NCBI GenBank assembly: GCA_963706595.1
Contig: OY970166.1
Coordinates: forward strand, 4,512,001-4,576,000
Source: an uncultured cyanobacterium
GTDB lineage: Bacteria; Cyanobacteriota; Cyanobacteriia; Cyanobacteriales; Nostocaceae
Direction of reading: 5' to 3'
Length of the DNA stretch: 64,000 nt
This document shows positions 1 to 64,000 of this stretch, one piece after another. Positions within the stretch are counted from its first letter, which is position 1, and each line of letters starts with the position of its first letter. The position numbers and the translations under genes were made by a program. The notes under the pieces are model-generated. The model ran no database searches and was not told the origin of the DNA. It saw nothing but the letters and a program-made list of their open reading frames with translations.

Positions 1-6
1 TTTGTC

Positions 7-1233
7 TTGATTGGCGAAGCCTCCCACGGGACTCATGAATTTTACGAACAACGGGCGGAAATTACCAAGCGACTAATTCAAGAAAAGGGGTTTACAGCCG
101 TAGCGGTGGAAGCGGATTGGCCTGATGCTTACCGAGTAAATCGTTATGTGCAGGGTGTCGATGATGACCCCACACCAGCCGAAGCACTCTTAAATTTTCA
201 ACGCTTCCCTTTATGGATGTGGCGGAATACAGATGTGCTAAATTTTGTCGGCTGGTTACGGGAATACAATGATCGTTTACCCAAAAAGGCCATTAAAACG
301 GGTTTTTATGGGTTAGACCTTTATAGTATGTACGCTTCCATAGAAGCAGTTCTCGGCTACCTGAATCAAGTTGACCCCGAAGCCGCCCAACGCGCGCGCG
401 ATCGCTATTCATGTTTAGAGCATTTTGGCGAAGATGCTCAACAATATGGGTATGCTACCAGTTTTGGCATTGCTAAATCTTGTGAGGAACAAGTAATTAA
501 TCAACTGCAAGAATTGCAACGTCGGACTGCCGAATACGTGCAGAAAGACGGGCGAGTTCAGGCTGATGAGTTGTTTTATGCCGAACAAAATGCTCGATTA
601 GTCAAAAACGCTGAACATTACTACCGCTCGATGTTTCAAGGGCGAGTCTCTTCTTGGAATATACGCGATCGCCACATGGCGGAAACCTTAGACCAGCTGG
701 TGGAACATTTGGATCAACAACATCCCCAAGCCAAAGTTGTGGTTTGGGAACACAACTCCCATTTAGGTGACGCACGCGCCACTGATATGGGGTCAATGGG
801 TGAGGTGAATGTTGGTCAATTGGTCAAAGAACGCTATGGCGATCAGGCTGTAAATATCGGATTTACCACCTATACGGGTACTGTCACCGCAGTTTCTAAC
901 TGGGGAGAAACGGCTCAACTCAAACAGGTTCGCTCTGCCTTACCTGGAAGTTATGAAGCTTTATTTCATGAGACGGAAATACCCCAATTTTACCTCAACC
1001 TCCGGGATGAGAATCAAGCAATTGTGGGTTTACGACAACCCCGGCTAGAAAGAGCAATCGGTGTGATTTACCAACCGGAAACTGAGCGTGTGAGTCACTA
1101 CTTCCATGCTTGTCTCCCCCAACAATTTGATGCGGTGATTTCTATTGATGATACCAAGGGAGTCCAACCTCTAGACCGTGTTCCTACCTGGGAAATGCGG
1201 GACGCACCAGAGACTTTTCCCTTTGGTGTTTAG
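7..1233 (+). CDS. Erythromycin esterase family protein (5' end lies upstream of the window)
   Basis: IGEASHGTHEFY, AVEADWPD, WNIRDRHM, WEHNSHLGDARAT and LERAIGVIY motifs; the ORF is open to the window edge. Confidence 0.85.
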   Translation: MIGEASHGTHEFYEQRAEITKRLIQEKGFTAVAVEADWPDAYRVNRYVQGVDDDPTPAEALLNFQRFPLWMWRNTDVLNFVGWLREYNDRLPKKAIKTGFYGLDLYSMYASIEAVLGYLNQVDPEAAQRARDRYSCLEHFGEDAQQYGYATSFGIAKSCEEQVINQLQELQRRTAEYVQKDGRVQADELFYAEQNARLVKNAEHYYRSMFQGRVSSWNIRDRHMAETLDQLVEHLDQQHPQAKVVVWEHNSHLGDARATDMGSMGEVNVGQLVKERYGDQAVNIGFTTYTGTVTAVSNWGETAQLKQVRSALPGSYEALFHETEIPQFYLNLRDENQAIVGLRQPRLERAIGVIYQPETERVSHYFHACLPQQFDAVISIDDTKGVQPLDRVPTWEMRDAPETFPFGV

Positions 1234-1275
1234 ACAAACTATTGATAACTTCAACGCCAGTTACAAACTCCAGCT

Positions 1276-1852
1276 ATGACAAATCTTGACCCCATGAGAA
1301 TGGGAACGCGCTTGGCCAGGAATTGGTGGACAGTTGCATTACGAGGTGCGATCGCGATCATCTTTGGTTTAGCAGCCCTCTTCTGGCCAGATATTACCCT
1401 CACAGCTTTGATATTTATCTTTGCTGCCTTTGTCTTAGTCAGTGGAGTATTATTAGCGATCGCTGCCTTCCGAGATGGTCTAACTCATACCCACGGTTGG
1501 CTAATGTTGCTCGAAGGTGCAATTGGTATTGCGATTGGAATCATGGCTTTTATCTGGCCAGGGATTACAGCATTAGTCTTACTTTACATCATCGCAGCTT
1601 GGGCGATCGTCACTGGCGTTTTAGAAATCATCGCAGCCATTCAGGTACGAAAAGAAATTCAAAATGAGTGGCTACTAGCCATCAGCCGGCATTGCGTCGG
1701 TATTGTTCGGCGTTTTACTCATCGTCTGGCCTATTGCTGGTGCGTTAGCAATTCTGTGGATTATTGGTGCTTACGCCATTATTTTCGGTATCTTACTTCT
1801 GATTCTGGCTTTTCGCCTTCGTACTTGGGGAACTGAACGCAGCATTTTTTAA
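1276..1852 (+). CDS. HdeD/DUF308 family membrane protein with a +1 frameshift at ~1684
   Basis: [23 protein letters not shown] start; removing one base at ~1684 continues as [35 protein letters not shown]...TERSIF* (stop 1850-1852). Confidence 0.8.
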
Positions 1853-1883
1853 ACACTTCAACAATTAATTGGAGATAAAAATC

Positions 1884-2381
1884 ATGGTATTAAGTCGCTG
1901 GGAACCTTTTAGAGAAATAGAAACCATCCAACGCCAAATGAATCGTCTACTTGATCAAATCACACCCTCAACTGATACAGGCGAAATCATCAGCGATAGA
2001 TTGACATTTGTACCTCCAGCAGAATTGGAAGAAACATCTGATGATATCAAACTGTGGATGGAAATTCCTGGGATTGACCCCCAAAACTTAGATGTCAAAG
2101 TTGCCGCAGATACGGTTTCTGTAACTGGTGAACGTAAATGTGAAATCAAGGACGAACAAAAAAGAGGTATGCGGCGTTCAGAGTTTCGTTATGGCAGATT
2201 TCAAAGAGTAATACCTCTACCATCTCGAATCCAAAACGATAAAGTACAAGCTGACTTTCAGAATGGTGTTTTGTGTCTCACCATGCCAAAAGCCGAAGAA
2301 GAAAAAACCAGAGTTGTGACTGTTCAGTTACCAGGACAAAGCCAACAAGGGCAAATTTCCGGAGGTCAAAAACAGAAATAA
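1884..2381 (+). CDS. Hsp20/alpha-crystallin small heat-shock protein
   Basis: RWEPFRE N-terminus, SEFRYGRFQRVIPLP, NGVLCLTMPK; GGAGA RBS before ATG 1884. Confidence 0.9.
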   Translation: MVLSRWEPFREIETIQRQMNRLLDQITPSTDTGEIISDRLTFVPPAELEETSDDIKLWMEIPGIDPQNLDVKVAADTVSVTGERKCEIKDEQKRGMRRSEFRYGRFQRVIPLPSRIQNDKVQADFQNGVLCLTMPKAEEEKTRVVTVQLPGQSQQGQISGGQKQK

Positions 2382-2406
2382 AACCATTGTGGGGTGGAAG
2401 TAGCTC

Positions 2407-2630
2407 ATACCAATTATTTGTGAGGCTGCATATTATTTTGACCCCCCCTACACCACAAAAATCCGGTTCCCTCCTCGCTTGCGGGGAGGGTTAGGGAGGG
2501 GTTATTTTTATGCATCTTTATTAGGACTTACGCAGACTCTGCGTTTTCTTGGCGTTCTTGGCGACTTGGCGGTTTAATAAATCAAGATTCTTGGTAATTT
2601 TTGCGTAAGTCCTGTTTATATGAAATTGGT
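2407..2630. mobile_element. Nested MITE/REP-like elements
   Basis: Outer inverted ends ATACCAATT/AATTGGTAT; inner element with TIRs AGGACTTACGCA (2523) and TGCGTAAGTCCT (2602-2613); internal hairpin CCCTCCTCGC-TT-GCGGGGAGGG. Confidence 0.6.
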
Positions 2631-2631
2631 A

Positions 2632-2715
2632 TCAAACTTAAAAAACGTAATATCCAGAATATCCAGATCCCCGACTTCTCAAAGAAGTCGGGGATCTATA
2701 TCGTCAAGGTTTTAT
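2632..2715. repeat. Dispersed repeat with hairpin, probable bidirectional terminator (second copy at 26473-26547)
   Basis: AGATCCCCGACTTC-N-GAAGTCGGGGATCT stem with near-identical flanks, between convergent genes. Confidence 0.7.
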
Positions 2716-3987
2716 GCGAATAGAAACGCTACCGCCATGAGCTGGTAAACCTTCGGCTGCTGCTAGAGTTACGGCGGCTTTACCGATGGTTTGCAGGGCT
2801 TGTTGATTACATTCTAAATAAGTAATGCGCTTGAGAAAGTCGTACACACTCAACCCAGAAGCAAAACGTGCAGAACGGGCGGTAGGTAGAACATGATTTG
2901 GTCCCCCTAAATAATCGCCAATGGCTTCTGGGGTATAACGTCCTAAAAATATACTCCCAGCAGACTTAATTTGATTAGCAAGTTCCTGGGGATGATCTAC
3001 GCATAATTCTACGTGTTCGGGAGCTAACTGATTTAGTAGGGGGATACTATCAGCTAAATCTTCTACCAGAATGATTGCACCATGCTGTTCCCAACTGGTT
3101 TTAGCTACTTCCTTTGTAGGTAGATTTACGAGAATTTCCTCAATGGCTGCTAAAACTTGATCAGCAAAGCTGGCAGAATCAGTAATTAAAATAGATTGGG
3201 CGCTGGGGTCGTGTTCGGCTTGCGAAAGTAAATCCCAGGCTATCCATTCTGGGTTATTTTGGCTATCTGCTACCACCAAAATTTCCGAAGGTCCGGCTAC
3301 GCTGTCAATACCTACAGTCCCAAATACCTGACGTTTCGCTTCTGCAACATAGGCGTTACCAGGACCGACAATTTTATCTACAGGGTTCAGGCTTTCTGTA
3401 CCATAAGCTAAAGCGGCGATCGCCTGCGCCCCTCCAATACTATAAATTTCCTTCACCCCGGCAATTTGGGCGGCTGCGAGTACAGCCGGATTAATCTCAC
3501 CGCGAGGCATAGGTACTGCCATGACGATTCTTTCCACACCCGCAATTTTGGCAGGTAAAGCGTTCATTAAGACAGAACTCGGATAACTGGCGCGTCCTCC
3601 AGGGACATAAATCCCCACCTGAGATAAAGCCACCCAATTTAATCCCAGTTTCACCCCGGCTGTATCCGTATAGCCAATATTTTCGGGTAGTTGCTTTTGA
3701 TGAAAAAAACTAATTCTTTCTGCTGCTAATTCCAGCGCATCCTTGACATCTGGCGGACATTGTGCTGCGCGTTCTGCAATAAAATCAGCACTTAGATGTA
3801 AAGAAGGGGGAGAGTAATGATCAAACTTAGTAGTATATTCCTGAACTGCGGCATCACCGCGCACTTTCACATCAGCGAGAATATCTTTAACTGTACCACT
3901 AACATCAACCGTTGCTTCGCGGCGATCGCTCACCAGCGCCTTGAATCTAACAGAAAAATCTTGATCGGTTGTTTTAAGTAGCTGCAT
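2704..3987 (-). CDS. hisD: Histidinol dehydrogenase
   Basis: GIYVPGGRASYPSSVLM, GPGNAYVAEAKR, AGPSE, LLSQAEHD, APEHVEL, GDYLGGPNHVLPT. Confidence 0.95.
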   Translation of the reverse strand: MQLLKTTDQDFSVRFKALVSDRREATVDVSGTVKDILADVKVRGDAAVQEYTTKFDHYSPPSLHLSADFIAERAAQCPPDVKDALELAAERISFFHQKQLPENIGYTDTAGVKLGLNWVALSQVGIYVPGGRASYPSSVLMNALPAKIAGVERIVMAVPMPRGEINPAVLAAAQIAGVKEIYSIGGAQAIAALAYGTESLNPVDKIVGPGNAYVAEAKRQVFGTVGIDSVAGPSEILVVADSQNNPEWIAWDLLSQAEHDPSAQSILITDSASFADQVLAAIEEILVNLPTKEVAKTSWEQHGAIILVEDLADSIPLLNQLAPEHVELCVDHPQELANQIKSAGSIFLGRYTPEAIGDYLGGPNHVLPTARSARFASGLSVYDFLKRITYLECNQQALQTIGKAAVTLAAAEGLPAHGGSVSIRIKP

Positions 3988-4108
3988 AGACTATATCTCT
4001 GAACTAGTGCGGGTTTTACCGTAATCATTATATTAATAATAATTTAGCTTCAATGGTGGATTTTATTTATGCCCCGTTGTGCTGTAACAACTATTCTGAG
4101 ACTGTCTT

Positions 4109-4252
4109 CTTAGAGGATGTTTTAAAAGTTTTGGGCGAATATAATATGGCTACGCTTCGCGTTAGCGATACCCTACTAACGAGAAACTCAGGATTTTCAA
4201 CCCACGTAGGTGGGTTTTGTCTGTGTAGCCGCGACTTCTAGTCGCCAGGGCT
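4109..4252. mobile_element. Partial MITE/REP-like repeat (family of 42071-42276 and 28085-28241)
   Basis: AGAGGATGTTTTAAAAG end and AACCCACGTAGGTGGGTTTTGTCTGTGTAGCCGCGACTTCTAGTCGCC core shared with the other copies. Confidence 0.55.
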
Positions 4253-4607
4253 AGTAATAATCGATACCTTACTTTCTTCCTTTGCGCCTTTGCGCCTAAC
4301 GTACTTCGTACTTCGCTTCGCTGATGCGTGAGATATAAAAATGTGGTTCATTGATCTGAAAATCGCTGTAAACAGCTTAATTCCATCATAAGACTGTACA
4401 CAAAAAATTAACTTACATTTTTTTAACTCATATTCTCTGCGACTCTGCGCCTCTGCGCCTCTGCGTGAAATAAAATCACTTCTCGTCTAATTTGTCAATG
4501 GTGAATTTTATCTAAATCTGTCAAACGGTTTTAGCTAGAGTAGAACCAGAGTCATCAAACTTTAATTAAAAATAAACGATTTTCCGAAACCTGCTCGGCT
4601 GAAAATA

Positions 4608-7600
4608 ATGAACTCTCAATCCAACTCTTCTGACGGGAAACAGGTTAGCCAAAACGAATTATTTCCCGTTGTGGGAATGGGTGCTTCTGCGGGAGGATTA
4701 GAGGCATTTAGAGAACTACTCAGCCATTTACCTACTAATACAGGTATGGCCTTTGTCTTAATTCAGCATCTCAGCCCCAATCAAAAAAGTTTGTTGACAG
4801 AAATTCTCTCTCGCACCACCCAAATGCCTGTGGTAGAAGTAGAGCATGGCATGGTTGTGGAACCAAATCATGTGTATGTAATTCCGCCCAACAGGATGAT
4901 GACCATTAGTCAAGGAATCCTGCAACTGACTCTACGAGAAAAGACGCATGGATTTTCCATGACAGTTGATACTTTCTTTATTTCTTTAGCCGAAGAACGG
5001 GGAAACAAAGCCATTGGGGTTGTACTGTCCGGGGGTGACTCCGACGGCACAAAGGGACTAGAATCAATCAAAGCGGCTGGGGGAATTACTTTTGCTCAGT
5101 GTGAAGAATCGGCAAAAGTTAATAGTATGCCGAATACAGCCGTGGCTTCTGGATATGTAGATTTTATTCTGACACCCAAACAAATTGCCGCAGAATTAGC
5201 TAATATCAGTCATCATCCCTACGTTAATCATCCCACCTCAGTTAAAGCCATAGATACAATCCCTGAAACCGGAGATGCTTTAACAAACATCTTCAGTCTG
5301 CTGCGAACTGCGACCAAAGTTGACTTTAGCCATTACAAGAACACAACCCTGAAGCGGCGCATCCAGCGACGGATGATGTTATCTAAACTAGACAGGCTAG
5401 AAGATTACGTCACTTATTTGCAAGAGAACCCGGCGCAAATTAAAGCTTTATATCAAGATTTACTAATTACTGTCACCAGTTTTTTCCGCGATTCCGAAGC
5501 CTTTGAAGCCTTAAAGACAGAAATTTTTCCCATAATTACCAAAAATAGAACCCCAAACTCACCCATCCGCATTTGGGTAGCTGGTTGTTCCACAGGTGAA
5601 GAAGCCTACTCTATCGCTATCTGCTTGCTAGAGTTTTTAACTAATCAGGGAATTAATATTCCCATCCAGATTTTTGCCACCGATATCAACGAATCAGCAA
5701 TTGAACAAGCTCGCAACGGTATTTATAAAATAAATCAAGTAGCAAATATTTCACCAGAACGGCTCCAGCGCTTCTTTGTCCCCGTCGAGGGCGGTTATCA
5801 AATTAGCAAGCCAGTGCGGGAACTGTGCGTTTTTGCCAGACAAAACCTGATTGGCGACCCCCCATTTTCCCGGTTGGATTTAATTACCTGTCGCAATGTG
5901 CTAATTTATTTGGGCAGCGCCGTGCAGAAAAAGCTGCTGCCGATTTTCCACTACGGTCTGAATGCCAATGGTTTTTTGATGTTAGGCACATCGGAAACAG
6001 TCGGTGATTTCCCGGACTTGTTTGCTTTAGTGGATAGAAAGAATAAGATATATTCCCGGAAAATTACTGCAACTCGCTTGGGTATGGATCTGATTACCAA
6101 CAACTATCCTTTAGAAACTGTCAACACCCAGCCACCAGTCAGCGCAGATACTTGGAATGATGTAGAACTATATAAAGCAGCTGATCTAATTGTGTTAAAT
6201 GACTACGCTCCGGTGGGTGTAATTATTAACGAAGATTGGGAAATTTTGCAATTCCGGGGAAATACCAGTCCTTTTCTGCAACCACCACTAGGCAGACCCA
6301 ATTTTAACTTACTGAAGATGGCGAAAGATGAATTACGGTTAGAGTTACGTACCGCTATTCATCAAGCCAAAAATAGAGAAGTGCCGGTGAGTAAGTCAGG
6401 CATACAAATGAGAGATCATGAGCAAGTCAAGCAGGTAAAAATTGATGTTGTGCCATTTAAACCTCCTGCGGCTAGAGAATGGTACTTTTTAGTGCTGTTT
6501 GCATCATCATCCTCCCCAACCCCTATTTTAGAGGCTGTTAGCCCTCCTGGGCGGACTGGGCGACGCAAGCCCAACGAGCAAGAGCAGGAGATTAAGCGAC
6601 TTAAACAAGAGTTAGCAGCTAATAAAGAGTATCTGCAATCAATTATTGAAGAGCAGCAAGCTACTAATGAAGATTTACGAGCCGCTAACGAAGAAATTCT
6701 CTCCAGCAACGAAGAATTACAAAGCACCAATGAGGAATTAGAAACAGCCAAGGAAGAAATTCAGGCTACCAACGAAGAACTGAATACGATTAACGACGAA
6801 CTGCATCGGCGTAATATCCAGTCAAACGAAGTCACCAACGATTTACAAAATCTCCTCAGCAGTATTAATATTCCCATCCTGATGTTGGGAGGAAATCTGC
6901 AAATTCGCCGCTATACCCCAGTAGCTGAGAAAATTTTTAACCTGATTTCCAGTGATATGGGGCGACCAATCAGTGATATTAATCACAACTTGAATATTCC
7001 TGACTTAGAGAAACAAATTTTAGATGTAATTGGTACTCTCAATTTTAAAACGCAAGAAGTTCAAGACAAAAACGGGCGTTGGTATGATTTGCGGATTCGA
7101 CCTTATCGGACAATAGACAACAAAATTGATGGGGCTGTGGTGATTTTAGTTGATATTGACGACCTCAAACGCAGTTCGGAACTGATTAGAACATCCAGAG
7201 ATTATGTGCAGGCCATTGTGGATACGATGCGCGAATCTCTCGTGGTGCTAGATGTCAACTTACGAGTAATCAGCGCCAATCAATTTTTCTATGATACTTT
7301 CCAGGTTCTACCAGCAGAAACAGAACAACGCCTGGTTTACGAAATCGGGAATGGACAGTGGAATATTCCCCAGTTGCGATCGCTTTTAGAAGAAATTCTC
7401 CCATATCAAAACCAGTTTCAAGGTCTGGAAGTTGAACACAACTTTGAGCAAATTGGACACAAAATCATGCGGCTCAATGCCCGAAAAATGACCCTAACAG
7501 ACAATAGGGAAATGATTCTGCTGGTAATTGAAGACATTACTCAGCAAAAGCAATTAGAAGCAGAACGCACCCACCTTTTAGGTCAAGAACAGTCAGCTCG

Positions 7601-8781
7601 CAATGCTGCGGAAGCCGCCAACCGCGCCAAAGATGAGTTTTTATCGATTCTCTCCCACGAACTGCGGAACCCACTTAATTCTATGCTGGGCTGGTCGAAG
7701 TTATTACAGAAGAAGCAATTTGATCAAGCGACAATTAATAAGGGGTTAGCAGCCATTGAGCGCAGCGCCCAAGCTCAAGCTCATCTAATTACAGATTTGT
7801 TAGATATCTCCCGCATTAGTGCCGGGAGGCTGCGGATGGATGCCCAAAAACTTGATCTGGTTTCCGTAATTGAATCTGCTATGGAGGTTGTCCGGTTCTC
7901 AGCCGAAGCCAAAAATATTCAAATTGAATCCCAGCTAACTCCTGCACCCAAAAGTATGGTAGGCGATGCAAATCGCTTACAGCAGGTGTTTTGGAATTTA
8001 CTTTCTAACGCCATAAAATTCACCCCAACCGGGGGTAAAGTTGCCATTACCCTAAATTACACTGATTTTCAGGCTGAGATTCAAATCAGCGACACTGGTT
8101 ATGGCATTAGTGCTGACTTTCTTCCCTACATCTTTGAGCGATTCCGTCAAGCAGATGGTAGCAGAACTCGCTCGAACCCTGGATTGGGACTGGGGCTTTC
8201 CATTGTTCGCTATTTGCTAGAACTCCACGGCGGTACAATTGAAGCCGAAAGCCAGGGTGAAGGTCAAGGGGCAACTTTTACCGTCAGGCTACCTCTGCAA
8301 GCTCCCAAGGAACAGATATCTCTGCCCACATCCACCAAACCAGCCGCCTGCACAAATCAGCTAGAATTGCCAACTGGAGGAAATTCCATCTCTGGAAGGA
8401 GTGCGGGTATTAGTCGTGGATGATCAAGCAGATATATGTCAGTTATTTAAAGCAGTATTAGAAGAGTACGGCGCGCAAATGACAGGAGTCGAATCAGCAA
8501 AAGAAGCTTTAGCAACGCTGAGAGCCAACCCCGGTGGCTACGATGTACTTTTATCGGATATTGGTTTACCAGAAGAGGACGGTTATAGCTTAATTCGTCA
8601 GGTGAGAGAGTTGAGTCCTGAAGCCGGTGGACAAATTCCCGCCGCCGCCCTCACCGCCTACGCGGAATATGCAGACCAGACAGAAGCTTTAGCCGCAGGG
8701 TTTCAAATGCACGTCGCTAAACCCATTCCGCCTGCTCAATTATTATCTATAGTTGCTACTTTGGCTGGGAGATTGAAGTAG
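4608..8781 (+). CDS. CheB-CheR-PAS hybrid sensor histidine kinase with C-terminal receiver; +1 frameshift at ~8373
   Basis: GMGASAGGLEA (CheB), WVAGCSTGEEAYS (CheR), NEELQSTNEELETAKEE coil, LSHELRNPL H-box, NLLSNAIKFT, GLGLGL; shifting frame at ~8373 gives LEEIPSLEGVRVLVVDD into the 8401-8781 receiver. Confidence 0.88.
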
Positions 8782-9223
8782 GACTTATATCATGTCTGTT
8801 TAATTAGTTACGATTACCACAATCATGTCACCCCACCCCTAGCCCCTCCCCGCAAGCGAGGAGGGGAACCGGATTTACAGCCAGTAGGGTGGGTTAGCGC
8901 AGCGTAACCCACCTTAAATTGAAGGATAATGGTGGGTTACGGACTACCGTCCTAACCCACCCTACTAGCGTGGCAAGCTTAAAATAGTGCATTAGGAAAA
9001 AGCCGAAAACATTGATTTATCTGAATTTTCTCAAAAATCTATTGCAACATTTTAGCCTTGCCACGCTACTACGTCACCAAAATAGCCAATTTCCGGCTTT
9101 GAAAAATGATGATGTTGATAGTAAATATACCCGTTTGGTAAGGGTTTAGCATTGCTAAACCCCTACGAAATATGTGCTTTTTAGTTACACATATTTGGGA
9201 TTTATTGTCAATGCGTAAGTACT
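8780..9223. mobile_element. Multiply nested MITE/REP cluster
   Basis: 9074-9223 is a reverse-orientation copy of the element at 28002 and 51501; inner TIR pair TAGCGTGGCAAG/CTTGCCACGCTA (8966-9069); inverted GTAGGGTGGGTTAG...CTAACCCACCCTAC. Confidence 0.6.
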
Positions 9224-9418
9224 AGGAAGGAAGGAAGAAATCGCTTTGGTGCAGTCTTGAGAAAAACTTAGAACTTACGCAAAAACTCTAGTAAAATCCT
9301 CTTTCCTTTGTGTTCTTTGTATCCTTCTCCCAAAGGGAGAGCCTAGCGCCAATGTGGTATGCGCTACGCGTTAGCGGAGCTTTCGCTTTAGCGATACGTT
9401 CCTCCTAAAAAACACATT

Positions 9419-10681
9419 TCATGCCAACGCAACCCGTAAAACTTGCACCTCTGCTTGTGGAGAAATAACTGTTTGACCCACAGGCAGAACAGCTAAAGCA
9501 TTAGTTTGAGCTAAATTAATTAAATTAGCCGAACTGTGACTACCATCGGCTTTGTGAAATTCATAAACGCCATCAATTAAATGCAAGCTACCCCAAATGT
9601 ATGTTTCTCGCTTGCCGTTGGATTTTAACTCGTGATGCGATCGCACTTTCAGAAATGTCGGTTCCCAACCACCAGCCAAACCCGAAAGCTTCTTAATAGC
9701 TGGTTGCACAAATCGCCAGAAAGTCACCATAGCCGAAACAGGATTTCCCGGTAAACCAAAATAAATTGGGGAGTGGGGAGTAGGGAGTGGGGAGTGGGGA
9801 GTGGGAAAAGTGGCGACGGTGAGGGGTTTACCTGGACTGATGGCTACAGACTGAATATGAATTTTAGCTTCCAGAGATTCCAGGATTTGATCAATATAGT
9901 CATAATCGCCCACAGACACACCACCAGAAGATAAAACTATATCAGCATGAGCGATGGCGTAGGCGATCGCCTCTCTTAAAGTATCTGGATGATCTTTCAC
10001 AATTCCCAATAATAACGGTTCTGCTCCCGCTTCCCTGACTAATGCGGCTAAAGCGTATTGATTAGAATCAACAATTTGACCAGGTTGCAGAGGCTTATCA
10101 GCCGTTACCAACTCATCACCACTAGAAAAAATTGCCACACGGGGACGACGGTAAACACTTAATTTCGCACATTGCGCCGCCGCTAAAACTGCAATTTCTG
10201 GAGGATTTAATTTCACTCCTCTGGGTAATAATTGTTTTCCCCCTTGGTAAAAAGCCCCTTTGTGTCTGACAAATTCCTGTGGTTGGGGTGCAGTCAAAAT
10301 AAATACACGGTTTTCTTCTCGGCGTGTTTTTTCCTGCATTACCACAGTATCCGCCCCGGTTGGCATCACCGCACCTGTAAAAATTCGCGCTGCTTGCCCC
10401 GATTGGACTATGGACTGGGGTTGATATCCTGCGGGAATTTCTTCAATAATTTCTAAACTTGTTGGCTGTGCGTCGCTAGAATGCTGGACATCTTCGTAAC
10501 GAACTGCGTAGCCATCCATTGCGGAATTATCCCAATGGGGAAAATCTAATTTACTGGTGACAGGAGTGGAAATAATTCGTCTGTCTGCTGCCAATAAATC
10601 TATAATTTCTATATCCCGTTGCGAATCTAACGGTTGCACCAAATTTAAAATAATTGCCTCTGCATCGCTAACTGATAGCAT
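9419..10681 (-). CDS. moeA: Molybdopterin molybdotransferase
   Basis: DNSAMDGYAV, RIFTGAVMPTGADTVVMQE, SSGGVSVGDYD, PGKP, FGLPGNPVSA. Confidence 0.93.
   Translation of the reverse strand: MLSVSDAEAIILNLVQPLDSQRDIEIIDLLAADRRIISTPVTSKLDFPHWDNSAMDGYAVRYEDVQHSSDAQPTSLEIIEEIPAGYQPQSIVQSGQAARIFTGAVMPTGADTVVMQEKTRREENRVFILTAPQPQEFVRHKGAFYQGGKQLLPRGVKLNPPEIAVLAAAQCAKLSVYRRPRVAIFSSGDELVTADKPLQPGQIVDSNQYALAALVREAGAEPLLLGIVKDHPDTLREAIAYAIAHADIVLSSGGVSVGDYDYIDQILESLEAKIHIQSVAISPGKPLTVATFPTPHSPLPTPHSPIYFGLPGNPVSAMVTFWRFVQPAIKKLSGLAGGWEPTFLKVRSHHELKSNGKRETYIWGSLHLIDGVYEFHKADGSHSSANLINLAQTNALAVLPVGQTVISPQAEVQVLRVALA
9768..9806. repeat. STRR heptamer tract (GGGGAGT)n inside the moeA coding sequence
   Basis: Tandem GGGGAGT/AGGGAGT units translating as PTPHSPLPTPHSP. 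Confidence 0.85.
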
Positions 10682-10733
10682 GGCCAATGACTCTGACTTT
10701 TCAGGAAAGCATATCATAATGGCAGTATGAGCG

Positions 10734-10976
10734 ATGACACCTGTAGCTACCCAAATCCCAATTATGACAATTATTCCTATACTAACTGCTATAGGCGATC
10801 GCTCCTGGCAAAATTTTCAAGAACTGGAAGCAGATTTTGTCTCCCAGTATGAGTTGGAAGTGTGGCAAGAAGTTTTTAACTTCCGTGTTTTGCCAGCACT
10901 TGATCAGGATTCTCGTCGCTGGTTACTGGTGCAATGGTGTGGAGAAGGAATTAACTCGGTGCAAAATGTGGCTTAA
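10734..10976 (+). CDS. Small hypothetical protein
   Basis: 80-aa ORF with plausible composition, contains a HIP1 site; no recognised family. Confidence 0.5.
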   Translation: MTPVATQIPIMTIIPILTAIGDRSWQNFQELEADFVSQYELEVWQEVFNFRVLPALDQDSRRWLLVQWCGEGINSVQNVA

Positions 10977-11075
10977 TTGACGAAATCAGCCAAGCGATCG
11001 CTTCAGTCTTCACTTTAATATAAACAACAGGAGCCATGATTATTTTCCCAAACTAAATAAAAACACCTATTTTTT

Positions 11076-11633
11076 ATGACTATAGAACGAGTCCGTGAAA
11101 TACACTATCCCAAAGCTGATATTGGGCGGCGAGGAATGGCATTAGGGCTAGATTTCCTGGGTGCATGGTTAATCAGTTCTATATTGGGAGGCAATCAAAT
11201 CGGTATCCAGTGGGTGCAAATTCTCGTGTTTCTGTTCTGCTGGGTGATTTTTCGCATACTGGTAGTTTACAACAATCAAGGGCAGAGCTTAGGGCGTTGG
11301 GCTTTTGACCTGAAAATTCTCGAAGTCAGCAATGGCGAAATTACAGGCAGAATCCCCACCTTGCGATCGCTGCTCAAACGAGAAGCTATAATCGGATTTG
11401 GTGCGCTTTTGGTGTCAATTGCCCTGGGCAACATCAGAGCTAACCCCACTGCTATACTGCTATTAATTCCCCTAGCCATTGATTGTGGCGCTGCTTTGTC
11501 TGACAAGCAGATGCAGCAAGCCCTACACGACCGCTACGGTGGTACTTTCATAGTTTCGTCGCGCCGGGGCTACTCGCTAGATATAAAGATTAAGCGATTA
11601 GTTGCAAAAATGCGCCGAAGTGTGAGAAGATAG
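11076..11633 (+). CDS. RDD family membrane protein
   Basis: [32 protein letters not shown] motifs. Confidence 0.85.
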
Positions 11634-11677
11634 TAATTTGTGTTAATTTCTCTTCAGGCTTCACTGTTTGTAAGATT

Positions 11678-11872
11678 ATGGCTAAGAGTAAAGGTGCGCG
11701 TATAATAATGACACTCGAATGTACAGAGTGTCGGACTAACCCAGACAAGCGTTCTCCTGGTGTTTCCAGATATACCAGCACCAAGAACCGTCGCAACACG
11801 ACCAACCGTGTAGAACTGAGAAAGTTCTGTACACACTGCAACAAACATACTGTTCACAAGGAAATTAAGTAA
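11678..11872 (+). CDS. rpmG: 50S ribosomal protein L33
   Basis: [18 protein letters not shown]...[11 protein letters not shown]...[19 protein letters not shown]. Confidence 0.97.
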
Positions 11873-11874
11873 AG

Positions 11875-12090
11875 ATGAGTTACTATCGTCGTCGCCTGTC
11901 TCCCATTAAGCCAGGAGACCCCATTGATTACAAAGATGTTGATTTGTTGCGTAAGTTTATCACCGAACGGGGCAAAATATTACCACGTCGGATTACTGGG
12001 CTTACCTGTAAGCAACAGCGAGATTTGACATTAGCAATTAAACGGGCGCGGATTGTGGCATTATTGCCATTTGTTAATGCGGAAGCTTAA
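11875..12090 (+). CDS. rpsR: 30S ribosomal protein S18
   Basis: [26 protein letters not shown]...[13 protein letters not shown]. Confidence 0.97.
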
Positions 12091-12104
12091 GAAAAAGTCA
12101 CTCA

Positions 12105-12283
12105 ATTTTGGATTTTAGATTTTAGATTTTAGATTGACTTCATACCTGAAGGTAGATGCTCAAAATCTAGAATTTAGGATTTGGGATTTGGGATTTTAAA
12201 TTTGTGCCATGAATTAAATCAGTGGCTTCAAACCTGTTTAAATTTTGATTTTTCAATCCAAAATCCAAAATTTAAAATCTAAA
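12105..12283. repeat. STRR-type heptamer tracts (TTTTAGA/TTTGGGA and inverted TCCAAAA) downstream of rpsR
   Basis: Tandem TTTTGGA/TTTTAGA units with complementary AATCCAA/AATCTAA units. Confidence 0.7.
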
Positions 12284-12364
12284 ATGAGGTGATGAGTTAA
12301 GAATCAAAACTCCTAACTCTGAACTTAAAACTATAAAAAATGTTCACCAATAATTGCGAGAGTT

Positions 12365-14449
12365 GTGGATAAGGGTACGCTAGTTGAATTTAGGGTTCAA
12401 GGCGACAATCCTGCGGATAGGCTACGCCAACGCCGTCTGGGAGTAGTAGACCGCCCGGACGGCAAAACCCGTTGGTTTGTGGTAGATGAACGTGGTCAAT
12501 CTCACAGCCTCGCGCCTAGACAAATTAGTTATACAGTTAACGGACAAACCTATAAACCCTCGGAAATTAGCAGTTTTCAAGGGCAGGTTCAACCTTATAT
12601 AGATCCCTCTAGTCTGGAAGTAGCTTGGGAATTACTGGTTGAGGATGGAGAAACAGTCACGCCAGCCCAAATGGCGACTCTGCTGTTTTCCGAATCAGAA
12701 GCGGCTGCTTGTTATGCTGCCCATTGCTTGTTATCAGAAGACAAACTGTATTTCAAGCAAAAAGGAGAAGCTTATGAACCACGAACGGCGGCGCAGGTAG
12801 CAGAACTCAAACACCAGACAGAAGTCAAGGCACTGAAAGCCAAGGGACAAGAGGAATTTTTATCTCGCGTAGAGCAAGCCCTCCAGGGAGAAGCGGTGGA
12901 ATGGCAACGCCACGACCGCCAGCGATTAGAAGCACTGGAAAAATACGCAGCATTGCTGGCTGATGTGGTGCGAATGGGAGTAAATTATGATACTCTCGCC
13001 CGTGCCTATCCGCCGCCAGCCCCAGTGTTAGAAACAATGAATATGCTGGGTCGTCCGGCAACTCCTCCAGGAGCCTTTCAGTTATTAATAGACTTAGCTT
13101 GGTGGGATGCCCATGAAAACTTGTTTGTGCGTCGTTCGTCAATTCCGGTTCAGTTTCCTAGCAAGGTATTAGAAGTGGCGCAACAGCGTTTGGATTTCCC
13201 CCCAACTGACTTAGATACAAATCGCCTAGATTTGTCTCATTTAAAGGTCTATACAATTGATGATGAAAGCACTACGGAGATAGACGATGGTCTAAGTTGG
13301 GAATTACTTCCAGATGGGCGAGAACGGTTATGGGTGCATATTGCTGATCCTACCCGGTGGTTAGTGCCAGACGATGAATTAGACCTGGAAGCCAGAAAAC
13401 GGGGCAGTACAGTATATTTACCGACGGGCATGGTTCCCATGTTCCCGGAATTATTGGCAACTGGTCCCATGAGCTTGGTACAGGGAAGGATTTCTTGCGC
13501 CTTGAGTTTTGGGGTGGTTTTAGATGAAACTGGGTGTGTGGAAGATTACACCATTCATCCTAGTTTTATTAAGCCGACTTATCGCCTCACCTACGAAGAT
13601 GTGAATGAGATGTTGGAATTGGGTGTGGAAGCAGAACCAGAAATTGAGGCGATCGCTAACTGGGCAAAGCAGCGCAAATCTTGGCGGTATAATCAAGGAG
13701 CCATCAGTATCAATATGCCGGAGGCGACGATCAAAGTCAAAAATGACCAGATCGATATTGATATTTTAGATGATTCCTCATCACGGCAATTGGTAGCAGA
13801 AATGATGATTATGGCGGGTGAAGTAGCCGCCCGTTATGGTCAAGCTCACAATATACCTCTGCCCTTTCGTGGTCAACCCCAACCAGAATTACCCCCAGAC
13901 GAAGAATTACTTTTACTCCCAGCCGGATTTGTTCGCTCCTGCGCCATGCGTCGTTGTATGCCCAAGAGTGAAATGAGTATCACGCCTTTACGCCATGCTG
14001 GTTTAGGTTTAAATACATACACTCAGGCAACTTCCCCTATTCGCCGTTACAGTGACTTACTGACTCACTTCCAGTTAAAAGCCCACTTACGGGGTGAGAG
14101 TTTGCCCTTTACAGCCGACCAACTCCGAGAAGTGATGATGACAGTCACCTCTACCACCCAAGAAGTGACAATGGTAGAACGGCAAACTAATAGATATTGG
14201 GCTTTAGAATATTTGCGCCGTCATCCCGACCAAGTTTGGGACGTGACAGTGTTAATGTGGCTACGAGAAGACAGCAACTTGGCACTAATTTTATTAGAAG
14301 ATTTAGGCTTACAGTTGCCGATGTTCTTTAAACGTTCTGTAGGATTAGGAGAACAGGTATTAGTCAAAGTTAGTCACGCTGACCCGCAAAAAGATATGAT
14401 TCAGTTTCAGGAAATCATTTATCAAGAAAGCCATCAAGCAACAAATTAA
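12365..14449 (+). CDS. Ribonuclease II/R (RNB domain) exoribonuclease
   Basis: YTIDDESTTEIDDGLS, VHIADP, TVYLP, HAGLGL..YTQATSPIRRYSDL. Confidence 0.92.
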   Translation: MDKGTLVEFRVQGDNPADRLRQRRLGVVDRPDGKTRWFVVDERGQSHSLAPRQISYTVNGQTYKPSEISSFQGQVQPYIDPSSLEVAWELLVEDGETVTPAQMATLLFSESEAAACYAAHCLLSEDKLYFKQKGEAYEPRTAAQVAELKHQTEVKALKAKGQEEFLSRVEQALQGEAVEWQRHDRQRLEALEKYAALLADVVRMGVNYDTLARAYPPPAPVLETMNMLGRPATPPGAFQLLIDLAWWDAHENLFVRRSSIPVQFPSKVLEVAQQRLDFPPTDLDTNRLDLSHLKVYTIDDESTTEIDDGLSWELLPDGRERLWVHIADPTRWLVPDDELDLEARKRGSTVYLPTGMVPMFPELLATGPMSLVQGRISCALSFGVVLDETGCVEDYTIHPSFIKPTYRLTYEDVNEMLELGVEAEPEIEAIANWAKQRKSWRYNQGAISINMPEATIKVKNDQIDIDILDDSSSRQLVAEMMIMAGEVAARYGQAHNIPLPFRGQPQPELPPDEELLLLPAGFVRSCAMRRCMPKSEMSITPLRHAGLGLNTYTQATSPIRRYSDLLTHFQLKAHLRGESLPFTADQLREVMMTVTSTTQEVTMVERQTNRYWALEYLRRHPDQVWDVTVLMWLREDSNLALILLEDLGLQLPMFFKRSVGLGEQVLVKVSHADPQKDMIQFQEIIYQESHQATN

Positions 14450-14566
14450 CTGTTGGGAATAATGGGGAGATTAATACTTCGTTAATGACTAAAGCATCAG
14501 AGTTAGTTTTACAGATAACAAGCTGATCAGGCTGGTTATTTGTAAAATAATCTAAAATTCTTTAGT

Positions 14567-14806
14567 ATGAGGAATTGTCAGATGAACGCTCATAAAATCG
14601 AAGTTATTTTAACTGAATATGGAACTTTGACATTGCAAGGTTTACCCTTTCATGCTGGCGAAGCTGTGGAAGTAATAATTTTGTCAGCTAAAACGCTACA
14701 AAATCAAGCAGATAAAAATCTTTATCCTTTGCATGACACACAGCCATATCAGTATGATGACCCCACAGAAACTGTTGCTTTAGAAGATTGGGAAGTTTTG
14801 CAATGA
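14567..14806 (+). CDS. Small antitoxin-like protein
   Basis: GTLTLQGLPFHAGEAVEVIIL and acidic C-terminus (YDDP..VALEDWEVL); stop overlaps the ATG of a PIN-like remnant. Confidence 0.55.
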   Translation: MRNCQMNAHKIEVILTEYGTLTLQGLPFHAGEAVEVIILSAKTLQNQADKNLYPLHDTQPYQYDDPTETVALEDWEVLQ

Positions 14807-14820
14807 TTGTACTTGACACT
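14803..14820 (+). pseudogene. Truncated VapC/PIN toxin start (MIVLDT)
   Basis: ATGA overlap with the upstream gene; MIVLDT is a typical PIN N-terminus; similarity is lost immediately afterwards at a REP palindrome. Confidence 0.45.
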
Positions 14821-14905
14821 ATTTACAAGCTTCTGGACAAAAAAAATGTAGAGACGTTGTATACAACGTCTCTAGAAAAATTAATCTAGGAAAAATATTG
14901 TAACT

Positions 14906-15079
14906 CAATACTGTTCGGTTAACAATATTTGCACATTGGAGATCCCCCTAAATCCCACTTCTGAAGGGGGACTTTGAGGACTTTAGCCCCCCTTTTCCTA
15001 CGCCGAAGGCGCGTTTAGGGTGGTTGGGGGGATTGCCTACGGCACGCTACGCGAACAAAACCTTAACCGAAAAGTATTG
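14906..15079. mobile_element. TIR-bounded MITE-like element containing REP hairpins
   Basis: CAATACTGTTCGGTTAA ... TTAACCGAAAAGTATTG inverted ends. Confidence 0.6.
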
Positions 15080-15087
15080 TATTTCAA

Positions 15088-16689
15088 TTAACTAGCGATC
15101 GCCTCAGTTTTTTCCTCAACTTTTTTAGCCGGTACGGGTACATAAGGTTCTTCTTTTCCTTGTGCCAAATATGCAGCCACCTGGCTTTCAATTTGCTCGC
15201 GGACAATTTGGCGATACTCTAGAAAATGCTCGTTGTGAGCGCAGACAGAGATATAATGCTCCAGCACTCCTGGGTTACGCTTGAGGATACTAAACAAGTG
15301 ATGCCAGAATTTCCAGCGAGTCTCGCGTTTAATACCTTGTCGCCAAATTACGATCAGTAACGCCTTCACAACTATCCATTCCGGCATTTTGGAAGGTGCT
15401 TTCCATTTTGGCAAACCCATCATCAAGAAACAGCGATAGGTACGATCCAAATAGTTGACAGGATCATATAAAGTGCAGAACGCCTCAATATATTCTCTGC
15501 CAATATCTTCTAAAGGACGGGTAGGAAGAAAATTCATCAACGTTGTTTGGTTGATGTTACCATCTTGATTTTCCCGCAGTCGTCCTTCTCTTTTCAGACG
15601 ATGCCATAATGCTGTGTTGGGTAAAGCTTGCAACATGGCGAAGGTAGTAGAGGGGATTCCCGCTTCTTCTGCAAATTTGACAATGCGATCGCCTGCACCT
15701 GCTTTTTCGCCATCAAACCCAATAATAAACCCAGCCATTGGCCGCAATCCAGCCTTAATAATGGTTTGCACTGCATCGGCGAGGGAACTGCGGGTATTTT
15801 GAAACTTCTTCGTTAATTGCAGACTATCTTCATCCGGGGTTTCAATACCTAAGAACACCGCAGAGAAGCCAGACTCAACCATCAATTCCAGCATTTCTGG
15901 ATCTTGTGCCAAATCCACAGAAGCTTCAGTATCAAAGCGGAAAGGATATTGATGTTCTTCCATCCAGACTTTCAACTCTCTCAGCAACAATTTCACATTG
16001 CGCTTGTTACCAATAAAGTTGTCATCCACCATAAACACACCCCGCCGCCAACCCAACTCATACAGACAATCTAACTCTGCTAATAGTTGTGCAGGGGTTT
16101 TGGTGCGTGGCTTGCGTCCGTAGAGAACAATAATGTCACAAAATTCGCACTGGAAAGGACACCCACGCGAAAACTGTACCGACATCATGTCATAAGCATT
16201 CAACTCTAATAAATCAAAGCGGGGAATTGGTGTACTGGTGACATCTGGTTTCTCTGTGGCGCGGAAAACACCAGAAGTTTCACCCCGTTGTAGTGCCTCA
16301 ATAAACATGGGTAGGGTGAGTTCCCCTTCATCGAGAATCAGGAAGTCTGCACCGACATTTTCCACTTCATGAGGGACAGAAGTAGGATAAGGACCACCCA
16401 CAGCAACTAACTTACCACGTCGTTTTGCCTCTTGAATTTGCCCTAACAAATCTTCCTTCTGGACAATCATCGCGGACAGAATTACCACATCTGCCCAAGC
16501 CCATTCTTCTTCCGTGATGGCGCGAATGTTGCGGTCAACCAGCTTGAACTCCCATTCTTGGGGCAGAATTGCCGCTACGGTCACTAAACCCAAGGGTGGT
16601 AACAAAACCTTGCGATCAACTAACTCTAGGATTTTCTCATAAGACCAAAAGGTTTTGGGAAATATTGGATATACCAGTAAGATTCGCAT
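15088..16689 (-). CDS. B12-binding radical SAM protein (DUF4070-type C-terminus)
   Basis: LPPLGL, VGGPYPT, SRGCPFQCEFC (CxxxCxxC), VDDNFIGN. Confidence 0.9.
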   Translation of the reverse strand: MRILLVYPIFPKTFWSYEKILELVDRKVLLPPLGLVTVAAILPQEWEFKLVDRNIRAITEEEWAWADVVILSAMIVQKEDLLGQIQEAKRRGKLVAVGGPYPTSVPHEVENVGADFLILDEGELTLPMFIEALQRGETSGVFRATEKPDVTSTPIPRFDLLELNAYDMMSVQFSRGCPFQCEFCDIIVLYGRKPRTKTPAQLLAELDCLYELGWRRGVFMVDDNFIGNKRNVKLLLRELKVWMEEHQYPFRFDTEASVDLAQDPEMLELMVESGFSAVFLGIETPDEDSLQLTKKFQNTRSSLADAVQTIIKAGLRPMAGFIIGFDGEKAGAGDRIVKFAEEAGIPSTTFAMLQALPNTALWHRLKREGRLRENQDGNINQTTLMNFLPTRPLEDIGREYIEAFCTLYDPVNYLDRTYRCFLMMGLPKWKAPSKMPEWIVVKALLIVIWRQGIKRETRWKFWHHLFSILKRNPGVLEHYISVCAHNEHFLEYRQIVREQIESQVAAYLAQGKEEPYVPVPAKKVEEKTEAIAS

Positions 16690-17229
16690 ATAGTATTAAT
16701 CCTCACACTGTGATTGTTATCCCAACTTTAACGAAAATTAAGACTTATTGACTTTTTCTTAAATTTGCTTCAGTTTACCGTGATTTTTTTGACTTGGCAA
16801 TTATACTACAGTGACCTGATAGCCAAGTTTTCTGTTCCAATCAAGAATTTAATTATTGCAGAGGTTGTTTGGAATTGTAGGCGATCGCATTCAGCCTGAC
16901 CTAGTAACCACTCACTCATAGCACATTATTTGACATTTTTGCTCAGAAAAATTAGATACTTACAATAAGTAATAGCATTATTTGGTTACAAAGAGCGTTA
17001 TGAAACGCGAAGCTTAAACAATCGGTTTTTTCCATCTAAACTGCTTGCCAAAGCCAGAAAGCTCAATGAAAGTAGCGAATCATTTAATGATTTAAGCTGC
17101 TGTGCTTACTTGTGGAAAATAGCGTAAATATAGCAACCGCTAAGGTGATTTTGGGTAATTTGTCAAACATGATGTGATTTCCTTTTGCTAAAAAACCTGA
17201 CATTAAGGAGGTAAAGTTCAACTTACGTC

Positions 17230-17258
17230 TTGACATTGTTGTATTAATCTTCTAAACT
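17230..17258 (+). promoter_or_regulatory. Sigma70-type promoter of the QueC-like operon
   Basis: TTGACA-N17-TAAACT upstream of the GGAGGT RBS (17285) and ATG 17297. Confidence 0.6.
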
Positions 17259-17296
17259 CGTTGTATAAGCAGGGTTTCAGCATTGGAGGTCGAACC

Positions 17297-17920
17297 ATGC
17301 CTGACGGGGATATATTTCACGGGCTTTCAGGACTTTATCAGAAGCCATACAGAATCCTGTGTGAAGGAAAGTTTGAGCGCAACGAATGTGCCAGGATAAT
17401 GATGGAAGCCTTTTTAAAGGATCTCAAGAGGAAAGGTGCTGCTGCTATTGTGTTAGCCAAGCAGATGGGAGAACTCCTAACCCAAGAAATTCAAGACTCT
17501 GGTAATAATGAATCTATAGTTTGGGGCGATTTAAATAAAAAACTTGATAGATTCGTACAAACAGCCAACATACCAAATCGAACTAAGTCACTTGTCCTTG
17601 ATGCTGGAAAAAGTATTCTCCATGATTTACGTTATGGCCAGCAATTTGAAACCAGCACGATTGCAGAGGCTATAACAGAAGGATATATGCAAAAAGTGTA
17701 TGTATCAGAATTTGAGGGACGAATTCCACTCATTCCCAATCACCACGAAAAATTTGATATTTTAACTTTTACAGAGCGTGCAGAAGCAATAAGGAAAGAT
17801 ATTTTTGACCAGATCAGTAAATGGGCAAAAAAGGCGAATATAGATGATGATGTAGCCAAGCTAAAACGAAGTCGGCGATCGCAAGTTAAAGCAATAGACC
17901 TTGAGGAGGATCTGCTATGA
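17297..17920 (+). CDS. Hypothetical helical protein, first gene of the QueC-like operon (QatB position)
   Basis: GGAGGT RBS then MPDGDIFHG; stop overlaps the next ATG (ATGA). Confidence 0.75.
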   Translation: MPDGDIFHGLSGLYQKPYRILCEGKFERNECARIMMEAFLKDLKRKGAAAIVLAKQMGELLTQEIQDSGNNESIVWGDLNKKLDRFVQTANIPNRTKSLVLDAGKSILHDLRYGQQFETSTIAEAITEGYMQKVYVSEFEGRIPLIPNHHEKFDILTFTERAEAIRKDIFDQISKWAKKANIDDDVAKLKRSRRSQVKAIDLEEDLL

Positions 17921-19362
17921 ACAACAGACCTTCGCTTCAGCAAAAATCTTATGAAAGTGATTACAGCGATTACACTTTGCATTTTCAAGCTGTGTCTAAT
18001 AATTATGGATCTGTGCTGTTTGTTGATCACTCTCAGAATAAGAAGCTAACTGTTGGTATTAATGTAGATGATATAGAGTTCAAATATAGGGTTAAGGAAG
18101 AGTTTCCAGCTATTGCTGCGGATCTCATTGACCTTGCTGTTGCAATCTATACTTCAGATCGTCTTGCACCTCAAAGTCTTACAGAGAAGCAGCGCCGCTT
18201 TCATGTGATCCTGCCAGTACGTCATCCAGAATTGCTGAGTGCTGAAACATTTCTCACAAAACTAGATGACTTGCTGAAATGGACAACTGATAGCGAATGG
18301 GTTTTCGACTTCCGAAAACGGATTGCGCCAGAACGCTTAGTTGAACACCCATCTCTTTCCATAGCGCCCCAAGGATGTGAGGTGACTTTATGGAGTGGTG
18401 GACTTGATGCTCTCGCAGGTTTGTACACTCGCCTTCTGAAGTATCCAGAAAAAAAGTTCGTTTTGTTTGGAACTGGCAGCAACAATAGTGTATATGCCCG
18501 CCAGAAAAGAGTATATGAGAAAATTGAATCTCTCTTCCCTGGTCGTTGCAATCTTTTCCGCGTCCCTGTCCGATTTGATCATAGTAGTGAGCAGCACAAA
18601 AACAAGCTTTCCCGTGCAAGGGGTGTTGTCTTCACTCTCCTTGGTGCTGCGTGTGCATACCTTATGGGGCAACAAATTCTTTATCTGTATGAAAACGGAA
18701 TTGGTGCAATCAACCTTCCATATCGTGAATCGGCTGTGGGGTTGGATCACTCTCGTTCTGTTCATCCTCTGACTTTGCTGATGGTAAGTGATGTTGTTTC
18801 TGAGCTTTTAGGAGAAGATTTTCAGGTAAAAAACCCATTTTTGTTTTGGACTAAAGCCGAAATGTGCAAGGCATTGGCTAAAAATGGGAGAGAGGATTTA
18901 CCACCTTTCACTATGTCCTGTGACAGTCCACATCGTCAAAAGCCAGTTCAATGTGGTTACTGCTCCTCTTGTATTTTAAGGCGACAATCTCTTGCAGCCA
19001 GTAGCATAAAAGATAGAACTCGCTATGTTGTCTTGCATGGAAAGCGTCCAGAGAAAGATCCGAGTTTATGTTTCCTGAATATGCAGGCACAGGTTCGCAC
19101 TCTTGACTCTTTGTTTACTGTCTCAGATACAACTTGGAAAAATCTGACTAAAAAGTTTCCTGATCTGGATGACATTGTTGATCGAACTGCTTTAGCAGAA
19201 AATTTATTGCCTGCTGATATGCGAATTCGTCTAATTCAACTCTATCAAAATTACGTTTCCGAATGGAATGCTGTGGAATCGCAGATTGTAGAGGGATTAT
19301 TAAATAAAGGTAGTTATCATAAGGCATCTAGCAGATACGTAGTCTCATCTCAACAAGGTTGA
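17917..19362 (+). CDS. QueC/QatC-like PP-loop enzyme (7-cyano-7-deazaguanine synthase superfamily)
   Basis: SGGLDA PP-loop, ENG, SRSVHP, NPFLFWTKAEM, SC...CGYCSSCILRR zinc site; N-terminal DLIDLAVAIYTSDR...LPV...W.F.F extension as in QatC-type proteins. Confidence 0.82.
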   Translation: MNNRPSLQQKSYESDYSDYTLHFQAVSNNYGSVLFVDHSQNKKLTVGINVDDIEFKYRVKEEFPAIAADLIDLAVAIYTSDRLAPQSLTEKQRRFHVILPVRHPELLSAETFLTKLDDLLKWTTDSEWVFDFRKRIAPERLVEHPSLSIAPQGCEVTLWSGGLDALAGLYTRLLKYPEKKFVLFGTGSNNSVYARQKRVYEKIESLFPGRCNLFRVPVRFDHSSEQHKNKLSRARGVVFTLLGAACAYLMGQQILYLYENGIGAINLPYRESAVGLDHSRSVHPLTLLMVSDVVSELLGEDFQVKNPFLFWTKAEMCKALAKNGREDLPPFTMSCDSPHRQKPVQCGYCSSCILRRQSLAASSIKDRTRYVVLHGKRPEKDPSLCFLNMQAQVRTLDSLFTVSDTTWKNLTKKFPDLDDIVDRTALAENLLPADMRIRLIQLYQNYVSEWNAVESQIVEGLLNKGSYHKASSRYVVSSQQG

Positions 19363-19374
19363 GGGATAAACATT

Positions 19375-20584
19375 ATGGCTACCAACATCCTGGATAACAT
19401 CGACCTACGGATATTGGGTGAACTGCTGCAACAAGCACGGAAAAAGTGCGGGATGACTCAGGCTGATGCAGCTAAGGTGATTGATGCTGCACGTACTACT
19501 GTGATTGCTATTGAGAAAGGAGAACGCCGTCTCAAAGCAAATGAACTGATTAAACTTGCTCGTGCCTACGGACGTTCAGTGAGTGATTTCGTGCGATCGC
19601 GTCCTGTGGTACAACCTTTTGAGGTACAGTTTCGGGCAGTCTATCAACGCAGTCAAGAGCAACAGGCACAAATTGAGCCATTCATCCTTCATTTAGAGGA
19701 ATTGTGCCAAAATTATCTAGAACTTGAGAAGATTATGGACGCACCACTGCCGCATAATTATCCTCTTGAATATGAGGTAACAAATATGCCCATCAAGGCA
19801 GTCTGCGGAAAGTATAGCAGTTGCAGAGCGTCAACGGCTAGGACTGGGAGATGCGCCCATTTCCAGACTGCGGGACGTTCTAGAGCAAGATGTGGGTTTA
19901 CGTATCTTCTATTTGAAGATGCCACAAAAATACTCAGAAGTGTATAGTTACAACGAACAACTCGGCGGTTGCATGGCAATTAACGCCAATCACCCAGAGG
20001 AGCGGCGACGTTGGTCAATGGCGCATGGATACCTTCACTTTCTAGCACATCGACAAAAACCTGAATTTCACTATGATGGACAGTATCAAAGATTTCCTGA
20101 AAGTGAGCAATTAGCGGAAACTTTCCCCAAATATTTCTTAATGCCGACAAGTGGATTGCTCAAGCGGTTTAATGATATGTATCGTACACATGGCAAATTC
20201 ACTCCAACGAATTTGTTTACACTCGCTCATTACTACGGTGTTTCTGTAGAAGCACTTGTTTATCGGTTAGAAGAAATGGAACTTCTGCCTTCAGGAACTT
20301 GGGATAAATTACGAGATAGAGGTTTAAAAGTTAGAAAGGTACAGGAAGAACTTGGCTTAGAACAAATCCCCCAAAGGATTGATATGATGCCACTTCACTA
20401 TCAACATTTGGCAATTGAGGCATTCGATCAGGGTTTGATTACTGAAGGGCGTTTTGCTGATTTCCTTTGTGTTGACCGCTTAGAAGCCCGTCGCATTGCC
20501 GAAGCATTACGAGAGTATTCAAGCGGAATGATGGAGGAAGATACAGATTTTGATTTGCGACAAATAGAGATTGGTGGAAAGTGA
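19375..20584 (+). CDS. XRE-HTH fused to ImmA/IrrE (DUF955)-like peptidase; +1 frameshift at ~19802
   Basis: MTQADAAKVIDAARTTVIAIEKGER HTH; RRRWSMAHGYLH, E..A..F..YFLMP, YYGVSVEAL; removing one base gives IKAAAESIAVAERQRLGLGDAPI, joining the two ORFs. Confidence 0.8.
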
Positions 20585-20593
20585 GGACAATTT

Positions 20594-21154
20594 ATGCAAA
20601 TTACTCACTCCCACGTTCTTCTTGATGCTTGCTGTATTCTCAACTTTTGTGCTTCGGGTAAATTTCTGGAAATATTGAAATCTATTCCTGCTGAAGTTGT
20701 AGTGACTACAGTTGTACAAGAGTACGAGTTAAAAACTCTGCAACGGTTGAAGGATGAGGATAACGAGGGTGCAATTCAGTTTCAGGAAGCTATTAAACAA
20801 GGTCTACTACTGGTTGTAGATTTTGCATCAGCAGAAGAGGAAGAATTATTTGTCAACTATGCTGTGAATCTTGATGATGGTGAGTCTGCAACTTGTGCGA
20901 TCGCAGTTTACCGCAAATGGGCGATCGCAACTGATGACAAACGAGCGATCGCGGTTTTTCGACAAACAGCCCCAGACTTGCAAATTTTATCAACTCTAGA
21001 TATCATTAAACATTGGTCAGAGTTCTCAATGGTTGATTTGTCAGCACTAAGTAATGTACTCAATGCAATTCGGTTTAAGGCTCGGTATTTACCACCCAAA
21101 AGCCATCCTCTCCGCAGTTGGTGGGAAGCTGCTTTAACCGAAATTGAACTGTAA
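20594..21154 (+). CDS. PIN-domain protein (putative ribonuclease)
   Basis: LLDACCILNF, VQEYE, LDDGESATCAIA, IATDDKRA acidic tetrad. Confidence 0.8.
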   Translation: MQITHSHVLLDACCILNFCASGKFLEILKSIPAEVVVTTVVQEYELKTLQRLKDEDNEGAIQFQEAIKQGLLLVVDFASAEEEELFVNYAVNLDDGESATCAIAVYRKWAIATDDKRAIAVFRQTAPDLQILSTLDIIKHWSEFSMVDLSALSNVLNAIRFKARYLPPKSHPLRSWWEAALTEIEL

Positions 21155-21161
21155 TTTTTAT

Positions 21162-22121
21162 TTAATTTTTTGCGCCTTTCACACCACTAATTTTTAAAAC
21201 ATCGCTCATAGTTGCACAGTAATTTGGTAAGCCCAAACTGGCGGGATTGACCACATTTTCATAACTAAAATGGCGATTGTTCATGCAGAATCTATCCCAG
21301 GCGGCCATTTGAATCCGAAATACAGCAATAATTAAATTAGCTAATGCTAACGATAGCGGAATGCGAAAATAAATCTTTTTACCTAAATAATTGCAGACTT
21401 CTTCCACTGCTTGATTAGCTGTTAATGCTTGTTGTCCCAAAACAAACTTACGTGGTTCGTTTTCCTGGGGAGGAAAATCAATTAAATATTGTACAGCAGT
21501 GGCAATGTCTCGCCCGTGGATAAAATGAAAACTGCCATCTACCTGCAAACAGCGAATTAAATTAATATATTTAGTTACTTCTGGTATTCCCGATGTCAGA
21601 TGAGAATAAGGTTTTTGATCATCACCGCCTAAAACTAAAGTTGGGAAAACCTTAGTAATTTTCGGGGCTATTTCTAGCTGGGACATTTTTTGTAAACAAT
21701 CATATTTGGAACGAATATAATCTGTACCAATTTCCCCAGCTTCTTTCAGGGGTTGATTGTAGCGATCCAAAACACTAGCTGTAGAAAAATAAATTACTTG
21801 TTCACAGCGCTGCGGATCTAGCATTTGCATCAATTCTAGAGTCTTGGAGACATTAATATCAAATGTGTGATCACCACCCCAAGCCGTAGCCGTGAGGACT
21901 GCTGTATCAATTGTGGGGAGTAAATCAGCTAACAGGCTAATTTTTTGCATATCACCCTGTAAAACGGTGATACCTGGACGAGCCTGGGTATCAACTTGCA
22001 ATTTCTGCGGATTTCTGACCAGTAAATATAACTCGTGATTAGTATTTTGAATTAAGGCTTCTGAGATGTAATGACCTACACAACCGCTTGCACCTGTCAC
22101 TAAAATCCGTTTCTGATTCAT
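21162..22121 (-). CDS. NAD-dependent epimerase/dehydratase family protein
   Basis: ILVTGASGCVG, YIRSK; lies downstream of hemE. Confidence 0.88.
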   Translation of the reverse strand: MNQKRILVTGASGCVGHYISEALIQNTNHELYLLVRNPQKLQVDTQARPGITVLQGDMQKISLLADLLPTIDTAVLTATAWGGDHTFDINVSKTLELMQMLDPQRCEQVIYFSTASVLDRYNQPLKEAGEIGTDYIRSKYDCLQKMSQLEIAPKITKVFPTLVLGGDDQKPYSHLTSGIPEVTKYINLIRCLQVDGSFHFIHGRDIATAVQYLIDFPPQENEPRKFVLGQQALTANQAVEEVCNYLGKKIYFRIPLSLALANLIIAVFRIQMAAWDRFCMNNRHFSYENVVNPASLGLPNYCATMSDVLKISGVKGAKN

Positions 22122-22250
22122 AGTTAAGATTTAAAATAAATTAGTAATTAAAACTTAAGAGTTAAAAATAAACTTAAAAGTTCCACTCTTAACTCTGTGT
22201 TCTCTGTGCCTCTGTGGTTAAATAATTGATTTTTTTACCACTGTTTTTAA

Positions 22251-22344
22251 TAGACATCTGGTGACAAAGGATGTAGAGACGTTCCAGGGAAAGTCTGTAA
22301 AAAAGTTCTGTGATCACGTATATTTTATTTCCAACAGATGTCTA
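22251..22344. mobile_element. Short TIR-bounded element with REP palindrome
   Basis: TAGACATCTG ... CAGATGTCTA ends around a TGTAGAGACGTTCC core. Confidence 0.5.
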
Positions 22345-22447
22345 ATATACAAGGATGTGTTATGCAGCAGACTTAGACACTATCTAAATTTTCGGTGCGT
22401 TAGGACTCAAGTCCATAACACACCCTACGAGATCACAGCTTTCCTGA

Positions 22448-23503
22448 TTAAACTTCTACAGATTTAAGTTGTTTTGCTGTTTCAAAAAAGAAAGCCACAT
22501 TTTCTTCTGGAGTTTCTGGTAATACACCATGACCAAGATTGAGAATATGACCCCAATTACCAGCTTTACGCACTGTATCCAGGATGCGATCGCGGATAAA
22601 CTCTTTAGAACCAAACAACACACCAGGGTCAAGATTTCCCTGAACTTTGACGTGTTTACCTAATCTGGCTCTTGCTTCAGCCATATCCACAGCCCAATCC
22701 ACAGTCACAATATCTGCACCCGATTTAGGCATTCTTTCCAGCACACCGGCACTACCGCTAACTAACAAAATTAACGGTGTATCAGGGTGAGTTTCCTTAA
22801 CTTGCTGAAAAACTCTTTGCTGATAAGGTAGAGCAAAGGTGTCATAATCTTGGGGACTCAGTTGACCAGCCCAAGAATCGAACATTTGTACAACTTGAGC
22901 GCCGCAGTCAATTTGATAGCGTGTATAGACGGCGATCGCATCAGCAAATTTAGCTAATAGCTGATGTAACATCGTCGGATCTGAAAACGCCATATTTTTA
23001 ATCACGGAGTAGGTTTTAGAACCTTTACCCTCCACTGCATAAGCGGCTAAAGTCCACGGCGCGCCCACGAAGCCTAAAACAGTTGACTGATTGCCTACTT
23101 CCTGGCGTAACGCCTGCAATATGGTCTTAATAAACGGTAGTTGTGCTTCTGGTTCTAAAGGACGCAGGCGATCAATTTGTTCTTGGGTACGAAGGGGCGA
23201 GTGAATGATTGGGCCTTTACCTTCCGCAATGTCCATTTCAATGCCCAACCCAGGCAAAGGGGTAACAATGTCAGAAAATAAAATCACTCCGTCTGGCTGG
23301 AATGCTCTCCAAGGTTGTAGGGAAACTTCTATGGCCACTTCGGGAATTTCCGAGCGATCGCGGAACGAAGGATACTTTTCCCTTAAATCTCGATATGCTT
23401 TCATATATCGTCCCGCTTGTCGCATCATCCAGACGGGGGGACAATCTACTACTTCACCACGTGCAGCTCGGAGGAGATGAGGAGCCGTTAACGAAACACC
23501 CAT
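22448..23503 (-). CDS. hemE: Uroporphyrinogen decarboxylase
   Basis: [49 protein letters not shown]. Confidence 0.96.
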
Positions 23504-23609
23504 TTAACACTTCATCCTAAGTCATTATTTTTATGCCACTGTTTAGCTTATCATTCTGAGATTACGCTTTTTCAGGAGGTTCGCCTCAGACAACAATAGT
23601 TAACTTAAT

Positions 23610-24356
23610 ATGCAAACTGACTCTAATAGTCCAAATCATGTTGCATCGACTCTCCACCCAGGAAAGTTGTTGATTCCGCGCGCCCAGAGACAAAAATTTG
23701 TTCTCCAGTTTACCTTGATGACTGTCTTGGGATGGGTTGTAGGTGGAATTGCTAGCATAGGTTTAGAAAGAAGCATCCTGGGAGGCCTACCTCCTGCCGA
23801 TTCCTTTCATTGGGTCAAAATACTTGGTAACATTGTGTTTGCGGTAGTTTTTGCCGCCGATCAAGCCCTGGTTTTGCGTCGCTATATCTCCGGTTGGCTA
23901 TGGATACTGGCTACCAGTGCAGGTTGGTTGATTGCCAACAGCATCGCCTTTTTTTGGGTGAGATATATTTCCGCCATAGCTAGTTCCTTCAATGAAGGTG
24001 TAGCTCCTGAGTTAATCTTCTTCTGGGGATTTTTGTCAACGATTTCATACATTCTGGCGGGAATTTGGCTAGGATTGTGCCAATGGTTAGTTTTAAAGCG
24101 CTACGCAAAACCAGCCTGGAGGTGGATTTTCCTACCTTCTGTGTCCTTCTTCTTGATCAGTATTTGCGTTTGGTTCCTGTCTCTTGTGCAAGATTTGATT
24201 CCAGAAATGAATCGCACTCCTATATTGTATTGGAGTGAACAAACATTTACGGCTATTATTCTCGGAGTAATACCAGCAATTGGCTTGTGTACCTTCAAAA
24301 GAAACTCTCATCGCTCAACTAAAAGTTCTAGTTCATCTACCCTTACCGACAGCTAG
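23610..24356 (+). CDS. Multi-pass membrane protein
   Basis: About six hydrophobic segments with repeated Q-xx-VL-[RK]R-Y...W motifs. Confidence 0.75.
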   Translation: MQTDSNSPNHVASTLHPGKLLIPRAQRQKFVLQFTLMTVLGWVVGGIASIGLERSILGGLPPADSFHWVKILGNIVFAVVFAADQALVLRRYISGWLWILATSAGWLIANSIAFFWVRYISAIASSFNEGVAPELIFFWGFLSTISYILAGIWLGLCQWLVLKRYAKPAWRWIFLPSVSFFLISICVWFLSLVQDLIPEMNRTPILYWSEQTFTAIILGVIPAIGLCTFKRNSHRSTKSSSSSTLTDS

Positions 24357-24386
24357 TTGCTGGATATTTACCATAGGTTAACAATT

Positions 24387-26459
24387 ATGAATAAAGATAA
24401 AGTTTTACCAAAAATAGTCACGCCACCGATTGCGACACAAAAACCAGAGGTTTTAGAATTGCATGGCGATCGCCGCATCGACAACTACTTTTGGATGAAT
24501 GATGTGGATAATCCCCAAGTCATTGCTTATCTGGAAGCAGAGAACGCCTACACAGCCGCAATGACGCAGCATACAGAAGCACTGCAAACCCAGATATACA
24601 ATGAAATGCTGGCGCGGATTAAAGAAACAGATTTATCAGTGCCATTCCGGAAAAATGAATATTATTATTATTCACGCACTGAAGAAGGCAAAGCTTATTC
24701 CATTCATTGTCGGAAAAAGGGGAGTTTAGACGCTCCCGAAGAAGTGCTAATAGATGAAAATGAATTAGCAGCAGGTCACGATTTTTTTGAATTGGGTGTA
24801 TTTGAAATTAGCCCCAATCATCAAATATTAGCTTATTCCTTTGATACTAGCGGTTCAGAGCAATATCTTCTCTGTTTTCTTGACTTAACCACACATCAAT
24901 TATATCCAGAAACAATTGCCGAAACTTATTTTTCCTTTGCGTGGGGTAACGACAATCAAACTGGATTTTATACCAAAATTGATGATGCTAATCGTCCTTA
25001 TCAACTGCTAAAACACACATTAGGAACTTCCCCAGAAGCAGATGTGCTGATTTATGAAGAAACAGACGATATCTATCATTTATATGTTGGCAAAACCCGC
25101 AGTGAATCATATATATTGATGCTTTTGCAAAGTAGCATCACTACAGAAGTTCACTATTTGGATGCTAACAGTCCCCAAGGCGACTTTAAAATCATTCACC
25201 CCCGAACTACAGGGGTAGAATATGATGTTGACCATCACAGCGATAGCTTCTACATTGTTACCAACGAGAAAGCCACTAATTTTAAATTGGTGAAAACACC
25301 AGTAGCTGCGCCATCTCAAGAAAATTGGCAACCGATAATTCCCCACAGAGAAGATGTGTTGCTATTAGGGGTAAGCTTGTTTGCAAATCATTTAGTGATT
25401 TATGAAAGAAAAGGCGGATTGCAAACTGCAAGAGTGCAAAATTTATCCACAGGTGAGGAAAATAATATTAATTTTCCTGAACCCACTTATGAATTTGATG
25501 AAGGCAATAATCCAGAATTCAACACTAATATATTGCGCTTTCATTACACCTCTTTAATTACTCCCCAATCTGTTTTCGATTACAATATGGAAACAAATGA
25601 ACGGGAACTGAAAAAACAAACAGAAGTATTGGGTGGCTACGATAAAACTCAATATCAAAGTGAGTGGCTAATGGCGACTGCGACCGATGGTACAAAAATT
25701 CCCATCTCCATTGTTTACAAACAGGGAATTAACAAAGATGGCAAAAATCCCTTGTTACTCACAGGCTACGGTGCTTATGGTTCTTCTTACCCAGCATCCT
25801 TTTCATCCACCAGATTAACACTTTTAGACCGGGGAGTAGTATTTGCAATTGCTCATATTCGTGGTGGCGAAGAAATGGGGCGGAAGTGGTATGAAGAAGG
25901 TAAATTTTTGCATAAAAAGAATACCTTTACAGATTTTATCACCTGTGCAGAGTATTTAATTACTGAAAATTGGACAGCAAGCGATCGCTTAGTCATTACT
26001 GGCGGTAGTGCAGGCGGTTTATTAATGGGTGCAGTCATCAATATGCGTCCTGATTTGTTCAAAGCAGTAATAGCTAATGTCCCCTTTGTAGACGTAGTAA
26101 CTACAATTCTAGATACCTCCCTACCCCTATCAGCGATGGAATGGGAAGAATGGGGAAATCCTAACGACAAAGTTTATTACGACTACATGAAATCTTACTC
26201 TCCCTACGATAATGTCGAAGCCAAAAGTTACCCAGATTTATTGATTACTGCTGGTTTAAATGATTCTCGCGTCAAATATTGGGAACCCGCCAAATGGACA
26301 GCCAAACTGCGGGAAATTAAAACAGATAATCATCTGCTGCTGCTGAAAACTAACATGGATGCAGGACATAGCGGTGCATCTGGACGTTATGAAAGCTTGC
26401 GAGAACTAGCTTTTGAAGATGCTTTTATTCTCGATAGGTTGGGTTTAGGAAATATTTGA
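24387..26459 (+). CDS. ptrB: Oligopeptidase B (S9 family)
   Basis: HGDRRIDNYFWM, GYGAYG, HIRGGEEMG, GGSAGG nucleophile, DSRVKYWEPAKW, AGHSG. Confidence 0.9.
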   Translation: MNKDKVLPKIVTPPIATQKPEVLELHGDRRIDNYFWMNDVDNPQVIAYLEAENAYTAAMTQHTEALQTQIYNEMLARIKETDLSVPFRKNEYYYYSRTEEGKAYSIHCRKKGSLDAPEEVLIDENELAAGHDFFELGVFEISPNHQILAYSFDTSGSEQYLLCFLDLTTHQLYPETIAETYFSFAWGNDNQTGFYTKIDDANRPYQLLKHTLGTSPEADVLIYEETDDIYHLYVGKTRSESYILMLLQSSITTEVHYLDANSPQGDFKIIHPRTTGVEYDVDHHSDSFYIVTNEKATNFKLVKTPVAAPSQENWQPIIPHREDVLLLGVSLFANHLVIYERKGGLQTARVQNLSTGEENNINFPEPTYEFDEGNNPEFNTNILRFHYTSLITPQSVFDYNMETNERELKKQTEVLGGYDKTQYQSEWLMATATDGTKIPISIVYKQGINKDGKNPLLLTGYGAYGSSYPASFSSTRLTLLDRGVVFAIAHIRGGEEMGRKWYEEGKFLHKKNTFTDFITCAEYLITENWTASDRLVITGGSAGGLLMGAVINMRPDLFKAVIANVPFVDVVTTILDTSLPLSAMEWEEWGNPNDKVYYDYMKSYSPYDNVEAKSYPDLLITAGLNDSRVKYWEPAKWTAKLREIKTDNHLLLLKTNMDAGHSGASGRYESLRELAFEDAFILDRLGLGNI

Positions 26460-26472
26460 TTTAACTAATAGC

Positions 26473-26547
26473 TCAAACTTAAAAAACGTAATAATCAGAT
26501 CCCCGACTTCTCTAAGAAGTCGGGGATCTATATCGTCAAGGTTTTAT
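26473..26547. terminator. Hairpin repeat, probable bidirectional terminator (copy of 2632-2715)
   Basis: AGATCCCCGACTTCTCTAAGAAGTCGGGGATCT between convergent genes. Confidence 0.65.
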
Positions 26548-26579
26548 CTGCAAGAGAAAGGATTAATCAGTGATTTAGA

Positions 26580-27890
26580 TTAATTATGTCCACTCATTGC
26601 AAATATTTGTTTGATAATCAACACAGAAGCAATGGCTATCATGATTATCAATGTCACCTTACCACCAGGGACAAGCGGTTGATTCATCCTATTTAACTGT
26701 TGTTCTTGGCGTTGTTTCCAAGTCATTAATGCTGGAATTATCCCGCCTAAAACTGAAATACTAAAGGTTCCCGCGAAATCTAGGGCGTTAAAGAAAATGC
26801 TGGGATTAATTGCACCCAAACTCATGGGAGGTAACAAAATCAGTGAATAAAGCGGGAGACGGCTAGAAGGTTTATTCTGTGCGACTGGGAAAATATCTTT
26901 GAAGAAATCTAGCAACCCGTAGACAAAACCAATAAATGAGGTGGCGATCGCAAACTCTGAGAAAATAGAAAGTAAGATTCCTAACCATTCCCCAGCACCA
27001 CCCGACCGTAGTATTTGCAGTGGGTCAAGATTAGCTGTGCTGTGTACAATATCAGGACTAATACTACCCAAAATTACCGCATTCCACAGCAAGAACATCA
27101 CTAAAGGAATTAAAGAACCAATAATAATAGACTGGCGAATCTTGGGGATATCTCCTTCCAACTGAGTCACAACCACTGGGACAACATTATGGAAAAACAG
27201 CGCCACCAACATCACCGATACAGCACTCCCCAAAGCTGTCCAGTTGTGAGTCAAGAGTTGCACACTCTTAACCTGTCCTCCTCCGAGAAACAATAGTCCA
27301 ATAAAAGAAGTAATCACAATCGCCACAAAAACGCTGTTGAGTTTCTCAATTAATTTTTGTCGCCCCAGGTACATCATGCCACCAAATAACAAGGTGAAGA
27401 TAATTGTCCCCACCCAAGCAGGCGGAATGTTTTCTAGTCCCCACACCTGAGAAACCCCAGAGACTAAAATATTTCCCCCTTGAGTCATGTAAGCCACCAG
27501 CAAAGCATAGTGCAGAAACAGATACGCAGCGCCAGCAATCCGCGCCCCCACAAACCCCAGAGTTCCCTCAATCATTGCCAACAGACCAACACTCAAACGC
27601 CCTTCCAGACGCATGGCATTCACACACACTTCTGCCAGCAACAGCGCAGAAATTACCGTATACAGCCATACAGCAATTAATAACACTGTAGACGGCACAA
27701 CGCCAGATGGTAGAGTGACCGCAGGTAATGCCAGAATACCAGCCCCAACCGTTGTACCTGCAATCAGCGCCGTATTTCCCCACACACTACCCGGTTGATG
27801 ACTTAACTTATTTTCATTGAGTTCAACGTGAGAACATAATCGAGTGACTTCTTCTGGATGCAACTTGAAAACAGTGTTTGTAGGAGTCAT
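26580..27890 (-). CDS. Aromatic amino acid permease (TyrP/Mtr family)
   Basis: LIAGTTVGAGILALP, FHNVVP, AIATSFIG; about 11 TM segments. Confidence 0.9.
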   Translation of the reverse strand: MTPTNTVFKLHPEEVTRLCSHVELNENKLSHQPGSVWGNTALIAGTTVGAGILALPAVTLPSGVVPSTVLLIAVWLYTVISALLLAEVCVNAMRLEGRLSVGLLAMIEGTLGFVGARIAGAAYLFLHYALLVAYMTQGGNILVSGVSQVWGLENIPPAWVGTIIFTLLFGGMMYLGRQKLIEKLNSVFVAIVITSFIGLLFLGGGQVKSVQLLTHNWTALGSAVSVMLVALFFHNVVPVVVTQLEGDIPKIRQSIIIGSLIPLVMFLLWNAVILGSISPDIVHSTANLDPLQILRSGGAGEWLGILLSIFSEFAIATSFIGFVYGLLDFFKDIFPVAQNKPSSRLPLYSLILLPPMSLGAINPSIFFNALDFAGTFSISVLGGIIPALMTWKQRQEQQLNRMNQPLVPGGKVTLIIMIAIASVLIIKQIFAMSGHN

Positions 27891-28001
27891 ACCGAGATAA
27901 ATATCCGAAAGGGATGCAGACTGTGAAGTTATGTAACTAATTTTAGCAAAAACCTCAATATACTGCTTTTACACGCAAAAACCTCTCAGTCCAAAATAAA
28001 C

Positions 28002-28347
28002 TAGGACTTACACATTGACAATAAACAATAAATATGTAGGGCGCTAAAAAGCATATATTTCGTAGGGGTTTTGCATTGCTCATTGGTGTCAACTTCAGCC
28101 CCGGCGACTGGAAGTCGCGGCTACACAAACAAAGTCCGCCTGCGCGGACTCAGGAAAAATCGAGGATCTGAAACCCACGGAGGTGGGTTTTGCCTGTGTA
28201 GATGCGGTTTTTAACCGCCGATTTCATCTTAAGTTGACACGTATGAGCAATGCTAAACCCCTACCACGCGGGTATATTTACTATCAACATCATCATTGTT
28301 CAAAGCCGGAAATTGGCTATTTTCGGTGACAGCATACCATGATTAAT
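28002..28347. mobile_element. MITE (AGGACTTAC TIR family) with a nested insertion
   Basis: TAGGACTTACACA...TGCGTAAGTCATA ends; nested GTGTCAACTT...AAGTTGACAC element at ~28086-28240. Confidence 0.7.
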
Positions 28348-28372
28348 TTGTACAGTGCGTAAGTCATATAAA

Positions 28373-29575
28373 CTAGACAAATCGCTCAGTAAACTCATAC
28401 ATCAAATCAACCCTGCCTTTCCGCAACATAGCGGGGTCTAATCTTTCAGTAGTATTGCAAGTCATCAAAACAACTAATCTTTGCTTAAGTTGAATACCAG
28501 AATCATCAATGATACTTTGGTACAAAGTTCCATCCAAAAGCCCCAGAATATGTTCGGTTTTATTATTATTTTGAGCCACTTCCGATGCCCGATTTTGTGC
28601 CAAATTATCAGCCTCATTGATGATAATGCAAATTCGCTCTAAATAATTGGGAGGCACAAAGTTCGCGATCGCATCATGATCTAAAATAAAAATTACATAT
28701 CCTAAAGGGACAATAATTTCCTTTGCTACAGCCTGTGTCCATACAGTTTTACCTGTACCCGGTTCACCATGTACCACAATAGCTAATTGATTCTGAGTCA
28801 GAATTGCTTGTTGTACCGTATCAGTGAAACTTTGAATATCTGCGGAAAAACTCCGAATAGGATATTGACTGTAAACCTTACCGACACGACTTTGATATCC
28901 ACTCAGCATCACAGCTAAGTCATAAGTTGCTTTGTTAATTAGCGGTGAGATATGCGTTGACATTAAAGTATAATACCGTTTTCCGCGCTCGTAGGATTCA
29001 ATTTGCAGCCAAGTATCATACTTTGACCAATAAGCATAAACTGTATTAATAACTTCTAGACGTTCCCAACTCACAAACTTTTCCACAGGGAAATAGAAGT
29101 CTCTTTCTAAATAATACTGGGTAATAATATCAGGACGATCTAATAATTGTAAAACTCGTAAAACGGTAATTTCTTGCAAGCGATTCAGAACGTAATCAAT
29201 CGGGATGCTGCTACGACTCACAAATTGTACAATAGGTGTCTCCGTACTCAAAATATCTTTGTAGCGATGATCTGGTGATTGCGGGTCAGGTGTAATGTAG
29301 TTCCAAAATTTTTCTACTTCGTAGCGAGTATTATCAGATACTACATTCAGCAAATTTGCCCACCAAGCATAATTATTACGTCCCAAAATTTCAGCAAAAT
29401 TGCCGACTAAATTCAAAGATTTTTGTGTTAATTCGCGGGTGTCGTTGTGCAGCAATTGCCCTAAAAAGTCCCAGTCTAACTCTCTATGAAATGGTCTCCA
29501 ACCACTGGTAAGTAAACTTTGACGGTTATTATTATTAGGAGTACTATCGTTGCTTCTCAAATAATCAAATTCCAT
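28373..29575 (-). CDS. AAA+ ATPase family protein
   Basis: Walker A GEPGTGKT, IIINEAD Walker B variant, MTCN..ERLDPAMLRKGRVD. Confidence 0.85.
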   Translation of the reverse strand: MEFDYLRSNDSTPNNNNRQSLLTSGWRPFHRELDWDFLGQLLHNDTRELTQKSLNLVGNFAEILGRNNYAWWANLLNVVSDNTRYEVEKFWNYITPDPQSPDHRYKDILSTETPIVQFVSRSSIPIDYVLNRLQEITVLRVLQLLDRPDIITQYYLERDFYFPVEKFVSWERLEVINTVYAYWSKYDTWLQIESYERGKRYYTLMSTHISPLINKATYDLAVMLSGYQSRVGKVYSQYPIRSFSADIQSFTDTVQQAILTQNQLAIVVHGEPGTGKTVWTQAVAKEIIVPLGYVIFILDHDAIANFVPPNYLERICIIINEADNLAQNRASEVAQNNNKTEHILGLLDGTLYQSIIDDSGIQLKQRLVVLMTCNTTERLDPAMLRKGRVDLMYEFTERFV

Positions 29576-30204
29576 ATTTTTAAAATTATCCAGCAGTAGT
29601 CGAGTTATTTAGTTATGGACTTAGGACATTTTTAACTGGAGATTTTGGAGTGAGTTGACATTTTGTATACTACAGATGTAACACAACAAAGTCAAGCAGG
29701 CAAAATTTTGCGAAAAATATCTTAAATTTTGCCAACTTAATGCGATCGGCAAAGCCGCACCGTAGGCGATCGCATCGATTTTTTCACAACTCCATACCTA
29801 CGCACATCTGCTAAGAATTGTTTGTTTACGTCTAAGTTGAACCCTTGATTTCTGCCAGATGCACACTCGTGACTTCTAGTCATGCAAGGTTCAATTTATA
29901 TCTTTGATTCTACGGAAATAAGTAGCACTCTCCACAGACTACTGTGCATTAAAATTGTGATATTGACTTATTATAATCTTGGCGAAAAATATTCTGTGAT
30001 TTTGCGTATAATCAAGAAGTAGTTGCTAAACCTATAGATTTGAAGTTTTCTTTTCCCGATGTTTTTGGCTTGGGTAAGAATCATCAAATAGGCGCAAGCA
30101 AAACCTGAGCCAATCCTGGATTAGATCCATTCTATCCTTGCGGGATGTCTCGATTATTATCTCAAGCAAGACGATAAATCCCAACGTAATCTTCTGGAGA
30201 AGAG

Positions 30205-30657
30205 ATGTATCTGGCACATTCGTTCATGAGTGATGAAAAGAAGCAAAATCCTCAGCAGCCCTTAATCTTGGTAGTGGAAGATCATGATGATAGTCTACTG
30301 CTGATTGGTTATGCCCTTAAGTTACTTGGCTGTAGATTCATTTGTCAAAATGAAAGTTCCACGACGTTACTAGTGGCAAAAGACTATCAGCCAGACCTGA
30401 TCATGTTAGATATTTTATTACCAGGTCTTAGCGGCACTGATATTGTACATGATCTCAAACAAGAACCGCTAACTGCCAAAATACCAGTACTCGCAGTTAC
30501 GGCTTTAGCTAGTAGAGATGATCGAGAACGCCTCCTCTCGGCGGGTTTTGATGACTACATCAGTAAACCTTACATGATCGAGGATTTAGAGGCGATAATT
30601 AGCCGCCTGCTACGTGGTAAGCTCAATTCTCCGACTTTGAAGAGTGCTGAACGCTGA
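30205..30657 (+). CDS. Single-domain response regulator
   Basis: LVVEDHDD, DLIMLDILLP, AVTA, YISKPY. Confidence 0.9.
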   Translation: MYLAHSFMSDEKKQNPQQPLILVVEDHDDSLLLIGYALKLLGCRFICQNESSTTLLVAKDYQPDLIMLDILLPGLSGTDIVHDLKQEPLTAKIPVLAVTALASRDDRERLLSAGFDDYISKPYMIEDLEAIISRLLRGKLNSPTLKSAER

Positions 30658-30730
30658 CTAATGACTAATGACCAATGACTAATGACTAATGACTAATGAC
30701 TAATGACTAATGACTAATGACTAATGACTA
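30655..30730. repeat. STRR heptamer tract (TGACTAA)n between convergent genes
   Basis: About 11 tandem TGACTAA units overlapping both stop codons. Confidence 0.9.
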
Positions 30731-31857
30731 CTATGTTTTGGTAGGGTGACTGTGAATACACTACCTCGCCCTAATTCAGAGGTAAGTGTAATTGTGCCAC
30801 CGTGTGCTTCTATAATTCGGCTCGATAGATGCAGACCTAAGCCACTACCAGACCGTTTATTTCTACCTTGGCGAAACCGTTCAAAAACAGTTGCTTGGTC
30901 TTCGGGCGCAATGCCATAACCAGTATCTGTAAGCTCAATGATGACGCTATCTTGACCCTGAGAATTAGCGGATTTTTCCCAAAGACAAACTTCGATACCG
31001 CCTGTATCTGTAAACTTGATGGCGTTGCCAATTAAGTTGTTAAATACGCGTCGCAGTTCTAGCGGATCGCCCATTACTACACCAGCATTTTCTTTCTGTA
31101 AATCTAACTTACTGGTATCTATTTTCAGAGCCAAGTTTTTCTCACTTGCAAGGGGAGTGAGTTCGCTACTGACTTCTTGAATTATTTCTGGTAGGTTGCA
31201 CACGTCATCGTTTAAAGTCTTTTTACCTGCCTCGAAGCGATAGACTTCTAAGAGGGTGTTTACCATTTGCATTAAGTTTTGATTACTGCGAATCATGACG
31301 GCGATCGCTTGTTTCATTTCTGGAGAAATTTCGCAGAAGGTTTCCTGTTGAAACAAGTCCAGCATCCGGTCAGCAGCCACTAGTGGGGTCCGCAAATCAT
31401 GAGTTAAACGCGAAACAAAATCTTCGCGCTGACGGGCCATTTTTTTTTGCTCATCTAAACTGTGTTTGAGGCGCAACAGCGATCGCACTCTGGCTAAAAG
31501 TTCATCTGTATCAAATGGTTTACGAATAAAATCATCTGCACCAGCATCCAACCCTTCAACTACACTGGATTGGTGAAAGGCAGTAATGAGCAGAATGGGA
31601 ATATAGCTGCCATTCAATTCCGGATTATTACGGATGCGTCGAGTCACTTCATAACCATCAATTCCTGGCATCATCACATCTAGTAAAATTAAATCGGGTG
31701 GAGATTGTTTAATTTGCTGCAAAGCTGTTAAACCATCTGCAACTAAGTCAATCTCATAACCCTCACTTTCGAGAATCGTCTGAACCAAAATCAGATTATC
31801 TCTAGTATCATCAACGGCGAGAATACGGTCAATTTTCGGCTTTTCTACAACAGACAT
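30721..31857 (-). CDS. Hybrid receiver-histidine kinase
   Basis: LAVDD..DVMMP..KPF receiver; LTHDLRTPL H-box; NLIGNAIKFT; GSGLGL. Confidence 0.92.
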   Translation of the reverse strand: MSVVEKPKIDRILAVDDTRDNLILVQTILESEGYEIDLVADGLTALQQIKQSPPDLILLDVMMPGIDGYEVTRRIRNNPELNGSYIPILLITAFHQSSVVEGLDAGADDFIRKPFDTDELLARVRSLLRLKHSLDEQKKMARQREDFVSRLTHDLRTPLVAADRMLDLFQQETFCEISPEMKQAIAVMIRSNQNLMQMVNTLLEVYRFEAGKKTLNDDVCNLPEIIQEVSSELTPLASEKNLALKIDTSKLDLQKENAGVVMGDPLELRRVFNNLIGNAIKFTDTGGIEVCLWEKSANSQGQDSVIIELTDTGYGIAPEDQATVFERFRQGRNKRSGSGLGLHLSSRIIEAHGGTITLTSELGRGSVFTVTLPKHSSH

Positions 31858-31884
31858 GATTTATCAACGGTTTATGAGCATAAT

Positions 31885-33219
31885 TTAGAGCTTGACATTG
31901 GGAAAACCCATCGATGCTTTACTGGATTTGGCAGGGGACTGGTGAGGGTTCTGAACAGAGTAAAAAATATCGTGTCCATCCAAATTGTCAGCTGCAAAAC
32001 TCTCGGCGGTGGTTGGTAACGATAATTGCCTTGGTACTTCAATTCTAAACATAGAACCAACCCCTAATTTACTTTCCAAAATAATTCTGCCCCCCATCAT
32101 TTGCACCAAAGCATCTATAATTGCTAAACCTAATCCTGTACCAGCATATTTGCGCGTGATACTTTGGTCTACTTGTCGGAAAGCTTCAAAAATATGTTTA
32201 AAATCTCTGGGCGCGATGCCAATACCTGTATCCCGAACCGCGATGGCTAATTGGTTGTGAGGAAGTTCTTTCACTTCCACCCAAATACAACCAGATTCGG
32301 TGAATTTAATAGCATTGGATAATAAATTGATTAAAATCTGCCGCACACGCACTGAATCATTAAATATCAGAGGTTTTTGCATATCAATATCGACGCGCAA
32401 AGACAGCTTTTTTGCTTCAGCTAAAGAACGCATTTGGGCGACGACAATATTGATCGTTTTTGTTAAATCAAATAATTCGGGCTTTAACTCTAGTCGTCCT
32501 CCTTCTAGCTTAGAAAAATCAAGAACTTCATTTAATAACATCAATAAATTCTTGCCATTATTCAATATGCGCTCCACCATGTCTGTTTGCTGATGGGTTA
32601 GCTGACCGAACTTAGGGCGCAACAAGATTTGAGAAAACCCAATAATGGCATTCATCGGAGTCCGCAGTTCATGAGACATGGTAGCTAAAAACTGCGATTT
32701 CAGCCGTGATGCTTCCAAAAGCTTGAAATTTTGTAACTGAATTTGTTGTCTTTGTTGTTCTAGTTCTTGATTCTGACGCAGCAGTTGCTCATTAGTTTCT
32801 CTAAGTTGCTGGTTAGCTAAAGCTGTTTGCATTTCAGCGCGGTGTATCCGCATGGCATGGCGTAAAACCTGTGCTAATGTTTCTGAACATACCCTAGATT
32901 TAGAAAGATAGTCTGTAGCACCAGCTTTCATCAAATCGACAGCGATTTGTTCATCTTTTTGGGCGGTAAGAACTACTAAAGGAACTTTGATTTCCGCAGC
33001 CCGTAATCTTTGAATAAGTGCCAAACCGTCTTGATCTGGTAGGCGATAATCAAGGAAAACACAATCATAATTAGCAGTTTTTAATGTAGCCAATGCGTCA
33101 CGTCCGTCTGTTACCTCAGACAGTTCAATACAAACACCTGCTTGAGTTAAAGCCCGACGCACTACCATCCGATCTACTTCATTTTCATCTACAACCAAAA
33201 TTCTCAGCGTTTCTTTCAT
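31885..33219 (-). CDS. Hybrid receiver-histidine kinase
   Basis: LVVDE..LDYRLP receiver; MSHELRTPM; NLLSNAIKFT; GTGLGL. Confidence 0.92.
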   Translation of the reverse strand: MKETLRILVVDENEVDRMVVRRALTQAGVCIELSEVTDGRDALATLKTANYDCVFLDYRLPDQDGLALIQRLRAAEIKVPLVVLTAQKDEQIAVDLMKAGATDYLSKSRVCSETLAQVLRHAMRIHRAEMQTALANQQLRETNEQLLRQNQELEQQRQQIQLQNFKLLEASRLKSQFLATMSHELRTPMNAIIGFSQILLRPKFGQLTHQQTDMVERILNNGKNLLMLLNEVLDFSKLEGGRLELKPELFDLTKTINIVVAQMRSLAEAKKLSLRVDIDMQKPLIFNDSVRVRQILINLLSNAIKFTESGCIWVEVKELPHNQLAIAVRDTGIGIAPRDFKHIFEAFRQVDQSITRKYAGTGLGLAIIDALVQMMGGRIILESKLGVGSMFRIEVPRQLSLPTTAESFAADNLDGHDIFYSVQNPHQSPAKSSKASMGFPNVKL

Positions 33220-34280
33220 TGGTTTTTATTTTCGCTGTCAAATACAGGTTGATGTCTAACATCTCTAACTTCAAACTATCCAATTAAATAATTTGGTTTT
33301 GATTTGATATCTGGTTTTCATCAAGTTTTCTCCTCTACCCTGTTGCATTTAATTTTTATACTCAAATTTTCCAGAATCAAACTATTTTTCCATCCGAATG
33401 TAACTGACTAAAAATTTGGCACAATATCCCGGATTTATTGATTAATACCATCGGTTTCCTCAACTTTATGCTCATCGCAGGCTGAGAAATATAGTCAGTC
33501 ACTTTTAATCTTTCAGCCTCCACTCTGTCTTGATCCCGGTTGAATTAGTACAATTACGGACGTTGCTCTCAATTTACTATCGCTGGTTTCTCAAGTAGAG
33601 CAAATTGACATAAAGTCCGATAAAATACTTTGTTAACCCTCAAAACGATTGTAAATGAGTCTGGTAACGCCTGTCCTCAGTCATTAGTGAGAGTTACGTA
33701 CCAAAATCGTGTACCATAAGCCTGAGCAGCTTGACTCACTTGGTTGCTGAGTCCAAGTTAAGCCAAAGTCTTGCCAATGCCTGCAATAGAATTCCCAGTA
33801 ACCGTGTTTTTCCTCTGTGTTCACATTGTTTTTGACCTGTGCTAGAGCCATGATTTATTTGGCGATCGCCAACTCACAGTGTTAAAAAACTCACTAAACT
33901 TGTATGACAATACGCAGAATAATACTGAAGCTATCATCTGCTATGATCTTTATGGGTATACAAGTTAGGATTGGTTTTGGTTTATTCATGGGTGGGATTT
34001 TTAATTAAAGCTTTAGAATAATAGTAAATAAGTTTCTACTCCTGAAGACATGACATAAATTATAACTCGTCTCAATCTTCCATATTTGTGGGGAAAATAA
34101 CGATATATCTTTAGCTAGATTTTTAACGCTAGCTAGGATGAAGAAACCGCGCATTTACTATTTCTATCGATGGATGCGGATTTGGAAAAATATCATCTAT
34201 CTTAGGGTTGGGAAAATAAGATAAACTGCTTAAAAAAGGTGATCAGCTGCAAGATGCAATTATCAACAGCGAGTATAGCA

Positions 34281-35003
34281 ATGAGTGAAATCAGCATTAT
34301 TTTAATTGAAGATCATGATTTGACCAGAATGGGACTAAGAGCTGCGTTGCAATCTAACAGCGCGCTGAAGGTCATTGGTGAAGCAGCAAATGCCACTCAA
34401 GGACTAAAACTTTTGGAAACGGCTAAACCAGATGTGGCAGTGATAGATATTGGTTTACCTGACATGGATGGGATTGAACTCACCCGCAAGTTTAGACGCT
34501 ACCAAGCAGAAACAGGGCAGAATGCCACCAAAATCCTGATTTTGACGATGGATCATACAGAAGATGCCGTCCTGGCAGCTTTTGCGGCAGGTGCAGACTC
34601 TTATTACATGAAAGAGACTAGCATTAATAAATTAACCGAGGCTATACAAGCAACTCATGGCGGTAACTCTTGGATTGATCCAGCGATCGCCAATGTGGTA
34701 TTAAAGAAAATGCGCCAAGGTATCCCCGGAGAAACCCAAACGGCGGATAAGCACAAAACCGTAAAAATTGAAGCCCTAGCCACGGAATACGAACAAGTTT
34801 TAGAAACCTATCCTCTGACTCAACGCGAACTGGAAATCCTAGAGTTAATTGTGGCTGGATGCAGCAATGGGCAAATTGCTGAACAACTATATATTACAGT
34901 GGGGACAGTGAAAACTCACGTGCGGAATATCTTGAATAAACTCTGCGCTGATGACCGGACTCAAGCTGCTGTGCGGGCTTTACGTTCTGGTTTAGTTGGC
35001 TAA
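34281..35003 (+). CDS. NarL/LuxR family response regulator
   Basis: LIEDHD, DIGLPDMDG, LTQRELEIL...ITVGTVKTHVRNIL. Confidence 0.93.
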   Translation: MSEISIILIEDHDLTRMGLRAALQSNSALKVIGEAANATQGLKLLETAKPDVAVIDIGLPDMDGIELTRKFRRYQAETGQNATKILILTMDHTEDAVLAAFAAGADSYYMKETSINKLTEAIQATHGGNSWIDPAIANVVLKKMRQGIPGETQTADKHKTVKIEALATEYEQVLETYPLTQRELEILELIVAGCSNGQIAEQLYITVGTVKTHVRNILNKLCADDRTQAAVRALRSGLVG

Positions 35004-35020
35004 AAATTAATCTGTTTCGA

Positions 35021-36370
35021 TTAATACCATTTTTGCTGTAAACAATCAGCAATTCTACGGGCTGCCCCTGGTTTACCCATGCGCCGCATTCCGTTTTCGG
35101 CAATCATTTGCAAACGATCAGGATCTTGCAACAGCGATCGCACCACCTGGGGAACTTGTGCTGGATTGTCTACTAAAAGGAGAGATGTGCCTAAAAGTCG
35201 GCTTTGAGCTTCGGCAAAGGCTGGGTTATATTGGGGACCATGACCGGGAATAGCGATCGCGGGTTTTCCTAAACCTACGAATTGTTCTGTTGCTGTACCA
35301 GCCATCGCGATCGCTAAATCTCCCCAATAGAGACAATCATTATAGGCTTGTTGTGTGAGGACGACATAAGCATTTTTTTGCTGAAATACCAACGCATCAG
35401 GATCAGCAATGGGGAGGGGCGATTCTGCATGAATTTGCCATCCTTGGGATTTCATAGTTGTGGATAAAATACTTTGATCTAAACCAGGAGCGATCGCCCC
35501 CAAAAATACCACACTGCCAAAACTTTGTAAAATCCCATCTCGTTCCGAGAAACTAGCCATCAATGCAGACACAGCCAGCATAATAATTTCCCAGTTAGCG
35601 TAAGCCTCCGGGGGACGTGAACCCGGTAATAGAGTGACTACTAACGGTCTAACTATTTCTTGCTGCTGGGCGGCTGAACTATAAAATTGTGGTTTTGAAA
35701 ACGTTGATTCTAGATCATCCATCATCGGATTACCCAAATCAAAAGCCGGAATTGACCATTTTTGTAATATTTCCGTAGTCAAAGCATCTCTAGGGAACAC
35801 AGCCTGACAACGGCGACGACTCATCAACCAACGTTCCCAAGGATGATAAATTGAACCAGAAAAGTTTTCCCAACGCGCACCTTTTGATTTTCTGGGTAAT
35901 AGTCCCACTTCATTCCGCACGTAATATTCCGATTTTGCCGTCCCTACAAAAGCATAATTAGCACCACTAAAAGCAGCAAATAACAAAGGGACAATATCCC
36001 CGACAGCTAAAATAGCGCTCTTGTTACCTAATTCTTTTTGGGAAGCTACCCAACCCCGAACAGCTTCAATTTGATTCAGGGTAAGTTGCAGCAAACCACC
36101 ACGGACATCCCTGACTAATTGCCGGCTATCCATATAAATAAAGCCCCCAGAAGGCATGGTGCGGACTGAACCAATACAGGGGATGCCTAACTTTTGGTAA
36201 GCACGTCCTTCACCCACCAAAGGTAATGCAAAGATATCTGGGGGGTGTTCTTGTTGTTGGAATTGCTGCACAATGCTGGTAGCAATTACATCTTCTCCAT
36301 GACCGTTACTTAAAACCAGTAACTGTAACTTGTCGTTGACTTTTGGGATTAATGGGGAGACATTACTCAT
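35021..36370 (-). CDS. Lipid-A-disaccharide synthase-related protein
   Basis: LSNGHGED, MPSGGF, AVGDIVPL, GNPMMD, LLPGSR, AMAGTATEQ. Confidence 0.85.
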   Translation of the reverse strand: MSNVSPLIPKVNDKLQLLVLSNGHGEDVIATSIVQQFQQQEHPPDIFALPLVGEGRAYQKLGIPCIGSVRTMPSGGFIYMDSRQLVRDVRGGLLQLTLNQIEAVRGWVASQKELGNKSAILAVGDIVPLLFAAFSGANYAFVGTAKSEYYVRNEVGLLPRKSKGARWENFSGSIYHPWERWLMSRRRCQAVFPRDALTTEILQKWSIPAFDLGNPMMDDLESTFSKPQFYSSAAQQQEIVRPLVVTLLPGSRPPEAYANWEIIMLAVSALMASFSERDGILQSFGSVVFLGAIAPGLDQSILSTTMKSQGWQIHAESPLPIADPDALVFQQKNAYVVLTQQAYNDCLYWGDLAIAMAGTATEQFVGLGKPAIAIPGHGPQYNPAFAEAQSRLLGTSLLLVDNPAQVPQVVRSLLQDPDRLQMIAENGMRRMGKPGAARRIADCLQQKWY

Positions 36371-36442
36371 ATAAAATTGGTATAAACAGATAATAAACAA
36401 GATATTGCCGTCATCAAATATAAATATTATTTATTTGCCCTG

Positions 36443-37711
36443 ATGAAAAAAGATTCTATAAACCCTAAACGCATATTATTCTTACATCCCAACTTTCCCG
36501 CCCAATTTCGCCACATAGCCACAGCTTTAGCCCAAGATAGTAATTACCAAGTTGTATTTTGCACTAATTGTCAGGAAGGAACAATACCTGGCGTATTTAA
36601 AGCTATTTATCAACCTTCCCGTCAAGCTACAAAACCAACTCACCATTATGTCCACAATTTAGAAAATGCAGTTCTCACCGGACAAGCTGTATATCGAATC
36701 TGCACACAACTCAAAGCACAGGGTTTTATCCCAGATATAATTTATGGTCATTCTGGTTGGGGTCCGACTTTATTTATGAAAGAACTTTTCCCCCAAGCAG
36801 AGTTATTATGCTTCTTTGAATGGTTTTATCATGCTCACGGATCTGATGTCAACTTTGACCCCAAAGAACCATTAAATACGGATGAACAATGTCGAATTCG
36901 GATCATCAACGCCCCAATTTTAATTGATTTATATAGTTGCGATCGCGGACTTTCTCCCACTCATTGGCAGCATCAACAATTCCCACCAGAATATCATAGT
37001 AAAATTAATATTTGCCATGATGGCATTGATACTAACTTCTTTCGACCAAATCCTGGAAGTAAATTAGTTTTACCCCGCATTAATCTTGACCTTACCCATG
37101 TGGAAGAATTAGTAACCTATGTAGCCAGAGGAATGGAACCTTATCGTGGTTTTCCTCAGTTTATGGAAGCAGTAGCCTTAATTCAACAACAACGACCAAA
37201 TGCTCATATTGTAGTTGTAGGAGAAGATAGAGTAGCCTATAGTAAAAATCTCCCCAATGGCAAAACTTATAAACAGTTAATGTTAGAGAAATTAGATTTA
37301 GATTTATCCAGATTACATTTTACTGGTCTACTACCTTATCCTGAATACCTCAAAGTTTTACAAGCATCCTCAGCCCATATTTATTTAACTCGTCCCTTTG
37401 TTTTATCGTGGTCAATGTTAGAATCAATGTCCACAGGATGTTTGTTGATAGCTTCTAATACTTCCCCAGTGTTAGAAGTAATTAAAGATCGCCAAAATGG
37501 ACTACTAATAGATTTCTTTTCTCCCCAACAAATTGCCAACAAAGTCAACGAAGTGTTAGACAATCCCCAAGATATGATAGCTATTCGTACAGCAGCAAGA
37601 AAGACCATAGTGAAAAAATATGATTTAGCAACATTATTACCACAGCATTTAGATTGGTTATTGGGAAAGAAAACTTCCGTTAAGTCTCATGGGTTTGCAA
37701 AGCTAAGATAG
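36443..37711 (+). CDS. Glycosyltransferase family 4
   Basis: FLHPNFPAQF, HSGWG, RGMEPYRGF, YLTRPFVLSWSMLESM. Confidence 0.88.
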   Translation: MKKDSINPKRILFLHPNFPAQFRHIATALAQDSNYQVVFCTNCQEGTIPGVFKAIYQPSRQATKPTHHYVHNLENAVLTGQAVYRICTQLKAQGFIPDIIYGHSGWGPTLFMKELFPQAELLCFFEWFYHAHGSDVNFDPKEPLNTDEQCRIRIINAPILIDLYSCDRGLSPTHWQHQQFPPEYHSKINICHDGIDTNFFRPNPGSKLVLPRINLDLTHVEELVTYVARGMEPYRGFPQFMEAVALIQQQRPNAHIVVVGEDRVAYSKNLPNGKTYKQLMLEKLDLDLSRLHFTGLLPYPEYLKVLQASSAHIYLTRPFVLSWSMLESMSTGCLLIASNTSPVLEVIKDRQNGLLIDFFSPQQIANKVNEVLDNPQDMIAIRTAARKTIVKKYDLATLLPQHLDWLLGKKTSVKSHGFAKLR

Positions 37712-37785
37712 TTATCGTGATCTAGTAGGGTTTTTTCGTTGCTACCTACTTAAGTGAAGTACACAGAAGAGATAATTAACCACAA

Positions 37786-37895
37786 GGTGTTGCCCAAACC
37801 AAGTATGAATTTAAATGTAGAGACGTTCCATGGAACGTCTCTACAGGGGTTTTGACATCATCACAAATCCTGTTATACTTCAAATCAGCAACGCC
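37786..37895. mobile_element. TIR-bounded REP element
   Basis: GGTGTTGC...GCAACGCC ends around the palindrome TGTAGAGACGTTCCATGGAACGTCTCTACA. Confidence 0.5.
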
Positions 37896-38134
37896 AACCA
37901 CTAACCTAGACACAAAGTGGCTAACTCTACGAAAAAGCCAAAGGTAAACCCGCAGGACATACAGATAAACCGGGAATTCTTACAGGTGCATAAGAAACAA
38001 AATCTTAAAATTAACTGTCTGTTTAGGCAAGAGGTATCAATGAGGATATTAATCGGCCAAGCTGCTGTTAGTGATTAATATCCTCATTACCTAAACTCAC
38101 TAAAACTAATTACCAGTGAATTAGGCTAAATATT

Positions 38135-40165
38135 ATGCAAATTTCTTCTGCGGCAATTCTGACTTTGGCTACTTTGGCAGCTAGTAATCTTACACAACAA
38201 CAAGCAACGGCTACAACTATCACAGTTGCTTCTCAGGATGAAGCTGCGGAAAATTTTGTAGTGCCAGTCATTGCAGAAACACCTGCACGAATTGAAGCTA
38301 TTGCATCCCCAGAAACTGTAGCTATTCAACAATTTTCTCAGAATAATCTAGTTGTGCAAACAGGTGGACAAAAAAACCCCACCTCTTCACGTCAACCTAT
38401 CCTCATCTCTTCAGATACCACTGATAGTAATTTAGTTGTCCCTGCTACAGATGTCCAGGTGGTGGGAGCTACTCCAGAATTGCAGCAGATTGTCCGCCAA
38501 GTGATTAAAACCCAGACAGGGGGGGAAACAAGTCAAAGTCAGCTACAAAGAGATGTTAACACCATCTTAGAGACTGGTTTATTTGCTAGTGCTAACGTCA
38601 ATAGCAGCACTACCCCAAATGGCCTAAATGTAGTGTATCAAGTGGAACCAGTGGTAGTGCGATCGCTGCAACTTTCAGGTGCAAAAGCCCTCACCTATCG
38701 GGTAGCCCAAGAACGTTTCCAATCGCAAATCGGTAAACCCATCAGTCCAGAAGGACTCAAACAAGCTGTAAAACAAATTGATCAATGGTACGCCGACAAT
38801 GGTTATAAATTAGCCAACGTATTATCCATTAAACCCAATCGTCAAGGTATCTTGACAGTCAATGTCGCTGAAGGCTTAGTGGGTGACATTAAGTTTCGCT
38901 TTATTAATGACGATGGGAAAACCGTTGATAGCAAGGGTGAACCAGTAGCAGGACGTACCAAACCCGATTTTCTTCGACAGCAATTAAAACTCAAGCCTGG
39001 GCAAATTTTTCAAGAAGATACTGTCCGCCAAGATGTGCAGCAGTTATACCGCACTGGCTTATTTGAAACTGTGAATGTTGCCTTTGAAGGTGATGCGAAT
39101 AAAGTTGATTTAATTTACCAAGTCAAAGAATTTGGCGCGCGGGCGATTAACGTCGGCGGTAGCTTTAATGCTGACCTGGGATTATTAGGGACATTAAGCT
39201 ATCAAGATCAAAATATTGGTGGTACTAATGATAATTTGGCTGTAAGTGTGGGCGTGAGTCGCAATGATTTGCAGTTTAATACTCAATTAACAAGTCCTTA
39301 TCGTGCCACTGAACCTGAGCGTTTAGGCTACACAGTTAATGCTTTCCGTAACCGGGAAGTTTCCTTCATCTTGGATGACAAGATTAAACTAGCTAATGGC
39401 GACCAAGCGCGAGAAGGTCAGGTTGGGACTGGTATCAGCTTTCAGCAACCCCTTGATGATTGGGATACAGCTTTGGGATTTAACTATACTCGCACTAGTA
39501 TTCGCGATCGCCAAGGTAATATTACCGCAACCGACGTACAGGGCAATCCCCTGACTGCAAGTGGTACTGGTATTGATGATCTAGCCACAGTATCCTTTAC
39601 CGCCTCCCAAGATAAACGAGATAATATTTTTAATCCTACTCAAGGTTCCTTACTAAGTTTGAGTACAGAACAATCTGTACCAGTTGGTCAAGGTAATATT
39701 ACTTTGAATCGCCTCAAGGCCAACTACACTCAATATGTGCCAGTGAAATTATTTAACACTAATAATACACAGCCCCAAGTATTCGCTGTGAATTTTCAAG
39801 CTGGGACAGTAATTGGTGATTTACCACCTTATGAAAGTTTTAACTTGGGTGGTTCTAATTCAGTCCGGGGTTACGATACCGGAGAAGTTGGTAGTGGTCG
39901 CAGTTATGTATTAGCTAGCGCAGAATACCGCTTTCCCATTGTCCCAGTGTTGGGGGGTGTAGTATTTGCCGATTTTGCCTCAGACTTAGGCTCTGGTGAG
40001 ACTGTATTAGGAGATCCGGCGGGTTTAAGGGGCAAACCGGGGTATGGTTTTGGTTATGGCGCTGGGGTGCGGATTGACTCACCTCTGGGCTTAATCCGGG
40101 CTGATTATGGCATTAATGACCAAGGAGAAAGCAAAGTGCATTTAGGTATAGGACAAAGATTTTAA
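38135..40165 (+). CDS. BamA/TamA (Omp85) family outer-membrane protein
   Basis: Signal peptide, POTRA-like repeats, LGGSNSVRGY, AEYRFP, SPLGLIRADYG, C-terminal GIGQRF. Confidence 0.9.
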   Translation: MQISSAAILTLATLAASNLTQQQATATTITVASQDEAAENFVVPVIAETPARIEAIASPETVAIQQFSQNNLVVQTGGQKNPTSSRQPILISSDTTDSNLVVPATDVQVVGATPELQQIVRQVIKTQTGGETSQSQLQRDVNTILETGLFASANVNSSTTPNGLNVVYQVEPVVVRSLQLSGAKALTYRVAQERFQSQIGKPISPEGLKQAVKQIDQWYADNGYKLANVLSIKPNRQGILTVNVAEGLVGDIKFRFINDDGKTVDSKGEPVAGRTKPDFLRQQLKLKPGQIFQEDTVRQDVQQLYRTGLFETVNVAFEGDANKVDLIYQVKEFGARAINVGGSFNADLGLLGTLSYQDQNIGGTNDNLAVSVGVSRNDLQFNTQLTSPYRATEPERLGYTVNAFRNREVSFILDDKIKLANGDQAREGQVGTGISFQQPLDDWDTALGFNYTRTSIRDRQGNITATDVQGNPLTASGTGIDDLATVSFTASQDKRDNIFNPTQGSLLSLSTEQSVPVGQGNITLNRLKANYTQYVPVKLFNTNNTQPQVFAVNFQAGTVIGDLPPYESFNLGGSNSVRGYDTGEVGSGRSYVLASAEYRFPIVPVLGGVVFADFASDLGSGETVLGDPAGLRGKPGYGFGYGAGVRIDSPLGLIRADYGINDQGESKVHLGIGQRF

Positions 40166-40194
40166 GCACAAACAAAACTCCGAAGTGCAGGACT

Positions 40195-40307
40195 CTGCAC
40201 CCTGCCTCTTCCCCCCTGCACCCTGCACCCTGCACCCTGCACCCTGCCTCTTCTCCCCACTCCCCACTCCCCACTCCCCACTCCCCACTCCCCACTCCCC
40301 ACTCCCA
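40195..40307. repeat. STRR tracts (TGCACCC)n and (CCCCACT)n
   Basis: Direct tandem heptamers between the Omp85 gene and menB. Confidence 0.9.
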
Positions 40308-40366
40308 TATTAGCGATCGCCTGTCCTTCCGCGATAAAATTCTCAAGCACAACAGCGCCATGATCC

Positions 40367-41203
40367 ATGACCCAAATCAACTGGCAAATTGCCAAAAACT
40401 ACGAAGATATCACATATCACAAAGCTGACGGTATTGCCAAAATCACCATCAATCGCCCCCATAAACGCAATGCCTTTCGCCCTAAAACTGTCTTTGAACT
40501 CTACGATGCTTTCTGTGATGCTCGTGAAGATTTGCACATTGGCGTAGTCTTATTTACTGGTGCAGGACCCCACACTGATGGTAAATACGCCTTCTGTTCT
40601 GGTGGAGACCAAAGTGTACGCGGACAGGCGGGTTATGTTGACGATGCGGGTATCCCCCGTTTAAACGTGTTGGACTTGCAACGCCTCATTCGTTCAATGC
40701 CGAAAGTGGTAATTGCTTTAGTTGCTGGATATGCCATTGGTGGTGGACACGTCCTGCATCTGATTTGTGACCTCACCATTGCCGCCGATAATGCCATTTT
40801 TGGACAAACTGGACCCAAAGTGGGCAGTTTCGATGGTGGTTTTGGTGCAAGTTATCTCGCCCGTGTTGTGGGACAAAAAAAGGCGCGAGAAATTTGGTTT
40901 CTCTGCCGCCAATATAATGCCCAACAAGCTCTAGATATGGGTTTAGTAAATTGTATTGTCCCAGTAGAACAACTAGAAGCTGAAGGTATTCAATGGGCGC
41001 AAGAAATTTTAGAAAAAAGTCCCATTGCAATTCGGTGTCTGAAATCAGCATTCAACGCTGATTGTGACGGACAAGCTGGTTTACAAGAACTAGCCGGGAA
41101 CGCCACTCTACTGTATTACATGACAGAAGAGGGTTCTGAGGGAAAACAAGCCTTTTTGGAAAAACGTCCCCCGAATTTCCGTACCTTTCCTTGGCTACCT
41201 TAA
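40367..41203 (+). CDS. menB: 1,4-dihydroxy-2-naphthoyl-CoA synthase
   Basis: [42 protein letters not shown]. Confidence 0.96.
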
Positions 41204-41282
41204 AATTATAAAAATCGCACCTAGTGATCAGGTGCGATTTTTTCAGATTTAATAAACTAAAAATTGAGTTCGTTCTCAGCAA

Positions 41283-41597
41283 CTAAATTTGTCCTACCGT
41301 AGTCTTAGCTTTTGGTGAAGTGTAGTTAGCTATTTCTTCTACAGGAGCAGTAATAGTATTGTCGGCATCTGTAGCCAGAGTGTTTGAAGAACCTAAAAAT
41401 CTTTTTGCATCTGGTAAATCCCAAGCGTCTTCCAAAGTTTCCCAAGAAGGTGCAAAAGGTGGCAGCGCCAAAGAGCAAGCTTTCCAACCTGCTTGCACAA
41501 GGCTTCCTAACTGCTGGCACATTCCGCCTCGGCGACCCTCTGGTTGGTAATGACGACAATATCTACAGGCAGATGTCACGGATTTAATAGGTTTCAT
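41283..41597 (-). CDS. Small Cys-rich hypothetical protein
   Basis: CRYCRHYQPEGRRGGMCQQL...WKAC...PPF. Confidence 0.7.
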   Translation of the reverse strand: MKPIKSVTSACRYCRHYQPEGRRGGMCQQLGSLVQAGWKACSLALPPFAPSWETLEDAWDLPDAKRFLGSSNTLATDADNTITAPVEEIANYTSPKAKTTVGQI

Positions 41598-42070
41598 TTG
41601 AGTTCATCTTTAATGCAGTTTGTGGCTGATTTGCATACTTACTATTTTGCTCCTATATATAAAGGGGTAATATACCCAAAAAGTCATTATCTTACATGGG
41701 TTTCAGCGATCCCCACTACTAAATAAACTTTAGAATGTTTTTATATTCTTGTTATATATGTAAATGATCACGGTAGTGGATACACACTAATTTTTAAGTA
41801 AAACTGACTGGGGATCAATGCTAAGGTCATAAGTTTGGATTTCAACAAAATCAAAAATCTATGTCTCAGGTATAGTTTTTGTAATGAATTCCCGTAGATT
41901 GTTGAGGCTCGCTGGCATAATTTTATCTAAAGTTATACATCCCTCAAGGATGAAAACATCCTCATGTTTGTGGTTAATTAATTGCTCGCATATCTACAGA
42001 CGCGATTGAAAAGAAGCAGGGGAGCAGGGAGCAGGGAGCAAGGGGGAGTTAGAAATTACTTTAAACTTCC

Positions 42071-42276
42071 TTAGAGGTTGTTTGAAAAGTCTAATTTATT
42101 ACGAGCCTCGGCGACTAGAAGTCGCGGCTACACAGACAAAACCCACCTTCGTGGGTTCAAAAATCGCTATTTACAGTTAGTCCGCGCAGGCGGACTTCCC
42201 TCCGGGAAGCCGCTACGCGTCATGTTTGTGTAGTAGCGAATTATATTCGCCCAAAACTTTTCAAACATCCTCTTAG
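42071..42276. mobile_element. MITE with AGAGG(A/T)TGTTTGAAAAG TIRs and REP core
   Basis: TTAGAGGTTGTTTGAAAAG ... CTTTTCAAACATCCTCTTA; core shared with the 4.2 kb and 28.1 kb copies. Confidence 0.7.
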
Positions 42277-42349
42277 TTAACTGTTCCTCTTCTCCCCTGC
42301 ACCCTGCCCCCTGCACCCTGCCCCCTGCACCCTGTCTCTTGTTGGTAGG

Positions 42350-42892
42350 CTAAAACTGCTTGGCAGCACAAACACAACAGACTTGCCAACGCTGGAGTTC
42401 ACCGGGTGGGGTAGGAGATTGACACTGGGGACAAAGGGGTAAGCCATGCGATCGCGCTTGCATTGTTTTAGCCCAAGATTCAAATGCAGTATTGGCGCTC
42501 TTCTTAGTGGGTGTAACCTGAGTGCGGGAAATATTGACATTACCCAAATAACTGGGATGCTCCTGTGGAATGACGGTTTTTTCCTGTAAGTAATCTGGAA
42601 GAGGTTGCCAATCTTTAGTAGAAAACCGAATATCCACCAAAGGCTCAGACAATTTTTGATTTAATTTTAAAAGTAGAGTTGTCCTTCCAAAGGTCATGTT
42701 CTGCGCCCAAGCAGCGCTAGAAGTTGCTACCTGCAAAACATCACGCTGAATTGATAATGGTCGCGTATGGGTAGCAGCCACTTTTCCGACAATATCTGGC
42801 CATAACTGAAGCAAGCGCTGAAATGGGTGTTCTTGCCATTTAGCCTGCTGTTTCACAACACCTAAAATATCATTAACTGATTTCAAAGACAT
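42350..42892 (-). CDS. DUF721/DciA family protein with C-terminal Zn ribbon
   Basis: WPDIVG..AATHTRP..IQRDVLQVATSSAAWAQ; CPQC...CCVC. Confidence 0.8.
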   Translation of the reverse strand: MSLKSVNDILGVVKQQAKWQEHPFQRLLQLWPDIVGKVAATHTRPLSIQRDVLQVATSSAAWAQNMTFGRTTLLLKLNQKLSEPLVDIRFSTKDWQPLPDYLQEKTVIPQEHPSYLGNVNISRTQVTPTKKSANTAFESWAKTMQARSHGLPLCPQCQSPTPPGELQRWQVCCVCAAKQF

Positions 42893-43001
42893 TTTTAAAT
42901 TTGCTGAATGTTAGTAAGGAGATTTAAACAATTTTCGCTATGATGACGCTTAATGTCATGTATCTAAAGTGAATCCAGTAGTCTAGGTTTGAGGCACACA
43001 G

Positions 43002-44207
43002 ATGAATCAAAATCCCCTGATAGATTCCGAACCGAAATCATCGAAAACATCTGGCTTGAAGCCACCATTAGCGGCGGCGCTGGCGAGTTTAGAAGTACCT
43101 ATAGATCAAGAGTTAGCTCGATACAGACGCACAAGAATGGGAGTCAGAATACAGAATCAATACCGTACGGGAAGTTATATCAGCAGTCAATCTCCAGATT
43201 TGCTGGATTATTCGGCGACTCCGAGCAAAGTTATACCAACTGTAGAAGACAATCATACTCAGACTCCGCCTGCTTTTATACCTAATGAGACTCCTGAAGA
43301 AAACCCAGCACCAACTGATGCTCAACTGGATGATTTCAACTTAGTCTCTGATTTTGAGTCTATCAACACACAAATTCCCCAATCCTCGACAAATTCTAGC
43401 AGCAGCATTGTGCATACGGTGGTTGATGCTGATCACAATCAAACCTCAGCCCATGATCATCCCTCACTACCAGATGACTATTTGGAATCAAGTGAAGCAC
43501 TGCTGCGAAGTTTAACAGATGAAAAACAGTCTACAGAGGAGCCGAGTCATTCCCGTGATCATTTGCTATCACCTTTGGGTATTGGCTCAATGTTACTGCT
43601 ATTAGTGGCTAGTCTCACCCTGGGGTACGTAGTATTTAATCCTAGTTCTCAAGGCTGGTTTGGGTTTAATTTAGGTAGATTGTTTTCCACCGACTCATCA
43701 CCAAACAGTGGGGAAAATGCGGTAAAAGTGGGAAGTAACACCCAACCTCAAGCAGAAGTTACACTTATACCTAAGTATCCTAATTTAGCTGCGAAAGAAT
43801 TTCCAGAGGTGAGAAACCCGACTGATGTAGTTGGTTTACAACCCAAAGTTCAACCAACACCCACCCCAATTATTACTCCGGATGTGCAGTCTTTACCACA
43901 ATTGCAGCCTCTACCTCCCGTAGATGTACCCTCAACTTCTACAACAGAAACTTTGTCTGAGGAAACGACGACTCCACCCAAGGCTAAGGCAGAACTCAAA
44001 CCAGCAGCAGATGGGTTTTATTATCTAGTGGCGGATAATCAAGGCGATCGCGCGCTCTCTAATGCCCAAAAAGTGGTTCCCGATGCTTATTTATCACCCA
44101 AACAAACTTTAATCTATCTGGCTGCAATTAAGACACCAGAGGCAGCACAACAAAGGTTGCAAGAGCTACAGTCTCAGGGTATCAAAGCCAGGATTCAGCA
44201 GGATTGA
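43002..44207 (+). CDS. Single-TM, Pro-rich protein with SPOR-like C-terminus
   Basis: LAAALASLEV..DQELARYRR N-terminus, DYLESSEALL, TM helix, AQQRLQELQSQGIKARI. Confidence 0.7.
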   Translation: MNQNPLIDSEPKSSKTSGLKPPLAAALASLEVPIDQELARYRRTRMGVRIQNQYRTGSYISSQSPDLLDYSATPSKVIPTVEDNHTQTPPAFIPNETPEENPAPTDAQLDDFNLVSDFESINTQIPQSSTNSSSSIVHTVVDADHNQTSAHDHPSLPDDYLESSEALLRSLTDEKQSTEEPSHSRDHLLSPLGIGSMLLLLVASLTLGYVVFNPSSQGWFGFNLGRLFSTDSSPNSGENAVKVGSNTQPQAEVTLIPKYPNLAAKEFPEVRNPTDVVGLQPKVQPTPTPIITPDVQSLPQLQPLPPVDVPSTSTTETLSEETTTPPKAKAELKPAADGFYYLVADNQGDRALSNAQKVVPDAYLSPKQTLIYLAAIKTPEAAQQRLQELQSQGIKARIQQD

Positions 44208-44475
44208 GTTCTAAAAAACTAAGCTAGGATGAAGAAAACATCTATCAAGTGAACAGTCATTACGGCATAAGTTGGGGGACTTAAACCCAATTATGTTTCT
44301 TAACGGGTAACTGATATAGCAACCGTCAAGGAGGTTAAAACATCAACGGATAATCAAACTTAGACACCATTCGGGTTTTAACCCACTCCCCACTCCCCAC
44401 TCCCTACTCCCCAGCTATAACTGGCGTGTCTCCCCAAGAACAGCAATTTTTCCCGAAAATCAATGGAGAGCCGAT

Positions 44476-45183
44476 ATGGAATTTATCAAGCGGATCTTGC
44501 GGATAATTCGCGCTAACATCAATAGTCTGATCGGCAATGCGGAAGATCCAGAAAAAATTTTACAGCAAGCTGTACTGGAAATGCAGGAAAATTTGGTGCG
44601 CTTAAGACAAGGGGTAGCACAAGCGATCGCTACTCAAAAACGCACTGAACGCCAAGCACAGGCGGCAAAATCAACTTCAGAGGAATGGTATCGTCGCGCT
44701 CAGTTAGCATTACAACAAGGTAATGAAGTTTTAGCACGAGAAGCTTTAACTAAACGCAAAGCCTACCAAGAAACTTCCACAGCGCTATTTAGTCAAATCG
44801 AGCAGCAAAATGAGGTGGTGGCTAGACTGAAAAAGGATATGCGATCGCTAGAGTTAAAAATGGGCGAGGCCAAAACTAAAAAAGATATGTACATCGCTCG
44901 CGCCCGTTCGGCTGAGGCTTCTGTGCGACTCCAGGATATGCTAGATAGTAGTTCTGCTACTAGTAGCCTGAATGCCTTTGAGCGCATGGAAGATAAAGTT
45001 TTGCAAATCGAAGCTCAATCTGAAGCGATCGCTCTACTGGGTACTGACGACTTGCAAAAACAATTTGATTCCCTAGAATCGGGTGGTGACATTGATGCAG
45101 AACTAGCAGCGATGAAAGGACAGGTTTTAGACGCAGGTGAAAATCCGCCACCACAAAAGTTACCTAAAAGTCAAGACTCTTAA
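44476..45183 (+). CDS. pspA: PspA/IM30 family protein
   Basis: RANINSLIGNAEDPEKIL, LAREAL, AFERMEDKV; lacks the C-terminal extension. Confidence 0.85.
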   Translation: MEFIKRILRIIRANINSLIGNAEDPEKILQQAVLEMQENLVRLRQGVAQAIATQKRTERQAQAAKSTSEEWYRRAQLALQQGNEVLAREALTKRKAYQETSTALFSQIEQQNEVVARLKKDMRSLELKMGEAKTKKDMYIARARSAEASVRLQDMLDSSSATSSLNAFERMEDKVLQIEAQSEAIALLGTDDLQKQFDSLESGGDIDAELAAMKGQVLDAGENPPPQKLPKSQDS

Positions 45184-45344
45184 TGATTGGGCAATGATCA
45201 TAGTTAGGATATATCTTAAAAAATAACGGGTGTCGGAAGTACCGAACCAAGCCGGAAAGATTACATTGAAATGGGAAGCTATTAAATAGTAAAAAAGCGA
45301 ACTTGCCCACAAAGCGCGTAAACTCTACAAGGAAATACACAATT

Positions 45345-46139
45345 ATGGGATTATTTGATCGAATTAAACGAGTAGTTAGTTCTAACCTCAACGACTTGGT
45401 GAATAAAGCTGAAGATCCTGAAAAAATGCTAGAGCAAGCCATCCTGGAAATGCAGGAAGACTTGGTACAGTTGCGTCAGGGTGTAGCTCAGGCGATCGCT
45501 GCCCAAAAACGGACTGAAAAACAGTATAATGATGCCCAAAATGAAATCAATAAGTGGCAACGCAATGCTCAATTAGCTCTCCAAAAGGGCGACGAGAACC
45601 TAGCACGACAAGCTCTAGAACGCAAAAAAACTTTTAATGACACCGGACTGGCGCTCAAAACTAGCCTCGATCAGCAAACCACTCAATGTGAAACCCTCAA
45701 GCGCAACTTAATCCAGCTAGAAAGCAAGATTTCTGAAGCCAAGACCAAAAAAGAAATGCTCAAAGCGCGGATTACCTCTGCTAAAGCCCAAGAGCAACTC
45801 GAAGGTATGGTGCGGGGGATGAGTAGCAGCAGCGCCATGTCCGCATTTGAGCGCATGGAAGAAAAAGTCTTGATGCAAGAAGCTCGCGCCCAAGCAGGTG
45901 CAGAGTTAGTCGGTAATGATTTAGAAAGCCAATTTGCTCAGTTGGAAGGTAGCGACGTTGATGATGAATTGGCGGCGATGAAGGCACAAATGCTACCACC
46001 TGCGGCTGCACCTAACCAAGCCCAACTACCGCCGGAACAAGAAACCACCGCCCCTACCACCGCCCCTAAATCCAATCCTGGAAGTGAAGTGGTGGATTCG
46101 GATTTAGAAGCCTTAAAAAGGCAATTGGATCAAATGTAA
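45345..46139 (+). CDS. vipp1: Vipp1/IM30 thylakoid remodelling protein
   Basis: MGLFDRIKRVVSSNLN, AEDPEKMLEQ; extra linker plus C-terminal helix VVDSDLEALKRQLDQM. Confidence 0.88.
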   Translation: MGLFDRIKRVVSSNLNDLVNKAEDPEKMLEQAILEMQEDLVQLRQGVAQAIAAQKRTEKQYNDAQNEINKWQRNAQLALQKGDENLARQALERKKTFNDTGLALKTSLDQQTTQCETLKRNLIQLESKISEAKTKKEMLKARITSAKAQEQLEGMVRGMSSSSAMSAFERMEEKVLMQEARAQAGAELVGNDLESQFAQLEGSDVDDELAAMKAQMLPPAAAPNQAQLPPEQETTAPTTAPKSNPGSEVVDSDLEALKRQLDQM

Positions 46140-46385
46140 CTTCACTTGACTACGCCAGAGGCGCGAGAACAAATTTTTTAACTAAGCGAGTCCCACACCT
46201 CATGGTTGTGGGATTTTAAATTAGTTTTAGCCAAAAATATTGACAAAAGGCCGCATTGTCTTCGGAATTTGAAGTTGTAGTTAACCCTTGAGGCTGAGGA
46301 GTATCAAGCTAACAGCATCTAGCACTTTTAAGATAAAGTATTCTGTGTGCGAACTTTGATCGATGCCACCTAATGGAGATATCTA

Positions 46386-46721
46386 ATGAGTAAGGGTGTA
46401 ATCACCATAACTGATAGTGAGTTTGAATCAGAAGTATTGAAAGCCGAACAGCCTGTATTGCTTTACTTTTGGGCTTCCTGGTGTGGTCCTTGTCAGTTGA
46501 TGTCGCCAGTAATTAATCTAGCGGCTAGTAAATACGGCGATCGCCTGAAAATTGTGAAAATCGAAGTCGATCCTAATCCGATGACTGTGAAACAATACCA
46601 AGTAGAAGGCGTACCAGCCTTGAGACTAGTTCAGGGCGAAACAGTATTAGCATCCACAGAAGGAGCTATTGGTAAAGAAAAATTACTCAGTCTCTTAGAT
46701 AAGCACTTAAGTAGTAATTAG
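46386..46721 (+). CDS. Thioredoxin
   Basis: FWASWCGPC active site, 111 aa. Confidence 0.92.
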   Translation: MSKGVITITDSEFESEVLKAEQPVLLYFWASWCGPCQLMSPVINLAASKYGDRLKIVKIEVDPNPMTVKQYQVEGVPALRLVQGETVLASTEGAIGKEKLLSLLDKHLSSN

Positions 46722-46792
46722 TCAATAGTAAATGACTAAAAACTAATGATTTACCCTGAGCGTAGCCGAAGGGCTAACGATTAACGACTAAT

Positions 46793-47962
46793 ATGCAGTT
46801 TGCTCAACGTTTACAACCCCTGCAATCCAATGTATTTGCTGATATGGACAAAGCCAAGGCTATGGCTTTATCAGCCGGAAAGCAGTTAATTGATCTGTCT
46901 TTGGGGTCTTCTGATTTACCAGCCAGTCCCCACGTCCTTGAGGCGATCGCTAAATCTGTCTATGATCCAAGTACCCACGGGTACTTGCTGTTTCATGGAA
47001 CACAGGCATTTCGCCAAGCCGCAGCTGACTGGTATGAACAAAAATTTGGCATCACAGTTGACCCAGAAACTGAAGTTCTGCCCCTGATTGGTTCCCAAGA
47101 AGGTACAGCCCATTTACCCTTAGCACTGCTTAACCCCGGCGATTTTGCGCTGTTGCAAGATCCAGGTTATCCCTCCCACGCCGGAGGAGTTTATTTGGCT
47201 AGTGGTCAAATATACCCAATGCCGCTACTGGCAGAAAACAATTTTTTACCAGTATTTGCGGAGATTCCGGCAGAGGTTTTGGCGAAATCACGGATGATGG
47301 TATTGAGCTATCCTCATAATCCCACGGCAGCGATCGCCCCTTTAGCTTTTTTCCAGGAAGCTGTGGCTTTTTGTCAGCAGCATGATATCGCCTTAGTTCA
47401 CGATTTTCCCTATGTAGATTTGGTATTTGGCGAAATTGGGGATAGCGTTCCTTCTGTGCTGCAAGCTGACCCAGAGAAAAGCGTCTCTATTGAATTTTTT
47501 ACCCTTTCCAAATCTTACAATATGGGCGGCTTCCGCATCGGTTACGCCATTGGTAATTCCCAGTTAATTCAAGCTTTACGCCAAGTTAAAGCCGCAGTTG
47601 ACTTTAATCAGTATCGGGGAATTTTGAACGGTGCGATCGCTGCTTTAACAGGACCTCAAGCCGGAGTCGCAGATGCAGTTTCTACCTTCCGTAAACGGCG
47701 AGATACTTTTATTACCGCTTTACACCGGATCGGTTGGCAAGTTCCCACCCCCAAAGGCACAATGTACATTTGGGCTAAATTACCCTCGCCTTGGCATCAA
47801 AATTCCGTGGAATTCTGTACTCAGTTAGTTCAAAAAACTGGTGTCGCCGCTTCCCCTGGTGCTGGCTTTGGCAAATCGGGAGAGGGATATGTCCGCTTTG
47901 CTTTGGTACATGAACCACCTTTGTTAGAAACTGCTGTAGAGAGAATTGCTGAGTTCTTGTAG
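46793..47962 (+). CDS. Class I/II PLP aminotransferase (LL-DAP aminotransferase-like)
   Basis: LIGSQEG, DPGYP, YPHNPT, HDFPY, LSKSYNMGGFRIG. Confidence 0.88.
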   Translation: MQFAQRLQPLQSNVFADMDKAKAMALSAGKQLIDLSLGSSDLPASPHVLEAIAKSVYDPSTHGYLLFHGTQAFRQAAADWYEQKFGITVDPETEVLPLIGSQEGTAHLPLALLNPGDFALLQDPGYPSHAGGVYLASGQIYPMPLLAENNFLPVFAEIPAEVLAKSRMMVLSYPHNPTAAIAPLAFFQEAVAFCQQHDIALVHDFPYVDLVFGEIGDSVPSVLQADPEKSVSIEFFTLSKSYNMGGFRIGYAIGNSQLIQALRQVKAAVDFNQYRGILNGAIAALTGPQAGVADAVSTFRKRRDTFITALHRIGWQVPTPKGTMYIWAKLPSPWHQNSVEFCTQLVQKTGVAASPGAGFGKSGEGYVRFALVHEPPLLETAVERIAEFL

Positions 47963-48409
47963 TTAGTTATTTTCCCATAAGTCAGTGGGTGGAAATAAAA
48001 TTAACTGGTGGGTTGGTCATTTGTCCTTTGTCATTAGTCATTTGTCAGGATTTCCGGCGTGTTTACCTTTGGTTTACTGAGTTTGGGTTTTCAATGCTTA
48101 CCTACTTAGTATGAGTTTTTAATTTACCTGATAGGAAAACACTCCCGCAACAGCCTAAGTATTTACACATAAAAATTCCTCAAAAAAACCGGAAGATTTT
48201 TACAGGAAATCCACAATAAATTTACTCAATTAAGTCTCTGTGCTGTGTAGAATTGGTTTGTACGCTAAGTTACGAAATATCGCTACTAATTACTGTTGTT
48301 TCTTCAAATAGCAGGATTGTTAAAAAGCTCAACCCTGTAGTGAAGCCCAGCGAAATTTATTAGTTCCAGCAGTATAAAACCACACTTTAACCACAATGGG
48401 GACTTGTTA

Positions 48410-49352
48410 ATGAAAAAAACTATTCAGACTCTAATGATTGGGACTGCAATGGCTGTGGGTGTGAGCGCGATCGCCGCTACCCCAGCCCAAGCCGGAAGCT
48501 TGACCAATGCTACTATTGGCGGCTCCAACTCAAGTGATTATTTGGTTTATGACGCTGATGGTACAAATACCTTTTTAGTGGACAATACCCAGGCAAATGT
48601 GCAAAAAGTCCTGGATGGAAATGCGAGCAACCCTACTGGTAATATAGAGTTAGCTGCTAGTAGTGAACAACTAGGTTTTGATTTCAGCAAAAATACTACC
48701 TTGACAGGACAAATCGGTGGTAGAGATATCACTCTGAGCAGTCTCACATCTGCGGACTGGTTCAGTACCTGGATCAGGCTCTAGTACCTCCTATGGAGCA
48801 GATAACTTCGCCAACACTTGGTTTAATGCGTTTTATAATGCAAGTGGTTTAGTAAATAAAGAGTCTGGAATTAAAGCAGCCATAGGCGTACCAAATTTCA
48901 CTCCTAGCTCGGTTTTACGTGGACTAGCGTTTGATGCATTTAAACTTGTTGGTGGTTTCCAACGCGCCAGTGACCCCAATATTTCTTACGTTAACCAAGA
49001 TAAAATTAGTGGCGAAATCAAGATTGGGTTAGCTGGTCACTATGATTTAAAAGCTTATTACACTGATTTGTTGGGAGACTTTGGTCTATTTATCGATGAT
49101 AAATTCCAAGCCAGTGAAGTGGTTAAGTACTCTTATGAAGGCAATACTGCTTTTCTTTACAGTTTCTCAGCTACAGACAGTGGTTTGACAGCACGGAATA
49201 TGGTCAATGATCACAGTGGCAATTATGAAGTTACCATTGCCGGTGTACCACCAACATCAACATCAGTCCCAGAACCTTCAGTAATTTTGGGTATCCTGGG
49301 TGTTGCTGGTGTGTTCGCCACACAACGCAAATTCAACAAAGTATCTAGTTAA
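48410..49352 (+). CDS. PEP-CTERM secreted protein; +1 frameshift at ~48768
   Basis: Signal peptide, NPTGNIEL; removing one C gives an open frame WFSTGSGSSTSYGADNFANTWF...GGFQRASDPNISYV...IGLAGH...HSGNYEV...VPEPS + TM + RK. Confidence 0.82.
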
Positions 49353-49515
49353 AGCTGCTGTTTATTGAAAATGACGAAAATAATCAAGGAGCTAAATGCT
49401 CCTTTTTTTGACTTTTCGCAGTTATTACGATTGTAATCAGCAGTATTTTGGATAATCCACACAAAAAATTTATTTTTCTTAAAATAAGAATAGATGAAAT
49501 TACCTAAATTAGGTT

Positions 49516-51393
49516 GTGGCAATATCTGCTCGAATAGTACCACTGATTAAAGATCCAGAACGTCTGGAAAACCGTCTAGCTGAAATTCCCCCGGAACCGG
49601 GAGTTTATTTCATGCGGGATGGTGGCGATCGCATAATATATATAGGTAAATCCCGAAAATTGCGATCGCGTGTTCGTTCCTATTTTCGGGATGGATATAA
49701 CAAAAGCGATCGCATAGCCACAATGGTTAAGCAGGTGACAGAAATTGAGTTTATTGTCACTGATACAGAAGCTGAAGCTTTGGCGCTGGAAGCCAACTTA
49801 ATCAAGCAGCATCAGCCCTATTTTAACGTTTTACTCAAAGATGATAAAAAGTATCCTTATGTCTGTATTACCTGGTCAGAAGACTATCCGCGAATTTTTA
49901 TCACCCGTAAACGCCAACTAGGTAAAATAAAGGATAAGTTTTACGGACCTTATACAGATACAAGTTTATTACGAGAGATATTACGCATCTCTAAACGCAT
50001 TTTTGCACTACGACAACGACCTCAACCACTGTTCAAAGACCGTCCTTGCTTAAATTATGACTTAGGGCGGTGTCCCGGCGTGTGTCAACAGTTAATTTCT
50101 CCCGAAGAATACCGCAAAACAGTGTTGAAAGTGGCGATGGTGTTCCAAGGAAGAACTCAAGAATTGATTGATATTCTTAGCACACAAATGCAAACCGCAG
50201 CCGAAGCGTTAAACTTTGAATTAGCGGCGCGGGTTCGTGACCAAATCACCGGGTTAAAATCGCTGAATGCTGACCAAAAAGTTTCCCTACCAGATGATAC
50301 CGTTTCACGGGATGCTTTAGCACTGGCAACCGATAAAGAACGCGCTTGTATTCAATTATTTCAGATTCGCGCCGGACAATTGGTCGGACGTTTAGCATTT
50401 ATTGCAGATAGTCACGCTGAACCTGGAGCTATTTTACAACGAGTTTTAGAGTCACATTATCAAACTGCCGATGCGGTAGAGATTCCCATAGAGATTTTAG
50501 TCCAGCATGAGTTACCAGATGCGGAAATCTTGGCGGATGTTTTGACTCAACGCAAGGGAAGAAAAGTCACAATTTTAGCTCCCCAGCGCCAAACTAAGGC
50601 AGAATTAATAGAGATGGTAGAGCGAAATGCTGAGTATGAATTGCAAAGAATGCAAAAACTAAGCGATCGCAACCATGAAGCAATGCAAGATTTAACCAAT
50701 ATTCTCGATTTACCCGATTTACCCCACCGCATCGAAGGTTATGATATTTCTCACATTCAGGGTTCCAATGCTGTAGCTTCTCAAGTTGTGTTTATTGATG
50801 GTTTACCGGGAAAACAGCATTATCGCCACTATAAAATTAAAAATCCCACAGTTACAGCTGGACATTCCGATGATTTTGCTAGTTTAGCCGAAGTTATCCA
50901 GAGACGGTTTCGCAAGTATAGCGAAGATGCAAAATTAGCCAGAGTGGGAAATCCTGACTGGCCTGATTTAATTATGATTGATGGTGGTAAAGGTCAATTA
51001 TCTGCTGTTGTCGCTGTTTTGCAAGAAATGGATTTATTAGAAGATTTGCGCGTTGTCAGTTTAGCGAAGCAGCGAGAAGAGATTTTTGTACCCGGAGAAT
51101 CGCAACCTTTGGAAACTGACGCAGAACAGCCAGGAGTGCAGTTATTGCGGCGGTTAAGAGATGAAGCACACAGATTTGCAGTGAGTTTCCATCGTCAACA
51201 GCGTAGTGATAAATTTAGGCGATCGCGTTTAGATGAAATTCCCGGTTTAGGACACCATCGCCAAAAGCAGCTTTTAGGGCATTTTCGCTCAGTCGATTAT
51301 ATCCGACAAGCCACACCCGTACAATTAGCTGAGGTTCCGGGAATTGGACCCAGATTAGCCCAAGAAATTTACGATTATTTCCATCCCGCTTAG
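49516..51393 (+). CDS. uvrC: Excinuclease ABC subunit C
   Basis: [21 protein letters not shown] (GIY-YIG), [25 protein letters not shown], HhH. Confidence 0.96.
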
Positions 51394-51500
51394 TCGGAAT
51401 TTTATTCCTCAATCATTAATCTACCTAGAATTTCATTCCATTTCTCTTTGTGAATTTTCTGAATTTCATTATCTGACTCGATTAATTGTGAATATAAATC

Positions 51501-51662
51501 TAGGACTTACGAATTGACAATAAACAATAAATATGTGTGGCGCTAAAAGCACATATTTAGTAGGGGGTATATTTGCTATCAACATAATCATTGTTCAAAG
51601 TCGGAAATTGGCTATTTTGGTAATAGCATATCATGATTAATTTGTACAGTACGTAAGTTCTA
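51501..51662. mobile_element. MITE (AGGACTTAC TIR family), shortest copy
   Basis: TAGGACTTACG...CGTAAGTTCTA ends; body nearly identical to the 28002 and 9074-9223 copies. Confidence 0.7.
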
Positions 51663-52257
51663 AAATCAATAATTAAATATATTTTTGTAGGTTGGGTTGA
51701 GCAACGCGAAACCCAACGCCTCAACCCAACCTACGTTAATTAATAGCAAAGTTTATACCAATTTAATATTTTTTATTTACAGACTTAGCTGTGTTATTTT
51801 ACGTGTAAACATTTTATATAAATGTAATTTATATAACATCAAAACTTTTGCTCCAACATCTTTATAAAGCAAATATTAACTAAATCTTAAAAGAAAAAAT
51901 TTTGTTACCAAAGATACAGTATTTTCTAGCTGTTAATTTTTCAATACAAGAACGGCTTTTAATAATTGTCTAACATAACCCTAGAATAGGACTATCTCAA
52001 GGGAATAGTAATGGGGATCACCAAAATTCTAAGAAGATGTGTAATTATAAAATTAATTTATATATCTAAGGTGGGATGGTAAATGCAGTCAAAAATGAAG
52101 ATAATGTATAAAACGTGAAAAAATGTAAATCTAAAATTTTCTTTAAAATAGTTAGCCAATCTCAAGGCTGTTTGTTGATTTGAACCAAATTAAAATATCT
52201 GCCGTTTTAAGTTGCACTTTTGTTAAATAAGAAATAATTACAACCAGGGGTTTTAAA

Positions 52258-52455
52258 ATGAATACAGTTCAAAAAGTTCACTGTCCAAATTGTGGCAGCA
52301 ATGCGGAGCGTCACTATATTTCTGATAGTCAATTAACTCGGACACAATGCCCAAGTTGCGATTACTTGATGATTACTTGTACTGTTACTGGCAAGGTAAT
52401 TGAGGCTTACGCCCCAGGAATTAGTGCCAAAAAACAATTGAGTTCTAAGGTTTAA
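52258..52455 (+). CDS. Small Zn-ribbon protein
   Basis: CPNCGS.AERH...TQCPSCDYLMITC...VIEAYAPG. Confidence 0.75.
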   Translation: MNTVQKVHCPNCGSNAERHYISDSQLTRTQCPSCDYLMITCTVTGKVIEAYAPGISAKKQLSSKV

Positions 52456-52524
52456 TTAATAGAATATGGACGCGATTATATAGATAATATAGACGCGATA
52501 AATCGCGTCTCTACAAGGGGGATT

Positions 52525-53583
52525 TTATTTGCTGGCGCGAAGTTGTCCACAAGCTGCGTCGGCTTCTAAACCACGAGAATAACGGACACTCACAGCAGTG
52601 TTTTGTTGTTTGAGAATGTTAACAAATGCTTGAATGCGATCGCCACTAGGGCGTTTATAATCAACTTCGCTGATGGGATTGTAGGGAATCAAATTGACGT
52701 GGCTTTGGAATCCTCTCAGACATTTTGCCAGTTGCATGGCGTGTTCTGGTAAGTCGTTGAACCCAGCCAAAAGCACATATTCAAAAGATATGCGTCTTCT
52801 GGTGATTTCTACATATTCCCGACATTCATCGAGTAAATCTTCTAGGGGATAGGGACGGGCGCTGGGAATCAGTTCTTCTCTAAGTGCTTGGTTAGGTGCG
52901 TGCAGACTTACAGCCAGAGTGACTTGTAAATTGTGTTTGGCAAACTCACGGATACGACCACGAATACCAACTGTAGAAACGGTAAGCGATCGCTGTCCAA
53001 TACCGATATCTTGATTCAAAGATTTCAAAGATTTTAACACATTCTCAGTGTTTAATAACGGTTCACCCATCCCCATATACACTACATGGCTCACCCGTTG
53101 CTGAAAATCTTCTTGTACAGTCAAAACTTGATCGACAATTTCATGGGTTTCCAAATTGCGCGTGTAGCCACCCTTACCAGTAGCGCAGAAATCACACGCC
53201 ATTGGACAACCTACCTGGGTAGAAACACAAACCGTCAGGCGTTTTGCGGTGGGAATACCAACAGTTTCAATGATTTGACCGTCTGCAAGTTTTAAAAGAT
53301 ATTTGATCGTGCCATCGGGTGCAACAGCACGATGATGTATGATAGAGCGTCCAATGGGGACTTCTGCAACTTCTGCACGCCATTGTTTCGGGAATGCAGA
53401 AATATCAGCTAGCGATCGCACACCCTTATGATAAATCCAATCGTGCAGTTGCTTACCTCTATAAGCTGGTTGTCCATGTTGCTGTACCCAAAGGCTTAAC
53501 TCGGCAACTGAAGCACCTAGTAGGGGCGGAATTAGTTCTGATTTTACTGAATCAACCTGAGAAACAAGCGGTGTAGCAGACAT
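52525..53583 (-). CDS. rlmN: 23S rRNA A2503 methyltransferase (radical SAM)
   Basis: [43 protein letters not shown]. Confidence 0.95.
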
Positions 53584-53675
53584 AAATATTTTATTTATTT
53601 TATTTAAAAATTGATGCTAGATTTCTATCCTACAACTTTCACATCCATTTGGGCGTGATGTGTATGAGCAACGAA

Positions 53676-53917
53676 CCGCATAAAGCCTTCGGCATAGCTA
53701 GAACCTCCGGTACGCTACCGCGAAGGCTTATGGCGCAAGCCTCTCCCCTTGGGAGCGGTGTACACACATCTTGGCAATCAAGCACAGACCTTGAATTTAC
53801 CCCCCTTAATTCCTTTGCAAGGGGAGGGTTAGGGTGGTGTAATGTGAGGACTGGTAGTGATTCGATCACTTGTGTGTACATCGTAGCCTCGCTTGTGGGG
53901 AGGGGGTGGGAGTGGGG
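53676..53917. repeat. Cluster of small dispersed repeats and a TIR element
   Basis: GGTGTACACACA...TGTGTGTACATC inverted ends plus short GC-rich hairpins. Confidence 0.5.
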
Positions 53918-53918
53918 T

Positions 53919-55934
53919 TCACCTCCTAGTCATCAATCCCCTAGATTGCTCAACCAAGCGAATAAACTCACCCCGATAGCCCTCTTTGTCTTCTCCCCTA
54001 GCTTGAGTTGCCAAATTCATCACCAAATCCAAATCCGCATTTCCCTTGTATTCAGAGTCACGCAGCACCATTCCAAAAGTCGCCACCGCAGCCGCAAATC
54101 TCAGATTAGCCGAAGGTATTCGGTCAGCTTTGAAGTCACTATCTGGGATAGTTTGGGTAATCAGTTGACTGGTGCTGTTCTGGGGTAATTTATAGCGGAG
54201 TTTAACCAACATCATCTCATTCTCGGCTGGAGTCGTTACACCAGAACGCTGATACCTCAATGGGTCTACATCCGATAGCTTGACATCACTCTTCGTACCA
54301 GTAGGAATCACCTCATACAGTGCTGTCACCGAATGACCAGCCCCAATTTCCCCTGCATCTTTTTGGTCATCATTGAAATCTTGGTTTTGCAGCAAGCGGT
54401 TTTCGTAGCCAATCAAGCGGTATGCTTGGACTTTAGCGGGATTAAACTCCACCTGAATTTTCACATCCTTGGCAATAGTAAACAGAGTTCCCCGAATGTC
54501 ATTAACTAGGACTTTTTTCGCTTCTAATAAGGTATCAATGTAGGCGTAGTTACCGTTACCCTTATTAGCTAGTTGCTCCATTTTGCCGTCTTTATAGTTA
54601 CCAGTCCCAAACCCCAGAACTGTCAGGAAAATTCCCTGATCTCGCTTCTGTTCAATTAATCGGGTCAATTCGCCATCACTAGAAACCCCGACGTTAAAAT
54701 CTCCATCGGTAGCTAAAATGACTCTATTATTACCAGACTTGAGGAAGCTTTGTTTGGCTATATTGTAAGCCAATTCAATCCCCTCACCACCAGCCGTAGA
54801 ACCTCCAGCCTGCAAGCGGTCAATGGCTGCCAGAATTTCTGCTTTCTCACTACCAGGTGTAGCAGGTAAAACTAATCCAGCATTCCCTGAATAAACTACC
54901 AAACTTACCCGATCTTGAGGACGCAGTTCATTCACCAGCAATTTTAGGGACTGTTGCACCAAAGGTAATTTGTCTGGTTGATCCATAGAACCAGAAACGT
55001 CAATCAGAAATACTAAATTGCTGGGTTGTAAGGTTTCACTTTCTAAGCGTTTACCTTGCAAACCCACCTGTACCAGCTTGTGTTCAGGATTCCAGGGAGC
55101 AGCAGTAACTTCAGTGCTGACAGAAAAAGGGCGATCGCCTGTTGGTTGAGGATAATTATAAGTAAAATAGTTAATCAGTTCCTCTATTCGCACAGCATCT
55201 TTGGGTGGTAATTGACCTTGAGTAATAAACCGGCGCATATTACTGTAGGATGCTGTATCTACATCTATAGAAAAAGTAGAAAGAGGGTCATTACTAACGC
55301 GATGAAAGGGATTATCGTCAATCCGGTTATAGTTCTCCGTGTTGAATCTACCACCTGTTTGAACTTCAGGGGCGACTATTCCCTGAATACTCCTACGAGC
55401 TGAGAGTGGAAGGCTACTCGGACTGACAAAGCCTTGATCTCGGACAGATGCCGAAGGCATACTAGGGGGTCGAGTCTTTGGAATAGACTGAGGTTGATTA
55501 GCTTCTCTGGTAGTTTGAGTGGGACTGACGTTACTACCAGCTTCTAATTCATTGAGCGAATTTTTTAAAGTTGCTAACTCTGGTGCAAATTCGCTCTGTA
55601 AGCGTTGCAAAGTTTTGAAGTCTGTTTGGGGAACTGTTGTCGAGTTAGTTGCTTCTAAACAACTATTCAAGACTGTAGCAAACTCTGTCCGGGTTACAGG
55701 AGAACTGCCAAAGTTCTGCACAGAGACAACACAACTATAATTTTTGACTAATGCCTGGAGTGCTTGGTAGTCAGGGTGATTGGGTAGAATGGAGTTTGCT
55801 GGAGTAGTTTGATTGGCTGGAATGGCAATTGTCCCAGACTGATGTAAAACGGCAATTCCTACTGTTGGTATTACCAAACATAGCGTTAAAATACTCACTC
55901 GCTGCCACATTTTGGACGGAATCGGGTAAGACAT
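53919..55934 (-). CDS. Secreted vWA (YfbK-like) protein with N-terminal SLH-like domain
   Basis: STFSIDVDTASY, VRIEELINYF, LIDVSGSM MIDAS, LATDGDFNVG, YRLIGYENR; N-terminal YQALQALVKNYSC..TRTEFA..LQRLQSEFAPELATL. Confidence 0.85.
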   Translation of the reverse strand: MSYPIPSKMWQRVSILTLCLVIPTVGIAVLHQSGTIAIPANQTTPANSILPNHPDYQALQALVKNYSCVVSVQNFGSSPVTRTEFATVLNSCLEATNSTTVPQTDFKTLQRLQSEFAPELATLKNSLNELEAGSNVSPTQTTREANQPQSIPKTRPPSMPSASVRDQGFVSPSSLPLSARRSIQGIVAPEVQTGGRFNTENYNRIDDNPFHRVSNDPLSTFSIDVDTASYSNMRRFITQGQLPPKDAVRIEELINYFTYNYPQPTGDRPFSVSTEVTAAPWNPEHKLVQVGLQGKRLESETLQPSNLVFLIDVSGSMDQPDKLPLVQQSLKLLVNELRPQDRVSLVVYSGNAGLVLPATPGSEKAEILAAIDRLQAGGSTAGGEGIELAYNIAKQSFLKSGNNRVILATDGDFNVGVSSDGELTRLIEQKRDQGIFLTVLGFGTGNYKDGKMEQLANKGNGNYAYIDTLLEAKKVLVNDIRGTLFTIAKDVKIQVEFNPAKVQAYRLIGYENRLLQNQDFNDDQKDAGEIGAGHSVTALYEVIPTGTKSDVKLSDVDPLRYQRSGVTTPAENEMMLVKLRYKLPQNSTSQLITQTIPDSDFKADRIPSANLRFAAAVATFGMVLRDSEYKGNADLDLVMNLATQARGEDKEGYRGEFIRLVEQSRGLMTRR

Positions 55935-56068
55935 TCCTAAATCCTCACATTCAAATAGTTTTGTGATATTGCCTTGTTGCACTGACCTAGAATAGTCCTG
56001 ACTAGCCTGATATTTCATCACTGTTACAGTTTTGGTAACTGTAGCGTTTTTAACTCGCGTCCAACTCC

Positions 56069-56112
56069 CCCCTCTCCTGATAAAGGAGAGGGGCTGGGGG
56101 TGAGGTTCTATA
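56069..56112 (+). repeat. REP-like hairpin repeat, left copy flanking the ubiquitin-like operon
   Basis: CCCCTCTCCTGATAAAGGAGAGGGGCTGGGGGTGAGGTTCTATA. Confidence 0.8.
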
Positions 56113-56253
56113 TTTCAACAAACCCCCAAGAAGAACAGACAAGAAAAAGCAGGTGTATTAGCACCATAAGAACACAAAATTTAGTTAAGCCACATTTTCC
56201 TCTGAAAAATACTCCAAATTGTGTAAAATCAAACTAATTCATAAAATGAACAG

Positions 56254-57411
56254 ATGGACTCTTTTGTGATCACAGACCATCAAGAGAGCCGTTATGGTCG
56301 GCATCATCTCATTGATTGGTGGAATCAGAATCGTCTCAAAACTGCCAGAGTCCTAGTTGCTGGAGCAGGTGCATTAGGTAACGAAGTACTCAAAAATCTA
56401 GCCTTGGTGGGTGTGGGTAAGATCACAGTCATTGACTTTGATACAGTTTCCATTACTAACCTGACTCGTTCGGTTTTGTTTCGAGAGTCTGATGTGGGCT
56501 TACCAAAAGTAGAAGTTGCTCGTCAAAAGGCGTTAGAAATTAATCCAGAAATCACCATACAGGCAATTCATGGAGATTTAGAATTCGACTTGGGTATTGG
56601 TGATGTCCGAGAGCATGATTTAATTATTGGTTGTCTGGATAGCATCAATGCACGTTGGGCAATTAATCAACTTGCCTATCGTGCGGGAATACCCTGGATA
56701 AATGGGGGAATTGGTGTATCGGAGGGAGAAGTCAGTTTTTTTGACCCCAAAACAGCAGCAGCTTGTTATGAGTGCAGCATTTCTAATCAAATGTGGGAAC
56801 GTCGTAACCAACGCTACTCTTGTCAAGGGATGAAACGCCATATCCCCGAAGCCGCAATGCCCACAACAGCTACAATTGCCTCCATAGTCGGAGCAATGCA
56901 AGTACAACAAGCTCTGCTTTATTTACATAGCAAAACAGGGTTATTAAATGCAGGTGAAAAAGTCTTTTTGGGTTTAAATCCTTGGATGGCTTTTAAAGTG
57001 CAAATCCAACGGCAAGAGGCTTGTATTGCCCATGATTTAACCATTATTCCCACAGAAAATATTAACTATGAGCCAAAGCTGACAGTGAAATCAGTTCTGC
57101 AAAGATTAGAACAGTCTGGATTTACAGAACCTATTCTCTGGTTAAGAAATGAAGTAATTGGGATGATGAGATGCCTCAATCTAGATTGTGGTTATCAAGA
57201 GCAAATTAATATTCCTCTGCGTCAATACCCTGAATCAAAACTAGCTTGTCCTAAATGTAATCATGAACGTGATTTTGAGGTAATTAGGAATATTTCACTA
57301 GCCTCACCTGGGGCAAATATTACCTTGGGAGAATTATGTCTACCGAACAACGAAATTTTACACTGCGCCACCAACAAAGGTGCAATAGCAATTCAACTTT
57401 GCCAAATATAG
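56254..57411 (+). CDS. E1-like ThiF-family ubiquitin-activating enzyme
   Basis: RYGRH, VAGAGALGNEVLKNLALVGVG, DFDTVSITNLTRSVLF, CYEC, candidate catalytic RYSCQ, PTTATIASIVG, C-terminal CxxxxC/CxxC. Confidence 0.9.
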   Translation: MDSFVITDHQESRYGRHHLIDWWNQNRLKTARVLVAGAGALGNEVLKNLALVGVGKITVIDFDTVSITNLTRSVLFRESDVGLPKVEVARQKALEINPEITIQAIHGDLEFDLGIGDVREHDLIIGCLDSINARWAINQLAYRAGIPWINGGIGVSEGEVSFFDPKTAAACYECSISNQMWERRNQRYSCQGMKRHIPEAAMPTTATIASIVGAMQVQQALLYLHSKTGLLNAGEKVFLGLNPWMAFKVQIQRQEACIAHDLTIIPTENINYEPKLTVKSVLQRLEQSGFTEPILWLRNEVIGMMRCLNLDCGYQEQINIPLRQYPESKLACPKCNHERDFEVIRNISLASPGANITLGELCLPNNEILHCATNKGAIAIQLCQI

Positions 57412-57427
57412 GAATATAAGAGCAACA

Positions 57428-57682
57428 ATGTCTGATTCAATTTCCCTTGTGATTCGTTCAGCAGATCAAACTCGTAAAGCTGCTGTTTCATTACCTCCAG
57501 CGCTAACTATAGAACAGTTACTACAAACTACCCAGGAAAAATGGAATCTCCCATCAAATACTAACTATGCCATGCGTTTAGAACGAACAGGACAACAATT
57601 AGATCCTGCAACAACTCTCGAAAGTCTGGGAGTTGAGGAAAATGATGTCCTGGAACTTTATCCAATTTTAGAGGCTGGTTAA
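57428..57682 (+). CDS. Ubiquitin-like beta-grasp protein (YukD/EsaB-like) ending in Gly
   Basis: 84 aa; LTIEQLL, GQQLDPATTLESLGVEENDVLEL, C-terminal LEAG. Confidence 0.85.
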   Translation: MSDSISLVIRSADQTRKAAVSLPPALTIEQLLQTTQEKWNLPSNTNYAMRLERTGQQLDPATTLESLGVEENDVLELYPILEAG

Positions 57683-57684
57683 TT

Positions 57685-58194
57685 ATGGGTATCAGAGAAA
57701 GACGATTAGAAAATGACTTTAAAGAATTAACCACATTAGTTAATACTTCCGGTGCAAAACTGGCGCTTATTTCCAAACAAGGACAACCACCATATCACTA
57801 TATAATTGAATATCGCTGTCGAGGCATAGCAAGAGTACAAGGAATAGAGCCTACTTTTCGCACTACTCACCGTGTAGAGATTAATATAGGTAGTAATTAT
57901 CCTAAAGAAAAACCTGACGCTAAGTTTCTCACAGCCATATTTCATCCTAATGTCTATACTAACCAAAGAGTGTGTCTCGGTAATTATTGGACAATGGCTG
58001 AAACCCTTTCGGAATTAGTGCTTCGCATTGGCAAAATCATCCAATACTCAGATGATGTCCTAAATTTAGAAAGTCCAGCTAATCCTGACGCTAAAAATTG
58101 GGCTAAAAATAATCTGCGGCGGTTTCCTGTGGATACACAAACTTTCAAAGTTAATCAAAAATTATTGACAACAATAGTTTGGAATGATTTATAA
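57685..58194 (+). CDS. E2/UBC-like ubiquitin-conjugating enzyme
   Basis: RRLENDF, YPKEKP..KFLTAIFHPNV...VCL...W (HPN motif plus Cys), NLESPANPDA. Confidence 0.9.
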   Translation: MGIRERRLENDFKELTTLVNTSGAKLALISKQGQPPYHYIIEYRCRGIARVQGIEPTFRTTHRVEINIGSNYPKEKPDAKFLTAIFHPNVYTNQRVCLGNYWTMAETLSELVLRIGKIIQYSDDVLNLESPANPDAKNWAKNNLRRFPVDTQTFKVNQKLLTTIVWNDL

Positions 58195-58861
58195 AATCAT
58201 TAAAAAACTTTTGCAAATATTTAGTTCATATAATTTATGGCAAGAATTTTATCACTCAAAATCTGTAACCATGAGCAACTTGAATCAAACTATGGATGAT
58301 GAAAATCAAATCATCTCACCTCAAAATGCACAAATTGAATGGGTAGAATGTGATGATGTTTATAAACCAATAGAAAAACCTATCGAGGAATTTTTAGCAG
58401 AACGAGGAATTGATATTAATTTCTTCTACCAAGTTTATATTTTAGAAACAGCACATACAACCCTATTAGAACATTTAAGAGAAGATACAAAGGTAGAACA
58501 TGGGGGTATTCTCTTTGGTAATGCTTACAGAGATTATGAATATGGAATTTATGTAGAAATTACAGCCGCAGTTCCAGCACCAGCCACAATGGGTACAGGT
58601 GTATATTTAGAATTTACAGCAGAATCATGGCTGAAAATTATGGATTATGCTAAAGCTGCTCATCCAGATGCAAATATTGTGGGATGGTATCATTCACATC
58701 CCAACCTTGGTGTATTTATGTCCGGAACAGATATGAGAACACAGCGAGCTTTTTTCTATCATCCTTGGTGTTCATCAATTGTTTTTGATCCTGTGAGAAA
58801 CCAAATTGCTTACTTTTTGGGTGAGGATGCAAATATGGTAAATATCATAAAATTTAGTTGA
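58184..58861 (+). CDS. JAB/MPN+ metalloprotease (deubiquitinase-like); start may be 58271
   Basis: EHGGILFG and GWYHSHPNLGVFMSGTD JAMM motif, VFDP. Confidence 0.9.
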   Translation: MIYKIIKKLLQIFSSYNLWQEFYHSKSVTMSNLNQTMDDENQIISPQNAQIEWVECDDVYKPIEKPIEEFLAERGIDINFFYQVYILETAHTTLLEHLREDTKVEHGGILFGNAYRDYEYGIYVEITAAVPAPATMGTGVYLEFTAESWLKIMDYAKAAHPDANIVGWYHSHPNLGVFMSGTDMRTQRAFFYHPWCSSIVFDPVRNQIAYFLGEDANMVNIIKFS

Positions 58862-58938
58862 TTTCGAGAAAATGAATAAACTTGCAACATCAGCTATAGC
58901 TGTAAATATTGATTATTTTTATCCAAAAAGCTGAAGAT

Positions 58939-59565
58939 ATGACCAATAATATCAGATATGTAAATTTGATTTGGCTAGGATTTGTTGGTGCATTTATTGG
59001 TGTGTTTATTGGTGTCTTGAAGGTGTTTAATTGGGATTTTATTTTTTTAGTGATATTTATAGTCGTAATTATTTGCTTAATCGCATTTTTGCATAAAAAG
59101 CTAACAGCTAATAATTCCGCACAAAACTCACAAAGACAGTCAACACCACAACGATTTTTATCTCCTAGTAATCAGACTAGAAATAACTTTTCATTAACTC
59201 AGAGGAGTTTACAAAATATTCAATGGACTGAAATAGGTACATATTCATCAAATAATTCTCAAACAACTGAAGAAAATAATATTACATTTGATGATTTTAT
59301 AGACTTGCATGATGCTACAGCCAATACAAAAGAACTGATAAATAATTTAATAGGACAAAAAGATCGTGTAACTGGTGATATATTTAATCCAGGTGAAAAA
59401 GTATATTTCTGTGTTCCCTGTCAACTAGGATATCACCAAGATAGTTGGCGATTTTTAGATAGAAAGTGTGAACAATGCAAATCTCCTCACGCGAGTAAGT
59501 ATACTCTTACCGTTTCGAGAGTGAGTGAACAGCCATTGGATACCTCTAACCCTTCTTTAACATAA
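58939..59565 (+). CDS. Two-TM membrane protein with C-terminal degenerate RING-like Zn finger (candidate E3)
   Basis: Two hydrophobic helices, polar linker, DRVTGDIF...YFCVPCQLGYHQDSW...KCEQC. Confidence 0.65.
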   Translation: MTNNIRYVNLIWLGFVGAFIGVFIGVLKVFNWDFIFLVIFIVVIICLIAFLHKKLTANNSAQNSQRQSTPQRFLSPSNQTRNNFSLTQRSLQNIQWTEIGTYSSNNSQTTEENNITFDDFIDLHDATANTKELINNLIGQKDRVTGDIFNPGEKVYFCVPCQLGYHQDSWRFLDRKCEQCKSPHASKYTLTVSRVSEQPLDTSNPSLT

Positions 59566-59648
59566 TTAGAATTAGAAAATTCAATATTTTAACAACATCT
59601 TCTAGAAATTAATTTAAATAAATGTTTCCAGTTGCGGGAAGTACAAAC

Positions 59649-60269
59649 ATGAAAATTTTATATGGAATTGAACCATATATATGTATTAACAATCCTGATA
59701 TCTTAATGAATTTTTCTTTAGATATTGTATTACCTCAATATTTCCTCACCCAAATTACCCATTTGAGTAATAGTAATTTTGGTAATGCGACTGTATCAGC
59801 AAATAAAATTATCAACTCATTACATCGATGGGAAAATTCAAATTTATTATTTAAAACCAACGCAAAAGGAACCGTTTATTTTATAGCTGAAGCAATCAAC
59901 TATCTTAAAGTTGACAGCCAATATCAGAACATAGATAATACGAATCTACTAGACAGATATTTATTAAGTCTTTTATATTTATCCAATATTCTAGAAGCAA
60001 AAATAGTCTTTTTAGCGTCATCGCCTGAAATGATTGGCAAATGTCGCATTTTAAATTTAGACCCTGTTACTTTAGCCGAATTTACGCTGAATGGTGAGTC
60101 TTGGTTACAACCAGAAATGTTAATTAATATGGAAACAAGTCACCCAGATATAGTTAGTGAACCCGATATTTTAGATGCTTCAGAAAGAGAGACAACTGTA
60201 CAAATTCAATGGTTAGATATTAGAGTTTCACAAGAGACAAGTAATATTCAATGGCTAGATATGAGATAG
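59649..60269 (+). CDS. Hypothetical protein, probable degenerate PIN-like fold with duplicated IQWLD tail
   Basis: YGIEPYICINNPDIL..F..IVLPQYFLTQI, DRYLL, IVFLASS.EM..KCRIL spacing parallels PIN domains; alternative start at 59622. Confidence 0.55.
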   Translation: MKILYGIEPYICINNPDILMNFSLDIVLPQYFLTQITHLSNSNFGNATVSANKIINSLHRWENSNLLFKTNAKGTVYFIAEAINYLKVDSQYQNIDNTNLLDRYLLSLLYLSNILEAKIVFLASSPEMIGKCRILNLDPVTLAEFTLNGESWLQPEMLINMETSHPDIVSEPDILDASERETTVQIQWLDIRVSQETSNIQWLDMR

Positions 60270-60283
60270 AATTAACTCTTTCT

Positions 60284-60327
60284 CCCCTCTCCTTATTAAG
60301 GAGAGGGGCTGGGGGTGAGGTTCTATA
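60284..60327 (+). repeat. REP-like hairpin repeat, right copy flanking the ubiquitin-like operon
   Basis: CCCCTCTCCTTATTAAGGAGAGGGGCTGGGGGTGAGGTTCTATA, a direct repeat of 56069-56112. Confidence 0.8.
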
Positions 60328-61225
60328 CCACAGCAACATTCTGCAAAATAGTCATTGGTCCTTTATTTTTGATTACCTGCATTTGTTCCTCATTCCGCAC
60401 TAGCAAAGCACCAGCAAATCCCAATGAGTTGACAGATATAGAATCAAAATCCTCGTGCGATCGCGGTACAATTAACATCCATTCTCGTGTAGCTAAAAGA
60501 TTGTAAGCCCCAGATTGTCTATTGTCCTCCAAAGCCTCTAAACCTACAGCACTCAATAAGCTCTGATATAGCTCCAGCGTGGCTACTGCGGTGGCAAACG
60601 GGGAATTACTCCAACTGGAGTCTAATTTCGCTAAAGCATGAATAAAGGGCAATTCCGGCACAGTAGTTATAGAATCTGTAAATTGTGCTGATTTCAGTAG
60701 CGGTTCTATCGGTATTTGCACCCCTGAAGGTGTTAGTGGTAAAGGGACTATTTGCAGATGTTTATGCGGCTGACTTGCTCCAGCAAGTTTACCACCGTTG
60801 TAGAACACCAAACCCTCAAACTCAGCCAAACAAGCCCACATAGCAGCAAAATCTTCCAGGGTGAGTAATTTTTCCTGTTCCTCAAAGGCGCGGGTAATAA
60901 TCAGCAGATGATAGTCAACAACGTTGAATTTGTTTAATATGCAAACATGAGTCGGGGAAATATCCGCGACGAATAAATCTTTCTCATAGGGAAGAAAGGG
61001 ATTAGTTTTTTTTTCTTGCTGCTTGGCTGTGTTTTTGCGGGTAAGATTAGATAAAATTCTGACTACAAATTTGATCCCATTCTGCTCGACAAATTCAAAA
61101 TCTGTTGGTATTGATAACAGCGCGCCACATTGCAAAGCATTTTCAGTTTGTTTTTTGATACTGTTCCACAAAGTGCCAGGTTTCAGCAATATTTCTCTCT
61201 GTGCCATTTCTTGTTCTTGGGGCAT
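60323..61225 (-). CDS. ATP adenylyltransferase / Ap4A phosphorylase II family
   Basis: NPFLPYE.DLFV, LNKFNVV, FYNGG..AGASQPHKHLQ, VNSLGFAGALLV. Confidence 0.88.
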   Translation of the reverse strand: MPQEQEMAQREILLKPGTLWNSIKKQTENALQCGALLSIPTDFEFVEQNGIKFVVRILSNLTRKNTAKQQEKKTNPFLPYEKDLFVADISPTHVCILNKFNVVDYHLLIITRAFEEQEKLLTLEDFAAMWACLAEFEGLVFYNGGKLAGASQPHKHLQIVPLPLTPSGVQIPIEPLLKSAQFTDSITTVPELPFIHALAKLDSSWSNSPFATAVATLELYQSLLSAVGLEALEDNRQSGAYNLLATREWMLIVPRSHEDFDSISVNSLGFAGALLVRNEEQMQVIKNKGPMTILQNVAVV

Positions 61226-61416
61226 AGTGAAATATTATATCAGTTATGATCAATTATTTATCCGGCAATTTGCAAGTAAATGAAGTAGATATTTTAGGGA
61301 ACACCAGAAAATAAATTATCCCATCTTGTAGGATTAGCGGGCATCTTTGCCCGCTCCACAATATTTTTTTTGAAATTATATGATTCTATTTTTTCAAAAT
61401 CAATTTAGTTAAGATT

Positions 61417-62481
61417 TTAGAAAAACATAACTTCACCCAATTCAACAAACATTTGTTCAAACATATCATCAGGATCTTGGTGCATCTGGCGCAGATTTAC
61501 CGGACCACAGACGAATTCTTTAATGGTGATTTTCTGCTCTCGAAAATCTTTGACAAAATCGCGGATAGCGGCGATAGTCTTAATTTCAGCTTCCACTTGT
61601 TCCGCCATGCTGCCAATCGGATCTATTCCTTCTTTCGCCGCTTTTCGACAATCAGAAACTATCGCGCCTTCTGGTGTATTTTTAACTGAGCGAAGTTCCT
61701 GCTTTAATGTCTCATATTGAGTTGTGAGAATTTCATTTTGCTGTTCTATTCTAGTGCATTGGCGAGTTAAATCGTCTTCACTGTTACTATCAATAGACTT
61801 GCCTACTTGATGTTGCTGTTCAATTTCCAACAGTCGCGCCAAATCACCTTCTTGGTAGGCTTTGTTAATTTCCTTCATGATTTCGGTATGACGCATTTGA
61901 GTTTCGCCATCTTTTACTTTGTCTGGGTGAAATATTTCGGCTAAACTTAAAAATGTTTGCCGAATTTTTCTGGCGGTATCAGATTTGTTTCCCGAAGAAA
62001 AGTCTAGATCCTGTGACGCTTCTTGATATTGACTGTGTTCTTCTCTATGTTTACCTGAAAAATCATCTTCTGGCTGATTATCTTCAAATAAGTCGTCTAA
62101 TTCTGTGTCCTCATCTTCTGAATGTTTTTTGGGTTTGGGACTGATAATTCTGGCTATTTGGAGTTGATAGTAAATTCCTTCAATATCTTTTCTGCTCTGC
62201 TTACCCAATTTTCTTAAAGTCAAGATTTCATCAAACAGAGTATGAATTTCTCGGTCGATATCTACCAATTTTCGGAACTTGGGATTACATCGATTAAATA
62301 TATCTGCGGCTAAGGAACGCATCTGTTCGACAAAATTGTTCAGTTCAGTCCGTTTCCTCTTAATTTGTTTCAATAGCCACTGGTGTTCTTTATCTAAAGT
62401 CTCTAGCCGGATATGGAGAGACGAAAGCGCCAGTGTGGTTGTATTTGGGGACTGGGATGAAGATGTTGATTTTCGCGGCAT
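61417..62481 (-). CDS. Coiled-coil protein with central J domain
   Basis: IRQTFLSLAEIFHPDK...MKEINKAY. Confidence 0.85.
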   Translation of the reverse strand: MPRKSTSSSQSPNTTTLALSSLHIRLETLDKEHQWLLKQIKRKRTELNNFVEQMRSLAADIFNRCNPKFRKLVDIDREIHTLFDEILTLRKLGKQSRKDIEGIYYQLQIARIISPKPKKHSEDEDTELDDLFEDNQPEDDFSGKHREEHSQYQEASQDLDFSSGNKSDTARKIRQTFLSLAEIFHPDKVKDGETQMRHTEIMKEINKAYQEGDLARLLEIEQQHQVGKSIDSNSEDDLTRQCTRIEQQNEILTTQYETLKQELRSVKNTPEGAIVSDCRKAAKEGIDPIGSMAEQVEAEIKTIAAIRDFVKDFREQKITIKEFVCGPVNLRQMHQDPDDMFEQMFVELGEVMFF

Positions 62482-62620
62482 AAAACAGGCCAGTCTGAAT
62501 AAGTTGACATCTTATACAGATCCTACCGCCAAAAGATTAAGTTTAATCAGTTAATCCAGGCGATCGCATGGGTCAAAATTGCGGGAAACTAAAAGCAGAT
62601 CATGAAGAGAGGAGAACCTA

Positions 62621-62977
62621 ATGAGCTGGACTAAAGTTCTTGCAGCTGATGCACTTGCGCCAAATGGCAGACAAGTGGTAAAAGTTGGCACACGAAAAAT
62701 TCTGCTTGTCAACCACGAAAGTCAACTTTATGCTGTCGATAATACCTGCCCTCATTTAAAAATGCCCATGAAAAATGGGAAAATTACCGAAAGTGGGGCA
62801 ATTGTTTGTCCTATACATCGTAGTGCTTTTGACTTAAGTACTGGGGAAGTACAAGACTGGTGTCCTTGGCCGCCTGTTGTAGGTAAAGTACTTTCAAAGA
62901 TTTCACCGGAGAAGAAACTACCAGTGTTCCCTGTGCGTGTGGAAGAAGGTAGTATTTGGATTGATTTAGAGGAATAG
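62621..62977 (+). CDS. Rieske (2Fe-2S) ferredoxin
   Basis: CPH...CPIH..AFDLSTG. Confidence 0.92.
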   Translation: MSWTKVLAADALAPNGRQVVKVGTRKILLVNHESQLYAVDNTCPHLKMPMKNGKITESGAIVCPIHRSAFDLSTGEVQDWCPWPPVVGKVLSKISPEKKLPVFPVRVEEGSIWIDLEE

Positions 62978-63162
62978 TAGCCTCTAGTAAAAGAGGCAGG
63001 GGAGCAGGGTGTGGGGGGCAGGGGGGAAGACTGAGACGGAGCTTGTACCCCTTCCCCTCTGCCTCTTCGGTGAGGCTAGCAAAAGCGATCGCTTGCCCTC
63101 TTTCCCTTCTAAGCCAGTAAATTTAGTCATCACATCAGGTTGCTATAGTGAATCCCCAATAG

Positions 63163-63381
63163 TCAATCAGCAGACTTAGCAGTTTTTATACCCTCAAGCT
63201 TCTCTATCCGGTAATTCTGGATTTCATTCTGCGCCACCACTTCACTTCTAAGTAATTTGATTTCAGATGTCATATCAGAAACACGGTTGCCCATACTAAA
63301 ACCACCAGTAATCAAATAGAGTCCTGATTGGGTGGTTATGGTCAAGACTGTGATCAGCATGGCTAATCGTTCGGCGGTCAT
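63163..63381 (-). CDS. Small TM plus coiled-coil hypothetical protein
   Basis: Hydrophobic N-half, then a heptad-like segment; ATG overlaps the upstream stop. Confidence 0.6.
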   Translation of the reverse strand: MTAERLAMLITVLTITTQSGLYLITGGFSMGNRVSDMTSEIKLLRSEVVAQNEIQNYRIEKLEGIKTAKSAD

Positions 63382-63701
63382 GGTAAAACCTTTTTAATTA
63401 TTAAGCTGGTTCTTGCCAGGTAAAAATTAGGGAAGAATTGCAGCTTAAATTTACCCGGCTGGGGAAAATCAAAGAACTGGTCGCCAAACCTCAAAATTTG
63501 AGAATTGGCAACCGGCTTATTTGGTAAGTCCCACAAAATTTGCTCAATCCTGCCAGCACTTTTGTAATTTCTGGTAGGTCGAGCCTTGAGAACAACAATT
63601 AATTTGCTCTCATCTTCAGTAAATAAATATGGAATGAGTACAGAATTTAATGGTTTTAAATCAAATCGATACTCATTACCAAACACGAACTGAGTTTCCA
63701 T
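63378..63701 (-). CDS. Hypothetical protein (beta-rich appearance)
   Basis: 107-aa ORF translationally coupled on both sides. Confidence 0.6.
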   Translation of the reverse strand: METQFVFGNEYRFDLKPLNSVLIPYLFTEDESKLIVVLKARPTRNYKSAGRIEQILWDLPNKPVANSQILRFGDQFFDFPQPGKFKLQFFPNFYLARTSLIIKKVLP

Positions 63702-64000
63702 TTACTTTTTAGCAAGTGAATAAGTTCTACCATGCGGCGAGACGAAACTAGTAGGCTTTTTACTTGCGTTTCCCAAGAATTTCTTAATACTACTAATGGT
63801 AGCGCTGGCAGGAACGGGGACACTTAAGTATTTAACTGCCGTTCCCTTTTTGCTAGCTGCCGATGAATTAGTTCCAGGTAAAGGAACTTTAATGCGTTTA
63901 GCGCCAACGCTCCCTCGAACAGCAATCGTTGACTGTTTTTTTGAGCCTTTAGCTGCCTTTCTAGTAACAGTTGCGTCAGGGACGATTTTAAAGCCCAGTT
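63702..64000 (-). CDS. Partial, highly basic hypothetical protein (runs off the window)
   Basis: Manual translation LGFKIVPDATVTRKAAKGSKKQSTIAVRGSVGAKRIKVP...YLSVPVPASATISSIKKFLG...FVSPHGRTYSLAKK*; TAA abuts the next ATG. Confidence 0.65.
   Translation of the reverse strand, partial: LGFKIVPDATVTRKAAKGSKKQSTIAVRGSVGAKRIKVPLPGTNSSAASKKGTAVKYLSVPVPASATISSIKKFLGNASKKPTSFVSPHGRTYSLAKK

Follow-up and report, generated by a model that had tools for sequence, protein, structure and literature searches.

A putative mobile defence cassette joining a QatBC-like core to an HTH-M78/PIN gene pair in a cyanobacterium

Four coupled genes, here called A to D, lie on the plus strand at positions 17297-21154 of the 64,000-nucleotide stretch of DNA that we analysed (the window), and are most likely a variant of anti-phage defence, a function suggested by analogy and context. 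What is new is a QatBC-like core joined to an HTH-M78/PIN pair under one operator, each part being of a known kind. The sequence-only reading had recognised no named system in this combination, and none was found by PADLOC or in literature searches; the four-gene cassette looks undescribed, being absent from the literature searched. On balance, and with modest conviction, we regard it as a mobile, self-repressed defence cassette in which a toxin-antitoxin (TA) module would regulate and stabilise the QatBC-like core.

Gene A (17297..17920, +) encodes a 207-aa, all-helical protein, the probable counterpart of QatB. Gene B (17917..19362, +) encodes a 481-aa QatC-like PP-loop ATP pyrophosphatase that carries a Zn site and is extended at both ends, gene C (19375..20584, +; frameshifted in this assembly) an XRE-HTH plus M78 (ImmA/IrrE) protein resembling RmrA and VapB52, and gene D (20594..21154, +) a 186-aa PIN-domain protein of DUF3368/COG2405-like type. 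A and B overlap at ATGA, and gaps of 12 bp and 9 bp separate B from C and C from D; the coordinates bear out the earlier description of four coupled genes between housekeeping genes. Gene A starts at the ATG at 17297; the TTG at 17261 chosen by the ORF finder is not conserved as a start. Comparison with relatives showed that the housekeeping genes on either side enclose a hotspot of variable TA cassettes. A decayed RHH antitoxin gene remnant (16980..17095, +), from a neighbouring RHH-PIN cassette, lies outside the operon; window positions 16721-17094 are 90.6% identical to positions 1-372 of a relative locus (L051), and a same-genus genome (G009) has an intact RHH-PIN pair there.

The four-gene order recurs far beyond the source genome. 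Among 112 partly redundant loci picked by similarity to B, A lay upstream of B in 93 of the 96 with room, C downstream in 98 of 98, and D was present in 79 of 79. The identical order was found on plasmids of Methylocystis, Bosea, Pannonibacter, Labrenzia, Roseomonas and Agrobacterium, in three of which RM, Shedu or AbiEii genes adjoin the cassette; the co-occurrence of QueC-like and HTH/PIN pairs, on which the sequence-only reading had staked its proposal, thus extends to other genomes. In locus L138 the cassette precedes type I RM. Distribution is patchy, with B in 16 of 401 genomes of the cyanobacterial phylum and in 1 of 10 other genomes of the same genus, at the TA hotspot. An IMG/VR search gave two distant loci, a phage collection only four weak matches, to C, and three metagenome runs contigs of relatives only. 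Of the 108 ORFs immediately flanking the loci, about 8 match plausible defence profiles (pAgo three times, ThsB, DrmD, PDC-S03, PDC-S50 and PD-Lambda-2B), few of them in cyanobacteria, a count that has no background control and excludes generic kinase, RT, TnpB-like and TPR matches.

Decay is frequent among relatives, and 11 of 26 cyanobacterial C copies stand without A-B, several through clear deletion. Such repeated loss of A-B while C-D stays means that the modules are not obligately coupled, and obligate four-gene coupling was rejected. The proposal that C-D is the effector module of a Qat-like core needs qualifying, since C-D is not simply dependent on A-B. We counted both the scarcity of defence neighbours and the loss of A-B with C-D kept against a QatBC-plus-TA defence reading.

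A sigma70-type promoter, TTGACA-17-TAAACT, lies at 17230..17258 (+), and its -35 box doubles as the left arm of an operator with palindromic sequence, TGACA-W-TGTCA. The consensus promoter claimed earlier stands in part: relatives conserve its -35 half within the operator, but the motif alone is not above chance (18 sites vs 13.3 +/- 4.1 in shuffles). The perfect palindrome occurs in 49 of 84 upstream regions (shuffles, 0), the palindrome with at most two mismatches in 78 of 84 (shuffles, 5.3), and at least two TGACA/TGTCA half-sites in 83 of 84 (shuffles, 3.0). In this genome's copy the right arm is degenerate (TGACATTGTTG); an upstream half-site, CTGACATT (17197..17204, +), is present 5' of gene A in most relatives. 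The operator also stands 5' of gene A on alphaproteobacterial plasmids. Conservation of this operator across phyla, at a position overlapping the -35 box, makes C the probable repressor of the whole operon, presumably by binding TGACA-W-TGTCA. A scan of the whole source genome (G000) gave zero perfect operator copies, and thus no wider regulon.

Profile, structure-database and tree comparisons put B on the QatC side rather than with housekeeping QueC. B matched QatC at 8.2e-40 in PADLOC and at 149.5 bits in NCBIfam, below the cut-off of 280, and in the PDB matched only QatC (9zee and 9vlk, at 5.9e-19 and 5.6e-18). The tree places it away from QueC in a clade of its own (support 100/99), without resolving the deeper branching; that all A-B-C-D enzymes form one group apart from QatC, with support of 52/86, is not established. 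As first described, the enzyme has a QueC PP-loop, a Zn site and an N-terminal extension; the PP-loop, which includes S160 and D164, is the variant SGGLDA, not SGGxDS (the second serine is Ala in 60 of 95), and the Zn cysteines are C335, C346, C349 and C352. By the motif definitions of PMC13329287, B has the QatC-type ENG, HP, P(x)4TK and CGxCxxCxxRR and lacks the canonical QueC motifs YxQxHxxE, VPxRN and YPDC; its 481 residues compare with about 220 in QueC. One alphaproteobacterial B carries a YPDYR loop.

Gene A found no family in Pfam, PADLOC, NCBIfam, PDB sequence or Atlas searches. The top Foldseek match of its all-helical structure model (pLDDT 87.4) was QatB, a weak one (E 0.39, TM 0.39), and the comparison of folds (Z 7.5, rmsd 5.0, 159 aligned) was tied with unrelated helical matches. 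A wider structural search returned partial helical matches only, with QatB absent from the top 50 listed, and hhalign against four plasmid QatB sequences detected no sequence similarity (probability 0.1%). The lack of sequence similarity to QatB and the weakness of the fold match were counted against our preferred explanation. The N-terminus of A reads MPDGD, and D3 and D5 are invariant in 70 sequences; position 2 in 87 Met-starting sequences is P in 76, A in 7, T in 2, L in 1 and S in 1, and never G. Alphaproteobacterial counterparts begin MSDG. The A profile left the first genes of alphaproteobacterial and viral-contig loci undetected (E 0.13-0.85), only its N-terminal 48 columns aligning, weakly, with them (probability 16%); the case for their homology to A is therefore made from position, size, xDG start and the shared operator.

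A model of the A-B complex scored 0.91 (best control, 0.01); the mark used is attained by 116 of 157 complexes of solved structure and by 2 of 215 mismatched pairs. At least 86% of contacts agreed between runs, with partner pLDDT of at least 81. The predicted contacts join residues 3-9 of A to B 266-281, a loop that aligns with QatC 265-282, and to B 408-423 and 231-235, the same surfaces that bind QatB in QatBC (PMC13279940, PMC13639016). A is thus predicted to bind B on its QatB-binding surfaces, a prediction that may echo the solved QatBC structures and for that reason also weighs against our preferred explanation, and is a probable QatB counterpart. The suggestion of a Qat-like partner upstream gains from this QatB-like docking but loses from the N-terminus of A, which is without the glycine modified in Qat and type IV CBASS.

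A single extra base, at about 19798-19802, breaks gene C into a 190-aa HTH ORF and, in a second frame, an M78 part. Relatives are without this base; the orthologue in L001 is an intact 402 aa, and C is also intact in G009. Scytonema HK-05 is another source of an intact natural copy of the cassette. The source genome, 94% complete as one contig, has two frame changes and two internal stops among 75 orthologues, and real decay is common in the cassette; the frameshift may be an assembly error or a real lesion. C matches 14 RmrA profiles over its length in PADLOC (best 1.2e-25, for the intact orthologue), and its best PDB relative is 9vzy_A (3.7e-11), whose H/H/C/E spacing appears to fit VapB52 as numbered in PMC13273310. 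The FR motif (F86-R87) and all three Zn ligands are kept, the latter in 87 of 87 copies each. The catalytic position is G in 47, D in 20 and E in 20, the motif here being HGYLH, with Gly for Glu. Hence the peptidase named by the sequence-only reading is mostly a pseudo-peptidase, more likely the operon's repressor or antitoxin; for most copies an active-protease model was rejected, the Glu being missing in 67. D is a PIN by fold and by Atlas look-alikes, with no Pfam match to D itself. Nearly all top Foldseek rows listed for its model (pLDDT 92.7) are of PIN/VapC type (best E 1.1e-3, prob 1.00), it scored 0.98 against Atlas clusters with 29-42% DUF3368, and D11, E45, D95, E97 and D114 are conserved acidic residues.

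In the explanation that we prefer, A and B would make up a 1:1 complex like that of QatB and QatC. B, as a PP-loop adenylating enzyme, would keep the short x-D-G-D tail of A in its active site, where it probably modifies that tail. A-B would be the likely protective core, since QatBC by itself is so in Qat, where it defends against some phages (PMC13279940). The HTH of C would bind the operator over the -35 box and keep all four genes down, while C would also neutralise D, a putative PIN RNase giving growth arrest and addiction. Infection or DNA stress might then relieve C, inducing the operon and freeing D; relief through self-cleavage at FR could operate only in the minority keeping the catalytic Glu, and a non-proteolytic route would serve the rest.

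A tentative rival, which we hold to be on the unlikely side, makes A-B the sensor and trigger of D in one signalling chain, modification of A (or C) by B replacing autoproteolysis. This would suit a C that mostly lacks its catalytic Glu and yet retains its Zn ligands and FR motif, and that is the most conserved gene over 64 loci (64%, vs 34% for A, 49% for B and 46% for D). B of this clade was not seen without C downstream, bar one decayed remnant, and a B gene adjoins the closest plasmid homologues of C but none of the three more distant homologues that were checked. Against it, C copies with Glu also have A-B, and 10 of the 11 A-B-less copies carry Gly and persist. Rather unlikely, too, is a cross-phylum immune system in which B modifies a glycine-less x-D-G-D partner and a dead M78 domain reads modified A, derepresses the operon and frees the PIN RNase in place of autoproteolysis; candidate modifications would be an amide or ring derived from Asp after its adenylation, or attachment of a nucleobase to residue 2. 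If true, such a switch would connect QatBC-type chemistry with a defined effector, a link so far missing.

We think it improbable that the locus is a selfish addiction cassette or general stress module, with C-D an ordinary three-component TA and A-B cargo with another job, such as modifying a host factor under stress. Its place among interchangeable TA cassettes, the frequent decay and A-B deletion, the few cyanobacterial defence neighbours and the long-known candidacy of HTH-M78 plus PIN pairs as TAs (PMC2701414, PMC5499597) speak for it; but all characterised long QueC paralogues of B's architecture are defence enzymes (PMC13329287, PMC13279940), VapBC52 and RosmerTA are anti-phage (PMC13273310, PMC10440598), and genes of RM, Shedu, pAgo, DISARM or Thoeris adjoin several plasmid or metagenome copies. 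It is highly improbable that B is a metabolic QueC, supplying preQ0 for the modification of tRNA or DNA, and that its neighbours are incidental: B matches Pfam QueC (6.9e-7) and 7-cyano-7-deazaguanine synthase is the automatic annotation of its plasmid homologues, but the QueC motifs are absent, B groups with QatC, no que/dpd partners travel with it and the genome's own canonical QueC lies about 405 kb away (C1:4123342), so housekeeping identity was rejected. The earlier statement that queD, queE, folE and tgt are absent nearby agrees with what we found: QueD/PTPS-family matches lie at 2.29 Mb, and queE, folE and tgt are not evident by eye in the window's ORF list.

Three structure papers of 2026 state the QatBC mode of protection and the QatC reaction as open questions, the second of which weighs against our preferred explanation. 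Here the family offers a natural experiment: the predicted complex is the same, yet it lacks QatA, QatD and the N-terminal glycine regarded as essential, and it lies next to an easy read-out (PIN toxicity by D) and a defined operator; natural A-B deletions and the Glu, Gly and Asp variants of C are ready comparisons. Roughly two-thirds of QatC-cluster genes have no qatA/qatD neighbours (PMC13329287), part of which the A-B-C-D family may explain. Many plasmid genes labelled preQ0 synthase are mis-annotated.

Among known systems, type IV CBASS shares a QueC-family enzyme (Cap9) acting on the N-terminus of a partner, and CapH/CapP an HTH and M78 domain regulating a defence operon. In contrast, B is long and QatC-type, the acceptor glycine is absent from A, and in C the HTH and M78 are fused and inside the operon; type IV CBASS was rejected, as PADLOC matched no CD-NTase or Cap10/TGT in the four genes or 108 flanking ORFs. 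RosmerTA is approached by the RmrA-like C, but neither D nor A matches an RmrT profile (RmrT toxins being diverse), the protease motif of C is degenerate and A-B is extra. HTH-DUF955/PIN three-component TAs were predicted long ago (Makarova 2009, Matelska 2017; PMC2701414, PMC5499597), and C-D has the VapBC52-type arrangement (Rv2515c-Rv2514c), a fused XRE-HTH and M78 antitoxin gene of about 400 codons upstream of a PIN gene, with the FR motif at the HTH junction and H/H/E Zn ligands. It differs in its DUF3368-like PIN, the preceding A-B and the conserved operator before A; the catalytic Glu is missing from most C copies and there is no cysteine switch, which bars the VapB52 trigger from most of them.

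Closest to A-B is QatABCD (PDB 9y01/9y02, 9zee, 9vlk). The absence of KAP-ATPase and TatD noted at the outset is confirmed: profile searches, one built from four plasmid QatA, found zero QatA and zero QatD in 113 loci, 43 of which have at least 2 kb upstream and at least 1 kb downstream, while finding QatA at a true Qat locus (L169) and QatD in L168-L170. Canonical Qat was rejected on these absences and on the partner's lack of the MGTS glycine, the tail of A being very short where QatB has MGTS and 30-90 disordered residues. QatC is reported to fail to complement a queC deletion, and its T-R-T substrate loop is S-R-S in B. The two systems share a QueC paralogue lengthened at both ends, with a PP-loop, a Zn site of four cysteines and ENG/HP/P(x)4TK motifs, and a helical partner gene directly upstream; the product of gene A is predicted to contact the loop and C-terminal helices that are used in QatBC, its N-tail pointing toward the active site; B, in its separate well-supported clade, is followed instead by HTH-M78 and PIN genes.

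The window comes from a cyanobacterium of Nostocales type, judging by the named genomes with the nearest relatives. It contains four coupled genes, flanked by a gene for a B12-binding radical SAM protein on one side and an NAD epimerase gene on the other, and their overlap and gaps are as the sequence-only reading had described: A (17297-17920), encoding a putative partner protein; B (17917-19362), which overlaps A and encodes a QatC-like enzyme; C (19375-20584), encoding an HTH + M78 protein; and D (20594-21154), encoding a PIN protein. The GC content of this region (39-43%) is similar to that of its surroundings. C contains one extra base near 19798-19802, which is absent from a same-genus genome with an intact cassette (G009) and from contigs of two lake metagenomes. 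Should the frameshift be genuine, the HTH part that survives could, by analogy with VapB52, still repress and bind D.

The gene order proved to be conserved elsewhere. At 30 genome loci, C always follows B; D comes next in 29, the contig of the other one stopping short, and A lies ahead of B in 28. Among 112 loci, all selected via B and partly redundant (these 30, the 80 best of 451 metagenome matches and 2 viral), A was present in 93/96, C in 98/98 and D in 79/79 of those where the contig gave room, so that the QueC and HTH/PIN pairs do co-occur in other genomes; the two viral-collection loci carry a divergent gene of A size at the A position. Profiles of QatA, QatB and QatD, which found three canonical Qat loci, had no match in the 112 loci, in agreement with the proposed lack of a KAP-ATPase and TatD. 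In three metagenome loci (L105, L121, L127) a prokaryotic Argonaute gene directly follows D.

Plasmids carry the order as well. The B search led to 12 plasmid regions, of which six had it (Methylocystis, Bosea, Pannonibacter, Labrenzia, Roseomonas and Shinella, the last with A identified by position and its MSDG start), and six were Qat or Qat-like. From the C search, one of four (Agrobacterium) had the order; the three others, more distant, held C-like genes without A-B. Distant cassette copies also lie among phage-like genes on viral-collection contigs L137 (3310-7259) and L138 (5372-9044), in the latter followed by a type I RM system. A Bradyrhizobium plasmid (L146, 375-6128) has a Qat-like variant with a 1041-aa gene, an MGSG-starting QatB-like gene, a QatC-like gene and, in the TatD position, an ASCH-domain gene.

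Upstream of A, the sequence TGACA-W-TGTCA overlaps the -35 box; it is perfect in 49/84 cases and within two mismatches in 78/84, compared with 0 and 5.3 in shuffled controls. A second half-site is usual about 32-33 bp upstream, and the operator likewise precedes A on alphaproteobacterial plasmids. Because the only DNA-binding domain of the cassette is the HTH of C, this protein most likely represses all four genes. The operator thus ties A-B and C-D into one regulated unit across phyla.

C, an XRE-HTH + M78 protein, matches the PADLOC profiles of RmrA, the antitoxin of RosmerTA, reportedly described by Millman in 2022. Its closest PDB relative is 9vzy_A, which we infer from the residue spacing in PMC13273310 to be VapB52. 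According to that paper, the FR motif of VapB52 is self-cleaved upon ssDNA binding, and its N-terminal domain binds the toxin, a PIN-domain tRNase that has anti-phage activity. C retains FR and all three Zn ligands (87/87) but, unlike VapB52, has no switch cysteine. At the catalytic position, 47 of the 87 sequences have Gly, 20 Asp and 20 Glu, the last being the catalytic residue of metallopeptidases. D is a PIN protein by predicted fold, resembles DUF3368 clusters and keeps the acidic residues. Of the proposed HTH-peptidase and PIN nuclease, the HTH/M78 and PIN assignments hold; peptidase activity is unlikely for most copies, the catalytic Glu being present in 20/87. More distant HTH-M78 + PIN pairs (L209, L210) stand beside genes that we take to be bacterial ubiquitin-like (Ubl, E2, E1/JAB). 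In the window, 56254-60269 contains what look like a ThiF/E1-like and then an E2-like gene, with three low-GC ORFs (29-38%), possibly a ubiquitin-like conjugation island.

How tightly are the two modules coupled? A C profile found the clade in 26 cyanobacterial genomes, 15 with B upstream and 11 without. Immediately ahead of C, at least six of these 11 (L185, L186, L188, L193, L195, L198) have the operator or A/B remnants in fused form, and placing the A-B-less copies on the C tree takes 8 changes, with strong branches forcing at least 6. In precise natural deletions (L185, L193, L195, L189), the A start is joined to the B end or directly to C, which puts C-D behind the promoter of the operon. 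Therefore, A-B has been lost by deletion several times and C-D can exist by itself; this is the chief evidence against a tightly coupled machine of four proteins. That A-B serves as a trigger for D seems to us unlikely. We lean instead towards a QatBC-like core, A-B, that a VapBC52-like TA, C-D, would regulate and stabilise.

Presence of the cassette is patchy. A search of 401 genomes of the phylum gave B matches in 19, of which 14 are full-length members, one is an internal deletion, one a remnant and three are canonical Qat. The site is occupied by the cassette in 1/10 other same-genus genomes; eight others have shuffled TA cassettes (which we take to be DUF433/DUF5615-like, RHH-PIN, MNT-HEPN and PIN), different accessory genes or, in G007, a CRISPR-Cas locus. 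This radical SAM-epimerase gap (16690-21160; L043-L055) is a cassette hotspot where the same few TA pairs vary in number and order among same-genus genomes. Between cassettes in L043 and L046, and elsewhere in the source genome, a HIP1-flanked element of 34-49 bp occurs repeatedly; integron-like shuffling is worth considering. At 14567-14806, there is a 79-aa ORF without a Pfam match that most same-genus relatives lack at this position; it resembles small cyanobacterial antitoxin-like proteins. Neighbours of the cassette include type I RM, Eco57I, Shedu, AbiEii, pAgo, DISARM and Thoeris. A defence role is suggested by some of these neighbours, by the parent systems and by the mobility and patchiness of the cassette, but only about 8 of 108 immediate neighbours were defence-like (raw count). 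A selfish or stress cassette we regard as improbable.

A metabolic QueC is highly improbable: B matches Pfam QueC (6.9e-7), but canonical QueC motifs are absent, QatC-type motifs, as listed in PMC13329287, are present, and the genome's canonical QueC lies 405 kb away. The enzyme is thus QatC-like, as had been proposed, rather than a housekeeping QueC. PADLOC gives QatC at 8.2e-40, and the only two PDB sequence matches are QatC, although NCBIfam QatC scores 149.5 bits, below its cut-off of 280. Where QatC has a T-R-T loop, which is reported to be essential, B has S-R-S. The PP-loop is SGGLDA in 60/95 relatives and SGGLDS in 35/95. A library of 50%-identity representatives yielded 466 proteins at E values up to 1e-30, of which the top 150 are mostly 33-50% identical over the full length, whereas plasmid QatC is about 25-33% identical. 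In a 27-row tree, which resolves these clades rather than the deeper branches, 13 B-family members form a clade (100/99) distinct from that of QatC (99/97). Alphaproteobacterial B (L144, L147-L149) has the PP-loop S[ED]GMDS and a substrate loop, Y[PA]D[YH]RN[HN]P, that resembles YPDCRP of QueC and differs from QatC and the cyanobacterial clade; it may still use a deazaguanine substrate. In one database protein (P0197), which could be an assembly artefact, an A-like region is fused to B.

No family emerged for A from Pfam, PADLOC, NCBIfam, Atlas or PDB sequence comparison. It is the fastest-evolving gene of the cassette (34% mean identity); nonetheless, D3 and D5 are invariant, and the first genes of alphaproteobacterial cassettes begin MSDG. 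Its model is all-helical (pLDDT 87.4). Among 350,542 chains, Foldseek ranked QatB top, as a weak match (E 0.39, probability 0.75, TM 0.39). In VIA, QatB gave the longest alignment among the matches listed (rmsd 5.0 over 159 residues), with a Z of 7.5 tied with an unrelated 79-residue match. The A-B complex prediction scored 0.91 (best control, 0.01), against a mark reached by 116/157 solved and 2/215 mismatched pairs, with contact agreement of at least 86% and partner pLDDT of at least 81. Its predicted contacts (B 266-281, 408-423, 231-235, 336, 349-351; A 3-9) follow the pattern of QatBC. Because solved QatBC structures exist, the prediction shows likeness to QatBC and is not proof of binding.

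The four-gene combination was not described in the papers covered, though listing in a large candidate table is possible; they comprise parts of PMC13329287, PMC13279940, PMC13639016, PMC13376578, PMC13273310, PMC5499597, PMC7907104, PMC10440598, PMC8649781, PMC2701414 and the preprint bioRxiv 10.1101/2025.09.30.679545. PF06114 and PF11848 were not found in the one supplement file of PMC13329287 that was searched. In conclusion, the cassette is real, conserved and apparently undescribed, and to that extent the new candidate system stands; its novelty is one of combination. QatABCD, reportedly discovered by Gao in 2020, does not include it as defined: the cassette combines two already known kinds.

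Follow-up and report, generated by a model that had tools for sequence, protein, structure and literature searches.

RING "tri-ligase" Ubl systems of prokaryotes were reportedly predicted by Burroughs, Iyer and Aravind in 2011, in work that is also said to be the source of PF14446. Bacterial RING-E3 operons are described as predicted, rare, and uncharacterized (PMC10557695, PMC7159879), and the nearest reconstituted E1-E2-E3 cascade is the operon of Caldiarchaeum subterraneum (PMC5654768); here and below, statements on published systems refer to the accessible parts of the cited papers. We compared with these systems a six-gene cassette lying in a 64,000-nucleotide stretch of cyanobacterial DNA (the window), and found that it probably fits the predicted tri-ligase operons. 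A first-pass annotation had not recognized its six-gene layout as a characterized system. Indeed, no characterized system fits, but operons of this kind had already been predicted (PMC7159879, PMC10557695). We slightly favor the view that the locus is a mobile Ubl-conjugation cassette combining canonical thioester chemistry with a SUMO-like assembly based on SIM-like docking.

The first-pass annotation had described six co-oriented, closely spaced genes. All six open reading frames were found on the + strand, with gaps of 16, 2, -11, 47, and 56 nt between the longest frames, and are bounded by two repeat copies:

56066..56112, no strand: left copy of the palindromic dispersed repeat bounding the cassette, 88% to the right copy
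56254..57411, + strand: E1 gene (ThiF match, structural model)
57428..57682, + strand: gene of the 84-aa beta-grasp Ubl (Pfam, structural/profile match)
57685..58194, + strand: gene of the classical UBC E2 (Pfam, conserved residues)
58184..58861, + strand: JAB/JAMM metallopeptidase gene (Pfam, JAMM motif; start codon uncertain)
58939..59565, + strand: gene 5, membrane RING-like protein (hydropathy, weak PF14446 matches)
59362-59478, + strand: one-zinc, Prok-RING_1-like finger of gene 5 (PF14446 matches in members)
59649..60269, + strand: gene 6, PIN-fold protein (fold and homolog features)
60281..60327, no strand: right copy of the palindromic dispersed repeat, pair of the left copy

The cassette is recently acquired and probably mobile. 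The palindromic repeat has 59 matches of at least 35 nt across the genome, and in a congener the site is empty of the cassette and carries one repeat copy. Close named homologs occur in Nodularia and Microcystis. A promoter scan returned 14 sites versus 17.3 expected. Among viral contigs, none of 13 pattern matches was confirmed as a relative, nor was any relative confirmed in 50,697 phage records. A natural Ubl-E2 fusion also exists (P0238).

The enzymes and tag named at first were borne out. The E2 matches UQ_con (3.2e-12) and carries the HPN...C97 arrangement (Cys97 codon, 57973-57975), with H87, P88, and C97 invariant in 39/39 sequences and Rad6/UBE2A/B as best matches (E 1e-8). The Ubl, ending in LEAG before the stop, matches Pfam Rad60-SLD (1.5e-6) and ubiquitin (1e-3) as well as, best among solved structures, the Rad60 SLD 3goe (E 5.6e-4); by these matches it is nearest to Rad60/SUMO-like domains. 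R10, R16, and G84 are invariant in 15/15 Ubls, and the two arginines sit on the beta1-beta2 face. The JAB (Pfam JAB, 9.4e-11; start candidates 58184, 58271 or 58292) has the motif GWYHSHP...S..D, and the JAMM motif is kept in 53/55 homologous JAB frames. That the peptidase is a deconjugase rather than a maturase, as first proposed, agrees with the window Ubl, which ends in Gly; the proposal is limited to this copy because 21/47 homologous Ubls extend past the conserved Gly.

The most unusual feature of the cassette is a shared motif, [IV]-x-W-x-[DE]-hydrophobic, on tails or extensions of the E2, JAB, RING, and PIN proteins, in the window and across 60 loci, which contain near-duplicates. The first-pass annotation had not noted it, and our literature searches did not find it described. 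Its copies in the window are the following:

58174..58191, + strand: IVWNDL, C-terminal tail of the E2
58334..58351, + strand: IEWVEC, N-terminal extension of the JAB
59218..59235, + strand: IQWTEI, linker of the RING protein
59281-59298, + strand: ITFDDF, Phe-type copy in the linker of the RING protein
60204..60221, + strand: IQWLDI, first tail motif of gene 6 (W188 invariant in 26/26)
60246..60263, + strand: IQWLDM, second tail motif of gene 6 (W202 invariant in 26/26)

Over the 60 loci, copies of the Trp motif located outside the folded domain were counted in 38/64 E2, 48/52 JAB, 34/56 RING (45/56 for the broad form), and 17/18 PIN frames; the motif was seen in 0/47 Ubl frames, an unmasked scan included. 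A relaxed form occurs in 95/100 full-length E2 homologs. The strict form is present in 1.7% of 4700 genome frames, and this operon is the genome's sole run of four consecutive motif-bearing frames; such enrichment figures are overstated because the motif was defined after being seen. A second run obtained with looser patterns was unrelated and rejected, its matches being read as inside folded domains. The zero count for E1s outside folds is due to the mask: an unmasked scan gave 30 pattern matches in 64 frames, mostly at one conserved folded site. The motif is also found on unrelated accessory proteins: small zinc proteins, a kinase, and, in 3-4 copies, a VirD4-like ATPase.

The beta2/alpha1 groove to which SIMs bind has a basic edge, and SIMs are found on extensions of E1s, proteases, and E3s (PMC12687455, PMC12751080). 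Like SIMs, the tail motifs pair a short hydrophobic core with acidic flanking residues and lie in disordered regions, as a loose, Trp-centered fit. Motif charge is opposite to the charge of the Ubl beta1-beta2 face (Spearman -0.72, 22 loci), a correlation that rests on about four lineages and includes one mis-picked motif (L094). For whole-Ubl charge the coefficient was -0.32 and not significant, and Ubl columns 50, 59, and 76 correlate with motif charge equally strongly; with few lineages and such columns, common ancestry could therefore account for the correlation. A complex prediction of the Ubl with the gene 6 tail (172-206) scored 0.02 against a mark of 0.32, with the partner fold uncertain, and favors neither reading. 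Alternatively, the cascade might be real and the motif might dock elsewhere, on the backside of the E2, the E1 ubiquitin-fold domain (UFD), or a chaperone or protease of the host. The UFD is also a beta-grasp fold, neither the window E1 nor, at the N terminus, the E1s of basic LNWR-type loci carry the motif, and many copies sit at extreme C-termini, where degrons are often found. However, the copies on JAB and RING proteins lie at the N terminus or internally, the E1 itself starts with the class motif in some KKFxI-type loci (L044, L045), and it is the Ubl beta1-beta2 face that the motif charge follows. We regard docking elsewhere as rather unlikely, and the Ubl as receptor of the motif as an evenly balanced proposition.

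Neither gene 5 nor gene 6 had a Pfam match above cut-off. Gene 6, whose homologs begin at ATG 59649, had been called PIN-like, which holds at the level of the fold and not beyond it. PIN_4 is annotated on 23/30 of its feature matches, and its top Foldseek rows are Nmd4, SMG6, and other PIN domains (best E about 1e-3, TM 0.44/0.54), none of these PIN rows reaching E<=0.001. Its C-terminal tail is disordered (residues 164-206, pLDDT <50). Of what we take to be the acidic-tetrad consensus of PIN domains, only D102 is kept, with Q35 and S125 at two expected acidic positions (register from sequence). The PIN fold is probably inactive, and the most likely role for the protein is a non-catalytic one, as adaptor, reader or substrate.

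Gene 5, for which ATG 58939 is a more likely start than TTG 58909, encodes two N-terminal helices predicted from hydropathy, a low-complexity linker, and a RING-like finger. Its description as a two-helix membrane RING-like protein thus stands for the helices and the finger, the latter with only 4/8 zinc ligands: Asp and Ser are invariant at ligand positions of the first zinc site, which is replaced. PF14446 is the commonest match of the finger (19/35 members at E<=0.1, best 3.8e-5), none reaching cut-off, and a PDB profile search gave mainly partial C2H2 and PHD matches. SP-RING retains the distal zinc only (PMC10873205), and the site kept by gene 5 would be this distal site if the Prok-RING_1 register is right.

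In the window, gene 5 has no appended C-terminal domain: 28 aa follow the finger, compared with at least 95 aa, forming such a domain, in 19/22 other proteins of its subtype, and no remnant of the domain was found in the genome. Elsewhere, the appended domain gave weak OB-fold matches only (OB_YrrC in 5/9, best E 0.006) and no meaningful match in the PDB. A divergent upstream gene present at many related loci is likewise absent here, and a number of related loci are broken (L033, L048, L085, L086, L105). The cassette could accordingly be a decaying passenger that arrived intact, lost the targeting domain of its RING protein and a regulator, and is now useless. Yet its six frames are open with intact catalytic residues, and in a second cyanobacterial layout the RING proteins normally have no appended domain (L014, L080-L083, L116). 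Decay to uselessness seems unlikely to us.

The E1 (385 aa) has one ThiF adenylation domain (Pfam ThiF, E 4.8e-55) and the candidate catalytic Cys expected from the first reading, RYSC190 (codon 56821-56823), invariant in 13/13; MoeB and ThiF also have a Cys near position 190. A crossover loop CxxC (171/174) occurs together with C257/H260. In the structural model (pLDDT 87), the C-terminus is a UFD with an inserted C4 zinc ribbon, SAE2/UBA3-like. Residues 14-385 align with SAE2 9dqb_B (Z 28.5, 311 residues), and UBA3 and UBA1 likewise align through the UFD, whereas the MoeB/ThiF alignment stops at residue 261; an Atlas search with the C-terminus returned only leads below 0.9 (E2_bind, UAE_UbL). 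A ThiF/MoeB-ThiS/MoaD-type pathway for sulfur transfer or cofactors, suggested by the highest-scoring structural matches of the adenylation domain (MoeB, Z 30.6; ThiF, Z 29.6) and by best NCBIfam matches to ThiF/MoeB models, all under cut-off, is rejected as highly improbable, since the cassette includes an E2, a UFD, and a RING-like finger and no rhodanese domain, other ThiF-type genes occur elsewhere in the genome, and no cofactor-synthesis genes were seen in related cassettes.

Returning to a Ubl-conjugation cassette, we propose that the E1, probably a homodimer, adenylates Gly84 of the Ubl and forms a thioester at Cys190. The UFD would recruit the E2, passing the Ubl to Cys97, and the membrane-anchored one-zinc RING would activate E2~Ubl at the membrane, with the variable appended domain of relatives (TPR, OB-like, HIRAN, GUN4) probably selecting target or trigger. 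The JAB may strip the tag and, where relatives have extended Ubls, mature it as well. The hydrophobic-acidic Trp tails of the E2, JAB, RING, and PIN proteins may bind the Ubl beta2/alpha1 edge as SIMs do, and conjugated Ubl could thereby gather machinery and accessory proteins. The thioester cascade is likely, and it is somewhat more likely than not that the RING acts as E3. The full E1-E2-E3 cascade at the membrane put forward by the first-pass annotation is well supported for E1-E2, with conserved catalytic residues and a UFD, and plausible for a membrane E3, though with a one-zinc finger and no appended domain in this copy.

A role in conflict or stress may as well be right as wrong, and antiphage defense is a guess. 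Neighbors of related loci showed no defense-island pattern, and PADLOC found no recurring defense system among 113/141 neighboring frames, a survey with no control set, its matches being mostly generic (kinase, ABC-ATPase, WYL, Uma2-type, TnpB-like). Since close homologs occur in Nodularia and Microcystis, any defense role would matter for bloom ecology. With four small, soluble proteins and a single short finger, the cassette puts a complete bacterial E1-E2-E3 cascade within reach of direct testing. Non-covalent reading of Ubls via short linear motifs is treated as a SUMO hallmark (PMC12751080). Should the tail motif prove to bind the Ubl, bacteria would have such reading too, which would bear on the origin of eukaryotic Ubl signaling and provide an orthogonal tag-and-dock kit.

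Like the predicted tri-ligase systems, the cassette unites JAB, E1, E2, Ubl, and a candidate RING-type protein of the prokaryotic kind in one sporadically distributed cluster and, measured by the canonical cascade from which the tri-ligase criterion is drawn, has an E1 with catalytic Cys and UFD and a classical HPN/Cys E2. It differs in its separate Ubl and E2, the lack of an EAD1, FtsH, MoxR/vWA or caspase gene, one zinc site fewer in the finger, a PIN-fold gene, and the shared tail motif. A system of the EAD1/FtsH/MoxR-vWA/caspase type was found separately (L047). With the antiphage Bil system (BilABCD) it shares separate Ubl, E1, E2, and JAB and Cys thioester chemistry, but has a 385-aa E1 of a single adenylation domain plus UFD and an added RING-like gene (PMC10557695), and an HPN...C UBC-type E2 where that of Bil is CEHH-type; identity with Bil was rejected on E1 architecture and E2 type. 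Bub (6E/DUF6527) also comprises a bacterial Ubl, E1, E2, and peptidase, but uses Tyr/Ser oxyesters (E1 Tyr, E2 Ser) and fused E1s with no catalytic Cys (PMC11601596), and was rejected given invariant C190 and C97 and separate genes. Type II CBASS (CD-NTase plus Cap2 E2-E1 fusion) was rejected because the cassette encodes E1 and E2 separately; matches to PADLOC E1-E2 models are confined to the adenylation part, and a cyclase gave no match at E 0.01 or better. The Caldiarchaeum subterraneum Ub/E1/E2/small RING set is likewise a compact operon, pairing a classical E2 with a RING protein, but that RING is of the two-zinc RING-H2 type and the tag is ubiquitin-like proper, and a membrane anchor, PIN gene, and tail motif are not mentioned for it in the accessible part of the source (PMC5654768). 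Compared with the eukaryotic SUMO pathway, of which we claim no membership, the tag ends in AG rather than GG, the motif is Trp-centered, and the finger probably derives from Prok-RING_1. In how it would work, the cassette nevertheless resembles this pathway, with an SAE2-like E1, a one-zinc RING, a SUMO-domain-like tag (PMC12751080, PMC12687455, PMC10873205), and enzymes whose flexible extensions carry short hydrophobic-acidic motifs (PMC12751080, PMC12687455). Tentatively, and at somewhat less than even confidence, we picture a bacterial SUMO-like system with a full E1-E2-one-zinc-RING cascade, in which a short linear motif plugs enzymes and accessories into the tag, its acquisition brings new proteins (PIN, kinase, VirD4-like ATPase) into the cassette, and co-change of motif and tag charge insulates the systems of different lineages.

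The first-pass annotation had described six co-oriented open reading frames as a complete E1-Ubl-E2-JAB-RING-PIN operon, and inspection of the sequence located all six at the positions given, flanked by copies of a palindromic repeat:

56066-56112: palindromic repeat copy
56254-60269, + strand: six genes, in order E1, Ubl (84 aa), E2, JAB, gene 5 (membrane RING-like) and gene 6 (PIN-fold)
60281-60327: palindromic repeat copy

Pfam searches matched the E1 to ThiF (E 4.8e-55), the Ubl to Rad60-SLD (E 1.5e-6) and ubiquitin (E 1e-3), the E2 to UQ_con (E 3.2e-12), and the JAB to the JAB family (E 9.4e-11), with nothing above the cut-off for genes 5 and 6. In PADLOC and NCBIfam the cassette proteins found partial matches only, none reaching the curated cut-off. 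The GC content declines from 41% at the E1 gene to 31% at gene 6 (genome, 41%), and the HIP1 octamer is absent from the cassette, as it is from 96 of 1386 genome windows of equal size. The cassette is a real, intact-looking unit.

The palindromic repeat has 59 matches of at least 35 nt across the genome. In the congener G001, the flanks are joined directly via a single repeat copy, forming a cassette-free site, and in four further congeners the same site holds other cargo, either a DUF4394/PEP-CTERM gene or a histidine kinase. Comparison of the window with G001, G003, G004, G007, and G009 (insertion sites L049-L053) showed that the vWA/YfbK-Ap4A phosphorylase intergenic gap is a variable cargo site, found empty or occupied by one of these two genes or by the Ubl cassette. 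No DNA match to the cassette was among the matches listed for 10 congeners. G001 might have lost the cassette through recombination between the two repeat copies, but its recent gain at the variable site is the simplest reading. E2 matches occurred in 18/401 genomes sampled from the phylum and 29/401 from the order, counts that include the source genome and weak, stop-ridden matches (two and three, respectively), which we discount. A related cassette resides on a Crinalium plasmid (L124). Just upstream of the window (G000:C1:4502653-4510563) lies a gene cluster that, judged by its motifs, resembles a MoxR/vWA-type conflict system with formylglycine-enzyme-like domains.

All 13 aligned E1s share Cys190, the cysteines of the crossover loop, and a further cluster of four cysteines. 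The predicted E1 structure (pLDDT 87) can be superposed on SAE2 along residues 14-385 (Z 28.5, rmsd 4.0, 311 residues), and UBA3 and UBA1 likewise match it up to their C-terminal ends. MoeB and ThiF have marginally better scores than SAE2, but neither aligns past residue 261; the model thus gives the E1 a ubiquitin-fold domain (UFD). The E2 is a classical UBC protein closest to Rad6/UBE2A/B, with H87, P88, and C97 invariant in 39/39 sequences. Among solved structures, the Ubl profile matches the SUMO-like domain of Rad60 best (E 5.6e-4). The homologous Ubl ORFs number 47: a terminal Gly is found in 22, an extension past the Gly in 21, and the remaining 4 are broken or otherwise deviant. The JAB had been read as a deconjugase rather than a maturase; this suits the window, where the Ubl ends in Gly, but not the family, which, judging from the 21 extended Ubls, must also mature the tag.

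Hydropathy analysis of gene 5 revealed two hydrophobic segments followed by HKK, an order that suggests a cytoplasmic C-terminus. Its finger matches Prok-RING_1 weakly (19/35 members at E<=0.1). When aligned in this register, the finger has an invariant Asp and Ser (35/35) in place of the first zinc site, nearly invariant His and Trp, and a second zinc site that is largely retained. By analogy, this predicted one-zinc pattern resembles that of SP-RING domains, described as keeping the distal zinc only (PMC10873205). Relatives of gene 5 carry appended TPR, OB-like, HIRAN, GUN4, or PPC domains; the window protein stops 28 aa past the finger, compared with at least 95 aa in 19/22 others of its subtype, and no match to the missing domain was found anywhere in the source genome. 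One locus (L034:8757-9245) encodes a finger-HIRAN fusion, and in L036, L037, and L039-L043 the finger is joined to an OB-like domain, hinting at nucleic-acid-guided tagging.

In the gene 6 model, residues 1-163 form the folded core and the tail beyond them is disordered. Foldseek ranks PIN domains highest for it (Nmd4, SMG6; best E 1e-3), and the Atlas features of its matches agree. Because most catalytic acids of the PIN consensus appear to be absent, the protein is probably inactive as a nuclease. In L013:5935-6936, L083:8452-9405, and L088:8778-10274, a Ser/Thr kinase ending in the tail motif described below follows or is fused to the PIN-fold gene.

The motif [IV]xWx[DE]-hydrophobic occurs in five copies across the E2 C-terminus, JAB N-terminus, RING linker, and PIN tail. 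The strict form is present in 1.7% of 4700 genome ORFs, giving 0.045 expected in the four motif-bearing proteins, odds that overstate the enrichment since the pattern was fitted post hoc. A four-ORF run with the strict motif exists in this operon alone; the looser form (6.6% of ORFs) yields one further run, unrelated to the cassette. The relaxed motif is found in 95/100 full-length E2 homologues (two of 102 were dropped as truncated), and in the PIN tail all 26 aligned sequences keep both Trp residues, with a variable linker before them. Across 60 loci, excluding L035, L038, L047, L048, L123, and L124 and retaining some near-duplicates, a Trp motif lies outside folded domains in 38/64 E2, 48/52 JAB, 34/56 RING, and 17/18 PIN ORFs. 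Unmasked, the Ubls contain none (0/47), and the E1 ORFs have 30 matches, mostly at one conserved folded site. The motif also appears on accessory proteins that differ between lineages. Acidic (IxWxD), mixed (LNWRD), basic (VKWHK), and Phe-based (KKFxI) variants exist; loci with acidic motifs have a basic Ubl beta1-beta2 region, with R10 and R16 invariant, and those with basic motifs an acidic one (rho -0.72 across 22 loci representing about four lineages, with other Ubl columns correlating equally). Natural Ubl-E2 fusions (P0188, P0233, and P0238, the last from a Planctomycetota record) end in a similar Trp motif; in P0174, a Ubl without terminal Gly precedes the motif and a zinc ribbon.

In a sister layout, E1-Ubl-E2-JAB is accompanied by a VirD4/TraD-like ATPase bearing as many as four copies of the tail motif (L091-L094, L098, L046, and the Crinalium plasmid locus); two Ubl genes occur in L092, one of them not ending in Gly, and two E2 genes in L091. 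Upstream of many cassettes (L014, L046, L080-L082, L091, L094-L096, L098) lies a divergently transcribed gene, possibly a regulator, sometimes fused to an NB-ARC-like ATPase and absent from the window. L044, L045, and L095 encode a JAB with a fused N-terminal E2-like domain and, upstream of E1, a small zinc-ribbon protein with a KKF-type motif; L044 has an SPFH-FHA gene downstream. The longer system L047 (G178) combines a multidomain Ubl-E2 fusion with E1, JAB, and MoxR-like genes, a layout that matches the one described in PMC7159879; a basic Phe/Leu-x-Ile stretch is present in both its E2 and its JAB.

Beyond the genes, residues, folds, motif, and mobility observed here, the tag would pass by thioester relay through E1 and E2, the gene 5 finger could act as E3 at the membrane, and the JAB would reverse tagging. 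The tail motif may dock on the Ubl in the manner of a SUMO-interacting motif (SIM): its placement matches, by analogy, that of SIMs carried by E1s, proteases, and E3s on their extensions; such SIMs bind a groove left free during catalysis (PMC12687455, PMC12751080). The putative docking motif is the cassette feature worth testing. A conflict or stress system would agree with the patchy distribution, the frequent decay, and the variability of the appended domains; no defence-island pattern emerged among the neighbours of related loci.

Bil, Bub, and type II CBASS were each considered and rejected, as the cassette lacks their defining features; its modelled UFD contrasts with BilD of Bil, which is described as lacking one (PMC10557695). 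The literature searched, covering few subscription journals, yielded no paper on the cassette layout or tail motif, although Burroughs 2011/2012 may list the cassette. An archaeal cascade has been reconstituted (PMC5654768), and RING-bearing tri-ligase clusters have been predicted (PMC7159879) and are described as rare and uncharacterised (PMC10557695). The cassette appears to be a variant of this predicted RING tri-ligase kind, with a putative docking motif.
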